IMG/VR virus record: IMGVR_UViG_3300030331_002818
Span: 1-52,469 of that record
Reading direction: 5' to 3' (one strand)
Length of the DNA: 52,469 nt
From: a virus
Lineage: Duplodnaviria; Caudoviricetes
The position numbers and the translations under genes were made by a program. This document shows positions 1-52,469 of this stretch, piece by piece. The notes beneath the pieces were generated by a model. It was not told the DNA's origin. It searched no databases and worked only from the letters and a program-made list of their open reading frames with translations. How positions within the stretch are numbered: the stretch's first letter is position 1; every line of letters begins with the position of its first letter.

Positions 1-2664
1 CATTTCGTTGATGGTTCTGCCCTTGATCCAACATCTTTTGGCGAAACAAAAGACGGAGTGTGGATACCAAAAGAATACAGCGGTAGTTATGGTACAAATG
101 GTTTTTATCTGCCCTTTCAACAAGACAGGACTGTTGGCGCATCAGCTTTCTTTTCTGATGATGGAAATTCATACGTTAAATTTTCTAACTCAAGTTATTA
201 CAATATTGCTGGTAGTGATGACTTTACAATAGAATTTTTCATGTGGCCTACAGTCAAACAGCTTGGTGAAAATGCTTATATTTTTGGTTATTATGCAGGC
301 ACAGGTGGTCCTTATTTAAGTGTACAATTAATTGAATCTGGAACCCCTCGATTCTACGTATATTATGGTAATGGAACATTTCACGATTTTACATACACAG
401 CAGGGGCTGTTGAAGCAGGTCGATGGCATCATGTCGTTGTTAATAGAGCATCAGGAAATTTAGAAATGTTTCTTGACGGGGCTAGAATAGGTTCAACAAA
501 AACCTCAAACACAACGAGTTGGACTGGTGCTACTCAAGTCAGGATAGGTCACGCTGGATCGGATTCATCAGCCGTTGCTTACGATGGTTATTTGAGTAAT
601 GTGCGTATGGTTGTTGGCTCTGCTGTTTATTCCGCTGGTTCATCAATCACAGTTCCTACATCTACACTTACTGCTGTTACCAACACTCAACTTTTAGCTT
701 TAACAACGACAACGCTTACCGCAGACGCAAGTTCAAATAGTGTAACTGGAACTCTTCATGGTTCTGGTTATTACGCAACGGATAGACTGTCTCCGTTTCC
801 GAATGGTGCTTTTAATGAAGATGCATCTGGTAACAGCAATGATTTTTCCGCTAACTATCTACTAGATACAGATGTCGTGCTAGACAGCCCGACTAATAAC
901 TTTGCTACGTTAAACTCAATATATCACTCTTCCTCAAAAGCTGTCTTGTCGGAGGGCAACTTGAAAGCAGCCACTGCTGGTTTTGTAAATGCGGCACACG
1001 GCTATGGTGCAGTATCAACATTTGTCATACCTAAAGATAAAAAAATCTATATTGAAGTTGAAGACACTGGAGCAACTGGAGATAACTGGTTTGCTGGATT
1101 TGCTACTCAATCTAGTTTAGAAGCTGGTCCATCAAGCACCACTATTGGCAGCACAGGTTCTGTCACGGCTTACAATCGTTCAGTTTATGTAAATGGTACA
1201 GAAAATGATTATGGGTCAAGCGCAGGTCTTGGTGGTCTGGGTGTAGCAAAATTAGCTGCTGGCGATATTCTTGGCTGTGCTATAGATGGTGCAACGGGCA
1301 AAGTTTGGTTTCACAGAAACGGCACATATTTTAAAACTCCAACGACTAATGACAGCGGCACGACTGGTGACCCTGCTGGCGGCAATCACGAAATAGGCAC
1401 GATTACCGACGGAACAACTGAAGATGTGTTTTTTGTGCTTGGTGGTGGCACAAGCGCAGATAATGTATTCGTAAACTTTGGACAAGATAATCAAAACGTA
1501 GCCAGTGCAAATGCAGATGGCGAAGGTATTGGTACTTTTGAATATGCGCCACCTACAGGCTATGTTGCTCTCTGTTCTAGCAATCTTACAGCCCCAGCAA
1601 TCGGTCCAACACAGAGCAGTCAAGCTGATGATCATTTTAACACGGTGTTATTTACTGGAGATAACTCATCATCAAATGCTATTACTGGCGTGGGTTTCCA
1701 ACCAGATTTGGTTTGGATCAAGCAAAGAACAGATGCAACGTCTAACCAGTTGTTTGATGTTGCTAGAGGGGCAACGAAAGGGGTACGATCAGACACCACA
1801 ACACCTAGAGATGAATACACTAACACTAATACCCTAACTTCATTTGATTCTGACGGGTTTACAGTCGGCAGTGCAAACGCAGTTAATGGATCTAGCGATT
1901 CTCTTGTATCGTGGAATTGGAAAGCTGGCGGCAGCGCATCAAGTAATTCTGATGGTAGCATAACGTCAAGTGTATCTGTTAACACTATAGCTGGTTTTAG
2001 TATAGTATCATTTACTACTGATGGTGTGACAAGCGGAACTGTTGGACATGGGCTTGGAGTACAGCCCCAGCTTATTATTGGTAAAACAAGAAATCATGAC
2101 GTTGGCTGGTATATTCAAACACCTTTATTAGCAACCAATCTTGTTGGTGCATTTGATACTGCTGCTTGGTATAATCCTGGCATCAATCACTACAACGATA
2201 CGCACCCAACTGCTGATGTTTTCAGTGTTGGCGGTTATATGGCTGATCATGCTGATTTAACTAACCCATCAACAAAAATTGTATATTGTTTTGCTAATGT
2301 TGAGGGCTACTCCAAGGTCGGCACTTATGTAGGAAACGGATCAAATTACTCAAACGGTGCATTTATATTCACAGGATTTCGCCCTGCATTTGTCGTGGTG
2401 AAAGCTTCTAGCACTACTGGAGATTGGGTTGTTACCGATAATAAAAGAGCATCTAGTTTCAATGGTGATACAGCTAGACTTTATTGGACCACATCAGCCG
2501 CAGAAACATCATATCAATCAAACAGAAATATAGAACTTTTTAGCAATGGTTTTGCGGTTCATGGCAACAGTGCAAGTTCTACCACCAATAGAATTAATCA
2601 AAGTGCCAGTTATATTTACCTAGCTTTTGCCGAAGCCCCATTTAAATTTGCGAACGCACGATAG
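1..2664 (+). CDS. Tail fibre / receptor-binding protein, 5'-truncated (LamG/ConA-like and SPRY-like domains plus a repetitive C-terminal region)
   Basis: The frame is open from base 1 (HFVDGSALDPTSFGETKDGVWIPK). It has LamG motifs (DFTIEFFMWP, WHHVVVNR, GYLSNVR), SPRY-like motifs (LSEGNLK, GDILGCAIDG..GKVWFHRNG, VNFGQ) and the C-terminal GFQPDLVWIK / GFRPAFV / YIYLAFAE motifs typical of marine phage fibres. Confidence 0.8.
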   Translation, partial: HFVDGSALDPTSFGETKDGVWIPKEYSGSYGTNGFYLPFQQDRTVGASAFFSDDGNSYVKFSNSSYYNIAGSDDFTIEFFMWPTVKQLGENAYIFGYYAGTGGPYLSVQLIESGTPRFYVYYGNGTFHDFTYTAGAVEAGRWHHVVVNRASGNLEMFLDGARIGSTKTSNTTSWTGATQVRIGHAGSDSSAVAYDGYLSNVRMVVGSAVYSAGSSITVPTSTLTAVTNTQLLALTTTTLTADASSNSVTGTLHGSGYYATDRLSPFPNGAFNEDASGNSNDFSANYLLDTDVVLDSPTNNFATLNSIYHSSSKAVLSEGNLKAATAGFVNAAHGYGAVSTFVIPKDKKIYIEVEDTGATGDNWFAGFATQSSLEAGPSSTTIGSTGSVTAYNRSVYVNGTENDYGSSAGLGGLGVAKLAAGDILGCAIDGATGKVWFHRNGTYFKTPTTNDSGTTGDPAGGNHEIGTITDGTTEDVFFVLGGGTSADNVFVNFGQDNQNVASANADGEGIGTFEYAPPTGYVALCSSNLTAPAIGPTQSSQADDHFNTVLFTGDNSSSNAITGVGFQPDLVWIKQRTDATSNQLFDVARGATKGVRSDTTTPRDEYTNTNTLTSFDSDGFTVGSANAVNGSSDSLVSWNWKAGGSASSNSDGSITSSVSVNTIAGFSIVSFTTDGVTSGTVGHGLGVQPQLIIGKTRNHDVGWYIQTPLLATNLVGAFDTAAWYNPGINHYNDTHPTADVFSVGGYMADHADLTNPSTKIVYCFANVEGYSKVGTYVGNGSNYSNGAFIFTGFRPAFVVVKASSTTGDWVVTDNKRASSFNGDTARLYWTTSAAETSYQSNRNIELFSNGFAVHGNSASSTTNRINQSASYIYLAFAEAPFKFANAR

Positions 2665-2673
2665 GAGATAAAA

Positions 2674-3240
2674 ATGCCGTGGAAACTAGGAGGTAATACA
2701 ATCAAGGAAGGACGTGGATGGGTACACAACAATATCCAACACCCAAAAACTTGGATGCGTTACAGTGATGACTTAAAAAAACAATATGGTTTAACATGGG
2801 AAGATCCACCAGCCTCAGCCGCTCCATATGATAATAGATTTTATTGGGGTAGACAGACTAATGGCACGTTAATTCCAAAAAGTTTGACCGATGTAAATGA
2901 AGTTGATGAAGATGGTAAGGCGTTATTAGATGCAAATGGTAAGCAGATAGTTACCCTTGGCCTCAAGTCTGTATGGATTGAAAAAACAAAACAAGAGGCA
3001 AACTCTTTACTTGCAAACACTGATTGGTATATTACTCGCAATGCTGAAAAATCTACAGCTATACCTAGCTCTATCACCACTTATAGAGATGCCGTTCGCA
3101 CTAAATGTGGAGAGATAGAGACAGCCTTGAATGGCGCAAAAGATCTAGCGGCATTTATAAAGTTGTTTGAGGATGAGCGTAATTCAGATGGTACTGTAAA
3201 GACGGTTGCAAAAATCGACGACTGGCCTGATGAGGTCTAA
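2674..3240 (+). CDS. Putative tail fibre assembly/chaperone protein
   Basis: Lies directly after the fibre with an AGGAG RBS. The LLANTDWYITR...YRDAVR and WPD end motifs resemble tail-assembly chaperones. Confidence 0.55.
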   Translation: MPWKLGGNTIKEGRGWVHNNIQHPKTWMRYSDDLKKQYGLTWEDPPASAAPYDNRFYWGRQTNGTLIPKSLTDVNEVDEDGKALLDANGKQIVTLGLKSVWIEKTKQEANSLLANTDWYITRNAEKSTAIPSSITTYRDAVRTKCGEIETALNGAKDLAAFIKLFEDERNSDGTVKTVAKIDDWPDEV

Positions 3241-3243
3241 ACT

Positions 3244-5130
3244 GTGCCTTTAACTAAATTACAATTTCGTCCTGGAATTAATAGAGATGTAACATCTTAC
3301 TCAAATGAAGGTGGTTGGGTAGATTGTGACCGTGTGCGGTTTCGGTTAGGTTATCCTGAAATAATAGGCGGTTGGGAAAAATATAGTGAAGAAAGGTACA
3401 TAGGCACAGCTAGAGGGTTATTTAATTGGGCTGCTTTAGATGGCAGTAATTTATTAGGTTTAGGCACGGAAGTCAAATACTATATAGAAGAAGGCCAACA
3501 ATTTTATGATGTAACACCTATTAGAAAAACTTCTACTAATAGTGTTACGTTTGCTGCGACAAATGGCAGTTCTACAATAACAGTTACAGATACTAATCAT
3601 GGAGCGGTAGTATCAGACCATGTTACAATAACAGATGCTGTTAGTCTGGGTGGTAATATTACAGCCGCCGTATTGAATCAAGAATATCAAATAACAAGTA
3701 TTCCTACTTCTAATACTTATACTTTTGAAGCTAAAGATACATCTGGTGCAACCGTAACAGCTAATGCTAGTGATAGTGGTAACGGTGGATCTAATGCAGA
3801 TGGAGAATATCAAATAAACTCTGGCCTTGCAAATGGCGTGGGTGGCACAGGTTGGGGTGCTGGAACATGGGGTAGAGGTACTTGGGGATCTGCTGCTTCT
3901 GTAGGTGTAACTACACAATTAAGATTATGGAGTCATGATAATTTTGGTGAAAATTTAATTATTAATCCACGTGATGGCGGTATATTTTTCTGGACTAAAG
4001 CTGATGGTTTTTCTACTAGAGCGCGTGAAATAGGCACAATAGGTGGTGCTAATGAAACACCTGTCATAGCAAAACAGATATTAGTGTCGGATGTTGATAG
4101 GCATGTAATTGCATTTGGGACAAATCCTGTAGGCAGTTCTACACAAGACCCTCTACTAATACGGTTTTCAGACCAAGAGAATGCGCTTGATTGGGAGCCA
4201 ACAGCTACTAATACTGCTGGTGATTTACGTATAGGTACAGGATCACAATTTGTAAAAGCTATAGAAACGAAACGTGAAATAGTTATATTTACAAATAGTT
4301 CTGTTCATTCAATGCAGTTTATAGGTGCGCCGTTTACTTTTGGAATACAGCCATTAGCTTCTAATATTACCATCATGGGTCCAAATGCAGCAGTTGCGGT
4401 AGAAGATGCAGTATTTTGGATGGGTAAACAAAACTTTTATCTGTATGATGGTAAAACACAACAGTTACCATGTAGTGTGACTGAGCATGTGTTTTTTGAT
4501 TTTGATTTTGATCAATTTGAAAAAGTATTTGCTGGTATTATATCAGAGTTTAGTGAAGTTATTTGGTTTTATCCTTCTAACACAAACTCATTAGCTAATG
4601 GTGGCACAGGTGAAAATGATAGATATGTGATTTATAATTACTCAGAAAATATTTGGTATTATGGCGATTTAGGTAGAACAGCGTTTATTGATAGAGGTAT
4701 AAGAGATTTTCCAATAGGGGCAGCAGATACATACCTATACAATCATGAATCTGGTTATACGGATGATGGTGCAGCATTAGTAGCAAGTATTGAATCTAGT
4801 CCGATAGATATGGGTGAGGGAGATCAATTTACTTTTATACGCAGGATTATACCTGATTTTACATTTACGGGTTCTACTAATACAGACCCTACTGTAAATG
4901 TGACATTACAATCTAATAATTTTCCTGGAGGTAATTATCTACAAAGTGAGATAGCACAAGTAGATAGAACAGCTACTTCTACAACAGTGCCTTTTGAACA
5001 GTATACAGATAAAGCTGATGTAAGATTAAGAGGTAGGGCATTTAGTATAAAAGTAGATTCATCATCTATAGGTACAAGATGGCGTTTAGGTAGCCCACGA
5101 GTTGATATGAGACAAGATGGGAGAAGGTAA
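3244..5130 (+). CDS. Tail/DNA stabilisation protein (P22 gp10-like or tail tubular protein B-like, beta-rich)
   Basis: 628 aa with a GTG start. Motifs: RPGINRDVT..SNEGGW.DCDRVRFR, LLIRFSDQE...W.PT.TNTAG.LRIG.GS and a C-terminal WRLG..R.D...DGRR. It lies upstream of the ejection proteins. Confidence 0.6.
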   Translation: MPLTKLQFRPGINRDVTSYSNEGGWVDCDRVRFRLGYPEIIGGWEKYSEERYIGTARGLFNWAALDGSNLLGLGTEVKYYIEEGQQFYDVTPIRKTSTNSVTFAATNGSSTITVTDTNHGAVVSDHVTITDAVSLGGNITAAVLNQEYQITSIPTSNTYTFEAKDTSGATVTANASDSGNGGSNADGEYQINSGLANGVGGTGWGAGTWGRGTWGSAASVGVTTQLRLWSHDNFGENLIINPRDGGIFFWTKADGFSTRAREIGTIGGANETPVIAKQILVSDVDRHVIAFGTNPVGSSTQDPLLIRFSDQENALDWEPTATNTAGDLRIGTGSQFVKAIETKREIVIFTNSSVHSMQFIGAPFTFGIQPLASNITIMGPNAAVAVEDAVFWMGKQNFYLYDGKTQQLPCSVTEHVFFDFDFDQFEKVFAGIISEFSEVIWFYPSNTNSLANGGTGENDRYVIYNYSENIWYYGDLGRTAFIDRGIRDFPIGAADTYLYNHESGYTDDGAALVASIESSPIDMGEGDQFTFIRRIIPDFTFTGSTNTDPTVNVTLQSNNFPGGNYLQSEIAQVDRTATSTTVPFEQYTDKADVRLRGRAFSIKVDSSSIGTRWRLGSPRVDMRQDGRR

Positions 5131-5420
5131 TGGCTACTAATGTTACACCTTTCCCTAGATTACCGACTCCTGGAAAACAAATAGATGAAAAATACATAAC
5201 AGATTTAATTAGGGCATTAGAAATATTTTTGCGGCAAATGCAGAATCCTCAGCTCAATTTTCAAGAGGTTCCCACAAGTGGTAATAATAATTTATTAGAA
5301 CAAGGTGATATCTATATAGCTGATGGTGGGTTTTTAAAGATAGTCGGTAAGACAGAGATATTTAGTGGTAGCTTTGAGGCTACTGTTTCTGTTGGAAGTG
5401 TAACAGTATCTATTTCATAA
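5130..5420 (+). CDS. Small virion/tail protein, hypothetical
   Basis: Overlapping TAATG coupling with the upstream gene; 96 aa. Confidence 0.5.
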   Translation: MATNVTPFPRLPTPGKQIDEKYITDLIRALEIFLRQMQNPQLNFQEVPTSGNNNLLEQGDIYIADGGFLKIVGKTEIFSGSFEATVSVGSVTVSIS

Positions 5421-5508
5421 GGTTGCATAGTTTGAGCGTAGGGTTTATGATGCAATTAGCTAATATCAGGAATAGCTCCCTGCATCTCATTTTATAAGGG
5501 TAAGTAAG

Positions 5509-7005
5509 ATGCAAGGTATAGAATCTCTCGGCTATGAAGTTCAAGAACTACCAATGGTTCCGCAAGGCGGTATCCAAGGTTATGAACAAGCTGCCGATAT
5601 TTTAGCAGAGTTTGGTCGTAATGGCGATACATACATTGTTCACGCTGCTGAAGGCGAAACAATGGTTCCAATGGAAGTATTGGATAATAATCCACGTTTA
5701 AAGAAAATGTTATTTACCCAGATGCAAGAGATGGGTATAGATCCAGAGCGTTATATTGTTGGTAATGAACTTAATAGTATAAACCCTGTAACAGGACAAC
5801 CTGAGTTTTTCCTTAAAAAATTGTTCAGAGGAGTTAAAAAAGCTGCTAAAAAAGTAGCAAAAGTCGCTAAAAAAGTAGCACCAATAATCTTACCTGTAGC
5901 AGCTCCTTTCTTATTACCAGCTATGCCGATTGCTTTTGCTAGTGGTATCGGTAGTTTAGCTGGTGGCTTAATAGCTGGACAAGATTTTGGTACAGCACTT
6001 AAAGGTGCTGTGATTACAGGTGGTTTAGCTGGACTTGGTAATGTAGCTTTTGGTGGCAAGACAGGTTTTGGCAGTGGTAAATTCTTTGGTAGTATCGCTG
6101 ATCCTACAGCAGGATTAGGCACATTTAGTATGAAACAAGCCTTTACTCCAGTCAACCCATTTAGTGAGGCTGGTAAAGCACAACTTGCTGCATTTAGAGC
6201 GCAAGCTCAAGGTCAACCACAACAACAAGTATTAGAAAAAGCTACAGGTAGCGGTATAGATTCAACCACTGACGCGTTTGGAAGATCAACTGAAGTCTTA
6301 CCTGATGATCCTACACCTTTTGCAAAAGGTGGCGCAGAAACAAAGGTTACAGATTTAAAATTAGAGCCACCAATAGAGCCACCAAGCACTTATGATCAAG
6401 CTGTTGAGTTTTACCAACAAAATATTAGCCCAAGCGGTAGAGCAGCAAACCTTGATAACGCTAAAGTTTTAGCAGATGCTCAGGCAATTAAAGCACAAGA
6501 GATCGCTAATCAACAAGCATTAGGTATACCTGTTGATGAAGCTGAGATAGCAAAAGCAGCATTAGAAAAAGCCACCGCACAAAATACTCCTGGAGTAATA
6601 TCGCAATATGCGCCGATTACAGCACTTGGTACAGCAGGAGCAGTTGCCGCTGATTATGCTGCAGATGGTGCAATATTAGGTATATTTAAAGATGAAGATG
6701 ATGATGGGTTAGATGATGAAACTGGCTTAACTATGCAACAACTTAAAGACCAATATCCAGAAAAATTCTTTGACCCAGCTAAGTTTTATGGTGATAACCC
6801 AGCTTATCAAGGATTTGCAACAGTAGCTCAGGGTGGAGAAATTGTTGGTCCTGGAACACCAACCAGTGATTCTATACCAGCTTTATTAAGTGATGGTGAG
6901 TTTGTTATGAATGCTGCTGCTGTCCGTGGTGCAGGAGGTGGTAATAGAAAAGAGGGTGCAAAAAGAATGTATGCTATGATGCGTGAGTTTGAGGGGAGAG
7001 CGTAA
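5509..7005 (+). CDS. Putative internal virion / ejection protein
   Basis: GRNGDTYIVHA..GE, INPVTGQPEFF, a Gly/Ala-rich hydrophobic segment and C-terminal GPGTPTSDSIPALLSDGEFV. Its position is typical of podovirus DNA-transfer proteins. Confidence 0.6.
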   Translation: MQGIESLGYEVQELPMVPQGGIQGYEQAADILAEFGRNGDTYIVHAAEGETMVPMEVLDNNPRLKKMLFTQMQEMGIDPERYIVGNELNSINPVTGQPEFFLKKLFRGVKKAAKKVAKVAKKVAPIILPVAAPFLLPAMPIAFASGIGSLAGGLIAGQDFGTALKGAVITGGLAGLGNVAFGGKTGFGSGKFFGSIADPTAGLGTFSMKQAFTPVNPFSEAGKAQLAAFRAQAQGQPQQQVLEKATGSGIDSTTDAFGRSTEVLPDDPTPFAKGGAETKVTDLKLEPPIEPPSTYDQAVEFYQQNISPSGRAANLDNAKVLADAQAIKAQEIANQQALGIPVDEAEIAKAALEKATAQNTPGVISQYAPITALGTAGAVAADYAADGAILGIFKDEDDDGLDDETGLTMQQLKDQYPEKFFDPAKFYGDNPAYQGFATVAQGGEIVGPGTPTSDSIPALLSDGEFVMNAAAVRGAGGGNRKEGAKRMYAMMREFEGRA

Positions 7006-7952
7006 TGGCAACAGAAACTATAATTACCAAAGAATCCCCTGAAATAGAAGCCTATAAACTTGGGCTTTTAGAACAAGCTAAAAATTTAGTAGATGCTCCC
7101 CCTACAGGTGGTCTACCAGCTATACAGCAAGCAGGGTTAGATCCTCTACAAACTCAAGCAGCAGGGTTAGCTACACAAGGTGTTGGTTCATTTCAACCTT
7201 TTTTAAATCAAGCTGCTGCAACTCAACAAGCAGGGTTAGCGCAATTTGGAGCTGGTCAATCAGCTTTAACAGATGCAGCATCTCAATTTACAGCAGGAAC
7301 TGGTGCGCCAACACAGGCGCAAATGGATGCCTATATGAACCCATACCAGCAAGCTGTACAAGATGAAATTAATCGTTCTTTTGATTTACAGGCTGCACAG
7401 GCTGGTTTGACTGCCGCAGGAGCTGGTGCATTTGGTGGTAGTAGAGGTGCGATACAACAAGCAGAAATAGGAAGAAATAGAGCTGCTGCATTAGCAAAAG
7501 CACAAGCTGATAATTTTTTACAGGCTCAAGCAGCCGCACAAAATGAGTTAGGAAGAGCTTTACAAGCTGGTCAAGGTTTAACTCAGGTTGGACAAGTAGC
7601 TGGGGCATTGGGTAAAGGTATCGGGTCATTAGGTTTAGAACAAGCTAGTCTTGGTGAGTTAGGCCAAAATATGAATCTAAAAGATATAAATATATTAAGT
7701 CAATTAGGCCAGATAGGACAAGCTCAAACACAAGCAGAACTAGAAGCTGATAGACAAACACAAATGCAAAATATTTATGAGCCTTATCAACGACTTGGTT
7801 TTTATGGTGATATATTAGCTGGCGCACCAACTAGTCAACAACAAATTAGTCAAAGTGCTTCACCTGATCCTAGCTTATTAAATCAAATTGTTGGTGGTGC
7901 AACTTCAGCATTAGGATTATATGGAGCAGGAAAAGGCACGGGGTTAATCTAA
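7005..7952 (+). CDS. Putative DNA transfer/pilot protein (P22 gp7-like role)
   Basis: Gln/Ala/Gly-rich with YMNPYQQAV, GAFGGSRG and a hydrophobic Gly-rich C-terminus. Translationally coupled on both sides. Confidence 0.6.
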   Translation: MATETIITKESPEIEAYKLGLLEQAKNLVDAPPTGGLPAIQQAGLDPLQTQAAGLATQGVGSFQPFLNQAAATQQAGLAQFGAGQSALTDAASQFTAGTGAPTQAQMDAYMNPYQQAVQDEINRSFDLQAAQAGLTAAGAGAFGGSRGAIQQAEIGRNRAAALAKAQADNFLQAQAAAQNELGRALQAGQGLTQVGQVAGALGKGIGSLGLEQASLGELGQNMNLKDINILSQLGQIGQAQTQAELEADRQTQMQNIYEPYQRLGFYGDILAGAPTSQQQISQSASPDPSLLNQIVGGATSALGLYGAGKGTGLI

Positions 7953-10531
7953 TGAATGTATTGCAAAGAAGAATGTTTGCAAATGGGGGTATGGCAAATG
8001 CTCAGCCACCCATGATGCAAAAACCAATGGCTCCACCGCCAATGGCTCCACCGCCAATGGCTCCACCTACTTCGGTGGGTACAGGTATTACATCAGGATT
8101 AGTTGACCCTGCACAAGAACAGATGGTTGCTGAGCAAGGATTTGCTCAAATGGCTGGTGGTATGCAAAATATGTTATCAAATATAGATTCTGCAGGTTCT
8201 ACTGAAGAAGTCATTAATGCTATGCGTGGTGACCAAGCAAGTTTAGAAGAAAGATACGATGAGTTAGCTGATATCGTTGGCGAAGGAGATGCAAAGAAAA
8301 CACCAGAATCAGTTCTGGCGTTAGTACAACCCACATTTACAATGATGGATCTTGTACAAGAAGAAGCTCCTGCTGGTGGTATAGCTGATGCAATGCCAAA
8401 GGCAGGGGGTGGACTCCTCGCCGGAAATATAGATGCAGCCTCACCTGTGCAAGCTCCAGGAATGGGTGAGGCTATGGCACGGATACAAGCTGGAGAAACA
8501 CCAGTAAAAAGACAATTTGGCTCTCCGCAAGCAGGAGAAAATACTTTACTTTCTCGCCCAGATATTCGCATATCCCCTAGAGTTACAGAAAATATTCCAC
8601 CTATAAGTATGAGTTTGCCTAATTTAGGTGGACAGGCACTGCCTGATTTACGCACTATGGATTCAGCAAGAGTGCAACGGTTTGCTGGAGATTATATGGG
8701 TGCGATGAAACCATATTTAGATCAGCTCACAGGTGGCGGTGGTCCCGATGTGCAGCAGAGTATGGAGATACTGCGACCGTTTTTACCTAAAGAAAAAACC
8801 TCTGCCGAAATATTAACAGAGTATCAAGACCTACTTGGCACTGGAGATATGGATGCAGCTAAAACTCAGGCTTTCTTAGCTTTAGTACAAGCTGGAAGAG
8901 ATATAGCTGGTTCTGATAAACCTTTACTTGGAGCAGCTCTTGATGCTGCTGGAGAAGCTGCACCTACCCTATCTAAAATAGCTTCTGAAAAAGCAGCGCA
9001 GGATAGAGCAATTAAATTAGCTAGTCGGCAAGAAGAAGTACAACGTGAAACTGCTTTGAGAAGTGCTCAATTAGGTGTAGCACAAAATGCTATAGCTAGA
9101 GCAGCAGGAGCTAGTGCGAGTATAGAAAATGCAATACTTGGCGCACAGCAAAAAGCTATTGAGTATGGGTTAAAAATGGAGGGTGATCAAGTAAAAGCTG
9201 TAAATGATACAGCTATTAGGAATTGGTCAGCCGCTAATCAGTATGGTGTAACAGCTACTGAAACATGGGGTAAATATAACGAAGACACTAAAAAGGTTGA
9301 TATTATTGGTGTGAGGCGCACTGCCGATGGTGTTAAATACATTAATGATGATGATGGAACATTAGTAGATGTGCCAGAAGGTTATGCTCCGTATAGTAAA
9401 GATGCGTTTGCTGCTCAATATGGCACGGGTGCTATTGATTTCTCTAAAGCTAAAAAAGTAAATCTACTTATCCCTGATATCAGATCAGTAGCTGCAGATG
9501 GCACTGTAACTGAAGCTAGAGGATCTAAATCTGGTTTCAATCAATTTGCAGGATTTTTTGTAGGTGGTAATTATTATTACTCACCAACAGGAGATGTTAA
9601 GGATGCTATTAAAGCACCTCAAGGATTTATAGAAGGTAATGAAGCTGATGTATTACAGGTTTCAGACCCTGATGCGGCTGGAAGAATTAAAGTTACAGTA
9701 AAAGCTGGTCCAAGAGCTGGTGATAGTTTTGTTTCTACCATACAGGGCAAAGTATTTCCTGGAGTAGCTTATGAGTTAGATCCAGTGGTAAGAGATGATA
9801 CAGGTGCGTATCAATCAGGTAATCCTCTTGTAACTTCTGTTCCAAATCCAGGGGTTCCGACTACTAATATGTCACCCCAGAGAATAAATAATATACAAGA
9901 TAAAGTAATCGCACAAACCCAAGCTATCACAGCAGCTAATTCAGTTCTTTCTGCTATTGGTGATGCAGTTGGTCCTCTCAATACTGTTAAAGCATTTACT
10001 TCTAATTTTGTTGCGCCATTAGCACCCGACTTTGTGGCTGCTGGTTTAGAATTTTCTGCCACAGAAAGAGGTAGAAGAGAAATGGAATTATTCGGTCGTA
10101 ACCTAGCTCGTGCTTTAGCCTTATCAGATAGATATGCGGTTAGGGAACAAGAACTTATTGCTCAATTAAATGAAGATCCTGTAGGTTTCTTTAAATCCCC
10201 TAATATGTCTACTGTAAGATTCCAAGAATTAATGCGGTATTTACAAAATGACCTTACCTTTAATAGAGGTATTCTTGAAGATAGAGATCAAATAGGATTT
10301 TTAAATAGAATACCTACAGGCACAGCTAATGACCCAATTATATTTGAAGCTCCTGGACAGTTTGATTATTTAAGTATTACTGCACAGAATGCTGGTGGAG
10401 CTGATAAATTAAATGGTATGTTTATTAGGATGACAGCAGCAGAGGCACGTAGGCAAGGTGTTGATCAAAACCTAATTCCAGCAGATGGATCAGACCTAAT
10501 GCTAGAAATAGGTAAAGATATAAACTTTTAA
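7952..10531 (+). CDS. Large internal virion / ejection protein
   Basis: 859 aa, Ala-rich and helical, in the coupled ejection-protein block. N-terminal MFANGG and PPMAP repeats. Confidence 0.55.
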   Translation: MNVLQRRMFANGGMANAQPPMMQKPMAPPPMAPPPMAPPTSVGTGITSGLVDPAQEQMVAEQGFAQMAGGMQNMLSNIDSAGSTEEVINAMRGDQASLEERYDELADIVGEGDAKKTPESVLALVQPTFTMMDLVQEEAPAGGIADAMPKAGGGLLAGNIDAASPVQAPGMGEAMARIQAGETPVKRQFGSPQAGENTLLSRPDIRISPRVTENIPPISMSLPNLGGQALPDLRTMDSARVQRFAGDYMGAMKPYLDQLTGGGGPDVQQSMEILRPFLPKEKTSAEILTEYQDLLGTGDMDAAKTQAFLALVQAGRDIAGSDKPLLGAALDAAGEAAPTLSKIASEKAAQDRAIKLASRQEEVQRETALRSAQLGVAQNAIARAAGASASIENAILGAQQKAIEYGLKMEGDQVKAVNDTAIRNWSAANQYGVTATETWGKYNEDTKKVDIIGVRRTADGVKYINDDDGTLVDVPEGYAPYSKDAFAAQYGTGAIDFSKAKKVNLLIPDIRSVAADGTVTEARGSKSGFNQFAGFFVGGNYYYSPTGDVKDAIKAPQGFIEGNEADVLQVSDPDAAGRIKVTVKAGPRAGDSFVSTIQGKVFPGVAYELDPVVRDDTGAYQSGNPLVTSVPNPGVPTTNMSPQRINNIQDKVIAQTQAITAANSVLSAIGDAVGPLNTVKAFTSNFVAPLAPDFVAAGLEFSATERGRREMELFGRNLARALALSDRYAVREQELIAQLNEDPVGFFKSPNMSTVRFQELMRYLQNDLTFNRGILEDRDQIGFLNRIPTGTANDPIIFEAPGQFDYLSITAQNAGGADKLNGMFIRMTAAEARRQGVDQNLIPADGSDLMLEIGKDINF
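8024..8067 (+). repeat. 15-bp tandem repeat x3 (CCAATGGCTCCACCG) encoding PMAPP
   Basis: Units start at 8024, 8039 and 8054; read directly from the sequence. Confidence 0.9.
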
Positions 10532-10545
10532 TTATAGGGGTAAAC

Positions 10546-13500
10546 ATGGCGACTACAATAGGCGCACCCACAGAGCAAGGTCTACGAGAGTATCAGCAAG
10601 GTGATATAACAAATCCTGCTGACCCAAGAATAAATGTACCTCCTGGAACTACTGCACCTATGGGTCCAGTCACTACAAGCACTGATATATTACCTAGCCG
10701 TGTAACTGGTAAACGTAAAGAAGGTGTTCCTGAAGATTACAGTGGTTTAGATTTAGGTTATGTTGGTGATTTTGTTCGTGGTGCAAATGACCTCATACTT
10801 GCGTTACCTGATGCGGCTATTAATGCTGTAGCAGAGGGTTTAGAAGCTGTAGGAATAGTAGAGCCTAATACAGTAGATAGGCGTTATTTAGCACGAATAT
10901 TTAACAGTTCTGATTTTGAAAGCCAGAAAGTTATTATTCCATATCTACTACATTATGGTACTGGGGAGTTTGCTGGACAAGCAGACCAAGAAGGAACAGT
11001 TTCAAAAGTAGTTAGAGGTGCTGGTCAAGCTGCTATTGCTTCACTGCCTTTTGTTGGTATGCAGATAAAAGCTGCTTCCGCGCCAATCATAGCAAGTTCA
11101 ACGGCTGCCCAAACACCGTCAACATCTACCGTCGCTCAAAGAGTTGTAGAGGGTATGGTAGCACCATTTAGGACAAGTCCTGGAGCTGCTGCTGCTGTAG
11201 AAACTGGTCTTGGCGCAGCTAGTGGAGCTGGATCAGTTGCTGAACAAGAAGTATTTGGAACAAGTGGTACAGTTGGTGCATTAGCACCTATCCTCCCTGC
11301 TGCCGCAGCTACCGCTTTAGGTAAAACTCCCGGAGTAAACCTAGCTAAAAAAGGTTTTAATTGGACTAAATCTAAATTTAAAGGTGCTGTTGATGATACT
11401 AAAGTATTAACTGGTAAAGTAAAACCAGGAGAAGGAGCAGAGGGAGAAGCTGCATTAGCTAAATTAGGAAGCGAAGTTCAAGAAGCAGCAGCTACACCAC
11501 AAGCACAAGTAAATCTACAAAGAGCGGCTGAAATAGAAGCTACATTAGCTGGTTATGCAGATGAGCCTATCGCACTCAGCCCAGCAGAAGCTACATTAGA
11601 TGCACCTTTACTAGCTACTCAAACTAGAATGGAAGGCACTGGTGATGCTGCTTTTACTCGTGCAAATAATCAACGTAAGACAAATGTATTAACTGCTGCT
11701 CAAAGATTTATAGATGGTGACCTCACAGCAAGTCCTGTAGATGATGCACCAATGTTTGTTTATAATCAAGCTGAAGGCACATATGCCATAACTGTTGGTA
11801 GAATTAATGCTGATAGTGATGAGTTAGCGGCTAATTGGCGTATGGTTACAGATGCCGATACAGGTGTTTATCCTAAATTAGGTAGCCGTTCTGATGTAGG
11901 GGCTAATATAAGACAAGCTATTGTAGATGCAGAACAAGCTGCAAAAGATGATGCTGCTGCATTAGCAACTAAACTTAAAATAAATGATGCTGATCCAATA
12001 GGAGATGCTAATGCTTTAGCATCAGCTCAAGCTGCTGTAAGAGATAGTCTTACAAGTAAAGCTGGTGAGGAAGCAATCAGTTATGGAGGATTACCAGCAG
12101 AAGTAAGAAGATTTATTGAAAAGAAATTTAAAGATAATAGGATGTCTTTCCAAGATTGGAAGTCTTTCCGTGATCAAGTAGGCAGTGCTATTGGTAAAGC
12201 AGTGACGCAAGGAAACAAAGCCGCTATTAGACCTCTTGCTATATTAAGCGATCAACTTGATAATATGGCTGCATCATATGGTAAAACAAATGAAGCATTT
12301 GATGACTTCCGTATTTATTATGATGCTAATGTTGTTACTCCTTTTCAACGGAGTGGTGTAACTAGAATTACTGCAAAGGGTCAAGGAAGCACAAAAGAAA
12401 GACCACAATATTATGTAGCAGATGAAAAAGTAGCAGATGCTTTTTTACAAGATACAAATACAGCTAAACAATTTATGAAATTATTTGCTGATAAACCAGC
12501 CGATATGCGAGCTATGAAAAATGTAGTTCTTGATAAATTACGTACTGTGGCTTTTAATCAAAACAAAGGCATATTTGAGCCAGATAAAGTAAATAAATAC
12601 ATAAATACTAATAGAGAAGTTCTTACTGAGCTTGGTATAATTGATGATCTATTAGATACAGAAACCATGTTACGTGAGATGGTAACACGTAATGCTGAGT
12701 TAGAGGTTCGTCGTAGAACTATTAATGGTAATTTACTTATGGGTTCTGTAGCGAGAGCAACAAAAAATCAAAGTCCTGACCAGCTCTTTACAGAGGCTTT
12801 GCGTAACCCAGCTAAAATGAGAGAGCTAAGACAAATAGCCTCACAAGCTACTGATGACCTTACAGAAGTAGAAGCTAGTCAGGCTTTCCGTGCTGCTATA
12901 ACTCAAAAAATGTTAGATAAAGCCCCTACAGCTTTAAGTGACCCTACTGCATTTAAACAATGGATGGTTAGAAATGAAGAAGTTTTAGATGCAGCTTTTG
13001 ATAAAAGTCATGTAGATAATTTATATTTAATGGCTGATGCTGCTGAACGTGTACTAATTACAGGAATTGGTAGAGGTAAAGGCGTAACTGATGAAGATAT
13101 AGTTACGCGATTTACAAGTGCTTTAGGTACAACCCCTGCTGGTATATCAAACCGTTTTATAGCTGTGCAAGAGGGACGTCTGGGTTCTAAAGCTATGATA
13201 GGTTACATACTCAGCCGAGCGATTAGGCAACAATCTGGTGTGCGTTCTGATGCACTTTTCCGCGAAGCTATGTTTGACCCTGATATTGCTAGGTTATTGA
13301 CTACAGAAGGTGGTGAGTCAGTTCCACCATTAGGTATAAGTGAGCCTAATAAACGTAGACTTAATGCCTATTTATTTAATATAGGTGTGGATTATGGTGA
13401 TGGTATAACAGGTGAGGGTGCAAAAGAAACACTTATACTTGAGCCTAATATTACTGATCAACCTATATTACAAACACCTCCACCCTCACCTGATCCAGCA

Positions 13501-13707
13501 CCACCACCAAAACCGTTCCCATTACCCCCTACTCCACGCATAACAATACGACCAGAGGGTTCAGCGTATTTACCAACTGATATTTCTGCGGCTACCCCCA
13601 CTCAAAAACCTCAAGTGGGTATTGAAACATTGTTCCCTAATGATGCTACTTCTATAGCGATTGCTAAACGTAGAGGTGCTGGTCAGGGAGCAATGAGAAC
13701 AGTTTAA
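10546..13707 (+). CDS. Large internal virion / ejection protein
   Basis: 1053 aa, Ala-rich, with a Pro-rich C-terminal linker ending LFPND. Last of the large structural ORFs. Confidence 0.55.
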   Translation: MATTIGAPTEQGLREYQQGDITNPADPRINVPPGTTAPMGPVTTSTDILPSRVTGKRKEGVPEDYSGLDLGYVGDFVRGANDLILALPDAAINAVAEGLEAVGIVEPNTVDRRYLARIFNSSDFESQKVIIPYLLHYGTGEFAGQADQEGTVSKVVRGAGQAAIASLPFVGMQIKAASAPIIASSTAAQTPSTSTVAQRVVEGMVAPFRTSPGAAAAVETGLGAASGAGSVAEQEVFGTSGTVGALAPILPAAAATALGKTPGVNLAKKGFNWTKSKFKGAVDDTKVLTGKVKPGEGAEGEAALAKLGSEVQEAAATPQAQVNLQRAAEIEATLAGYADEPIALSPAEATLDAPLLATQTRMEGTGDAAFTRANNQRKTNVLTAAQRFIDGDLTASPVDDAPMFVYNQAEGTYAITVGRINADSDELAANWRMVTDADTGVYPKLGSRSDVGANIRQAIVDAEQAAKDDAAALATKLKINDADPIGDANALASAQAAVRDSLTSKAGEEAISYGGLPAEVRRFIEKKFKDNRMSFQDWKSFRDQVGSAIGKAVTQGNKAAIRPLAILSDQLDNMAASYGKTNEAFDDFRIYYDANVVTPFQRSGVTRITAKGQGSTKERPQYYVADEKVADAFLQDTNTAKQFMKLFADKPADMRAMKNVVLDKLRTVAFNQNKGIFEPDKVNKYINTNREVLTELGIIDDLLDTETMLREMVTRNAELEVRRRTINGNLLMGSVARATKNQSPDQLFTEALRNPAKMRELRQIASQATDDLTEVEASQAFRAAITQKMLDKAPTALSDPTAFKQWMVRNEEVLDAAFDKSHVDNLYLMADAAERVLITGIGRGKGVTDEDIVTRFTSALGTTPAGISNRFIAVQEGRLGSKAMIGYILSRAIRQQSGVRSDALFREAMFDPDIARLLTTEGGESVPPLGISEPNKRRLNAYLFNIGVDYGDGITGEGAKETLILEPNITDQPILQTPPPSPDPAPPPKPFPLPPTPRITIRPEGSAYLPTDISAATPTQKPQVGIETLFPNDATSIAIAKRRGAGQGAMRTV

Positions 13708-14270
13708 TGGAACCTATATCTACAGCCCTAGCTGGTTTTGCACTTTTTAAAAGTGCCGTTGATGGTATTAAAAGTGCTATCGGCACGGCTAATGATGTAA
13801 GTGATATTGCTGGTTATATAGATAACCTTTTTGAAGGTGAGAAACAGGTACAGCAACAGCGTAATAAAAAATCAACTCAAACCGTTGGTGATCAGTTTGG
13901 TATAAAATCAGTAGCACAAGAAATTATAGATGCAAAACTTGCTAAAGAACAAATGCAAGAGATAGCGACTATGGTAGATATGCGTTTTGGTCATGGCACT
14001 TGGCGTAGTATTGTAGATGAAAGGGCTAAACGTATACGCGAAGCTAAAGAAGCTGCGGCATTAGCTCGTAGAGAGGCAGCTAGGAAACAAAAAGAGTTTC
14101 AAGAAAATATAAAACAAGCGATGATGGTAATAACAGTCATCCTTATAATGGTAGGGCTTTTTGTAATAATGATGATCTGGGTTGCAAAAGCATCTTTAAA
14201 TGATCCACTCTTTATATCCCTCAGCCAACACTCTACTACTGATATCAATTTTACTTCGCAAAGCCCTTAA
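13707..14270 (+). CDS. Coiled-coil protein with a C-terminal transmembrane helix, hypothetical
   Basis: Coupled start; charged helix followed by AMMVITVILIMVGLFVIMMIWV. Confidence 0.6.
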   Translation: MEPISTALAGFALFKSAVDGIKSAIGTANDVSDIAGYIDNLFEGEKQVQQQRNKKSTQTVGDQFGIKSVAQEIIDAKLAKEQMQEIATMVDMRFGHGTWRSIVDERAKRIREAKEAAALARREAARKQKEFQENIKQAMMVITVILIMVGLFVIMMIWVAKASLNDPLFISLSQHSTTDINFTSQSP

Positions 14271-15641
14271 TACTTTTTCATCTACAGTTTTTTCTGTAAC
14301 AATATCAATGTAAGTTACTTTATTTGTTTGACCTATACGGTGCGCTCTATCTTCACTTTGTAATCTAACTTCAAGATCATATCCATTACTGTAATATATA
14401 ACTGTTTTAGCCTCAGTAAGAGTCAATCCATAACCACCTGTTCTTGGTTGACCTACAAAAAACCGTAATTTACTATCAGGGTCTTGAAATTTTTCAACGA
14501 TGGGTTGACGTTCATCTGCTGGTGTATTACCATAAAATAAAGCCACAGATTCTTCACCATACTCTTTAGCAATAGCTTTTTGTATTATGTGAAGATCATG
14601 TGTGAAGTTACCCCAGATAATAACTTTCCCATCTGTTTCTTCAAGAACAGACATTAGTTCAGGTAACTTATTACTTGGAACTTCAACTATCCTACCATCT
14701 TCAAATTTAGCAAACCCAGAGCATACTTGTTGTAATCTGAGTATCTGTGTAAGCACAGTTGGGGCAGATATAAGCCCACCATCTTCACCTTCTATAATGG
14801 CAAGAGCCATACTTTTCATTTGCTGATACAGTTTCTTTTGCTCAGGAGTAAGTTCTACAGTCCTGCGTGTATATACTTTATCTGGTAAATCCAAACATTC
14901 CTCCTTACGCACCCTGTAACTAAAACCCTCTATCATACCATTTAATTCATCTAAATTTTGGTATCCAACAATCTGATTAAAACTATGCGCTCCCATCGTA
15001 CGACGAACCATTTTTGCATATCTGTTTTGGAATGTCCAAAAACTACCTTGACCAAGAGCGTAATGCTCTAAAAACTCACACTGAGTATACAAATCTAAAG
15101 GTGATTTAGTTACTGGTGAGCCTGTAAGTATCCTACGATATGGCGCATTTTTACCTATTCTTATTAGATTTTTAGTGCGCTGAGCAGTTCTGCTTTTTAT
15201 CGTGGTGCTTTCATCTACTGCAAGCATAGACCTATGTGTAAGTAAAAATTTATCTGCTGCTTCTAAACCACGTTTAGTACTAAGAGCTTCGACATTCATA
15301 AGAAATATTTGTAGATCTTCAGTAATTTGCCTGAGTGTATCTAATTCTTTTTGTTTCTTTTGTGTCTGCTCAGGTGACCACGAAACAATATTCATATTTA
15401 TATGCTCTGGCATATGGGTAGGTATTTCTTTACGCTCCCAGTTTCTATACACACCTTTTGGTGCAATAATTAAAGCACTGTCAAGCTCGCCTTTATCGTA
15501 CAACATAGCTATCGTATCGATTAGAACTTTAGATTTACCCGTACCCATATCCATAAATAGAGCGTAGTAGGGTTTATTCCACGATTTTGTTAAAGCCTCG
15601 AGCTGATGCTCGTATGGCTTATACTTAAACTTGTACCTCAT
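14196..15641 (-). CDS. SNF2-family (SF2) helicase
   Basis: Q-motif PYEHQ, Walker A MDMGTGKS, Walker B VDEST, motif III LTGSP, GYGLTL and motif VI QSEDRAHRIGQ. RBS TAGAAAGAGG on the minus strand. Confidence 0.92.
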   Translation of the reverse strand: MRYKFKYKPYEHQLEALTKSWNKPYYALFMDMGTGKSKVLIDTIAMLYDKGELDSALIIAPKGVYRNWERKEIPTHMPEHINMNIVSWSPEQTQKKQKELDTLRQITEDLQIFLMNVEALSTKRGLEAADKFLLTHRSMLAVDESTTIKSRTAQRTKNLIRIGKNAPYRRILTGSPVTKSPLDLYTQCEFLEHYALGQGSFWTFQNRYAKMVRRTMGAHSFNQIVGYQNLDELNGMIEGFSYRVRKEECLDLPDKVYTRRTVELTPEQKKLYQQMKSMALAIIEGEDGGLISAPTVLTQILRLQQVCSGFAKFEDGRIVEVPSNKLPELMSVLEETDGKVIIWGNFTHDLHIIQKAIAKEYGEESVALFYGNTPADERQPIVEKFQDPDSKLRFFVGQPRTGGYGLTLTEAKTVIYYSNGYDLEVRLQSEDRAHRIGQTNKVTYIDIVTEKTVDEKVLRALRSKIDISSRVLAEGYKEWII

Positions 15642-15713
15642 AACTTCCTCTTTCTACTGGAATATGTGTATTCTACTGTTTTTACATATTGAGTGCAAGT
15701 TTCATTTTATCGC

Positions 15714-15870
15714 TTTACTATATAGGTGCTAGATACGGATAGGAGTAAATTTATTTTTTAACATTTTCCGATATCACTAAAAAATATACACAACTTTTTC
15801 TGTCCGCGCGATAACTTTTGAAAACTTTTTTGTTTTGTTTCAATGTGTTTTACCCCCTATTATAAAAAGT
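15714..15870. repeat. Copy 1 of a dispersed non-coding element (candidate origin or regulatory site)
   Basis: Shares a 47-bp block (39/47 identical), GTCCGCGCG and CCTATTAT..AAAGT with 33565-33777. Confidence 0.7.
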
Positions 15871-15984
15871 TCGGATATAGCGGATATATTTAATTTTTGC
15901 CAGAGCAAACTTGACGCGCAAGTTTTGCCAATATATGTTAAACACTAATAATACAGTGTAACCATGTGGAGAAAGGCATGAATA

Positions 15985-16314
15985 ATGACAGTATATATAA
16001 CACAGGAGATGCGAGGTCGTGATATTACGGACGCCACAAGTTTCGGGGATATCGAAATATTACTTCCCGCAGGAGAGCAAGCCAGCTACTCTACACAACC
16101 TACTATTAGAAAATTGGGCAGAAAGCTCGGCAAGTTTACCGACGAAGATTATCTACTTCTTGCAGGAGATCCCGCTGCTATTGCTTTAGCTGCTGCTGTA
16201 GCTGCACGAGCAAATGGCGGTAGGTTTAAAATGTTGAAGTGGGATAGACAAGAAGGTAAATACTTTCCTTTAAAAGCAGACCTTAACTTTCGTCCAGGAG
16301 ATAGCGATGGTTGA
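15985..16314 (+). CDS. Conserved small phage protein, hypothetical
   Basis: AGAAAGG RBS; DYLLLAGDPAAIA and LKWDRQ..KY motifs; first gene of the replication operon. Confidence 0.65.
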   Translation: MTVYITQEMRGRDITDATSFGDIEILLPAGEQASYSTQPTIRKLGRKLGKFTDEDYLLLAGDPAAIALAAAVAARANGGRFKMLKWDRQEGKYFPLKADLNFRPGDSDG

Positions 16315-16858
16315 TTTTGAAAGTGCAGCCGCAAAGCTCACAACTTTAGATGAAGCTGGTGTTAGCCAAGTAAGTAAGTTAGCACAGATACAGTTAGATT
16401 TAGAGCAGCGTGTGGCTGATTTAGAAGGGGATCTTAAGCAAGCTAAGTTAGAACTTAAAAATATTGCAGAAGATCAGTTGCCAGCAGCAATGGCTGAGCA
16501 TGGAGTAGCAGAGTTTAAATTAGCTGATGGTTCAAGCATCAGTGTTTCTAAATTCTATAGTGCTAGTATACCTCAAGATAAAAAGGATGAAGCCTTTACT
16601 TGGCTAGTGCAGAACGACCACGGTGATTTAATTAAAAACCAAGTCGCCACTAATTTTGTGCGTGGTCAAGAAGAGCAAGCTGAAAAGTTTGCTACCGAGC
16701 TGGTAGAAAGAGGTATGGCTCCCAGCACAAAAAAATGGGTAGAACCCATGACTCTAAAGGCTTGGGTGAGAGAGTCCACCGAAAAAGGTTTAAATATACC
16801 GCATGATTTATTCGGTGTGTTTATTGGTGAAAAATCTAAAATTACGAGGAGTAAATAG
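16307..16858 (+). CDS. Conserved replication-module protein (N-terminal coiled coil), hypothetical
   Basis: GGAG RBS; AFTWL..N.HGDLIKN and V.PMTLKAWVRE motifs. Confidence 0.65.
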   Translation: MVDFESAAAKLTTLDEAGVSQVSKLAQIQLDLEQRVADLEGDLKQAKLELKNIAEDQLPAAMAEHGVAEFKLADGSSISVSKFYSASIPQDKKDEAFTWLVQNDHGDLIKNQVATNFVRGQEEQAEKFATELVERGMAPSTKKWVEPMTLKAWVRESTEKGLNIPHDLFGVFIGEKSKITRSK

Positions 16859-16860
16859 TC

Positions 16861-17661
16861 ATGAGTGATGGCAAGCAAGTAGCTGTGAAAAGCAGCAGTG
16901 ATGTCGCAGTAGCGGCACAGTTTGAAGAGTATGGCAGTGCGGGATTTAGTGAAGTAACTGCTGAAGATTTGTCCATACCTTTTATTAGGGTACTGGCACA
17001 GTTAAGTCCACAAGTAAATAAGCGTGATGGCGCATATGTGGAAGGTGCAGAGGCAGGTATGCTTTTTAATACTGTGCTTAATGAAGTGTATGATGGAGTA
17101 GAAGGCATTGAAGTTGTGCCATGCCATTATAATCGTAGGTTTGTAGAGTGGAAGCCACGCGAACAGGGTGGTGGATATGTAACATCATATGAGACTACTG
17201 ATCCTATTGTTAATACCACTACTAAAAACGATGTGGGGCAGGATGTATTACCTGATGGTAATTTACTGAGTAACACTGCTCAGTTTTTTGTACTGTTACT
17301 TCACCCTGAGCTTGGTCCGCAACGTGCTTTAATTACGATGTCTTCTACGCAATTAAAGAAGGCTAGGAAGTGGATGACGCAAGCACAATCTATGACCGCT
17401 CAAGGTAAAAATGGTATCTATACTTTACCTCTAATGTCACAGGTTTATAAGGTTGGCACAGTCCAAGAACAGAATGATAAAGGTACATGGTTCGGGTTTG
17501 ATATAACTCGCGTACGTGGGCTTGACCTTTCTTACGAAGATGATAAACAACTGTTCGCTACGGCTTTACAGTTTGCTGAATCTATTAAAGCTGGTGAAGT
17601 GCAGGTCAAAGAAGATAAATCTGCACAAATGCAAGATGATACTGGTGATAACATAATGTAG
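16861..17661 (+). CDS. Putative single-stranded DNA-binding / annealing protein
   Basis: DLSIPFIRVLAQLSPQV, FVEW.PRE.GGG, MSSTQLK..RKW and NDKGTWFG motifs, an acidic tail, and a position upstream of the primase. Confidence 0.6.
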   Translation: MSDGKQVAVKSSSDVAVAAQFEEYGSAGFSEVTAEDLSIPFIRVLAQLSPQVNKRDGAYVEGAEAGMLFNTVLNEVYDGVEGIEVVPCHYNRRFVEWKPREQGGGYVTSYETTDPIVNTTTKNDVGQDVLPDGNLLSNTAQFFVLLLHPELGPQRALITMSSTQLKKARKWMTQAQSMTAQGKNGIYTLPLMSQVYKVGTVQEQNDKGTWFGFDITRVRGLDLSYEDDKQLFATALQFAESIKAGEVQVKEDKSAQMQDDTGDNIM

Positions 17662-17753
17662 TTCAATGATGGGGGTTGATCGCCCCATCGTTGCGGAGCG
17701 GTGTACTTTCGCTTGCGAGTGTACACCGTTCCACCTTTTTGTTGGAGGATACC

Positions 17754-19277
17754 GTGTCACTTGCACAAAGATTTTATGATTTATTTAAAGGCAGCGATAT
17801 TGCTCACGGCACTTACATCGTAAAGAGTAGCCGTGGTAGCGATGGCAAAAAACAAGGTCAAGCTACTGTTTTACGTGAGCCAACCACTGTGGATATGTGG
17901 GAAGAACATTTAAAAGGTGGCACAGGGTTAGGTATTATACCTATCCGTAGTGATAACTTATGTCAATGGGGTGCTATAGATATAGACCAGTACGATGTTA
18001 GTCACAAAGATTTAGTGACTACCTTACGTAATAATAAAATACCAGCCGTTGTCGGCAGGACTAAATCAGGTGGAGCGCATGTCTGGGTATTTTTAACTGA
18101 GCCTATAGAAGCTGAAGATGTACAAAGGCGTATGACAGAGTTGAGTGCCGCCCTTGGTTACTCAGGCAGTGAAATATTCCCTAAACAAACAACTATATTA
18201 AAAGACCGTGGTGATACAGGTAATTTTTTAAATATGCCATATCACGGCGGCGATAATTCTACACGTTATGCTTTTAATGATGAGGGTGAGGCGTTAGGCA
18301 CAGAACAGTTTTTAGAATACGCACAATCGTTTATTCTTACTCCTAATAAATTTCTAAAACTAAATATGAGCTTTGGCACAAAAGATGGCATACTAGAAGA
18401 AGGTCCTCCGTGTCTACAGCATTTATGTAGTAAAGGATTTGGTGAAGGTTCGCGTAATAACGCTTTGTTTAATCTTGGTGTTTACGCTCGAATGTTTGAT
18501 GAGGAAAATTGGGAAGTATTAGTTCAGCGGTATAATATGGATTATTTACACCCTCCCCTTAGTCATAATGAGGTGGGTGTTGTAATACGGCAGTTAAAAA
18601 AGAAAGATTACTTTTATAAGTGTGATGATCAACCAATAAAACCTTTCTGCGATAAAGAAATATGTAAGGGCAGAAAGTATGGTGTCGGTCCGACAGGTGT
18701 GGGCAATGATATGTCCAGCCTTACAAAAATTGATGGTGACCCACCCATATGGATATTAGATGTAGATGGAGAAAGGTTAGAACTTTCCACTAATGGTTTA
18801 ACCAGTCAAGCACAGTTTCAAAAAGAATGTGTTTCACAAATAAATAAGTTCCCTGTAACTGTAAATCAAAGAGCATGGCAGACAAGAATCCAAATGCTTT
18901 TAGATAATTTAACTATTATTGAAGTGCCACCAGATGCCACAATTAAGGGAGAGTTTGAAGATTTATTACATGCCTTTTGTTGCGAGAGAGCCAAGGGGGA
19001 AGACCGCGAGGATATCTTGCAAGGCGTGGCTGTTTGGGTAGATGAAAGAGTTTACTTTCAGGTAAAAGATATTAAAAAGCACTTGTCCGTAAACGACTTT
19101 AACCATTACACTTCTAATAAGATTACACTCCGTTTACAGAACATAGAAGCAGAAAAAATGTTCTGGCGTGTAAGAGGAAAAGGTGTTCATGTTTGGTCGT
19201 TACCCCAAGAGTTTTTTCAAGGGGAGGATGTTAATATCCCGTTGCCAGACTTACCAGTAGCAGATGGGATTATTTAG
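17754..19277 (+). CDS. Archaeo-eukaryotic-type primase (AEP) with a PriCT-like domain
   Basis: AEP motifs GAIDID, TKSGGAH and EIFPKQ..GNFLNMPY; PPCL..L....GSRNNALF; Cys cluster. The GTG start at 17754 follows GGAGG and is preferred to the track start at 17676. Confidence 0.82.
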   Translation: MSLAQRFYDLFKGSDIAHGTYIVKSSRGSDGKKQGQATVLREPTTVDMWEEHLKGGTGLGIIPIRSDNLCQWGAIDIDQYDVSHKDLVTTLRNNKIPAVVGRTKSGGAHVWVFLTEPIEAEDVQRRMTELSAALGYSGSEIFPKQTTILKDRGDTGNFLNMPYHGGDNSTRYAFNDEGEALGTEQFLEYAQSFILTPNKFLKLNMSFGTKDGILEEGPPCLQHLCSKGFGEGSRNNALFNLGVYARMFDEENWEVLVQRYNMDYLHPPLSHNEVGVVIRQLKKKDYFYKCDDQPIKPFCDKEICKGRKYGVGPTGVGNDMSSLTKIDGDPPIWILDVDGERLELSTNGLTSQAQFQKECVSQINKFPVTVNQRAWQTRIQMLLDNLTIIEVPPDATIKGEFEDLLHAFCCERAKGEDREDILQGVAVWVDERVYFQVKDIKKHLSVNDFNHYTSNKITLRLQNIEAEKMFWRVRGKGVHVWSLPQEFFQGEDVNIPLPDLPVADGII

Positions 19278-20794
19278 TGCATATTGTACTCGGACCTCCA
19301 GGAACAGGTAAGACTACTAAATTACTCAACTTAGTTGAACAATATATGCAATCTGGAGTGCCACCAGACCGCATCGGTTATTTTGCCTTTACACGTAGGG
19401 CGGCTACAGAAGCCATAGATCGTGCTTGTGCAAAATTTAATTTAACGAAAAAAGAGTTACCTTATTTTAGAACATTGCACAGCTTGGCATTTTTAATGTC
19501 AGGTATGAAACACTCTCAAGTTATGACTGCTGAAAAATATCAAGAGGTAGCTGAGTGGTTAAAGATAGGTAAGTTTTTTGGTGGCTCTAATGTAGATCAA
19601 GGTCCGTATAAGGATTTTGGTTATGGTGATAAATTTTTAGAAATTATAAATATATCAAGGATTCTTCGTCAACCTTTACGCAGAGTTTACAATGAAAGTA
19701 TTGTTCCTTTAAAAACAGATTGGTCTAGAGTTGAGTATGTAGACAGAGGATTAAAGCATTGGAAAAATTCCTATGGATTACAAGATTATGCAGGGATGTT
19801 AGAAGTTTTTATAGAACAAGAATTATGCCCACGATTAGAAGTTGTTTTTATAGATGAGGCACAAGATTTATCTCCCATCCAATGGGAGATGGTAAAATTG
19901 TTAGAGCAAAATAGCCAGATATGCTATGTGGCTGGCGATGATGATCAAGCCATATTCCGTTACGCTGGCGCAGATGTAGATCACTTTGTAGGACTCCAAG
20001 GGGAAACTACCCTCTTGGATCAATCCTACCGCATCCCCTCCAGCCACCACGCACTTAGTAGCAAAGTCATTCAAAGTATCGTAGGAAGGCGGGATAAAAT
20101 CTTTGAACCCAAAAAGGGGGATGGGAATATACTCTGGCATAGGCACTCCGAAGAGGTAGATCTAAGCTCAGGTGATTGGTTACTATTAAGTCGCACCACA
20201 CGAGGCGCACAGCAAATAGAAGAAGAGGTGCGACGCAGAGGCCACCTGTACATCTATAATGGTTCAGCCAGTATAGATAGTAAAGTTTTAGAGGCAGTCC
20301 GCTATTGGGAACATCTGCGAGAAGGTAATCGTTTAAATTCAGAGCAAGTCAGGCTTGTGTATAAACATATGCTTTTGAACAGTCAGGTAGCTTACGGATA
20401 TAAAACTATGCCCGATGGCGATGATTCTAGTTTTTACAGTCTTGAAGATTTACAAAGAGATCATGGGCTGTTGCATAATCAACCTTGGGATATAGGGCTT
20501 GGCAAAATAAATGAACGTGATCGCACATATATAAAAGCCTGTTTGCGTAAAGGTGAGAGTTTAACGGATACTCCACGGTTACGTATATCTACTATACATT
20601 CTGCAAAAGGTGCTCAAGCTACAAATGTAATGCTTTTAACAGATACTATGCGTAGACCCTACAGTATGTGGAGGAAGATAAATAGTTATGTAGAAGATGA
20701 AGCAAGAGTATTTTATGTGGGCTTAACGAGAGCTACAGATAATTTACATTTGATTCATCCTATGTTTAGTCAAGGCTATGCTCTACCGAGGTGA
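19277..20794 (+). CDS. UvrD/Rep-like SF1 helicase
   Basis: GPPGTGKTT, RTLHSL, IDEAQD, AGDDDQAIF, QSYR, STIHSAKG and FYVGLTRA. Confidence 0.92.
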   Translation: MHIVLGPPGTGKTTKLLNLVEQYMQSGVPPDRIGYFAFTRRAATEAIDRACAKFNLTKKELPYFRTLHSLAFLMSGMKHSQVMTAEKYQEVAEWLKIGKFFGGSNVDQGPYKDFGYGDKFLEIINISRILRQPLRRVYNESIVPLKTDWSRVEYVDRGLKHWKNSYGLQDYAGMLEVFIEQELCPRLEVVFIDEAQDLSPIQWEMVKLLEQNSQICYVAGDDDQAIFRYAGADVDHFVGLQGETTLLDQSYRIPSSHHALSSKVIQSIVGRRDKIFEPKKGDGNILWHRHSEEVDLSSGDWLLLSRTTRGAQQIEEEVRRRGHLYIYNGSASIDSKVLEAVRYWEHLREGNRLNSEQVRLVYKHMLLNSQVAYGYKTMPDGDDSSFYSLEDLQRDHGLLHNQPWDIGLGKINERDRTYIKACLRKGESLTDTPRLRISTIHSAKGAQATNVMLLTDTMRRPYSMWRKINSYVEDEARVFYVGLTRATDNLHLIHPMFSQGYALPR

Positions 20795-20863
20795 TAACAA
20801 AAGAGTTATCAATACAAACCCAGTTGCTATTATGTTTTTACGGTAGCAACACACAGAAAGGAG
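20793..20863 (+). promoter_or_regulatory. Early-type promoter/leader module (GA-N8-GA-N4-TC box, GCTATTAT -10, AGAAAGGAG RBS)
   Basis: Palindromic box GATAACAAAAGAGTTATC at 20793-20810. The same architecture recurs at 29971, 34336, 34889, 35581 and 36587. Confidence 0.65.
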
Positions 20864-20869
20864 TTTGCC

Positions 20870-21130
20870 GTGGAACTACAGTATTTTAATAAAAAGTCGT
20901 TGATTAAGGCTAACAATGAGGCTATACGTAAAAAGCGCAACCGCGCAATACAGCCCTCAGTGTTAAAAACACTTGACGACAAAACTAAGTTTCCTGTCGT
21001 GTTCTCTATGACACATAATGACAGGGAAGTGAGGGTAAAACTTTTACTTAACCCTCAGACAGAGGCATGGCTGGATGTATCTTTTAAAACTTTTTGCAGC
21101 TTGCCTACAGTGACAATGCCAACAGCTTGA
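20870..21130 (+). CDS. Hypothetical protein
   Basis: Strong RBS AGAAAGGAG before a GTG start. Confidence 0.65.
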   Translation: MELQYFNKKSLIKANNEAIRKKRNRAIQPSVLKTLDDKTKFPVVFSMTHNDREVRVKLLLNPQTEAWLDVSFKTFCSLPTVTMPTA

Positions 21131-21151
21131 CTCATAGAAAGGAGCAATATT

Positions 21152-22180
21152 ATGGCACATATGGTAGAAACGATGGCATACGCAGGAGCCGTTCCTTGGC
21201 ATGGATTAGGAACTGCTGTTGATGGTAATATGTCCCCCCAAGAGATGCTGGTTGCGGCTGGTCTCGATTGGACAGTTAGTAAGCGTCCTGCTTACACAGT
21301 TGATAAACCAAATTGTTGGAATATCATCGACCCCACTGGTGAGGCTGGTTTTATCCGCGCACCAGATACACACTTCTTAGTACGTGATACTGATAACAAA
21401 GTGCTTTCGCATTGTGGTGAAGGTTACATACCTTTTCAAAATGCTGAAGTTATGGACTTCTTTAAAAAGTTTACCGATGCAGGGCAAATGACTATGGAAA
21501 CTGCTGGTAGCTTAAAAGAGGGTAAAGATGTATGGGGGTTAGCAAAACTAACTGATAAGTTCCAGTTAGCTGGTGATGATGAGGTTAAGGGTTACCTACT
21601 ACTTAACAATAGTCACCAAGTAGGTAAGGCGATGACCATTATGTTCACGCCTATCCGCGTTGTTTGTAATAACACTCTCACCCAAGCTATGAATATAGAG
21701 GGCAACCGCTTCCGCGTATTGCACTTGCAAATGTTCGATGAGGAGATACAAAAAGCTGCTGAAGAGGCTTTGGGTATTAGTGGTCAACAAATGGTGCAGT
21801 TTAAAGAGCAATCTGAGTTCTTAGCAAGCAAACGTGCTAAAGACTTTGATGTTGACAACTTTATTGCAGAGTTGTTTCAACCGCAGTTGCTTATTGAGCG
21901 AGCTAAAGATTCCAATAATGATAACCTACCACCGCTTCGTGATGAGTTTAAGCGTACAGCAGAACTTGTAAATGATGCGTTAGTTACGAGTCCTGGTGCG
22001 ACTATGAAGTCTGCTAAAGGTACTTGGTGGGGTGCGCTCAATGCGGTAACTTATGTTGTGGATCACCAAAAGCGTTCACAAGCTGAGGGTAATGCTTTAC
22101 ACTCTGCTTGGTTTGGCTCTGGTGCTAATACTAAACGTAAAGCACTGAGTAAGGCTTTGGAGTATGCCGAAGCTGCTTAA
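21152..22180 (+). CDS. DUF932 / TIGR03299-like phage/plasmid protein
   Basis: MAHMVETMAY...PWHGLG, AGLDWTV, ETAGSL, YLLL.NSH, TPIRVVCNNTL and GTWWGA.NAVT..DH. Confidence 0.85.
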   Translation: MAHMVETMAYAGAVPWHGLGTAVDGNMSPQEMLVAAGLDWTVSKRPAYTVDKPNCWNIIDPTGEAGFIRAPDTHFLVRDTDNKVLSHCGEGYIPFQNAEVMDFFKKFTDAGQMTMETAGSLKEGKDVWGLAKLTDKFQLAGDDEVKGYLLLNNSHQVGKAMTIMFTPIRVVCNNTLTQAMNIEGNRFRVLHLQMFDEEIQKAAEEALGISGQQMVQFKEQSEFLASKRAKDFDVDNFIAELFQPQLLIERAKDSNNDNLPPLRDEFKRTAELVNDALVTSPGATMKSAKGTWWGALNAVTYVVDHQKRSQAEGNALHSAWFGSGANTKRKALSKALEYAEAA

Positions 22181-22181
22181 C

Positions 22182-22255
22182 TTGACAAAGTAGTTCTTGT
22201 CGCGGTATGGTTCGTTAATTAAAATGAACCATACCGTTTTTCCATAGAAAGGGAG
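22182..22255 (+). promoter_or_regulatory. Sigma70-like promoter with an inverted repeat and extended RBS
   Basis: TTGACA at 22182; TATGGT at 22206; inverted repeat CGGTATGGTTC...GAACCATACCG at 22203-22236; TAGAAAGGGAG at 22245. Confidence 0.55.
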
Positions 22256-22261
22256 ATGTAA

Positions 22262-22861
22262 ATGTTTTATGCAATATGTGAAGCTACTCCAGGAAGCTCT
22301 GGATCTCCTTACACAGTATATAGGTTTGCTACGCTAGAATCTTTAAAAGAGTGTGAAGCGGTAAACGAGTATAGCATAATTTATAACGGTGAATCACCTA
22401 GACAATTAGTTGAGTTTTGCTCAATAGCAGAGCTACATGATGTAGCTTTTAATTTAGGTGGGGACACAACATTTGTTTCCCATCAACAAGCGGCTGACCA
22501 TGTGCATGAGGCAGTGGTTAAAAAAGCCAAAGTATGGAAACCTGAAGAGGAGCCAAGTATGTCTAACATACATGTAGATCAGTTTAATAATAAAGCACAG
22601 AAACATGAAGCAGAGGTAAAAGAAGCTAAGAAACCTCGTACTCGTTTTAGAAATGATGCTCGCATTATTGTGTTGAAAGATACACCCACTGTTCGTGAGG
22701 GTACTAATCGTTACCGTAATATGAAAGTAATTATGGAAAGTGCTACGGTTGGCGAAGCCCTAGCTAATCTTCGTGCATTAAACCCTGCTCCAGGATGTGG
22801 TGTTGATATTAGGATAGCGATAGAAGCTGGTGTTATAAAATTGGATTGGCAGGAGCAATAA
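22262..22861 (+). CDS. Hypothetical two-domain protein heading the DNA-modification operon
   Basis: Strong RBS; basic linker followed by a small C-terminal domain (REGTNRYR...ATVGEAL...DIRIAIEAGVIKL). Confidence 0.65.
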   Translation: MFYAICEATPGSSGSPYTVYRFATLESLKECEAVNEYSIIYNGESPRQLVEFCSIAELHDVAFNLGGDTTFVSHQQAADHVHEAVVKKAKVWKPEEEPSMSNIHVDQFNNKAQKHEAEVKEAKKPRTRFRNDARIIVLKDTPTVREGTNRYRNMKVIMESATVGEALANLRALNPAPGCGVDIRIAIEAGVIKLDWQEQ

Positions 22862-22863
22862 CC

Positions 22864-23760
22864 ATGTTGCCCGAAGCTGTAGAAAGTTACTTCGGTTGGA
22901 TTAATGAGCGGCACTCGATATACCAGCGTAGGTTATCGGGTGCGCCACCACCTTGGACTGATGACCCCATTTTGCAAGAATATAAATTTACAAACCCTTT
23001 TCGTGAGAATGATAGGGTAACTGTATGGATGCGGCAAAATTGGACAAAGCCAAACGATAATCGTTCACATAGTGAAATGATATTTAATTGTTGTCTGTTT
23101 CGTATGGTTGGCACAAGTGAGTTTGCCGAGGATCATGGGTGGGTGGAAGATTTTAACCCACAAAAAACCAAACACCTTATTGATTCAAGACTTTCTCTTG
23201 GTAAAAGAACATTTACTGGTGCATATATAATCACTAACCAAGGACTCAAAGCACCAAAGTCAGAGGTAGTAGTTGACCATTTCCTCACGCCCATATGGGA
23301 AAATAAAGAAACGCTGGCGAAGATTGCCCAACAAACGCAGTCGCTCCAAGCGTTACATGAAGCGATGGGTGCGTATAAAGGGTGGGGAGGAGGAGGTTTT
23401 ATGTCATACGAAGTGGTTACCGACCTCAACTACACACCTGTATTGGATAAGGCAAAAGACCGTTTTAGTTGGGCTAACGCGGGTCCAGGAGCTATACGAG
23501 GAATTAACCGTATCCTCGGAAGAGATTTAAAAAAGGGTATGACCCAGCCTATAGCTAACGAACACATGGTCAGGTTATTAAAACATGCACCTTATCATGT
23601 TTTAAAACATGTGCCTCTTGATCAGGTAGATATGCGTACGATTGAGCATAGCTTATGTGAGTGGGATAAATATGAGCGTGTAAGGTTAGGGCAAGGTAGA
23701 CCAAGAAGTATTTATCACCCTACTTTATTAACAGATACACCAAAAGGAGCCGTAGAATGA
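22864..23760 (+). CDS. aGPT-Pplase1 / 5-hmdU DNA kinase helical-domain family protein (HhH DNA-glycosylase-like fold)
   Basis: ERHSIY..R..G...PWTDDPILQEYKFTN..RENDRVT, HhH-like KGWGGGGFMSYEVVTDL, AGPGAIRGI and EHSLCEWDKYER. The ATG at 22864 follows AGGAG. Confidence 0.8.
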   Translation: MLPEAVESYFGWINERHSIYQRRLSGAPPPWTDDPILQEYKFTNPFRENDRVTVWMRQNWTKPNDNRSHSEMIFNCCLFRMVGTSEFAEDHGWVEDFNPQKTKHLIDSRLSLGKRTFTGAYIITNQGLKAPKSEVVVDHFLTPIWENKETLAKIAQQTQSLQALHEAMGAYKGWGGGGFMSYEVVTDLNYTPVLDKAKDRFSWANAGPGAIRGINRILGRDLKKGMTQPIANEHMVRLLKHAPYHVLKHVPLDQVDMRTIEHSLCEWDKYERVRLGQGRPRSIYHPTLLTDTPKGAVE

Positions 23761-25031
23761 AGTTTCTAATGACAATGTTTCAAATACAAGATTACGGTGG
23801 GATCATCAACCATGCCGAGTATCTTGCTAAAGGTTTAAAAGAGTTAGGCCATGAAGTTGATTTTACAATGCTTGTTCCTAAAAATAAGGTGGCGGGAAAC
23901 AGCTCTCCACCAAAAAACTTTGATCAATACCGTAAGGTCGGAACAGGATATTTACACCATCAAGCTAGGGGGTGGGTCGGTCTGCCAAAAGTGCCTTACC
24001 TTTCTAAATATCACAGGGATTTATTTAAACAGAAAGCCGCCAAATATGATGCTGTTTTATGGCATATTCCTGTACCCACTATGAGTAAAGAAAATAAAGG
24101 TATTACCGATTGGTTAGATTTGTACGGCCATGGCACTAAAAACATAGCCATCATACATGATGGTAATTTACCTGAGTTATACCCTCATTTAATACATGTA
24201 CATGAGATGTTTCATTCTGCCGTGTGTGTACATGAGTCAGCTATGGTTTCTGGAGACATGTTGCCCATACCACGCAAATTAATAGTAAATCCTTTTGATG
24301 TAAGTAAGGCTGATGGTTGGACTGACTTCGAAAGGCGAGAAGGGTTTGCAGCTATTCAAGTTTTTAAGGCTTGGAAGCGTGTAGATACTTTAATTCGTGC
24401 CATAAGATATATGGATAATAGTGAGTGTAAGCTCATAGGTGGAGAAGGTATTGAGTACCGATACATGACTAGTCCTGATAAATGCAAACCAAAATATTTT
24501 GATGAGACAGGTGAGCGCATATGGGATAGAGCCAAGCGTTATGGTATGCAGCACCTAGGAACTGTTCCAAATGATAAAGTGTTAGAAATATTAAAAACAG
24601 TCAAACTACAAATTGATCCAAGCTATAGTAAAAAATACTCTAGCTTCGGCGCACATTTTAATAGGACTACTGTAGAAGCAATAATCTGCGGCGCAGTTCC
24701 CGTAGCTACTGATTGGGGTATGTGGAACAGTGAAATATTTAAGGCTGGAGAAAATTATATAGAGATTCCCGCTGAGGGTAAAACATTTGTGATCGCTGAT
24801 ATTATCGATGATGCAGTGCATGATAAACAACAATGGATTCGTATAAAAGAAAACAATCTAAAATTGTTAGAGCTATTTGATATGCGTAATGTAGCTCAAA
24901 GCTATGTTGATTTAGTAAACAGTAATCAAGGATTACCTATTGGCACTCCCGATACAAAAGCCCTGCAAAAATGCCAAAAAAACTTAGAGTTCTTTGGTAT
25001 TGGCTCTACAGACCCCGTTCGAGTGGCTTAG
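23757..25031 (+). CDS. GT-B fold glycosyltransferase (GT4-like), putative DNA glycosyltransferase
   Basis: N-terminal YGGIINHAEYLAKGLKELGHEV; KAWKRVDTLIRA; FNRTTVEAIICGAVPV donor-binding motif; flanked by base-modification genes. Confidence 0.8.
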   Translation: MKFLMTMFQIQDYGGIINHAEYLAKGLKELGHEVDFTMLVPKNKVAGNSSPPKNFDQYRKVGTGYLHHQARGWVGLPKVPYLSKYHRDLFKQKAAKYDAVLWHIPVPTMSKENKGITDWLDLYGHGTKNIAIIHDGNLPELYPHLIHVHEMFHSAVCVHESAMVSGDMLPIPRKLIVNPFDVSKADGWTDFERREGFAAIQVFKAWKRVDTLIRAIRYMDNSECKLIGGEGIEYRYMTSPDKCKPKYFDETGERIWDRAKRYGMQHLGTVPNDKVLEILKTVKLQIDPSYSKKYSSFGAHFNRTTVEAIICGAVPVATDWGMWNSEIFKAGENYIEIPAEGKTFVIADIIDDAVHDKQQWIRIKENNLKLLELFDMRNVAQSYVDLVNSNQGLPIGTPDTKALQKCQKNLEFFGIGSTDPVRVA

Positions 25032-25089
25032 TGTTTTTAGGCCACCAACCTACCACCCATAACCTTAGATACGATCGAGGAGGCTTTAT

Positions 25090-26067
25090 ATGCGGTCAAT
25101 TTTAGCTAGGGGTGTAAGTGAAGCCCTCTATATAGGGCAACAAGCCTTATTTTCATCAGGTAAGCAGGTTGAAACACGTAATGGTCCCGTGTTAGAATTT
25201 GATACTCCTGTTATGACAACTTACACCCATAGTCGTGAGAGAGTTCTGTTTTACCCAGAACGTGATGCTAACCCATATTTTCATTTAATGGAAAGTTTAT
25301 GGATGTTGGCAGGGCGTAATGATGTGCCATGGATTTTAAGTTTTAATGGTCGCATGAATACATATAGTGATGATGGTAAAACTTTCCACGGTGCTTATGG
25401 ATACAGATGGAGGGAGTGGTTTGGTAAAGATCAATTAAAAACTGTTCTGTTTAGATTAGGCACTTACCGTAATGATCGTAGGGCTGTGTTAGGTATATGG
25501 GATCCTCACCAAGACTTAGTTGAAACCAACGATGGTAAAGATTACCCCTGTAATACCCAGATATATTTTTGGGAGCGTAGGGGTGAATTAAATATGACTG
25601 TAACTAATCGTAGTAATGATATGATCTGGGGTGCGTATGGTGCTAATGCTGTTCATATGTCTGTCTTGTTAGAGTATATGGCTGCGATGCTCGGATATGC
25701 TGTAGGCACGTATTATCAATTTAGTAATAACCTTCATGCGTATACAGATGTTTTAAAAAAGTTAGAAGGTATGCAAGCAGATTATGAACCATATCTTACA
25801 TTAGCCGAGGATGGATTAAGTTATAACCCACCATCTTTAGTTGATGATCCTGATACATTTGATCAAGAACTGCAAGAATGGTTTTTAGATGAAGCAAGAG
25901 TAACTTACAATAATGTTTATTTAGGTACGACTTGTGGAAATATGCGTAAATCGTGGAGGTTTTGGAAGAGTAAAAATTATCAAAATGCTTTTCATTGTGC
26001 CAATGCAATAGAAGATCGCGCATGGCGTAAAGCCTGTATAGAATGGCTGCAAAGGAGAATTAAGTGA
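25090..26067 (+). CDS. Thymidylate synthase homologue, probable dUMP hydroxymethyltransferase
   Basis: TRNG, ESLWMLAG, GAYG.RWR, RRAVL.IWDP, catalytic DYPCN, RSND, WGAYGAN (Asn, the uracil-specific type) and NLHAY. Confidence 0.82.
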   Translation: MRSILARGVSEALYIGQQALFSSGKQVETRNGPVLEFDTPVMTTYTHSRERVLFYPERDANPYFHLMESLWMLAGRNDVPWILSFNGRMNTYSDDGKTFHGAYGYRWREWFGKDQLKTVLFRLGTYRNDRRAVLGIWDPHQDLVETNDGKDYPCNTQIYFWERRGELNMTVTNRSNDMIWGAYGANAVHMSVLLEYMAAMLGYAVGTYYQFSNNLHAYTDVLKKLEGMQADYEPYLTLAEDGLSYNPPSLVDDPDTFDQELQEWFLDEARVTYNNVYLGTTCGNMRKSWRFWKSKNYQNAFHCANAIEDRAWRKACIEWLQRRIK

Positions 26068-26423
26068 TTAGGGAAGGACATGAAGATTATATGAAACGTA
26101 GATTAAAAGAAGAAGAGGTAAGCTCTGTTATTAAAGAAGTTGGTAAGCTCAGTGTATTAGATCATGTAAAATTAGAAGAAGCTGAGCGATCTTATGGCGA
26201 TAGCTGGAAACAACGCGGTGGTGTTGGTGCTTTTATGATGTTAGCTCGCAAGTGGGATAGACTTGAAAAACAAGTTACAGAGTATAACTACGATGTGTTT
26301 AAGGCTGTGCAAAAAGATAAAAGGCAGGAAGGTATAATAGATGATATACGTGACCTGCGTAGGTATTTATTTCTTGTAGAAGCGGAGATGATTTTACAAG
26401 GCCATGTCAGAAAACAAAAGTAA
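26064..26423 (+). CDS. MazG-like / nucleotide-modification-associated (Nmad1-like) helical protein
   Basis: SYGDSWK..G..GAFMMLARKWDRL and D.IRDLRRY pattern; adjacent to the TS homologue. Confidence 0.6.
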   Translation: MIREGHEDYMKRRLKEEEVSSVIKEVGKLSVLDHVKLEEAERSYGDSWKQRGGVGAFMMLARKWDRLEKQVTEYNYDVFKAVQKDKRQEGIIDDIRDLRRYLFLVEAEMILQGHVRKQK

Positions 26424-26580
26424 TTTGGATAAAGAAGTATTGGCTGAGTGTGAGTGCGGAAGAGAAACGAAGATTGTTACTTTTCGTAACTTAAAAAATA
26501 GATGGCCGATATGTAGTAAATGCAAACGACCAATGAAAGTAAAAGGTAATGCAGTACCCATTGTTTCAACCGCCGACTGA
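26404..26580 (+). CDS. Small zinc-finger protein (58 aa, not in the ORF track)
   Basis: MSENKS...CECG...WPICSKCKRPM; fills the gap between 26423 and polA. Confidence 0.55.
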   Translation: MSENKSNLDKEVLAECECGRETKIVTFRNLKNRWPICSKCKRPMKVKGNAVPIVSTAD

Positions 26581-28477
26581 GTGGGTTATGCCTGATGGTT
26601 ATCCTGATATTTCTAATGCAGAAGAAGTTGCTATTGATTTAGAAACACGCGATCCTAACCTTACTGTATTAGGAAGTGGTTGGCCTAGAAAAGATGGTCA
26701 TATAATCGGTATAGCCGTGGCAGTGCAAGGTGATCAATGGTACTTCCCCATCAGGCACGAGATCGGTCCTAATTTTGATGTAAATAGAACATTGGGGTGG
26801 TTATCAGATGTTTGTAAAATTGATAGGGATTATATTTTCCATAATGCTCCTTACGATGTTGGCTGGTTGCTCGCAGAAAATGTGTTGGTCAAGGGCAGAA
26901 TCATCGACACTATGGTCGTTGCGCCATTGTTAGATGAAAATAGATTTAGCTATGCGTTAAATGCAGTTGGTAGAGATTACTTACAAGAGCGTAAAAGTGA
27001 AGCTGAATTAAGAGAAGCTGCCGAGGCTTTTGGTATCAATGCAAAAAGTGAGATGTATAAACTTCCTGCTCATCATGTAGGTATGTATGCTGAACAAGAT
27101 GCCGCCCTGACATTAAAACTCTGGCAACATTTTAAAACTTTAATAATAAAAGAAGATATCAAAGATATCTTTGAACTTGAAACTAATGTCCTTAAAACGA
27201 TTATACCAATGCGTGAACGTGGTGTTAGAGTTGATTTAGATAAATGTGAACGTATTAAACAAGAGTTATCACAAAAAGAACAAAAGTTATTAGGATTAAT
27301 AAAAAGACAAACAGGTGTGGAAGTAGAAATATGGGCGGCAGAGAGTGTAGCTAAAGCTTTTGATGCAATGAATCTACCTTACAGTAAAACAGAAAAGACT
27401 GGTGCGCCTAGTTTTACTAAAGGGTTTTTAAGTAATCACCCACACGAAGTGCCGCAAATGATTGTACAGGCTAGGGAATATCAAAAAGCTCGTAGCACAT
27501 TTGTAGATGCTATACTTAAACACCAAATAAACGGACGAATACATGCTGAGTTACATCCTTTACGTAGTGATGGAGGAGGCACAGTTACTGGTAGATTTAG
27601 TTATAGCAACCCTAATCTTCAGCAAATACCAGCAAGGCATGGCGAAATAGGTCCAATGATACGTAGTTTGTTTATACCTGAACAAGACTGTCTATGGGGC
27701 GCATTTGATTACTCCAGCCAAGAACCGCGTATTGTTGTGCATTATGCTAAACTGATGGGCTTCAGAGGGGCTTCTGACTTTGCAGAGCAATATAATTCTG
27801 ACCCACGTACAGATTTTCACCAAATGGCGGCTGATATTGTAGGCGTCCCGCGTAAACAAGCTAAAGATATTAATCTCGGTTTATTTTATGGGATGGGTAG
27901 TAAAAAGTTAGCCGCGAGCCTTGGCTTAGAGTTTGAGGATGCTCAAGAACTGTTCGCCACATACCATGATAAAGTACCTTTTGTACGAGAACTTAGTGAG
28001 TATAGCACTAACCGAGCCAGCTCACGTGGGGTTATTCGTACCTTGTTAGGACGCAGGTGTAGGTTTGATAAGTGGGAACCAAATAAGTATGGGAGTTGGA
28101 AACCTATGACTTATCAAGAAGCCTATGCAGAACATGGTCCTGGAATCAAAAGAGCATTTACATACAAAGCATTAAATAAATTAATCCAAGGCAGTGCGGC
28201 AGATCAAACAAAAGCAGCGATGGTAGCATTAGCTGATGAAGGTATACTACCTATGATTCAAGTGCATGATGAGTTAGATGTATCTGTTGAGTCAGAAGAA
28301 CAAGCAAAAAAGATAACTGAAATTATGCAAGATTGTGTTAAGTTAGAAGTTCCCTCCATAGTAGATGCCGAGTTTGGTCCAAACTGGGGAGAGGCAAAAC
28401 AAACATTCACGGAAAAGCCGTGGTTAAGAGGAATAAAAGATGGCAGCACAGAAATGCAGCATAACATCACGAATTAA
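26549..28477 (+). CDS. polA: Family A DNA polymerase with 3'-5' exonuclease
   Basis: Exo I DLET, HNAPYD, YAEQDA; TGRFSYSNPNLQQIP; motif A DYSSQEPR; motif B KDINLGLFYG; motif C QVHDEL. Confidence 0.96.
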   Translation: MQYPLFQPPTEWVMPDGYPDISNAEEVAIDLETRDPNLTVLGSGWPRKDGHIIGIAVAVQGDQWYFPIRHEIGPNFDVNRTLGWLSDVCKIDRDYIFHNAPYDVGWLLAENVLVKGRIIDTMVVAPLLDENRFSYALNAVGRDYLQERKSEAELREAAEAFGINAKSEMYKLPAHHVGMYAEQDAALTLKLWQHFKTLIIKEDIKDIFELETNVLKTIIPMRERGVRVDLDKCERIKQELSQKEQKLLGLIKRQTGVEVEIWAAESVAKAFDAMNLPYSKTEKTGAPSFTKGFLSNHPHEVPQMIVQAREYQKARSTFVDAILKHQINGRIHAELHPLRSDGGGTVTGRFSYSNPNLQQIPARHGEIGPMIRSLFIPEQDCLWGAFDYSSQEPRIVVHYAKLMGFRGASDFAEQYNSDPRTDFHQMAADIVGVPRKQAKDINLGLFYGMGSKKLAASLGLEFEDAQELFATYHDKVPFVRELSEYSTNRASSRGVIRTLLGRRCRFDKWEPNKYGSWKPMTYQEAYAEHGPGIKRAFTYKALNKLIQGSAADQTKAAMVALADEGILPMIQVHDELDVSVESEEQAKKITEIMQDCVKLEVPSIVDAEFGPNWGEAKQTFTEKPWLRGIKDGSTEMQHNITN

Positions 28478-28973
28478 AACATTAACAACAGTATGGGATG
28501 CTCAGTTTGTACTGAGATATCACACTGTTGCAAATCAATCAGAGAGGCAAACAGTGGGAGCGCATTCGTATGCAGTAAGTGTTTTAATTGATCAGCTATG
28601 GCCTGACAGTTCAAAACAACTCATTATGGCAGCATTATATCACGATGTACCAGAAATAATTTTAGGGGATATTCCAGCAACAGCTAAGTGGTCTTATCCA
28701 GAAATACATCAAGCCTTTGTAAAAGCTGAGAAAAAAGTATTTGAAGATCTTGGTTTGATGTTTGTACTTAGCCCAGAAGAAAAAATACGATTGAAGATGG
28801 CAGATATGCTTGAGTTAGTTTTATATACTCATCGTCATTCGCAGGGCAGTGAGCAAATGAAAATGATAATGCACTCTGGTATGAATTATTTATATGAGAA
28901 ATTTTCTTCGCATAAAGATTTTGAACCAATAAAAAAGGTTCTGGCTCATTATAATTTAGGAGGCGTACCGTGA
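28440..28973 (+). CDS. HD-domain nucleotide phosphohydrolase (YfbR/DatZ-like)
   Basis: RYHT...QTVGAHS, ALYHDVPE...GDIP and LKMADMLE. Confidence 0.85.
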   Translation: MAAQKCSITSRIKTLTTVWDAQFVLRYHTVANQSERQTVGAHSYAVSVLIDQLWPDSSKQLIMAALYHDVPEIILGDIPATAKWSYPEIHQAFVKAEKKVFEDLGLMFVLSPEEKIRLKMADMLELVLYTHRHSQGSEQMKMIMHSGMNYLYEKFSSHKDFEPIKKVLAHYNLGGVP

Positions 28974-29248
28974 ACTGCATCAAATGTGGCAAAAAAAGTA
29001 AAGTTTATAACAGCCGACCTCACCAAGATACTATTAAAAGACATAGGAAATGTTTGAAGTGCGGTCATAAATACGCCACATTAGAAGTATTATTTACAGT
29101 AGAAGAATTACCGAAACCTAAACCACCAAAATTGAAACTTGTTAAAAAACCTGTAAGAAAAAAGAAGATTCGGTTCGATGATTTAGATTTAAGTAGAATG
29201 ACTGATGAGGAAATAGAGGCAGCTATATCTAGTGGCGATTATCTGTAA
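28970..29248 (+). CDS. NrdR N-terminal-like zinc-ribbon protein
   Basis: MNCIKCG...KVYNSR......RHRKCLKCGHKYATLE. Confidence 0.7.
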   Translation: MNCIKCGKKSKVYNSRPHQDTIKRHRKCLKCGHKYATLEVLFTVEELPKPKPPKLKLVKKPVRKKKIRFDDLDLSRMTDEEIEAAISSGDYL

Positions 29249-29295
29249 GAGCAAAAAAGAACAGTCTTTGTTATGCTATTATTGTAAAAATAAGC

Positions 29296-29793
29296 ATGAA
29301 TATATTTATCGTTGATTGGAATCATACAATTTGCGCTCAATGGCATTGCGATAAACATGTTGTTAAAATGCCACTTGAGTCTACACAAATGCTCAGCACT
29401 GTACATCATAGGTATAGTGCTGATGGACCATACTTACCTGTACATCAAAAACATCCCTGCACTCTTTGGGCTGGTCAGACGGTAGAAAATTATCGCTGGC
29501 TATGGCAGTTAGGTATCGCTTTATGTAAAGAATATACTTATCGTTTTGGTAAGGTACATGGTTGTGAGCGTGTGCTCGCAATGTTACGTTGTCCACCAAT
29601 ACAGTTAAAAGCGAGAGGATTTACTAAACCAGCTCAGGCAATGCCAGATGAGTATAAGCATTCTGACACGATAATTGCATACCAAGATTATTACATTTAT
29701 GAAAAAGCGAGGATATGCTCATGGCGCAAAAGACCAATACCGCCCTTTATGCAGGAGATAATGTCATCCCCTTCACTCCGAGAGACAGGGTGA
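29296..29793 (+). CDS. Pyrimidine-dimer DNA glycosylase / endonuclease V-like protein
   Basis: MNIF....AQWHCDKHVVKMPLESTQMLST, HPCTLW, EYTYRFGKVH, QAMPDEYK and AYQDYY..EK. Confidence 0.75.
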   Translation: MNIFIVDWNHTICAQWHCDKHVVKMPLESTQMLSTVHHRYSADGPYLPVHQKHPCTLWAGQTVENYRWLWQLGIALCKEYTYRFGKVHGCERVLAMLRCPPIQLKARGFTKPAQAMPDEYKHSDTIIAYQDYYIYEKARICSWRKRPIPPFMQEIMSSPSLRETG

Positions 29794-29966
29794 CCCATCA
29801 TAGAGGAGAGAGCCAAATCATAACAGAACACGAAGTAGAGATATTACTCTGCTCGCTCTGTGGATCTAGTTCTTTTCAACTCATATCTGGGATGGAAGGA
29901 CAGATCTCATGTGGAGAATGTGGATACTTGACTGGAGCCAAATGGAGACCTAATACAGAAGAGTAA
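29715..29966 (+). CDS. Small zinc-finger protein
   Basis: CSLCGS...CGECG pair; DNVIPFTP motif. Confidence 0.6.
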   Translation: MLMAQKTNTALYAGDNVIPFTPRDRVTHHRGESQIITEHEVEILLCSLCGSSSFQLISGMEGQISCGECGYLTGAKWRPNTEE

Positions 29967-30111
29967 AGAAGATGCGTAAAGAGTTGTTTTTGATAATCTT
30001 TTTTGGCATAGTATAATTATAAGTATGGCGGCCTTCTCCATGTTTGTTATCATATCTCTCGGCCGTCATACTTATGCTTTTTGTAACAGTTGTCATAGAA
30101 AGGACATAGTT

Positions 30112-30459
30112 ATGACAAATAAAACATTCTTAGAACAAGTGCAATCTATCATGCAATCACGCACAAATGTAATCAGTGATCCAACTCTCACTGATACATC
30201 TTGTGATATATGGATCACCGAGATAGAACGATTGGTTGTCACTCGTATACAGCCCGATGATTATATGTTAGTGTGTTATCACTATCCACATATTGATGGA
30301 CCATCAACCGTTGTCCCTGTTTCTGATGAGCCTGAATGTATCGCTTTACAATTAGCCAGCGATGTAGGAGAAAAAGCATTACTTGAGGCTGTGTATCATA
30401 TTTTAGATATACCAAGGGCTACTGATTTACAGTATGTAATTCCAAAAGTCTCAAAGTAA
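30112..30459 (+). CDS. Hypothetical protein
   Basis: The in-frame ATG at 30112 follows TAGAAAGGA and is preferred to the track start at 30025. Confidence 0.6.
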   Translation: MTNKTFLEQVQSIMQSRTNVISDPTLTDTSCDIWITEIERLVVTRIQPDDYMLVCYHYPHIDGPSTVVPVSDEPECIALQLASDVGEKALLEAVYHILDIPRATDLQYVIPKVSK

Positions 30460-30556
30460 CCTGATACAATAAGATAATATAGGTATGGTCTATCAATAAG
30501 TCCATACCTATATATTGTAAATGCAGTATAACAACACTCGTAGAAAGGAGTATGAT

Positions 30557-30946
30557 ATGCAAACTGCTGATCTAAATATGTTTACTGGGACTGAAGGTTA
30601 TATACGGTATAATATGCCGTTGACTCCTAAAGACCAGCAAATGCTGTTGACTGATGGAGCGCACTACTTTGCGGAGAACTGCGGAGGCGGTGCTTATTGG
30701 TTGATGGATATTATCCAAACTGAGGTAGTACCTCTGCTTACTGAGGAGAACTACTTTATCCTTATTAAAATGGATGTTCTCCAAGGTGAGAATAATAAGG
30801 TAGCCACTATCGTAGCTGATGATGGTAATGATAACTTATTATGGTCGCGTGATATTGGTTTTACTGATGCCGATATTGGTACTTGGAAATTTTACCTGAT
30901 TGATGATGGGCGGCAAAAAGTATTGATGCTGCCTAGTGAGTACTGA
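30557..30946 (+). CDS. DUF6876-like protein
   Basis: FTGTEGY, LLTDGA.Y.AE...AYWL.D.I, I.FTD and C-terminal LMLPSEY. ATG follows TAGAAAGGAG. Upstream inverted repeat at 30478-30513. Confidence 0.7.
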   Translation: MQTADLNMFTGTEGYIRYNMPLTPKDQQMLLTDGAHYFAENCGGGAYWLMDIIQTEVVPLLTEENYFILIKMDVLQGENNKVATIVADDGNDNLLWSRDIGFTDADIGTWKFYLIDDGRQKVLMLPSEY

Positions 30947-31238
30947 TATGTACTCCGCTCAGGTTTATTATAACTCGCGCGAGAGCCATGCTCTCACGCC
31001 TATTTATCCTAGAATAGGGTTAATAGAAACTTATCTTCATTATACTGGTTTAGTTGATAATGTTGATGATATCAAAGAAATTGTAATCTTAAAAGGTGGG
31101 CGTCGTAAGATGCCCACTATCCATGGCTATTATAATTGGGTCAATGGCAAACTTAAACTTGATAAGAGTAAGCCAGCACTTATCCATAATGTATTGTATG
31201 GATTAGGTGCAGACAGAGGTTATTATTGGCATGAATGA
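30936..31238 (+). CDS. Hypothetical protein
   Basis: ORF overlaps the previous stop in a dense + strand run; start uncertain. Confidence 0.5.
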   Translation: MSTDMYSAQVYYNSRESHALTPIYPRIGLIETYLHYTGLVDNVDDIKEIVILKGGRRKMPTIHGYYNWVNGKLKLDKSKPALIHNVLYGLGADRGYYWHE

Positions 31239-31395
31239 AGTCCTTACTATTGCCTACGATTTAAAGCATCAGGTAGAATGTCTGCCTGATGCCTTATCGC
31301 ATTGTTCTAAGGTTGATAAATATAATACTGATTTAACAATGTTAGAGCGTATTGAAACAATAATCAAAGCTCTTGAGAGGGGAAATAATGGGTAA
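31207..31395 (+). CDS. Hypothetical protein
   Basis: Tiles between its neighbours; the true start is probably ATG 31231. Confidence 0.45.
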   Translation: MQTEVIIGMNEVLTIAYDLKHQVECLPDALSHCSKVDKYNTDLTMLERIETIIKALERGNNG

Positions 31396-31603
31396 AGTAA
31401 AAGAGTTATGGATGAATGAGCTTGAAAAGTTGCAAGAAGATTATTGCGAGGCTAATATTACTGAAGAAAAATTTAGACGCGGTATGTATAGCCTTGGAGT
31501 AGATAAAATAGATGTTGATTGTTTTATTATTGAAGCAGAATTACTGAGGGCGGTTAATAAAGCATTTAAGCCGTTATTTAAGGATGCCGAATCTAAAATG
31601 TAA
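31373..31603 (+). CDS. Hypothetical protein (MGKVKELWM-type)
   Basis: GAGGGG RBS before an internal ATG near 31388. Confidence 0.55.
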   Translation: MRGEIMGKVKELWMNELEKLQEDYCEANITEEKFRRGMYSLGVDKIDVDCFIIEAELLRAVNKAFKPLFKDAESKM

Positions 31604-31707
31604 CCAATGCGGTGATGAGGTTGAGATAGGTGATGAAGGCTCTTATCTTTGTTCTCGTTGTTGGTTAAGTTATTATATCACACTCTCTAGAAAGGAGACA
31701 AAGCGTT

Positions 31708-31773
31708 ATGGAAATCACGGATTTTATCCCAGACTTTGTAACAATTTTTGTTCTAGTCATAGCGTTACTGTGA
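31708..31773 (+). CDS. 21-aa hydrophobic peptide (not in the ORF track)
   Basis: Perfect TAGAAAGGAG at 31688 followed by MEITDFIPDFVTIFVLVIALL*. Confidence 0.5.
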   Translation: MEITDFIPDFVTIFVLVIALL

Positions 31774-31782
31774 GTACAGAGG

Positions 31783-32025
31783 ATGTCTAATCTTGTACCT
31801 GTAGATAATGATATTACACATATCCCCTGCCCTCTATGTGGGGGTGAGGGGCGTGTTGAATATGAACGTCCTGTTGTTGATTACGAGCGCGGTGGGTATT
31901 TAGAGGGCTATTACGATGAGTGTGAAGAATGTGGAGGATTTGGCGAAGTAGAGTTAGATCCCGACCGTGATTGTATAGTTGATGAATATGGTAATCTGTA
32001 CTGGAAAGATGAGCCGAGGTTTTAG
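31783..32025 (+). CDS. DnaJ-type CxxCxGxG zinc-finger protein
   Basis: CPLCGGEG and CEECGGFG. Confidence 0.7.
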   Translation: MSNLVPVDNDITHIPCPLCGGEGRVEYERPVVDYERGGYLEGYYDECEECGGFGEVELDPDRDCIVDEYGNLYWKDEPRF

Positions 32026-32157
32026 GATAAAATAAATTATACCAAGAGTGCAATCTTGGCATATCCTGTGGTATATTAATAATAGGCAAGGGGCAGTCTC
32101 CTATGGACTACCTCTTGTCTGCTACACCTAACCAACCACTCAAGAAAGGAGTAGGTT

Positions 32158-32598
32158 ATGACTGAGAAAGTTGAAAATAATGCTGTTATATCTGATGTGT
32201 CTGGTGCTGCTACTGCTGTGCCTGAAAGCAGCGAGATAGATAATGCTGTATGCACAGATATCGCTGCTCGTGATGAGTTTGTCCCTTGGGAAGAACGTAA
32301 GTTTAGTGAAGCTCGTGCTTTTGGTGAGAACCTTGGTTCTTATCTTGGTACACTTGTACAAGAGATTCAGGCTTTACGCGGCGAGGTAAAAGCTCTACGT
32401 GTAGGCCAAGAGAATATGACAGCGGCTGGTAAAACAGTTGATGATGTATATGTGCGTATGATTGAAGTTGAACACCAAGTCCAAGAGCTGTTTGATTCAA
32501 CTATTAGCACTAATGATTACGACCCTGATGAGTGGGTGCGTGAAAGTGATATTGGCGACCGTGTACGTGAGCTACGTTTTACTGTAGAGGTTGAGTAA
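32158..32598 (+). CDS. Acidic coiled-coil hypothetical protein
   Basis: AGAAAGGAG RBS; heptad segment LVQEIQALRGEVKALR. Confidence 0.65.
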   Translation: MTEKVENNAVISDVSGAATAVPESSEIDNAVCTDIAARDEFVPWEERKFSEARAFGENLGSYLGTLVQEIQALRGEVKALRVGQENMTAAGKTVDDVYVRMIEVEHQVQELFDSTISTNDYDPDEWVRESDIGDRVRELRFTVEVE

Positions 32599-32873
32599 TG
32601 ACACGCTACGCCGATGTGAGAAGTGCGGTGAGTTATTTTATACGCCTTGATGAACACCAGCACTACCTTGAAAGAGGTGATAAAGCAAAATATGGGGATG
32701 ACCGCACATGCGGTCACCTCTCTTATACCCTAGCTACTATCTGTTTCCGCAGTCCAGAAGCTAGGTCTATCCTAGAAAGCATGATAGCTACCAAAGCCAG
32801 AGAGGTAGCGATAGCCGAAGAAAGGACTAAAAAACATGGCCGATCCAGAAAACTACAAATCGATCTCGCTTGA
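32598..32873 (+). CDS. Hypothetical protein
   Basis: TAATG coupling to the upstream gene. Confidence 0.55.
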   Translation: MTRYADVRSAVSYFIRLDEHQHYLERGDKAKYGDDRTCGHLSYTLATICFRSPEARSILESMIATKAREVAIAEERTKKHGRSRKLQIDLA

Positions 32874-33315
32874 TATTGAAACTTATAATCTACTTAAAAC
32901 TGTAGCTGAGGCTGAGTGCCGTAGTATCGGTATGCAAGTACGTTGGATGATTAAACAGGGGATGGTAAATCCTCCGAGTCCTAATGTAACTGCGATGCCT
33001 ACTGCTCCTGCGACTGTTAAAGCAGTCAGGGTTAAACCGCGTGGTAAAATCTTTACTAATAGCGGGACTGCTCAAATACTCGTACGGTTTTACGAGACTA
33101 ATGCTACTCTATCGGTCGCCGACTTCAGGGATATTGAAGTAGAAGATGTGTATAAAACGATAGTTAATATTGAAGCTAAAGGTGAGTTACGCAGGATTGG
33201 TCACTCTAAACCTGGACTTTGGCATATTACTTCTAGGGGAGTAGCTAAAGCACGTGAGATCTTACGTCGTAGGGTTGAAGAAGAACAGTGCAGTCAAGTA
33301 TTTAAGACTGGATAA
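32836..33315 (+). CDS. Putative transcriptional regulator (N-terminal ribbon-helix-helix, possible C-terminal winged helix)
   Basis: YKSISLDIETYNLLKTVAEAECRSIGMQVRWMI fits the RHH pattern; C-terminal GELRR....GLWHITSRG. Confidence 0.6.
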   Translation: MADPENYKSISLDIETYNLLKTVAEAECRSIGMQVRWMIKQGMVNPPSPNVTAMPTAPATVKAVRVKPRGKIFTNSGTAQILVRFYETNATLSVADFRDIEVEDVYKTIVNIEAKGELRRIGHSKPGLWHITSRGVAKAREILRRRVEEEQCSQVFKTG

Positions 33316-33407
33316 GGTTCCGCACCTCCGCTAAGTTTAGTATGGTTATTTTTGATAAATGTGTTATCATACTTTACTCATGATAAGTTCCTCCCTTATG
33401 AGAACCT

Positions 33408-33439
33408 ACCCCCAATCAATAATGGTTGGGGGTCTTTTT
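33408..33439 (+). terminator. Probable rho-independent terminator
   Basis: ACCCCCAATC-loop-GGTTGGGGGT followed by CTTTTT. Confidence 0.6.
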
Positions 33440-33564
33440 ACCAATAAACATGGTTCACGAGTAAAAAAAGACGCCGCTCAGACGCCGCTCGACTGCCTCT
33501 AGCATAGTGGGTGGTAGGTAAGTACCCCCCAAAACAATGACTAATTACCAAGGTTTCTGATTAG

Positions 33565-33777
33565 TTTGCTATATAGGAGGTAAATATGGATGAGAGTAAA
33601 TTTGTTTTTTATGATTTGATAATATACAATATCTCAGTATACACATATCTTCAATGAGTTAGCATATGAATTACGATGATTGATCCAATATCTCAATGTA
33701 GTATTTCCGTCCGCGCGGTCTAATCTGTGATAAATTTGAATTTAACATAATTCGTTTTTGGTCCTATTATGCAAAGT
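33565..33777. repeat. Copy 2 of the dispersed non-coding element
   Basis: Same three blocks in the same order as 15714-15870, with an identical 54-bp spacing between blocks 2 and 3. Confidence 0.7.
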
Positions 33778-33807
33778 ATCCCATCATGTAGGAGGAGAGG
33801 GCAGTAA

Positions 33808-34344
33808 ATGGCTCTAGCAAAAGCAACTCATAAACCCACACTTGATGTCGTCGCAAATCCACGTAAAGAAAAATCCATCACTCCAAAGCAAGAGGAATTT
33901 GCACGATTGTATGTTTGTGAGGATATTTCACAAACTGAGGCAGCTCTTCGTGCTGGGTATTCCGAGAAGTCAGCCCATGCTATTGCCTCACAATTACTCA
34001 ACGGTCAGCGTTACCCCCACGTCGTTGAGAGGATTCGTGAATTAAAACAAGAGTTGGCACGTAAATATGAGGTAAGTTTTGAGGGTCATGTTAAAAAGCT
34101 GGCTGAGATACGTGATGCCGCGATGACAGGAGGAAATTTTGCGGCGGCTGTCGCTGCTGAAAAATCACGAGGTCAAGCGGCGGGGCTTTATATTGACCGT
34201 AAAGAAATCTTGCATGGTAAAATTGATCAGATGAATCGTGATGAAGTGATGCGAGAAATAAAAAGGATACAAGAGGAGTTCCCTGCTCTGGCCGTCGTCA
34301 CTGAGGGTAATATGATGATTGATCATGATGAGGGTGATAATTAA
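33808..34344 (+). CDS. terS: Terminase small subunit
   Basis: ITPKQEEFARLYV...SQTEAALRAGYSEKSAHAIASQLL HTH; AVAAEK.RG...GLY; AGGAGG RBS. Confidence 0.85.
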   Translation: MALAKATHKPTLDVVANPRKEKSITPKQEEFARLYVCEDISQTEAALRAGYSEKSAHAIASQLLNGQRYPHVVERIRELKQELARKYEVSFEGHVKKLAEIRDAAMTGGNFAAAVAAEKSRGQAAGLYIDRKEILHGKIDQMNRDEVMREIKRIQEEFPALAVVTEGNMMIDHDEGDN

Positions 34345-34405
34345 AGACTTATCATTATAACTCACATGTGGCACTATATAATTGTAGCAATAGTCATAGA
34401 AAGGA
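34336..34405 (+). promoter_or_regulatory. Early-type promoter/leader module
   Basis: GATAATTAAAGACTTATC box; TTATCA-17bp-CACTAT; TAGAAAGGA. Confidence 0.6.
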
Positions 34406-34414
34406 CACGTTACG

Positions 34415-34687
34415 ATGAACTACTTTAAGCAAACTAGCGATGCCGTACTAGACGGCTGGGTTGACTATCACGCAATACAGCCAACACATCTTGAGGTCAG
34501 TGATGACAAGGTGTTGTGTTGCCTTGATGATTTGAGGCAAATAAGTATTGTTGGTTTTGAGAACCAAACGCACGTCACCATTACTAATACTAATAATTAT
34601 GACGACATAGTTACTTGTGAGTACTCAACAATAGTGGCTGAGGAGTCACATTTGTTTGGCCTCAAGAGGTTTTTACGTGACTACTAA
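34415..34687 (+). CDS. Hypothetical protein
   Basis: Preceded by the promoter/RBS module. Confidence 0.6.
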   Translation: MNYFKQTSDAVLDGWVDYHAIQPTHLEVSDDKVLCCLDDLRQISIVGFENQTHVTITNTNNYDDIVTCEYSTIVAEESHLFGLKRFLRDY

Positions 34688-34880
34688 ACCAAAAAAGCAA
34701 GGACGTCCTAAAGGGTCAGCCCAATATAAGGACGTCCCTACTATGGTGCATCTTTCTGGACGCGAGACGCTCCAAGATTTGCACGCTATACGTGAGCTGT
34801 TAGAGGAGGAGACAGGTATGGATGTCACCTACCCTAACGTCATTAAATACCTCATCAAATATTACCTCAGGGATCGGTGA
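34656..34880 (+). CDS. Small putative DNA-binding protein (AT-hook-like KKQGRPKGS)
   Basis: GRPKG motif plus an RHH-like tail; the true start is probably GTG near 34677. Confidence 0.5.
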   Translation: MASRGFYVTTKPKKQGRPKGSAQYKDVPTMVHLSGRETLQDLHAIRELLEEETGMDVTYPNVIKYLIKYYLRDR

Positions 34881-34884
34881 TATA

Positions 34885-34959
34885 AAGGGACAGTAAAAGA
34901 GTTATCATTTACTGTCCCTTGTTTTACTTTATAATTATAGCAACACTCACAGAAAGGAG
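34885..34959 (+). promoter_or_regulatory. Early-type promoter/leader module inside an inverted repeat
   Basis: AAGGGACAGTAAA...TTTACTGTCCCTT; GACAGTAAAAGAGTTATC box; TTATCA-17bp-TACTTT; AGAAAGGAG. Confidence 0.65.
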
Positions 34960-34964
34960 CCGCT

Positions 34965-35177
34965 ATGATAAAACCTAAAGCTGAAACCTATGAGTTCAAT
35001 GATGGTAAGTCTCAAACCATATTGGACTTTTCCCGCGTCAACGAAGCATGGCTCGTATGGCGTCAGGATCCAGGCAGTCAAGGTAATGTAAAAATCCACC
35101 CTAGTTATGATGAAGCCAAGCGCGATTACGATAACCGCGTTGAGGCTATACAAATGATGGAGGCTTACAATGGCTGA
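34965..35177 (+). CDS. Hypothetical protein
   Basis: AGAAAGGAG RBS. Confidence 0.6.
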   Translation: MIKPKAETYEFNDGKSQTILDFSRVNEAWLVWRQDPGSQGNVKIHPSYDEAKRDYDNRVEAIQMMEAYNG

Positions 35178-35394
35178 TGTAATTAATTATGTGTCCAAAG
35201 TGGCAAGCGATCTAGGCTTATTTGAGTGGACTAAAAAGCTGGGTCAACAGCACTTCAGTGTTCCGGGTGAGCATGGCACTCTTTGTGGTATGCCGATGCT
35301 CGGTAATAACTACGCTCGGGTGTATGGGGATGAGGATAAAACACCTTGTCCCATTTGTGAGGAGGCTTTAGTGCAGAGAGCAAGTAATGACTGA
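35170..35394 (+). CDS. Small putative zinc-binding protein
   Basis: H...TLCG...CPIC; GGAGG RBS. Confidence 0.6.
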   Translation: MADVINYVSKVASDLGLFEWTKKLGQQHFSVPGEHGTLCGMPMLGNNYARVYGDEDKTPCPICEEALVQRASND

Positions 35395-35578
35395 TATGCA
35401 CTACATCGTGCAGGATACCCAGACGGGCGAAAAGTTCGTCTGGGATTTATGTCGTGTGCTCAGTGAAATAAATAGAGATAGGTCAGCCGATTGGAAGAAT
35501 TACGATGAGACCGATTGGACAGAGGGGTGGAGTGAGTGGGTTGATGGCTATAAGATAGTCGGATTTACACCGAAATAA
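35387..35578 (+). CDS. Hypothetical protein (EINRDRS..W..Y...DW.EG motif)
   Basis: Coupled ORF with a Trp-rich motif. Confidence 0.6.
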   Translation: MTDMHYIVQDTQTGEKFVWDLCRVLSEINRDRSADWKNYDETDWTEGWSEWVDGYKIVGFTPK

Positions 35579-35580
35579 AA

Positions 35581-35657
35581 GATAACAAAAGAAGTGTCTT
35601 CTATTCTCTGTACTGCTACTTTATAATTGTAAAGGCAACAACGCTCGTAGAAAGGAG
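35581..35657 (+). promoter_or_regulatory. Early-type promoter/leader module
   Basis: GATAACAAAAGAAGTGTC box; 17 bp to TACTTT; TAGAAAGGAG. Confidence 0.6.
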
Positions 35658-35664
35658 CAGACTA

Positions 35665-35970
35665 ATGATACAGTGTGTAGATATGAATGATGAAGGTGAT
35701 ATGGTGGTTACTAATGAAGACCCCAGTTGCCTCATGTTGTTAACGACTCTGTGGTTCACAGATACTACTAATGCTGATGGCTCACCATGTACGCCTGATC
35801 CTGAGGTGCATATGACATCTTGGACAGATGAGTTAAGGCAACGCGCTCACTTGGCAGAATTTATCAATCGCCATAATGAGTGGGCAAGTGAGCAGGAGGG
35901 CAGACCAGTTGTCAAGTTTGCCAAACAGCAGGTCGTGCTCATCACACCCACCACAACGGAGCTAGTGTGA
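35665..35970 (+). CDS. Hypothetical protein
   Basis: Preceded by the promoter/RBS module. Confidence 0.6.
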   Translation: MIQCVDMNDEGDMVVTNEDPSCLMLLTTLWFTDTTNADGSPCTPDPEVHMTSWTDELRQRAHLAEFINRHNEWASEQEGRPVVKFAKQQVVLITPTTTELV

Positions 35971-36059
35971 TGGATGGCACGTTAATCTTTTTAATAGTCT
36001 GCGATGCAGTGCTTTTGATAGCAATCGGTTTCAAAGTAAAGGAGGCATTAAGTGAGTAA
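35970..36059 (+). CDS. 29-aa membrane peptide (not in the ORF track)
   Basis: TGATG coupling; MDGTLIFLIVCDAVLLIAIGFKVKEALSE*. Confidence 0.45.
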   Translation: MDGTLIFLIVCDAVLLIAIGFKVKEALSE

Positions 36060-36492
36060 ACCAGAGTCCACATTGTGGAAAAATCTGCGTGAGGGAACCA
36101 AAGATCTAGGCGTGTTTTGGACACGTCTAGAGTCTTGGTCTAGTCCTGGAGTACCTGACTTGCATGGCATATTGGATGGTCATGCTTTTTGGCTTGAGCT
36201 TAAAGTTCATAGGTTAAACTCGTTAAATAAAATTGCTCTTCGTCCTCACCAAATTGCTTGGCAGATAAGATATAGCGGATATTCTGGAAACGTCTGGAAC
36301 TTGGTTAGTCATCCTTCGTCCCGAACTATAAATATATTTCACGGTGCGAGAGCCATGGATATTGCAACAACGACGATAAAAGATGATCCCTTGATACCTG
36401 ACTGGAGTTCGGGATCGCCTTACGATTGGACGGGGGCTATCAATCATATTCTATCATCCTCTCGTCCCATCATAAAGGAGGAAGATCTCTAG
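36052..36492 (+). CDS. PD-(D/E)xK nuclease (VRR-NUC / Holliday junction resolvase-like)
   Basis: ESTLW, RLE....PGVPDL.G, FWLELKV and LRPHQIAW; AAGGAGG RBS before GTG. Confidence 0.8.
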   Translation: MSKPESTLWKNLREGTKDLGVFWTRLESWSSPGVPDLHGILDGHAFWLELKVHRLNSLNKIALRPHQIAWQIRYSGYSGNVWNLVSHPSSRTINIFHGARAMDIATTTIKDDPLIPDWSSGSPYDWTGAINHILSSSRPIIKEEDL

Positions 36493-36573
36493 TTTCGTCA
36501 TCAATCTTCCTCAGTCAAACTTAAATTATCAATCATCCTCAATCATTTTCCGTTGACGATGATTGATGATGAC
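36439..36573. repeat. Iteron cluster 1, consensus ATCAATCWTCCTC, in both orientations
   Basis: Exact copies at 36500 and 36528; variants at 36449, 36478 (-) and 36555 (-). Positions 36528-36567 form an imperfect inverted repeat. Confidence 0.75.
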
Positions 36574-36586
36574 AGGGATATTTTAA

Positions 36587-36671
36587 GATAATTATTGACT
36601 TGTCAATAAAAATCATACGTGCTACTCTTACATCATAAGCAATGGTGCTTATGGACATGTCGTAGAAAGGA
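36587..36671 (+). promoter_or_regulatory. Promoter with leader hairpin
   Basis: GATAATTATTGACTTGTC box; TTGTCA-17bp-TACTCT; hairpin CATAAGC-AATGGT-GCTTATG; TAGAAAGGA. Confidence 0.65.
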
Positions 36672-36677
36672 CATATC

Positions 36678-37094
36678 ATGACTGCTAAAACTGTTAAAAA
36701 ATCTACTGCTAAAACTGTCGTTAAATCAGCTGAGCTGGTGGTTACTGACCGCGAGCTAGACTATACTGAGATTTGGGCATTTGTCCAACAACACGCTGGT
36801 GGCAATGAGGCTAACGTCAAAATTGTGCCTCTTGACAATGTTGACTTGGCAAGCGCAACGCCTGTCCCGTTTGGCTATGGCGGCAAGACGGGAGGCGTCA
36901 GGCAACGCATCCAAGATTGGATGCTTAAAGGTGTTGACGGTGACCTGTCCCTTAAAGCGGTTCTCAATAAAGCTGCACCATTAGGACACTCTCGTAAAAA
37001 GCCTGTCTGCTTACATGCTTTGATGCACGGAGGATACAGCCCGTCCAGTAAATACTGGATGACACCATTCGTCAAACTTGTAGTCCAAGGCTAA
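36678..37094 (+). CDS. Hypothetical protein, paralogue A
   Basis: Has its own promoter, RBS and terminator. Colinear with 37498-37941 (IW.FVQQHAGGN, PVPFG..GK.GGVR, PLGHS.KKP.CL, GGYSPSS..W). Confidence 0.85.
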   Translation: MTAKTVKKSTAKTVVKSAELVVTDRELDYTEIWAFVQQHAGGNEANVKIVPLDNVDLASATPVPFGYGGKTGGVRQRIQDWMLKGVDGDLSLKAVLNKAAPLGHSRKKPVCLHALMHGGYSPSSKYWMTPFVKLVVQG

Positions 37095-37101
37095 TATAGA
37101 G

Positions 37102-37127
37102 GGGGACGTCGCAAGGCGTCCCCTTTT
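37102..37127 (+). terminator. Rho-independent terminator
   Basis: GGGGACGTC-GCAA-GGCGTCCCC-TTTT. Confidence 0.8.
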
Positions 37128-37144
37128 ACCGAGGACCCTTGCCT

Positions 37145-37297
37145 GAGGAAGAGGGATGATGATTCCCTTCCTAGACGAAGACTGATATGTATAGGCATTA
37201 GTCTATACATATCATATCATTATCAATCTTCCTCTAACAAGTTTGAAGATTATAGAGGATTTAATACTTCAGAAACAGAGTTATCAAAAAAAGTCTC
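37145..37297. repeat. Iteron cluster 2 (same 13-bp motif)
   Basis: Exact ATCAATCTTCCTC at 37222; reverse-strand variants at 37145 and 37174; GA/TC-dense up to 37297. Confidence 0.7.
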
Positions 37298-37388
37298 TTG
37301 TTGCAGTTTGCAAAAAAACAAACAGCAAAGGGTTAAAAATGTGGTTGTTAATTTTTGCACTAATAGTGTTGGGTTTTTATGCCCTAAT

Positions 37389-37493
37389 AAAAAAGTAAAA
37401 ATAAGTAAAAATAAGTATTGTGCGCAGCGTTAATATGTGCATAATAAAAATTGTAAGCAATAACGCTTACAGGCATTTAAACGCATAGGAGGT
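37389..37493 (+). promoter_or_regulatory. Strong sigma70-like promoter with phased A-tracts and a leader hairpin
   Basis: AAAAATAAGT repeats at 10-bp spacing; TTGTGC at 37418; TG-CATAAT at 37440; hairpin TGTAAGC-AATAAC-GCTTACA; AGGAGGT RBS. Confidence 0.65.
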
Positions 37494-37497
37494 AAAA

Positions 37498-37941
37498 ATG
37501 CCAAATACTAAAAAGGGTGCAGCTACCCAAAAAGCTACTACTACTACCGCCACTGCTAATGTTGCTACTTTGCAGCATACAGGTAATGAGCTAACGTATT
37601 TTGACATATGGCAGTTTGTACAGCAACACGCTGGCGGCAACTTACATAATGTGCAAGTTGTGCCGCTAGGCAATGTACAACTTGACCAGCCGCAGCCAGT
37701 GCCATTTGGCTTTAATGGCAAAGCTGGCGGGGTACGTGCCACTATACAAGGTTGGTTATTGCGCGGTGTAAATGGTAGCAATAGCCTTGCCGCAATACTG
37801 GCGGCAGCCAAGCCACTAGGCCACAGCAGCAAAAAGCCAATTTGCTTGTTGGCTTTGTTAAACGGCGGCTATAGCCCCAGCAGCAGCACATGGGGTACAG
37901 GCTACGTTAAGTTGGTAGTGCAGCCCCAACCTACCCAATAA
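37498..37941 (+). CDS. Hypothetical protein, paralogue B (TC/GA-avoiding recoded copy)
   Basis: AGGAGGT RBS; homologous to 36678-37094; only 1 Glu and 2 Asp; all Ser codons are AGC. Confidence 0.85.
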   Translation: MPNTKKGAATQKATTTTATANVATLQHTGNELTYFDIWQFVQQHAGGNLHNVQVVPLGNVQLDQPQPVPFGFNGKAGGVRATIQGWLLRGVNGSNSLAAILAAAKPLGHSSKKPICLLALLNGGYSPSSSTWGTGYVKLVVQPQPTQ

Positions 37942-37977
37942 CACCAGCGCAGGGGGGTTACGGGTCCCCCAGCCACC

Positions 37978-38007
37978 AACACCGCCCAGCTTGGGCGGTG
38001 TTTTTTT
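37978..38007 (+). terminator. Rho-independent terminator
   Basis: AACACCGCCCA-GCT-TGGGCGGTGTT-TTTTT. Confidence 0.85.
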
Positions 38008-38224
38008 GTACCCCCGCGAGACCGTCCCCTTGGCTATAGCTTGGTCTGTAGCCATGTTTTGGACATATCGTGTGGTAACAAAAAAGTTTCAGGATATTGA
38101 CTTTACTCGATCAAAAGCCGAGACCGCCACCCCCCTCATACTGTAGAATCGTCATAGGTTCATTGCCCTAGAAAAATTTTCGATATATTTATAATATATC
38201 CGCATTATTGAGGAACCATGGATA

Positions 38225-39688
38225 ATGGATGTTCAATTAGTACCTGAAGAACAATTAAAAAAGTATGCCCATTTATTAGAGCGAGCTGCGGAGATAAACC
38301 AAGCAGAGGCCAGCCAACAAGATTTTATGGAGTATACTAAAACGGTTTGGCCTGAATTTATAAATGGACGCCACCATAAAATTATGGCTGAGAAGTTTAA
38401 CCGTATAGCTAATGGTGATTTAAAACGGTTAATAGTAAATATGCCACCGCGCCATACAAAAAGTGAGTTTGGCAGTTATTTATTACCTAGTTGGTTGATG
38501 GGTAAAAACCCACGATTAAAGATAATGCAGACAACACATACGGCTGAGTTAGCTTTTAGATTTGGCCGAAAGGTGCGTAATTTAATGAACTCTGCAGAAT
38601 ATACTAGGGTTTTCCCTGGAGTAGAATTACGTGCGGATAGCCAAGCAGCGGGACGTTGGGAGACAAGTAAAGGTGGAGAATATTTTGCGGCTGGTGTTGG
38701 TGGTGCGGTTACAGGCCGTGGTGCAGATTTATTGATTATTGATGACCCGCACAGTGAACAAGATGCACTTAGCCCTACAGCATTAGAACATGCTTATGAG
38801 TGGTATACATCTGGTCCGCGCCAGCGTTTACAACCAGGAGGTGCGATAGTTATTATTATGACTCGCTGGGCAGATAATGATTTAACAGGTAAATTATTAA
38901 AACAGCAGGGCAGAGATATATTAGCAGATAAATGGGAAGTGGTTGAGTTTCCGGCATTAATGCCAGAGAGTGAAGAACCCCTTTGGCCTGAGTTTTGGAA
39001 AAAAGAAGATTTATTAAGTGTTAAAGGTAGTTTGTCAGTTGGTAAGTGGGAAGCGCAATGGCAGCAAAACCCTACTGGCGATATGGCAGCTATACTTAAA
39101 CGTGAGTGGTGGAATATGTGGGAGAAAGATGATATACCACCATTAGAGTATGTAATGCAGTCTTATGATACTGCGTATAGTAAAAAGGAAACATCGGATT
39201 TTAGTGCTATAACTACATGGGGTGTTTTTTATCCTAAAGAGGGAGGACCACCAAACATTATTCTATGTGATGCTAAACGTGGCAGATGGGACTTCCCTGA
39301 TTTGCGGCGGCGAGCACTTGAGGAGTATAAATACTGGGAACCAGAATGTGTACTTATAGAGGCAAAAGCCAGTGGTATGCCGCTAACACAAGAGTTGAGA
39401 AATATGGGTATACCAGTGATGAATTATACACCTAGTAGGGGTAATGATAAATTCACAAGAGTAAACTCTATTGCGCCGTTGTTTGAAAGTGGTTTAGTAT
39501 GGTCGCCAGATACGCGCTGGGCAGAAGAAGTTATTGAAGAATGTGCAGCGTTTCCCGCAGGGGAGCATGATGATTATGTTGATACAGTTACCCAAGCTCT
39601 TCGTAGATTTAGGGAAGGCGGCTTTATACAACATCCCGAAGATTATGAGGAAGAAGAATCTGTCCCTGTACAAAGGATATATTACTAA
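38225..39688 (+). CDS. terL: Terminase large subunit
   Basis: NMPPRHTKS Walker A variant, GRGADLLIIDDP Walker B, IMTRW, RNase H-like SYDTA, IEAKASG and HDDYVD. Confidence 0.95.
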   Translation: MDVQLVPEEQLKKYAHLLERAAEINQAEASQQDFMEYTKTVWPEFINGRHHKIMAEKFNRIANGDLKRLIVNMPPRHTKSEFGSYLLPSWLMGKNPRLKIMQTTHTAELAFRFGRKVRNLMNSAEYTRVFPGVELRADSQAAGRWETSKGGEYFAAGVGGAVTGRGADLLIIDDPHSEQDALSPTALEHAYEWYTSGPRQRLQPGGAIVIIMTRWADNDLTGKLLKQQGRDILADKWEVVEFPALMPESEEPLWPEFWKKEDLLSVKGSLSVGKWEAQWQQNPTGDMAAILKREWWNMWEKDDIPPLEYVMQSYDTAYSKKETSDFSAITTWGVFYPKEGGPPNIILCDAKRGRWDFPDLRRRALEEYKYWEPECVLIEAKASGMPLTQELRNMGIPVMNYTPSRGNDKFTRVNSIAPLFESGLVWSPDTRWAEEVIEECAAFPAGEHDDYVDTVTQALRRFREGGFIQHPEDYEEEESVPVQRIYY

Positions 39689-42066
39689 TGGCAATTAACC
39701 CCCGTCCAAGCAATATTGACCGCAGTTTATTACAAGCACCTAATGATACATTTAGTGCATTAGAAGATAATTTAGTTGAACAAGAATTAGAAATAATTAC
39801 AGAAGAAGAAACAGAAGATGGCGGTGCAGAGGTTATTTTTGGCGAAGATGACCAGCCATTAGGGGAAGAGCCAGCTAACTTTTACGATAATTTAGCAGAA
39901 TTTTTAAGTGATGATACATTAGGTAAAATAGCTACTTATGTATCTGAGAGTGTTGATGATGATAAAACTAGCCGCGATGAGTGGGTAGAAACTTATACAA
40001 AAGGTTTAGAACTGCTCGGTTTAAAGTATGAAACTCGCACAGAACCTTTTGATGGTGCTACAGGTGTAATACACCCGATACTAAATGAAGCTGTAACGCA
40101 GTTTCAAGCTGGTGCATATAAAGAGATGTTACCTAGCAGTGGTCCAGTAAAAAGTAATATTATTGGTGAAGCTACTCCAGAAGTAGAAGCACAGGCAAAA
40201 CGTGTGCAAGATTACATGAATTATCAAATTATGTATGAAATGGAAGAGTATGAGCCAGAATATGACCAGATGTTATATTACCTTGGACTTTCTGGTAGTG
40301 CTTTTAAAAAGGTTTATCGTGATGATGTGCTTGGCAGACCAGTAAGTAAGTTTGTACCAGCCGAAGATGTAGTCGCACCGTATACTGCAACTGATTTAGC
40401 ATCAGCAGAACGGATAACCCATATCATAAAAATGTCAAAAAATGAGTTACGTAAGTTACAAGTGACTGGTTTTTATCGTGATATGGATATACCAAAAGGT
40501 GAAAATACAGAATCAGATGATGTAAAAGAGGCTTATAACGAAATTGAAGGCAGGGAACCTGCTGGAGATAGTGAAGAAGTCATTTTATATGAGTGCCATT
40601 GTTATTTAGATCTGGAAGAATACCCAGATAAAGACCAAAATGATGAAAAAACAGGTATAAAACTACCTTATATTGCTACAATTAGTGCAGATAATGATGA
40701 AGTATTATCTGTAAGGCGAAATTATGGTCAAAATGACCCTATGAAAAAGAAAATACCGCATTTTGTGCAATATAAATTTACTCCAGGACTCGGTTTTTAC
40801 GGTTTTGGCTTAATTCATCTGCTTGGTAATTTATCGCGCACAGCTACAGCAAATTTACGCCAATTAATTGATTCTGGCACACTGAGTAATATGCCAGCAG
40901 GGTTTAAAGCTCGCGGTTTACGCATTGCAGATGAACAAACACCATTACATCCAGGAGAATTTAGGGATATTGATATCCCTGGAGGTGATATACGTACGAG
41001 TTTGATGTCTTTACCGTATAAAGAACCTTCTGGCACACTCTTTCAGTTGATGGGTTTTGTTATTGAATCAGCTCAACGGTTTATTGGCACAACTGATATT
41101 GGTGTAGGTGATGGCAGACAAGAGATGCCAGTTGGTACTACAATAGCTTTACTAGAACGTGGAGCTAAAATTATCAGTGCTGTACATAAACGGTTACATA
41201 CGAGTTTAAAACAAGAACTTAAAATGTTGGCACGGCTTTTTGCTGAAGACCCAACACCTTATCCATACGATGTTAAAGCAGATGCACAAATAAAAATATC
41301 TGATTTTGATGCTAGGATAGATATTATCCCTGTTAGTGATCCTAATATTTTTAGTATGTCACAAAGGGTAGTATTAGCTCAAGAACAATTAAAATTAGCG
41401 CAAGCTGCACCAGAGATGCACAATTTACGTGAGGCTTACCGCAGAGTTTATGAAGCATTAGGTGTAGATAATATTGAGCAAGTATTAAAACCTGAGCCAC
41501 AACCACAGCCGATGGATCCAGCAACAGAGAATCAGTTATCTAGTCAAGCGGCTGGTGGACAAGCTAAAATGCAAGCATTCCCAGACCAAGATCATGATGC
41601 TCATATTTCTGTTCATTTAGCGTATATGCAAAGTAGAGTAGCGCAAATGCAGCCGCCTGTATTACTTACTTTAGAAAAACATATTTATGAGCATATTGGT
41701 ATGAAAGCGATGGTGCAGTTCCAGCAGATGATGCAGCAGGATCCAAATATGCAACAATTACCACCTCAAGCACAGGCAGCTCAAGTAGCTACAATACAGG
41801 CACAATTAATGGCAGAGTTCCAACAGAAGCAACCGCCAGCACCGCCAAGTGACCCACTTGTAGAAATTAAGAAACAAGAGCTTGCGTTACGTGAAAAAGA
41901 AGTAAATATGGATCAACAGTTAGACCAACAAAAATTACAGATTGATTCACAAGCTAAACAAGAGAATGCGAATATCGCACGTGAGCGTATAGCTTCTACT
42001 GAAGATATAGCTAATATGAGAGCGCAGATTGCTTTACAAAGACAACAGCAAAATAGAGGTGGGTAA
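39688..42066 (+). CDS. Portal protein (P22-like)
   Basis: 792 aa directly after terL; RVQDYMNYQI, GSAFKKVY, PGLGFYGFGL and a Gln-rich coiled C-terminus. Confidence 0.88.
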   Translation: MAINPRPSNIDRSLLQAPNDTFSALEDNLVEQELEIITEEETEDGGAEVIFGEDDQPLGEEPANFYDNLAEFLSDDTLGKIATYVSESVDDDKTSRDEWVETYTKGLELLGLKYETRTEPFDGATGVIHPILNEAVTQFQAGAYKEMLPSSGPVKSNIIGEATPEVEAQAKRVQDYMNYQIMYEMEEYEPEYDQMLYYLGLSGSAFKKVYRDDVLGRPVSKFVPAEDVVAPYTATDLASAERITHIIKMSKNELRKLQVTGFYRDMDIPKGENTESDDVKEAYNEIEGREPAGDSEEVILYECHCYLDLEEYPDKDQNDEKTGIKLPYIATISADNDEVLSVRRNYGQNDPMKKKIPHFVQYKFTPGLGFYGFGLIHLLGNLSRTATANLRQLIDSGTLSNMPAGFKARGLRIADEQTPLHPGEFRDIDIPGGDIRTSLMSLPYKEPSGTLFQLMGFVIESAQRFIGTTDIGVGDGRQEMPVGTTIALLERGAKIISAVHKRLHTSLKQELKMLARLFAEDPTPYPYDVKADAQIKISDFDARIDIIPVSDPNIFSMSQRVVLAQEQLKLAQAAPEMHNLREAYRRVYEALGVDNIEQVLKPEPQPQPMDPATENQLSSQAAGGQAKMQAFPDQDHDAHISVHLAYMQSRVAQMQPPVLLTLEKHIYEHIGMKAMVQFQQMMQQDPNMQQLPPQAQAAQVATIQAQLMAEFQQKQPPAPPSDPLVEIKKQELALREKEVNMDQQLDQQKLQIDSQAKQENANIARERIASTEDIANMRAQIALQRQQQNRGG

Positions 42067-43082
42067 TGGCTAGGGGTTTTGGGGGAGAAGACGAAGCGGG
42101 AAGAGCTAACGATCCCTCTGGTCCTGGCACAGGTATTGGCAGGTCGGAAGACCTTGATGCTGCTCAAGCTGATAGAGATAAACAAGCTGATCGTGAACGT
42201 GATAGAGATAGAGATGCACAAGAACAAGAAGTTTTAGCAAATGTAGAAAAAGCAGCTCAAGCTGCCATAAATGCAGGTATTAATCCATTTTCTGATACTT
42301 TTAAAAATGTTCTAGCTGCTAATATGATGAGGGGCAAATTTGGTAATGTTTCAGGTTTGTTCGGAACAAAATTTGGTGATGGTGACGCAGATGACAAGAG
42401 AGGTAAAACAAAAGGTGGTATAACTCAAACTGATGAAGTTAAAGGTTTTATTGCTAAGTATGCTCCCACTACTGGCGATAAAATAAAATCAGCATTAGGT
42501 CTTACCGATATAAAAGCAACTTTAACTCCAGGACAAAAAACACCTTTTGGTGCGCTTCCAGGAATTTTAAGTCTTTATGATGTTCCTGGGAAAGTTGCAT
42601 TCGGATTAGGTAATCAGCTTTTAGGGTTTTTAGGTATAGGGGTAAATCCAGTTACACAGGCTATAAACGAGCAAATAGCAGCTTCTAATAAAGCTTTGGC
42701 AGCACAAAAAGGTAAAGCTCCACAGAGTATTGATATCCAAAAATACACAAACCCTACCCCTAGACCAGATAACCCTATCAGGGCTACAACTCCAGCAGGA
42801 CAATTTTTACAAGATCAATTTATGCAAAAGCAAAGCAAGCCTAGTACTGGGTTGCCTTCAAATACTGTGCAGACAGCAGGGTTATTTGATACTTTGAAAA
42901 GCACAATAGATGGGGTTAAAAGTATTCCTGGAGGATACCAAATAGGCGATACACAGTATACAGGGACATATTCAAAAAACCCTTCAGCTAGAACATTTTC
43001 AAAAACAGAAAAAGAATATGTAGCCCCATTTTCTGCTGAAATGTTTAAGCAAGGTATTTCTACCCTTAACCCTTTTGATTAG
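42066..43082 (+). CDS. Low-complexity putative virion protein
   Basis: Coupled to portal; Gly- and Asp/Arg-rich N-terminus. Confidence 0.55.
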   Translation: MARGFGGEDEAGRANDPSGPGTGIGRSEDLDAAQADRDKQADRERDRDRDAQEQEVLANVEKAAQAAINAGINPFSDTFKNVLAANMMRGKFGNVSGLFGTKFGDGDADDKRGKTKGGITQTDEVKGFIAKYAPTTGDKIKSALGLTDIKATLTPGQKTPFGALPGILSLYDVPGKVAFGLGNQLLGFLGIGVNPVTQAINEQIAASNKALAAQKGKAPQSIDIQKYTNPTPRPDNPIRATTPAGQFLQDQFMQKQSKPSTGLPSNTVQTAGLFDTLKSTIDGVKSIPGGYQIGDTQYTGTYSKNPSARTFSKTEKEYVAPFSAEMFKQGISTLNPFD

Positions 43083-43091
43083 GAGAAGTAA

Positions 43092-43406
43092 ATGTCAAGT
43101 AAAGATAGAGTAGCGCAGCTTATGGATTTGTTAGAGGAAGCTCGTGGTAAAGGTGATGATGATAAAGTTGCTGAACTAGAGGCTGATTTATTTAAAATGA
43201 GAGATAAAAAATCTGATGGCGGCTTCCCTGATTTAACAGGCGATGGTAAAATTACTCGGGCAGATATTTTAAAAGGTAGAGGTGTTGAACTTGCAACAGG
43301 TGGTTTAGCAGTTTTATCTGCTACTTCTGATATAGAACCCACAGGTGGGGTATCGCGCGGAGGTGGTGCTGCACTTAGGGGTATAAAATTTAGAGGTGTT
43401 AAGTAA
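43092..43406 (+). CDS. Small protein with an EF-hand/dockerin-like motif
   Basis: AGGAG RBS; FPDLTGDGKITRADILKGRGV; SRGGGAALRG.KF.GV end. Confidence 0.65.
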   Translation: MSSKDRVAQLMDLLEEARGKGDDDKVAELEADLFKMRDKKSDGGFPDLTGDGKITRADILKGRGVELATGGLAVLSATSDIEPTGGVSRGGGAALRGIKFRGVK

Positions 43407-43726
43407 TGCCTCAAAAAAAGCTGCAAGAAAAATCTATCTATGCAGAATATGATGAAGATGGCGATGGTATCGTCAGCGATGATGAATTAAGCCATGTAAA
43501 AGAAATAAAAAAGACTGAAACTGAGTTACGTAAAAATTTAGCACAATTACGTATGGCGCGATACACATTGATATTTATGGGGTGTTATGCAATATTTCTG
43601 GCTTCGCCTTGGTGTTCAGCGGAAAAGTTAGAGGGTTTAGGTGCAGTCACCGACCTTATTTTCCTTAGCGGAGCTGGTATTGTTGGAGCGTATATGGGTA
43701 CAACAGCATGGATGGCAAAGAAATAA
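43406..43726 (+). CDS. Membrane protein (EF-hand-like loop plus 2 TM helices), holin-like
   Basis: YDEDGDGIVSDDEL followed by two hydrophobic helices. Confidence 0.55.
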   Translation: MPQKKLQEKSIYAEYDEDGDGIVSDDELSHVKEIKKTETELRKNLAQLRMARYTLIFMGCYAIFLASPWCSAEKLEGLGAVTDLIFLSGAGIVGAYMGTTAWMAKK

Positions 43727-43897
43727 ATGGAAAATATTATAATAGCTGCGATGTTAGCTGCGATGATACACGGTCATGTTACAGGCGGTGAAAAAGAAGA
43801 GGCTGTAAAAGACAACATAAACTGGGAGCTAGCAGGTAATTTTAGAACAGAAAGCACTCCCAATACAGTTCAGTGGGTGATAATTACGGATGACTAG
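43727..43897 (+). CDS. 56-aa hypothetical protein (not in the ORF track)
   Basis: ATG immediately after the upstream stop; MENIIIAAMLAAMIHG...; fills the gap. Confidence 0.5.
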   Translation: MENIIIAAMLAAMIHGHVTGGEKEEAVKDNINWELAGNFRTESTPNTVQWVIITDD

Positions 43898-44132
43898 CAT
43901 CCATCATACGGTTGAAACTTTATTTATACTTGTCATAAGTATGTGGGGTTTTGACGGCAATGAGTGGCAGTACATTGGTAATCAAGTTTCCTTACAGCAA
44001 CCTATGACTGAGGCTCAATGCTTATATTTAATTGATGAAAAGATGTGGCAAGCTACATATAGTAATCAATACTACAAGATGGTAGCACATTGTTTTCCTA
44101 CAGATTGTGCTGGAAAGACTGCGTGTGATTGA
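43890..44132 (+). CDS. Hypothetical protein
   Basis: Tiles in the operon; N-terminal hydrophobic stretch and Cys residues. Confidence 0.5.
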   Translation: MTSIHHTVETLFILVISMWGFDGNEWQYIGNQVSLQQPMTEAQCLYLIDEKMWQATYSNQYYKMVAHCFPTDCAGKTACD

Positions 44133-44521
44133 TGCCAAAGTTAAGCGAAAACACCGAACTGGCTATGCCAATACGCAATTTGATTGCGTTGCTCATAGCT
44201 GCAACTGTTGGCACGTGGGCTTATTTTGGAGTTATCGAGCGTCTTAACACTATAGAGAACAAGCTGATTCTGATGGAAACAGATCTAAATATGAACACAG
44301 AGTTCCGTATCAAATGGCCGAGAGGGGAGATGGGTAGTTTACCCGCAGACTCAGAACAATTTATGATGATAGAGCATCTTGCTGGAGAGTTGGAAAAACT
44401 GGCAGAAAACATTGAATCAGGAAACGCGCCGCATGACCAGCAACAAAAGCTAGTTCTTGAATTTTATGATAGACGGTTGACAAAAATTGAGGACAACATT
44501 GAGAAGTTGACTAACAAATGA
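44129..44521 (+). CDS. Membrane-anchored coiled-coil protein (possible spanin-like)
   Basis: TM segment LIALLIAATVGTWAYFGV followed by a coiled coil; lysis-gene neighbourhood. Confidence 0.5.
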   Translation: MMPKLSENTELAMPIRNLIALLIAATVGTWAYFGVIERLNTIENKLILMETDLNMNTEFRIKWPRGEMGSLPADSEQFMMIEHLAGELEKLAENIESGNAPHDQQQKLVLEFYDRRLTKIEDNIEKLTNK

Positions 44522-44730
44522 TTGAGATGACCTTTGTTCTACTTCTTATGATAGGTGAAGAGCGAGTTGAATATACTCCGTATAAGAACCTGTCTGAGTG
44601 TTTAAATATACGTCGTAAGATTAAACGTAATGTTGGGCATACTACGGACTTTGATAAGAAGTGGTCATGTAAACAATTAAAAGTTAGGCTTGAGGCTGGA
44701 GAGATTTTAGAAATCTTGGAGGACGAATGA
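44518..44730 (+). CDS. Hypothetical protein
   Basis: Coupled ORF; LSECL..RRKI.R motif. Confidence 0.5.
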   Translation: MIEMTFVLLLMIGEERVEYTPYKNLSECLNIRRKIKRNVGHTTDFDKKWSCKQLKVRLEAGEILEILEDE

Positions 44731-45104
44731 TACAAGCATTAATTGGACCAATAGCTAATTTAGCTGGCTCTTTTATGGAATCTAAAATAGAGCAAACCAA
44801 AGCTAAAGGTAGAGTTGCTCAGGCTAAAGCAGAAGCTGAAGCAGAAGTTATGAAAGTAGCAGCTACGCATGAAGCTGGGTGGGAAAAAATTATGGCACAG
44901 TCCTCTGACAACAGTTGGAAGGATGAGGCATGGACTATTTTGTTTATTGTCATAATTGCTATGTGTTTTATTCCGTTTACTCAGCCGTATGTTGAAGAGG
45001 GTTTTGCGGCTCTTTCTCGCACACCAGAGTGGTTTCAGTGGGCGATGTATGCTTCTATTGGTGCTAGTTTTGGTATAAGAGGAATAAAAGGATTTAAAAA
45101 ATGA
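44727..45104 (+). CDS. Putative holin
   Basis: Amphipathic N-terminus, SWKDEAW, two TM helices and a basic C-terminus (ASFGIRGIKGFKK); upstream of the lysozyme. Confidence 0.6.
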   Translation: MIQALIGPIANLAGSFMESKIEQTKAKGRVAQAKAEAEAEVMKVAATHEAGWEKIMAQSSDNSWKDEAWTILFIVIIAMCFIPFTQPYVEEGFAALSRTPEWFQWAMYASIGASFGIRGIKGFKK

Positions 45105-45253
45105 GTTTATATGAAAACATCCACAAAAGAAGAAAAAGCGGTAAACGCATGAGAAAACCTGGAGAAAAAGGCGCACCGAGTGCTGCTGATTTTAAAGCAG
45201 CAGCTAGAACTGCTAGGAAACGTGGTGGTAGTGCGAAAAAAGGTAAAAAATGA
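45101..45253 (+). CDS. 50-aa very basic protein (not in the ORF track)
   Basis: MSLYENIHKRRKSGKRMRKPGEKGAPSAADFKAAARTARKRGGSAKKGKK; ATGA overlaps at both ends. Confidence 0.7.
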   Translation: MSLYENIHKRRKSGKRMRKPGEKGAPSAADFKAAARTARKRGGSAKKGKK

Positions 45254-45696
45254 ATAAAGATAAATTACGCGAAGAAATAGCGGAAGATGAGGGGTGTAAG
45301 TACGAAATTTACTTAGATCACCTCGGATTACCGACTTGTGGTATTGGTCATCTCATAACTGAGGCTGACGAAGAGCATGGTAAGGCTGTTGGCACTGTTG
45401 TTGAGCAAGAGCGTGTCAAACAGTTGTTCGCTCTTGATATGGTGGTGACCATTGATGAGTGTAAAGTATTATACCCAGATTTTGATGACCTACCTGAAGA
45501 ATGTCAACATATAATCGCAAATATGATGTTCAATATGGGCAGACCTAGACTCAGTAAATTTAAAGGTATGAAGGCTGGTGTAGATGCGAAAGATTGGAAT
45601 AAAGCGGCAGATGAGATGGTAGATTCTCGCTGGTATACACAAGTGCCTAATCGTGCTAGGAGACTCGTTGATAGGATGAGGGCATTAGCAGAATGA
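45250..45696 (+). CDS. Endolysin, T4-like lysozyme (GH24)
   Basis: E-x8-D-x5-T triad (DEGCKYEIYLDHLGLPT), GIGHL, NMMFNMG and AADEMVDSRWY.Q..NRA.RL. Confidence 0.9.
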   Translation: MNKDKLREEIAEDEGCKYEIYLDHLGLPTCGIGHLITEADEEHGKAVGTVVEQERVKQLFALDMVVTIDECKVLYPDFDDLPEECQHIIANMMFNMGRPRLSKFKGMKAGVDAKDWNKAADEMVDSRWYTQVPNRARRLVDRMRALAE

Positions 45697-45890
45697 ATGA
45701 CCTTTACTTTTACGAAAACATGATTAAGGTTGTTCGCGAGCGATCAGAAGCAGTAAAACAAACTATTTTGTATGGTGCTGTAGCTGATTACACTGCTTTC
45801 AAGGAACTCCGAGCTAAACTCGGTGAGCTTGCACAAACAGAACAGGATTTAAAAACCCTGCTAGAAAAGGTATCAGAACCAGATGGCTAA
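45693..45890 (+). CDS. Small conserved protein upstream of GroES
   Basis: Coupled 65-aa helical ORF. Confidence 0.55.
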   Translation: MNDLYFYENMIKVVRERSEAVKQTILYGAVADYTAFKELRAKLGELAQTEQDLKTLLEKVSEPDG

Positions 45891-46326
45891 GACATTACTT
45901 GTCCCAGATTATATTGCTAAACAAAAAGCACAAGAAAAATCAAAAAATACAGACCCCGAAGTTCCCTCTATAGAAAAATTACCGAAACCTACGGGTTGGC
46001 GCATTTTGATTTTACCTTTTAAAGGTAAAAAACAAACCGAGGGAGGTATATTACTACCAGACCAAGCAATTGAGCGCGAAGCTCTTGCTACCGTTTGTGG
46101 TTATGTGCTTAAAGTAGGACCCCTAGCTTACCAAGATCCCAATAAATTCGGTAACCCGAATGACCCTCATGAAAATTGGAAACCGTGGTGTAAAGAGGGT
46201 GATTGGGTAATTTTTGGTCGTTATGCTGGAAGTCGTTTTAAAATAGAGGGTGGCGAAGTTCGTTTACTTAATGATGACGAAATATTAGCCACAATCAATA
46301 ATCCAGAAGATATTCTGCACATTTAA
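45883..46326 (+). CDS. groES: Co-chaperonin GroES-like protein
   Basis: KPTGWRILI, TEGGILLP mobile loop, VLKVGP, KEGDWVIFGRYAG and LLNDDEILA. Confidence 0.88.
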   Translation: MAKTLLVPDYIAKQKAQEKSKNTDPEVPSIEKLPKPTGWRILILPFKGKKQTEGGILLPDQAIEREALATVCGYVLKVGPLAYQDPNKFGNPNDPHENWKPWCKEGDWVIFGRYAGSRFKIEGGEVRLLNDDEILATINNPEDILHI

Positions 46327-46339
46327 CATGGAGTGAGCC

Positions 46340-47236
46340 ATGCCTGAAGAAAAACAAAAAGAGTTGTTTGAAGAATCTGAAGATCTCGAAATAGAGGTAG
46401 AGGAAGAAAAAGAGGAAGAGCCACAAGAGGTTGCTGCTGAAGAACCAAAAGAGCAAGCTGCCGAATCTTCCGATGATGAGCTTGAAAACTATAGTGAGTC
46501 TGTGCAGAAACGCATCAGTAAACTTACTGCTAAAATGCGTGAGGCTGAAAGGCGCGAGAAAGCGGCTACAGAGTATGCTCAAGCAGTTCAAAAACAATTA
46601 CAGGAGAGTACACAAAAAAGCACTGCTTTAGATGATTCTTTTGTAAGTGAGTTTGAAACAAGAGTTACGTATCAAGAAGAGAGTTTACGTAATAAACTAA
46701 AAGAAGCGATAGATCGCGGAGATGTTGATAAGCAAGTAGAAGTACAAGCAGCTTTAGCTAATTTAGCGCAAGATAATCAACGGTTAGCTTATGTAAAGCA
46801 CCAAAAAGAGGTGCAAGCTAAACAACTTGAGCAAATACAGCAAACTCCGCAACAACCCGTGCAGCAAGCTCCTACACAACCAGACCCTAAAGCATCAGCA
46901 TGGGCTGAGCGCAATACTTGGTTTGGACAAGATGAGCCTATGACACTCACCGCTTTTAGTATACATAAAAAACTGGTTGAGGAAGAGGGCTACGACCCTA
47001 CTGGTGATGAGTATTATAATGAGCTTGATAGTAGAATGCGAAGAGATTTTCCTCATAAATTTGGGGAAAAAACTAATAGAACCTCAGGTCCTGCTGTAGC
47101 TGGAGCAAATAGAAGTGGTAAAACTTCTAATAAAAAATCTGTAAAACTAACTCAATCTCAAGTTGCAATAGCGAAAAAACTTGGTATAACTAATGAACAG
47201 TATGCGAAACAACTACTCGCATTACAAAATTCGTGA
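46340..47236 (+). CDS. Putative capsid scaffolding protein
   Basis: Acidic N-terminus, long coiled coil and C-terminal LT..QVAIAKKLGI...YAK; upstream of the capsid genes. Confidence 0.7.
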   Translation: MPEEKQKELFEESEDLEIEVEEEKEEEPQEVAAEEPKEQAAESSDDELENYSESVQKRISKLTAKMREAERREKAATEYAQAVQKQLQESTQKSTALDDSFVSEFETRVTYQEESLRNKLKEAIDRGDVDKQVEVQAALANLAQDNQRLAYVKHQKEVQAKQLEQIQQTPQQPVQQAPTQPDPKASAWAERNTWFGQDEPMTLTAFSIHKKLVEEEGYDPTGDEYYNELDSRMRRDFPHKFGEKTNRTSGPAVAGANRSGKTSNKKSVKLTQSQVAIAKKLGITNEQYAKQLLALQNS

Positions 47237-47246
47237 GGAAGTCGAT

Positions 47247-47702
47247 ATGACCGATAGAAGCCCACGCACTGCCCAAACTAGGGATAAAACTAGCCGCAAT
47301 AAACCGTGGCGACCACCGTCTCAATTAGACGCTCCAGATCCTCCAGAGGGATTTGTTCATCGATGGATCCGTGAATCAGTCATGGGTGTTGATGATAAGA
47401 AAAACCTGTCTGCTCGCCTACGCGAAGGCTTTGATCTTGTTCGCGCTGAAGAGTACCCAGATTTTGAAGCACCTACAGTTCAGGATGGTAAACATGCTGG
47501 CGTGATAGGTGTTGGCGGTTTGGTGCTCGCAAGGTTCCCCGTAGAAACTAGAGAACAGCGGAATGCTCATTATCGTAATGCTACGAGAGATCAGATGACT
47601 GCTGTTGATAATGATCTTATGCGGGAGCAACATCCTTCAATGCCGATCAGTAAACCTGAGCGGCAATCACGTGTAACTTTCGGTAGTAATAATACCGAGT
47701 AA
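47247..47702 (+). CDS. Conserved head-module protein, hypothetical
   Basis: Start MTDRSPR after GAGG; WRPPSQLDAP...G..HRWIR. Confidence 0.6.
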   Translation: MTDRSPRTAQTRDKTSRNKPWRPPSQLDAPDPPEGFVHRWIRESVMGVDDKKNLSARLREGFDLVRAEEYPDFEAPTVQDGKHAGVIGVGGLVLARFPVETREQRNAHYRNATRDQMTAVDNDLMREQHPSMPISKPERQSRVTFGSNNTE

Positions 47703-47721
47703 TTGTTAGGAGACTAAATCG

Positions 47722-48333
47722 ATGGCAAATACTGATTCGCCTTTTGGTTTGCGTCCTCATAACAAACTAGGGCAGAACTCAAATTCCATGGGTTTGACGC
47801 CTTACAAAGTACAGATTGCGGGAGTAGCAGGTTCATCATCAGCGATCCATCAAGGTGATTTGGTGATTCCTCTTACTAACGGTCTCGTTGATGTAAGTGC
47901 GGCAGACGGTGGTTCAGTGGCAATCCTAGGTGTTATGGCAGGGTGTGAGTATACAGCACTTGATGGTACGCCAACTTTTGATAATAAATATCCTGGAACG
48001 GCTTCTTTGAAGTCAGGCACAGAAGCAACTGTGTTCGTATACGATGATCCTCATCAAGTGTACGAGTGCCAAGCTGATGCAAGTTTAACTAACCTTGCAA
48101 CTGCAACTGCTTTGATTCACTCAAATGCAGAAGGCACTGGCTTTGGTTCTGAAAATGCAAACGGCATTTCCGCAGGAGAAATTTCTGTAGCAACTGCTGG
48201 TGCAACTACAGCTACGGATAACTTCCGTATTGTAGGAATCAAAGACGTCGAGGGAATTGATTATGCTTCAGCGGGAGTTGTACTTCTAGTGAAGTTAAAT
48301 CTACCATTCCATACTGCAACCACTGGTCTATAA
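47722..48333 (+). CDS. Putative head decoration / minor capsid protein
   Basis: MANTDSPFGLRP, I..GDLV and VYDDP...YE.Q; directly before the major capsid protein. Confidence 0.6.
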   Translation: MANTDSPFGLRPHNKLGQNSNSMGLTPYKVQIAGVAGSSSAIHQGDLVIPLTNGLVDVSAADGGSVAILGVMAGCEYTALDGTPTFDNKYPGTASLKSGTEATVFVYDDPHQVYECQADASLTNLATATALIHSNAEGTGFGSENANGISAGEISVATAGATTATDNFRIVGIKDVEGIDYASAGVVLLVKLNLPFHTATTGL

Positions 48334-48346
48334 GGAGTAATTAGAT

Positions 48347-49255
48347 ATGGCTATTGCAAGATCCCAACTCCTTAAAGAACTAGAGCCTGGACTGAACGCT
48401 CTGTTTGGTATGGAGTACGACCGTTATGACAACCAGCATACTGAAATCTTTGAAACCGAGACATCAGATCGCGCTTTTGAAGAAGAGGTAATGTTGTCGG
48501 GATTCGGATCCGCACCTGTAAAAGGTGAGGGTGCAGCAGTTTCATTTGATACTGCAAACGAATCATTCACTGCTCGTTACACACACGAAACAATCGCACT
48601 TGCATTTGCGATTACTGAAGAGGCTGTAGAGGATAACCTTTATGACCGATTGAGTTCTCGTTATACTCGTGCATTGGCTCGTTCAATGTCTAACACAAAG
48701 CAAGTGAAGGCTGCGTCAGTTCTTAACAATGCGTTTGATAGTGGCTTCGCTATCGGCGACGGTAAAGAACTATGTGCTACTGACCACCCGACTAATGGTG
48801 GTGGCACTTTCCGCAACGAACTCAGCACTGCTGCTGACCTTAACGAAACATCTTTGGAGCAGTCACTTATTGATATTGCTGCCTTTATTGATGAGCGTGG
48901 TCTGAAAATTGCCGTGCAGGGTCGTAAGTTGATTATCCCATCTGCTCTACAGTTTGTAGCTGAAAGGTTGATGGCTTCAACATTGCGTACAGCTACAGCC
49001 GACAACGATATCAATGCTCTCCGTAATATGGGGATGCTTCCTGAGGGGTATGTTGTTAATAACTTCCTCACAGATACAGATGCGTTCTTCATTAAAACGG
49101 ATGCGCCTAATGGCTTCAAGCATTTTGAGCGAGCAGCTATCAGGACTTCTATGGAAGGCGATTTTGATACTGGTAACGTCCGCTATAAAGCTCGTGAGCG
49201 TTATAGCTTCGGTGTATCTGACCCACGTTGTGTGTTTGGTTCTCCTGGAGCCTAA
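48347..49255 (+). CDS. Major capsid protein
   Basis: MAIARSQLLKELEPGLNALFG, ETIALAFAITEEA.EDNLY, LIIP..L and YKARERYSFG.SDPR..FGSPGA; AAGGAG RBS; followed by a terminator. Confidence 0.85.
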   Translation: MAIARSQLLKELEPGLNALFGMEYDRYDNQHTEIFETETSDRAFEEEVMLSGFGSAPVKGEGAAVSFDTANESFTARYTHETIALAFAITEEAVEDNLYDRLSSRYTRALARSMSNTKQVKAASVLNNAFDSGFAIGDGKELCATDHPTNGGGTFRNELSTAADLNETSLEQSLIDIAAFIDERGLKIAVQGRKLIIPSALQFVAERLMASTLRTATADNDINALRNMGMLPEGYVVNNFLTDTDAFFIKTDAPNGFKHFERAAIRTSMEGDFDTGNVRYKARERYSFGVSDPRCVFGSPGA

Positions 49256-49266
49256 ATATATTAATC

Positions 49267-49297
49267 AAAAGGGCGGCTTGTTAGCCGCCCTTTTTTT
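49267..49297 (+). terminator. Rho-independent (possibly bidirectional) terminator
   Basis: AAAAGGGCGGCT-TGTT-AGCCGCCCTTTTTTT. Confidence 0.9.
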
Positions 49298-49361
49298 GTT
49301 TATAGTTTCTCTACCCTGACAGCCCAATGGGGGCTGACTTTAGCCAAGACAGGAGATAGAT

Positions 49362-49982
49362 ATGGCTACAACTACCTTTTCAGGTCCAGTCCGCTCTAAA
49401 AGCGGTTTTAAAGTAATTAATGAAAGCTCAACCACTGGTGCAATTACGGAAACTGGTTTTTCTGTAAATGCAACAGGTCAACTTATTTCTATGGGAACTC
49501 GAAAGATACAGTCTTTTGCTGGCACTCTTGCTGCCACTAACGCTGCTTCAACAGCGTATGCAGATGGTGATTGTCTTGTAGAACTCGGCACTCTAAATGT
49601 AGATGCTCCAGATGATTTGGTTACACCAAGTAAGATATTTATACACCGTGCATTGATTGGCATTACCACTGCTGCTGGTCAGACATTGGCTGGCAATCTT
49701 GCTTTAAGTTCAACAAGTGGCACAGCTACAAATGCTGCTGTTTCAGGCACAGAAATTGTTGGTGCTGGTGTTACCTCTTTTAATGAGCAATTGAGCGCAA
49801 CTCAATCGATTACAGAGATTGATATAAACTTCAATGACACTGCTGGGAATTATCATATTTTCGTGCCTAACATTACGGCTGCTGTTGCAAATGTCCATCT
49901 GTATGCGAGAGCTACAACTACTGTAAATGCTGACGTTACTGCTGGCAGATTTACTGTGGAGCTTGAGTACTCAGTATACTAA
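49362..49982 (+). CDS. Putative virion structural protein
   Basis: MATTTFSGPVRS..GF start; Thr/Ala-rich beta composition; AGGAG RBS. Confidence 0.6.
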   Translation: MATTTFSGPVRSKSGFKVINESSTTGAITETGFSVNATGQLISMGTRKIQSFAGTLAATNAASTAYADGDCLVELGTLNVDAPDDLVTPSKIFIHRALIGITTAAGQTLAGNLALSSTSGTATNAAVSGTEIVGAGVTSFNEQLSATQSITEIDINFNDTAGNYHIFVPNITAAVANVHLYARATTTVNADVTAGRFTVELEYSVY

Positions 49983-49994
49983 TAGGAGGATGTT

Positions 49995-50399
49995 ATGGCT
50001 GATGCAGTCACTTCACAAACTTTAATAGATGGCGTTAAAACTGCCGTTTTAAAGTTTACTAACATCTCTGATGGTTCTGGCGAAAGTGCAGTAGCAAAGG
50101 TAGACGTAAGCTCTCTATCTGCTAATGATGTGGGCAAAGCCTGTACAGGTGCTTCCATAGAAAAAATATGGTGGCAATGTAATGGCATGAAAGTCCAGTT
50201 ATTTTTTGATGCAACCTCTAATGTGCTAGCAATTGAGTTAGGGGAAAACCAAAGTGGGTATCATGATTATACCAGTTTTGGAGGCATTATAAATAATGCT
50301 GGGTCTGGCAAAACAGGTGATATTTTGTTCACAACTGTAGGTCACAGCTCTGCTGATAGTTATACGATTATCCTTCAGGTTCGTAAGGAATATAACTAA
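49995..50399 (+). CDS. Putative virion structural protein
   Basis: MADAVTSQT..DG, KFTNISDG.GES.V.KVDVS.L and GKTGDI.FTT; AGGAGG RBS. Confidence 0.6.
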   Translation: MADAVTSQTLIDGVKTAVLKFTNISDGSGESAVAKVDVSSLSANDVGKACTGASIEKIWWQCNGMKVQLFFDATSNVLAIELGENQSGYHDYTSFGGIINNAGSGKTGDILFTTVGHSSADSYTIILQVRKEYN

Positions 50400-50683
50400 T
50401 GGCTACCACTAAAGATGTAAAAAGAACCCCCTCTGGAAGGCTCACTTACAGGGGGGAGTCTTTTTCTGGTTACAACAAACCGAAAAGAACACCAAACGGT
50501 CCGAAAAAATCTGCTGTACTCGCTAAAAAAGGTAGTCAGGTAAAACTGGTTCGGTTTGGCGACCCTAATATGACGATAAAAAAAGACCAACCTGGAAGAC
50601 GCAAATCGTTTAGAGCGCGTCATAATTGTGCTACAGCTAAAGATAAATTCAGTGCTCGATATTGGTCTTGTAAGGCTTGGTAA
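50399..50683 (+). CDS. Basic small protein (DUF6321-like)
   Basis: YNKPKRTP...KK..VLAK....KLVRFGD..M.IKK..P.RRKSFRARHNC...K.SARYWSC..W. Confidence 0.7.
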   Translation: MATTKDVKRTPSGRLTYRGESFSGYNKPKRTPNGPKKSAVLAKKGSQVKLVRFGDPNMTIKKDQPGRRKSFRARHNCATAKDKFSARYWSCKAW

Positions 50684-50961
50684 TGGCAATGACTAGAGGC
50701 AATATGGCACAGCAAATTAAAAAAGCTCCTGCTAGCCGTAAGAAAAAGAAGAAAAAGCCTAAAGTACCAGCAAAATATTTAGCTGGTCTCAGTGCTGCTG
50801 ATAAAGCTAAAAAGAAAAAAGAGATAGAACGCAATAGGAAAAAGTCACCAAAAGATCCCTCAGCGTATGTTTTCCCAAGTGATTTTGATAAGCACGGCAA
50901 AAGAAGAAAAACTAAAAAATCCGTACATACTAAAAAATTTAAGAAAATGTTTGGAGCGTAA
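50683..50961 (+). CDS. Lys-rich protein resembling the N-terminal half of DUF5824-like viral proteins
   Basis: KVPAKYLAGLS...KTKKSVHTKKFKKMFG; TAATG coupling. Confidence 0.6.
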   Translation: MAMTRGNMAQQIKKAPASRKKKKKKPKVPAKYLAGLSAADKAKKKKEIERNRKKSPKDPSAYVFPSDFDKHGKRRKTKKSVHTKKFKKMFGA

Positions 50962-50962
50962 C

Positions 50963-51103
50963 ATGCACGTTAAAAGAGTAAAAAAAGTGATTAAAGGGTT
51001 AAAAAAAGCCTCTAAATTACATGCAAAACAAGCCAGATCTTTAGGCACTTTAGTAAGAAATAAAAAGTTTCAAAGTTATGGTAAAAAGAAAAAAAGATCC
51101 TAA
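50963..51103 (+). CDS. 46-aa Lys-rich protein
   Basis: GGAG RBS; KKVIKGLKKASKLHAKQA; in frame with track ORF 50867. Confidence 0.6.
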   Translation: MHVKRVKKVIKGLKKASKLHAKQARSLGTLVRNKKFQSYGKKKKRS

Positions 51104-51368
51104 AAAAGGGACAGGAAAAAAACCGAAAGGTTCTGGTAGGAGGTTATATACAGATGAGAACCCAAAAGATACTGTCGGAATTAAATTTGCGACTCCAGCA
51201 GATGCACGAGCAACTGTTGCAAAAGTTAAGAAAATTAAAAAACCTTTTGCTAGGAAGATCCAAATTCTCACCGTCGGAGAACAAAGAGCCAAAGTTATGG
51301 GTAAAACCAAAGTCGTCAAAATCTTCAAAGACGGTAAAGAAAGCCTCCGTAAAGAAAGGAAAACGTGA
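51078..51368 (+). CDS. Lys-rich conserved phage protein
   Basis: GTGKKPKGSGRRLYTDENPKDTV.IKF and ARKIQILTVGEQRAKV. Confidence 0.7.
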   Translation: MVKRKKDPKKGTGKKPKGSGRRLYTDENPKDTVGIKFATPADARATVAKVKKIKKPFARKIQILTVGEQRAKVMGKTKVVKIFKDGKESLRKERKT

Positions 51369-51643
51369 TGACATTAAGCGCAGCAACGAAAAAATCATTG
51401 GCAAAAAAAGCAGAGGCCGCCCGAAAAAAAGGTAAAAAAGTAACCGCTGGTCAGTTAGGCAGAGTATATAAAAAAGGTTTAGCTGCGTATAGAACAGGAC
51501 ATCGTCCTGGAACATCGCCAAATCAATGGGCAATGGCAAGAGTCAATAGTGTTTTGACTGGAGGCAAAGCTGCCAAAGTAGATGCTCATATATTTGGTAA
51601 AGGGAAAAAACCAAAAAAGAAGGAACCTAAAAAGAAATCATGA
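51365..51643 (+). CDS. Lys-rich protein resembling the C-terminal half of DUF5824-like viral proteins
   Basis: L.RVYKKGLAAYRTGHRPGTSPNQWAMARVNS. Confidence 0.65.
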   Translation: MMTLSAATKKSLAKKAEAARKKGKKVTAGQLGRVYKKGLAAYRTGHRPGTSPNQWAMARVNSVLTGGKAAKVDAHIFGKGKKPKKKEPKKKS

Positions 51644-52344
51644 GTTTTTTACAAAGTAATATACCGTATTTTAAATGTTGGGTTAGAAAAGAGTATACAA
51701 TCAATCATGAAAATTATCACGGGGAGTTTCTACATGCTATGGCTGTGGCTGTTACCACGATGCCAAATAGGTGTTTAAGTTTTCAGGTTATTTTTACAGG
51801 TTATGAAGCTGATATGGAAGATCAACCGAATGTACATGGTGGGGCTATGTGGGCAAGAATGCCTATAACTGCTTTAGTGGGTGATACGCCTTTTGATGAG
51901 TGGCCTGACCCTATGCCTGTACATGCGGCACAACCTTGGGATTGTATGTCTCATACACATGCTGTGTATAAAATAAATAGAGCTACACCCTGCCCTTGGA
52001 TTGCTAAAATAGATGGTGAGTTTTATCCTGCTAAATATTACTTTACTGTTGATTATACAGATAGTGAAATAGCGGATGATCCTGCTCAACACAAACAAAG
52101 CCATGTGTTGGAGTTATTAGATGCTGGTCAGTGGACTGGTAATATTGTGGCTTTGCCTAACAATCGTGTCCGTGTCACGCATCCTGCATGGTTTGAAACT
52201 GGCGAAGGTCCACCAGATTTTAAACCATCTCAACACATACACTATTCAAAGTCTGATTTAGATTATACAATGGATGTAAATCAGATATTCGATAATCTTT
52301 ATGCTGAAGAGGAAAACGAAGATGGCGATGAAGAAAAAGGGTAA
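51640..52344 (+). CDS. Conserved phage hypothetical protein
   Basis: NIPYFKCWVRKEY, HGGAMWARMPI.A, QPWDC, YYFTVDY, QHKQSH and ALPNNRVR. Confidence 0.75.
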   Translation: MSFLQSNIPYFKCWVRKEYTINHENYHGEFLHAMAVAVTTMPNRCLSFQVIFTGYEADMEDQPNVHGGAMWARMPITALVGDTPFDEWPDPMPVHAAQPWDCMSHTHAVYKINRATPCPWIAKIDGEFYPAKYYFTVDYTDSEIADDPAQHKQSHVLELLDAGQWTGNIVALPNNRVRVTHPAWFETGEGPPDFKPSQHIHYSKSDLDYTMDVNQIFDNLYAEEENEDGDEEKG

Positions 52345-52469
52345 TGCCAACGGTGGCAAGAAGCGCATGATGAAGGCTAAAGGCGGTGCAATGGGCGGCA
52401 AGAAGCGTATGATGAAGGCTAAAGGCGGTGCAATGGGCGGCAAGAAGCGTATGATGAAGGCTAAAGGCG
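52322..52469 (+). CDS. 3'-truncated Lys/Gly/Met-rich repeat protein
   Basis: MAMKKKGNANGGKKRMMKAKGGAMGGKKRMMKAKGGAMGG..., open to the window end; GAGG upstream. Confidence 0.7.
   Translation, partial: MAMKKKGNANGGKKRMMKAKGGAMGGKKRMMKAKGGAMGGKKRMMKAKG
52355..52469 (+). repeat. 42-bp tandem repeat (at least 2.7 units)
   Basis: GGCAAGAAGCG(C/T)ATGATGAAGGCTAAAGGCGGTGCAATGGGC at 52355, 52397 and 52439. Confidence 0.95.

Follow-up and report, generated by a model that had tools for sequence, protein, structure and literature searches.

What kind of selection empties a single gene of a phage genome, along with the DNA around it, of the dinucleotides GA and TC? The question is raised by an island within the 52,469-nucleotide stretch of viral DNA analyzed here, referred to below as the window. 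The initial annotation had described zero TC and only four GA at positions 37298-37964, and the counts bear this out: over these 667 bp there is no TC, where the dinucleotide rates of the genome predict 24.7, and there are 4 GA instead of 43.7. As also stated there, the four GAs lie in the AGGAGG ribosome-binding site (37489), one Glu codon (37588) and two Asp codons (37603 and 37684). The longest TC-free gap in the genome is 669 bp (37296->37965), with a runner-up of 358 bp, and the top two GA-free gaps, of 334 and 211 bp, are likewise found inside the island. A sliding-window check, proposed with the annotation, singled out the same place: 300-bp windows contain on average 30.8 TC+GA (sd 6.1) genome-wide, two island windows contain 1 and 2, and the lowest value elsewhere in the 52-kb genome is 16. 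Counted on both strands, the GA/TC gap amounts to 28.9 mean spacings versus 7.6-11.8 in the other nine dinucleotide classes, at a genome-wide symmetric odds ratio for GA/TC of 0.85. The purged island is real. An assembly chimera, allowed for at the outset, is rejected, as contigs cross both edges: in run X1, possibly the source sample, a single 3243-bp contig covers 36400-38600 with 1 mismatch, and in run X3, which comes from another study, the contigs at 37124-37464 and 37515-38600 bridge both edges without error.

The island coincides with the transcription unit of gene B and also takes in an ORF for a 19-codon membrane peptide (Table 1). Its coding part shows how thorough the purge is. The codon choices noted earlier hold throughout B, with Ser encoded by AGC in 8/8 cases, Phe by TTT in 4/4 and Ile by ATA or ATT, and the gene lacks any GGA, CGA, AGA, GTC or CTC. 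Shuffling the codon order of B gave means of 10.5 TC and 12.4 GA, and the observed 0 and 3 were reached in 0/5000 shuffles; back-translation with the codon usage of the genome gave 16.0 TC and 11.0 GA. Codon bias or amino-acid composition alone is rejected on this evidence. The 200-bp non-coding and leader part contains a single TC+GA versus 22.1 in mononucleotide shuffles (0/5000 as low). Since leader, terminator and the junctions between codons all lack GA and TC, the target of selection is the nucleotide sequence, not the protein or its codon usage. DNA-level selection that includes non-coding DNA and costs acidic residues, as the initial annotation had proposed, is a point on which shuffles, ortholog pairs and codon junctions agree.

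Table 1. Features of the gene B cassette, its surroundings and the hypermodification genes (positions in the window).
Feature	Position	Strand	Remarks
Thymidine-hypermodification cluster	22262..26067	+	putative kinase ORF, HMUDK_hel protein, GT1 glycosyltransferase, thymidylate-synthase homolog
Gene A	36678..37094	+	138 aa; paralog of B; canonical ribosome-binding site of the clade
GC-rich terminator-like hairpin	37102..37123	+	after gene A
A-B spacer	37124..37297	none	rich in GA/TC, 34 in 200 bp; left edge of the desert at its end
TC-free island	37298..37964	none	from dinucleotide counts
19-codon hydrophobic peptide ORF	37339..37398	+	ribosome-binding site without GA
Predicted promoter-like elements of B	37418..37445	+	TTGTGC, 16-nt spacer, CATAAT; A-rich tract 5'; from sequence reading only
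7-bp stem-loop	37452..37471	+	predicted 5' end of the B transcript
Ribosome-binding site AGGAGG	37487..37492	+	contains one of the four island GAs
Gene B	37498..37941	+	147 aa; TC 0, GA 3; paralog of A
Two hairpins 3' of B	37952..38008	+	the first includes the TC at 37965

Several of these elements bear on where the purge begins and ends. The stem-loop near the predicted start of the transcript is supported by covariation, with 82% of cells paired compared with 26-45% when the pairing is slid, 11 double-change cells and 0/500 shuffles as high. At the other end, the second hairpin (37978-38002) is followed by a T-run and would act as an intrinsic terminator; the GA-free stretch extends to 38017, about 10 nt beyond this T-run. 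A search with Rfam found no family within 36000-38400 at E<=1. A promoter consensus scan was uninformative (37 sites versus 30 expected), and the promoter of B is not among its sites. The A-B spacer contains a perfect 11-bp palindrome (arms 37184-37194 and 37203-37213). The peptide ORF is kept upstream of B in relatives, within the desert in the window and in loci L035, L064 and L069, and outside it in L001, L002 and L004.

Comparison with relatives reveals how the purge has persisted. Among 49 distinct B genes from related marine phage contigs, 22 are nearly free of both words, 7 have none, GA alone is missing from 3 and the depletion is relaxed in 17, while all 39 of 39 A genes are of normal composition. 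In 28 ortholog pairs of B, 8-38% of the bases differ, yet GA+TC stays at only 2-5; random substitution would lead to means of 12.5-41.3, with a minimum never below 5. Since orthologs as diverged as these keep so few, selection is ongoing. Acquisition by horizontal transfer from a donor with unusual composition is rejected, the purged state being actively maintained. The seven fully purged genes have 0 GA and 0 TC in the gene itself; in three of them (L064, L069 and L070) the 70 nt on either side are also clean, and the other four carry 1-3 flanking GA/TC. The extent of the purge is 600-740 bp, even and inclusive of every codon junction.

The two words do not always go together. In three independent lineages (L016, L058 and L078) GA is 0 with TC at background (16-23), and codon-junction GA is still missing in 5/8 of the relaxed B genes tested as well as in the TC-depleted L019 and L083 (P 0.002-0.009). 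The other 3/8 relaxed genes show no such depletion (P 0.057-0.099), and neither do the A genes (P 0.41-0.88). The conserved core is the avoidance of sense-strand GA; TC avoidance can be uncoupled from it. GA depletion is not in every case the last to be given up, as L019, L083 and L094 keep TC low with GA partly returned. Relaxation of the depletion has occurred repeatedly on the B tree.

The canonical ribosome-binding site of the clade contains 2-3 GA; upstream of B it was remade without GA in at least 4 different ways, and in the most depleted relatives AGGAGG is swapped for GA-less purine runs. GA is retained within the untranscribed part of the promoter in several relatives, and several lineages tolerate it in the -35 and spacer and have zero from the 5' hairpin on. 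Downstream of the T-run, found in 22/28 rows, the first GA follows after 11-62 nt, mostly within 25 nt. Taken together, the edges of the desert fit a transcript as predicted from these signals.

What the cassette encodes is a small basic protein. Protein B has 147 aa, a pI of 9.9 and D+E = 3; its paralog A, 59% identical (E 9e-57), has a pI of 9.6 and D+E of 11, and its gene has 19 TC and 22 GA, a normal composition. Acidic residues of A give way in B not only to N but also to G, Q, T and L. Both proteins are predicted to carry a disordered K/T/A-rich tail, joined in B to a modelled alpha/beta domain (AF2, pLDDT 83.5). Neither Pfam nor PHROG has a family for A or B, a PDB sequence search with B gave no relative (best E 0.13, which is meaningless), and Foldseek with the B model found nothing in PDB and BFVD at E<=0.001. 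VIA-align returned a best Z of 5.4 and many winged-helix rows at Z 3-4, which are below the meaningful range of the tool itself; no hydrolase or antitoxin fold was seen for B in structure comparison. An Atlas search led only to viral clusters without a name, with DUF3489 at 0.77 as a lead at most. Distant A/B relatives have long K/A/P-rich tails, and in one of them the A/B-like domain is joined to an HNH_2 nuclease, an arrangement familiar from modification-dependent restriction enzymes. These distant relatives look like DNA-binding proteins. B identity among relatives is 58-88%, compared with 78-93% for A and 84-96% for TerL in 18/19 loci with a full-length TerL (L016 has a partial TerL match at 66%). 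B is fast-evolving and behaves like an accessory gene in an arms race. A diversity-generating retroelement is rejected: PHROGs revealed no reverse transcriptase in 71 ORFs, and the proteins A and B are only 59% identical. No DNA or protein match to the island or to B was found among 50,697 phage records, and no A/B homologs among 185,579 species genomes.

The same genome appears to hold the gene set of a 5-hmdU thymidine-hypermodifying phage, with a thymidylate-synthase homolog and a putative 5-hmdU-acting enzyme. The ORF at 25090-26067 matches Pfam Thymidylat_synt (E 1.6e-19) and phrog_5131 (E 7e-103) and is a putative dUMP hydroxymethylase homolog. The one at 22846-23760 matches HMUDK_hel (E 1.1e-53) and is 33-38% identical to YuA/M6-like phage proteins, one of them annotated as aGPT-PPlase. 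A putative kinase at 22262-22861 has no Pfam match and is assigned by position only, following the gp13/gp14 order of YuA; such an ORF is present in the records of 12/19 relatives and in 8/8 of those at least 90% complete.

The purge is observed, as are its boundaries, how it persists and the ranking of the two strands; from these we infer a selecting agent, the host and a role for B. The reading we prefer, tentatively and at somewhat less than even confidence, is that the island is a motif-proof mRNA/DNA cassette that evades a dinucleotide-specific effector of the host. Promoter, 5' stem-loop, ribosome-binding site, B and terminator, with the small peptide ORF in this lineage, would form a self-contained expression cassette from which GA, and in most lineages TC too, has been purged. 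During infection, the B transcript and its DNA would then give a dinucleotide-specific activity against nucleic acids nothing to act on, and the likeliest source of such an activity is an abortive-infection effector of the host: a message without GA would remain translatable, and DNA lacking TC on either strand could not be hit. Sense GA would be under double selection, as a word in the RNA and as TC on the template strand, which on this reading is the reason why it forms the conserved core. B would be a protein needed even under attack, probably a nucleic-acid-binding counter-defence factor.

Two known enzymes lend this reading support. The sequence-specific nucleic-acid ADP-ribosyltransferases listed for phage defence in table 1 of PMC12945103 are CmdT, which targets GA in mRNA, and DarT2, which targets TNTC/TCTN in ssDNA, and the avoided words GA and TC are the cores of their two motifs. 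According to PMC11618068, in single-stranded mRNA CmdT attaches ADP-ribose to the A of GA, whereby translation is blocked, and its authors draw attention to the GA within Shine-Dalgarno sequences. Avoidance of host defences had been the second choice of the initial annotation, with DarT among its examples; comparative data now favor it. The best fit is CmdT acting on GA in mRNA, which had not been named there, combined with DarT. We favor host-effector avoidance because the island is the unit of an accessory gene, sense GA is its core and TC is separable.

There are also points against the host-effector reading. Avoidance of TC needs a second agent or an action at the DNA level, and DarT2 requires more than a bare TC dinucleotide. 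The target word is near-absent over leader, ribosome-binding site, ORF and 3' end; the copy in the window is nearly free of it, not free, with 4 GAs left in its message, including the one in the ribosome-binding site. The desert of this lineage also takes in about 120 bp upstream of the B promoter. B itself is without a hydrolase or antitoxin fold, and its distant relatives resemble DNA-binding proteins.

Moreover, every phage in which the A/B family was seen has the hypermodification cluster as well, and this points to a link with DNA modification; HTVC027P has neither, nor any dinucleotide desert. The initial annotation had placed self-modification by the phage in the lead. In the form weighed here, enzymes of the phage modify T in TC, and the cassette, with no TC on either strand, stays unmodified and readable by host RNA polymerase or a DNA-binding protein; freedom of the template strand, that is, of sense GA, would matter most. 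We consider this unlikely, though it is the strongest of the rivals. The genome encodes the cluster, HTVC023P-type clades have been reported with such clusters (PMC9599517), a TG/TC context is suggested by restriction data on M6, ViI and phiW-14 (PMC6449724), one agent would account for the loss of the words from either strand and from non-coding DNA, and the HNH_2 fusion of a distant relative would suit it. Yet the presence of the island does not follow that of the modification genes: these genes are kept in relatives whether B is fully depleted, GA-only depleted or undepleted, and in G006-G008 the cluster is conserved, B is undepleted and there is no dinucleotide desert of any kind. No ORF cluster distinguishes the 4 depleted from these 3 non-depleted genomes. 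TG/CA, the other half of the published context, is undepleted in the island, GA is tolerated within B promoters, and the cultured M6-like hypermodifying YuA (1 genome) has no dinucleotide desert. All other genes carry normal template-strand TC, and because these include replication genes read from incoming DNA, modified T would be no strong block. A terminase cut site or a place in the first-injected DNA, both parts of the earlier proposals, found no support in the analysis.

Other sources of selection fare worse. The basic proteins A and B, with tails of the kind that distant members share, an HNH_2 fusion in one relative and weak winged-helix-like matches (Z 3-5), might be histone-like and coat GA/TC steps, hindering transcription, with the gene for their bulk supply kept free of sites. 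We regard this as improbable: lineages depleted on one strand fit poorly with recognition of a duplex, A is of normal composition, the fold matches are below the level at which the tool is meaningful, and a two-base site would coat the entire genome. A cis-acting element (pac site, replication origin or recombination site) that overlaps B by chance is more improbable still. The cassette lies immediately upstream of the large terminase gene TerL, with repeats and palindromes on its flanks, and small-terminase genes or their surroundings are a common location of pac sites; however, the Terminase_2 small subunit is encoded 4 kb upstream, an even purge of every codon junction goes far beyond the need of a binding site, one-strand forms exist, and the purge follows the promoter and terminator of B where lineages differ in spacing. 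Scarcely credible is a mutational footprint, with TC and GA lost to earlier hypermutation by a cytosine deaminase specific for TC. Known DNA deaminases do act in TC context and both strands are affected, but this history expects TT/AA to rise and G+C to fall, and it is rejected as the island has neither: TT is 51 versus 53.9 expected, the dinucleotide GC is doubled (68 versus 34.8) and G+C across B is 0.42-0.63 versus 0.40 in the genome. That acidic residues were exchanged for G, Q, T and L too, not for N alone, and that the state persists through up to 38% divergence also speak against it. Classical restriction-site avoidance, a genome-wide shortage of a usually palindromic word of 4-8 bp, does not describe a dinucleotide avoided within one cassette; over the whole genome the symmetric odds ratio for GA/TC is only 0.85. 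GATC/GANTC methylation or restriction, CRISPR PAM avoidance, Rho YC-dimer avoidance, internal Shine-Dalgarno avoidance, UV photoproduct avoidance and primase sites were dropped, since they predict a longer word or other dinucleotides.

Known systems share parts of this pattern. CmdTAC resembles it in its two-letter GA word, mRNA target and block of translation, and leader, ribosome-binding site and ORF of B have shed GA; it differs in being known from E. coli against T-even phages (PMC11618068), and CmdT leaves the avoidance of TC unexplained. The text available on that system (PMC11618068) describes no GA-less escape gene. DarT2 has a motif core of T beside C, and the absence of TC on both strands removes all of its sites; it differs by acting on DNA genome-wide and not on one gene (PMC12945103). 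As its motif is four bases long, total removal of TC is more than this one enzyme requires. For M6, ViI and phiW-14-type phages, whose hypermodification genes have homologs in this genome, the available portions of PMC8989533, PMC5889632 and PMC6449724 describe no unmodified safe zone; their TG/TC context was deduced from restriction resistance, not mapped (PMC6449724). YuA is without a desert in the scan made here.

The logic of the B cassette is also that of ACA-less mRNAs surviving MazF, where a transcript without the recognition word works while others are inactivated. There the word has three bases, the genes are engineered or bacterial, and there is no DNA-strand symmetry; no natural phage cassette is known to us. 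Avoidance of restriction sites or PAMs in phages is likewise selected by host defence and concerns words of 4-8 bp, genome-wide and partially; in the B cassette the word has two bases, and its removal is complete and limited to a single transcription unit. A full-text literature search found no published description of such a GA/TC-purged gene.

A two-base word removed from one gene through deep divergence indicates very strong selection, readable from the sequence, and its cost has been acidic residues and a normal ribosome-binding site. If the host-effector reading is right, it would add a new evasion strategy and a new family of anti-defence proteins, and dinucleotide-specific RNA/DNA toxins would shape the conflict of marine phages with their hosts. 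A bolder version is possible if doubtful: a 'toxin-proof antidote cassette' in abundant ocean phages, that is, a GA/TC-free unit from promoter to terminator, invisible to dinucleotide-specific ADP-ribosyltransferases or to undiscovered RNases or modifiers with the same words, from which a new nucleic-acid-binding counter-defence family would be made once the host has silenced the rest of phage expression. Its full, GA-only and relaxed forms might then record the effectors of different host populations. Should hypermodification by the phage be the agent after all, the island would be the first unmodified zone encoded in sequence, and the context of the modification could be read from it. Strand-specific word-free genes may serve as a computational probe for the specificities of unknown nucleic-acid-targeting defence effectors. 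The phages with purged B genes are related to HTVC023P-type pelagiphages, a group that ranks with the most abundant viruses of the sea.

At 52,469 bp, the window is a complete phage genome and, judged by its sequence, podovirus-like. Its large terminase shares 58-63% identity with those of the Pelagibacter phages HTVC027P and HTVC023P, and its portal is of the SU10 type. The initial annotation had singled out 37298-37964 as a TC-free and GA-poor island, and the counts bear this out: TC occurs 0 times against 24.7 expected, and GA 4 times against 43.7. Its statements on codon choice in the island gene also hold on recount. The sliding-window scan it had proposed (300-bp windows) gives 1-2 TC+GA in the island, where the genome averages 30.8 (sd 6.1) and the next-lowest window has 16. 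The island is the longest TC gap (669 bp), nearly twice the next longest in the genome; counting both strands, the GA/TC gap extends over 28.9 mean spacings, versus no more than 11.8 for any of the other nine dinucleotide classes. Independent assemblies span both edges, so the island is not an assembly chimera, as had been considered.

The arrangement of its elements marks the island as a probable compact expression unit around gene B (see table). The 5' stem-loop is supported by covariation in 14 relatives, in which 82% of cells are paired versus 26-45% with the partner slid, and its pairing score was equalled in 0 of 500 shuffles. Gene B is a paralog of the adjacent gene A (59% identity, E 9e-57), whose composition is ordinary (TC 19, GA 22); A has 11 acidic residues versus 3 in B. 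A hydrophobic peptide ORF of 17-20 residues immediately upstream of B is kept in many lineages, variable in sequence and preserved in hydrophobic character. In the related locus L017, the spacer consists of a TCAATC-like repeat run (about 5790-5890) that extends right up to the B promoter.

Features of the island, its surroundings and other genome regions (window coordinates)
Feature	Position	Remark
ORFs of 859 and 1053 aa	7952-13707	downstream of ejection-protein-like gene; no Pfam or PHROG family; kept in all seven compared genomes
Thymidine-hypermodification cluster	22262-26067	
Small nuclease-like ORF	36052-36492	just upstream of A; phrog_2165 / phrog_93; PD-(D/E)xK-like by eye; kept in all seven genomes, also in HTVC027P
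Gene A	36678-37094	directly upstream of B
Spacer	37124-37297	just upstream of island; unusually TC/GA-rich
11-bp perfect palindrome	37184-37194 / 37203-37213	in spacer; compensating changes in related locus L001
Hydrophobic peptide ORF, 19 codons	37339-37398	first element of unit
A-rich tract and promoter-like hexamers	37418-37445	
7-bp stem-loop	37452-37471	predicted transcript 5' end
Ribosome-binding site AGGAGG		between stem-loop and B
Gene B, 147 aa	37498-37941	
Two hairpins 3' of B	37978-38002 plus T-run (second hairpin)	second is predicted intrinsic terminator
Non-coding, B terminator to TerL	38010-38224	conserved across relatives; contains first post-island GA/TC
Hairpin	38031-38054	within preceding region
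TerL and portal	38225-42066	

The avoidance of GA and TC in B is nucleotide-level selection, and it is ongoing. Shuffling the codon order of B (n=5000) yields on average 10.5 TC and 12.4 GA, and 0 of 5000 shuffles reach the observed 0 and 3; avoidance thus extends to codon junctions, beyond the choice of codons or residues. Likewise, the leader and upstream 200 bp contain 1 TC+GA versus 22.1 in shuffles. Eight TC-free B orthologs differ pairwise at 8-38% of positions and yet retain only 2-5 TC+GA each, while an equal number of simulated random substitutions leads to means of 12.5-41.3 (minimum 5), so that a single past event cannot explain the depletion. A deaminase footprint was ruled out: TT shows no excess, GC dinucleotides are twice as frequent as expected, G+C lies above the genome mean, and acidic residues of A are replaced in B not just by N but also by G, Q, T and L.

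The canonical ribosome-binding site of the clade, seen before A genes, carries two or three GAs, and before B there is one at most; in the lineages with the strongest depletion it has been remade as purine runs lacking GA, in at least four distinct versions. Several lineages keep GA in the untranscribed -35/spacer and have none from the 5' hairpin onward. At the other end, a T-run was located in 22 of 28 rows, and the first downstream GA follows 11-62 nt beyond it, mostly within 25 nt. These edges imply that the purge follows the transcript in most relatives. The small upstream ORF lies inside the purge in the window, L035, L064 and L069, and contains both GA and TC in L001, L002 and L004.

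The order A-B-TerL was found in all 20 first-scan IMG/VR loci reaching far enough upstream; a 21st begins inside B. In these loci B is 58-88% and A 78-93% identical to the window copy, and TerL 84-96% in 18 of 19 loci with a full-length TerL; that of L016 is a partial match at 66%. A profile scan added 79 loci, giving after deduplication 39 A and 49 B genes. All 39 A genes have normal composition (TC 18-41, GA 15-33). Among the B genes, 22 have TC ≤1 and GA ≤5, and seven of these lack GA, TC, Asp and Glu altogether; four combine TC 4-9 with GA ≤5, three TC 4-5 with GA 10-11, three zero GA with background TC (16-23), and 17 are relaxed (TC ≥16, GA 9-17). In the protein tree A forms a single clade (100/100) and relaxed states are scattered within B, indicating repeated loss of depletion. 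Five of eight relaxed B genes tested still miss GA at codon junctions (P 0.002-0.009) with normal TC, an effect not seen in the other three (P 0.057-0.099) or in A genes. GA and TC avoidance can therefore be separated, and it is the former, on the sense strand, that is the more universal. L019, L083 and L094 show the reverse order, TC staying low after partial GA return. In L020, a relaxed-type locus, tblastn matches B in two overlapping pieces (3156-3519), possibly a frameshift or broken copy.

B is basic (pI 9.9), with a disordered Lys/Thr/Ala tail and a confidently modeled alpha/beta domain (pLDDT 83.5); searches for structural relatives gave nothing convincing. Among 1.84 billion representatives, a profile search detected 96 clusters; their members are almost always standalone proteins (110-220 aa), and distant ones carry long Lys/Ala/Pro tails. 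One of these distant proteins, P0190 (420 aa), has an A/B-like domain at residues 66-192 (profile E 2.2e-9) and, fused to it, an HNH_2 endonuclease domain at residues 313-366; this architecture resembles that of modification-dependent restriction enzymes and suggests that the A/B domain reads DNA. In P0121 (339 aa; a single sequence from two contigs, Logan assembly only), an Ala/Pro/Glu/Lys linker connects a ribosomal protein L15 domain (PF00828, E 2.9e-19) to a C-terminal domain that matches A at 68% identity. It may be a misassembly or else a real fusion hinting at a ribosome link. The tails and the HNH_2 and L15 fusions suggest that the family is a putative nucleic-acid-binding module.

What drives the purge? 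Its completeness and zero tolerance imply that one site is enough to harm, and the agent would inactivate its molecule by a single hit. Two published anti-phage toxins, both of which attach ADP-ribose, act on words matching those purged from the B cassette: CmdT at the A of GA in single-stranded mRNA, halting translation (PMC11618068), and DarT2 at T in TNTC/TCTN in ssDNA (PMC12945103, table 1). A GA-free message and TC-free DNA strands would offer no substrate to enzymes of either kind, and both would exert selection on sense-strand GA. By this analogy, the B cassette may evade a dinucleotide-specific host effector, a possibility we favor tentatively. It would explain why there is a strand hierarchy, why the ribosome-binding site was rebuilt, why the purge has the limits of a transcript and is restricted to a single fast-evolving accessory gene, and why depletion relaxes in particular lineages although the phage enzymes are conserved. 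However, the DarT2 motif in that table comprises four bases, whereas B loses all TC; the 4 GA in the window's message and the low TC of L019, L083 and L094 are also left unexplained.

The initial annotation had instead proposed, as its leading idea, that the phage's own thymidine hypermodification leaves the island unmodified, which we consider rather unlikely. The genome does encode a hypermodification cluster, such clusters are reported for some HTVC023P-type clades (PMC9599517), and restriction data for M6, ViI and phiW-14 suggest T modification in TG or TC context (PMC6449724); the passages searched in two hypermodification pathway papers give no mapped context. The cluster occurs in the same clade as the A/B family, but inside this clade the island does not track the cluster, which weakens the idea. 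The expected co-occurrence failed to appear: the cluster is common to all seven compared genomes, four with depleted B (G000, G001, G002, G010; largest dinucleotide gap 29-56 mean spacings) and three without (G006, G007, G008; no desert of any dinucleotide, maximum 12.7), and every ORF cluster found in all four also occurs in at least one of the three. A kinase-like ORF was detected in 12 of the 19 records of relatives; all 8 records with at least 90% completeness have it, the three non-depleted genomes among them. Moreover, TG/CA is not depleted in the island, template-strand TC is ordinary in all other genes, and the cultured phage YuA, with homologous enzymes, has no desert. HTVC027P lacks the cluster, A/B and a desert alike. 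Self-site avoidance by a DNA-coating protein is improbable and a cis element still more so; the remaining probability falls to agents of undescribed type, such as RNases preferring GA or UC.

Avoiding motifs is already a known strategy. Full-text literature searches turned up no phage gene or cassette reported to lack a dinucleotide, and no precedent is known for the complete loss of a two-base word that is limited to a single transcription unit and shared across a clade.

A milder signal extends beyond B. Outside B, the dinucleotide most under-represented at the codon junctions of G000-G002 is TC (0.68-0.74), and GA is also scarce (0.79-0.90); G006-G008 and G010 give 0.82-0.87 and 0.84-0.93, and HTVC027P, the sole outgroup, 0.98 and 1.01. 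Relative to this one outgroup, there is a hint of genome-wide junction depletion. The largest gap of any other dinucleotide in the seven genomes is a 962-bp stretch without CG in the G010 contig (45203-46165; 16 mean spacings). After B, the genome's strongest codon-junction depletion is that of sense-strand TC in TerL and portal (z -5.2 and -6.5; 1.5 and 2.5 TC per 100 nt), where GA is normal.
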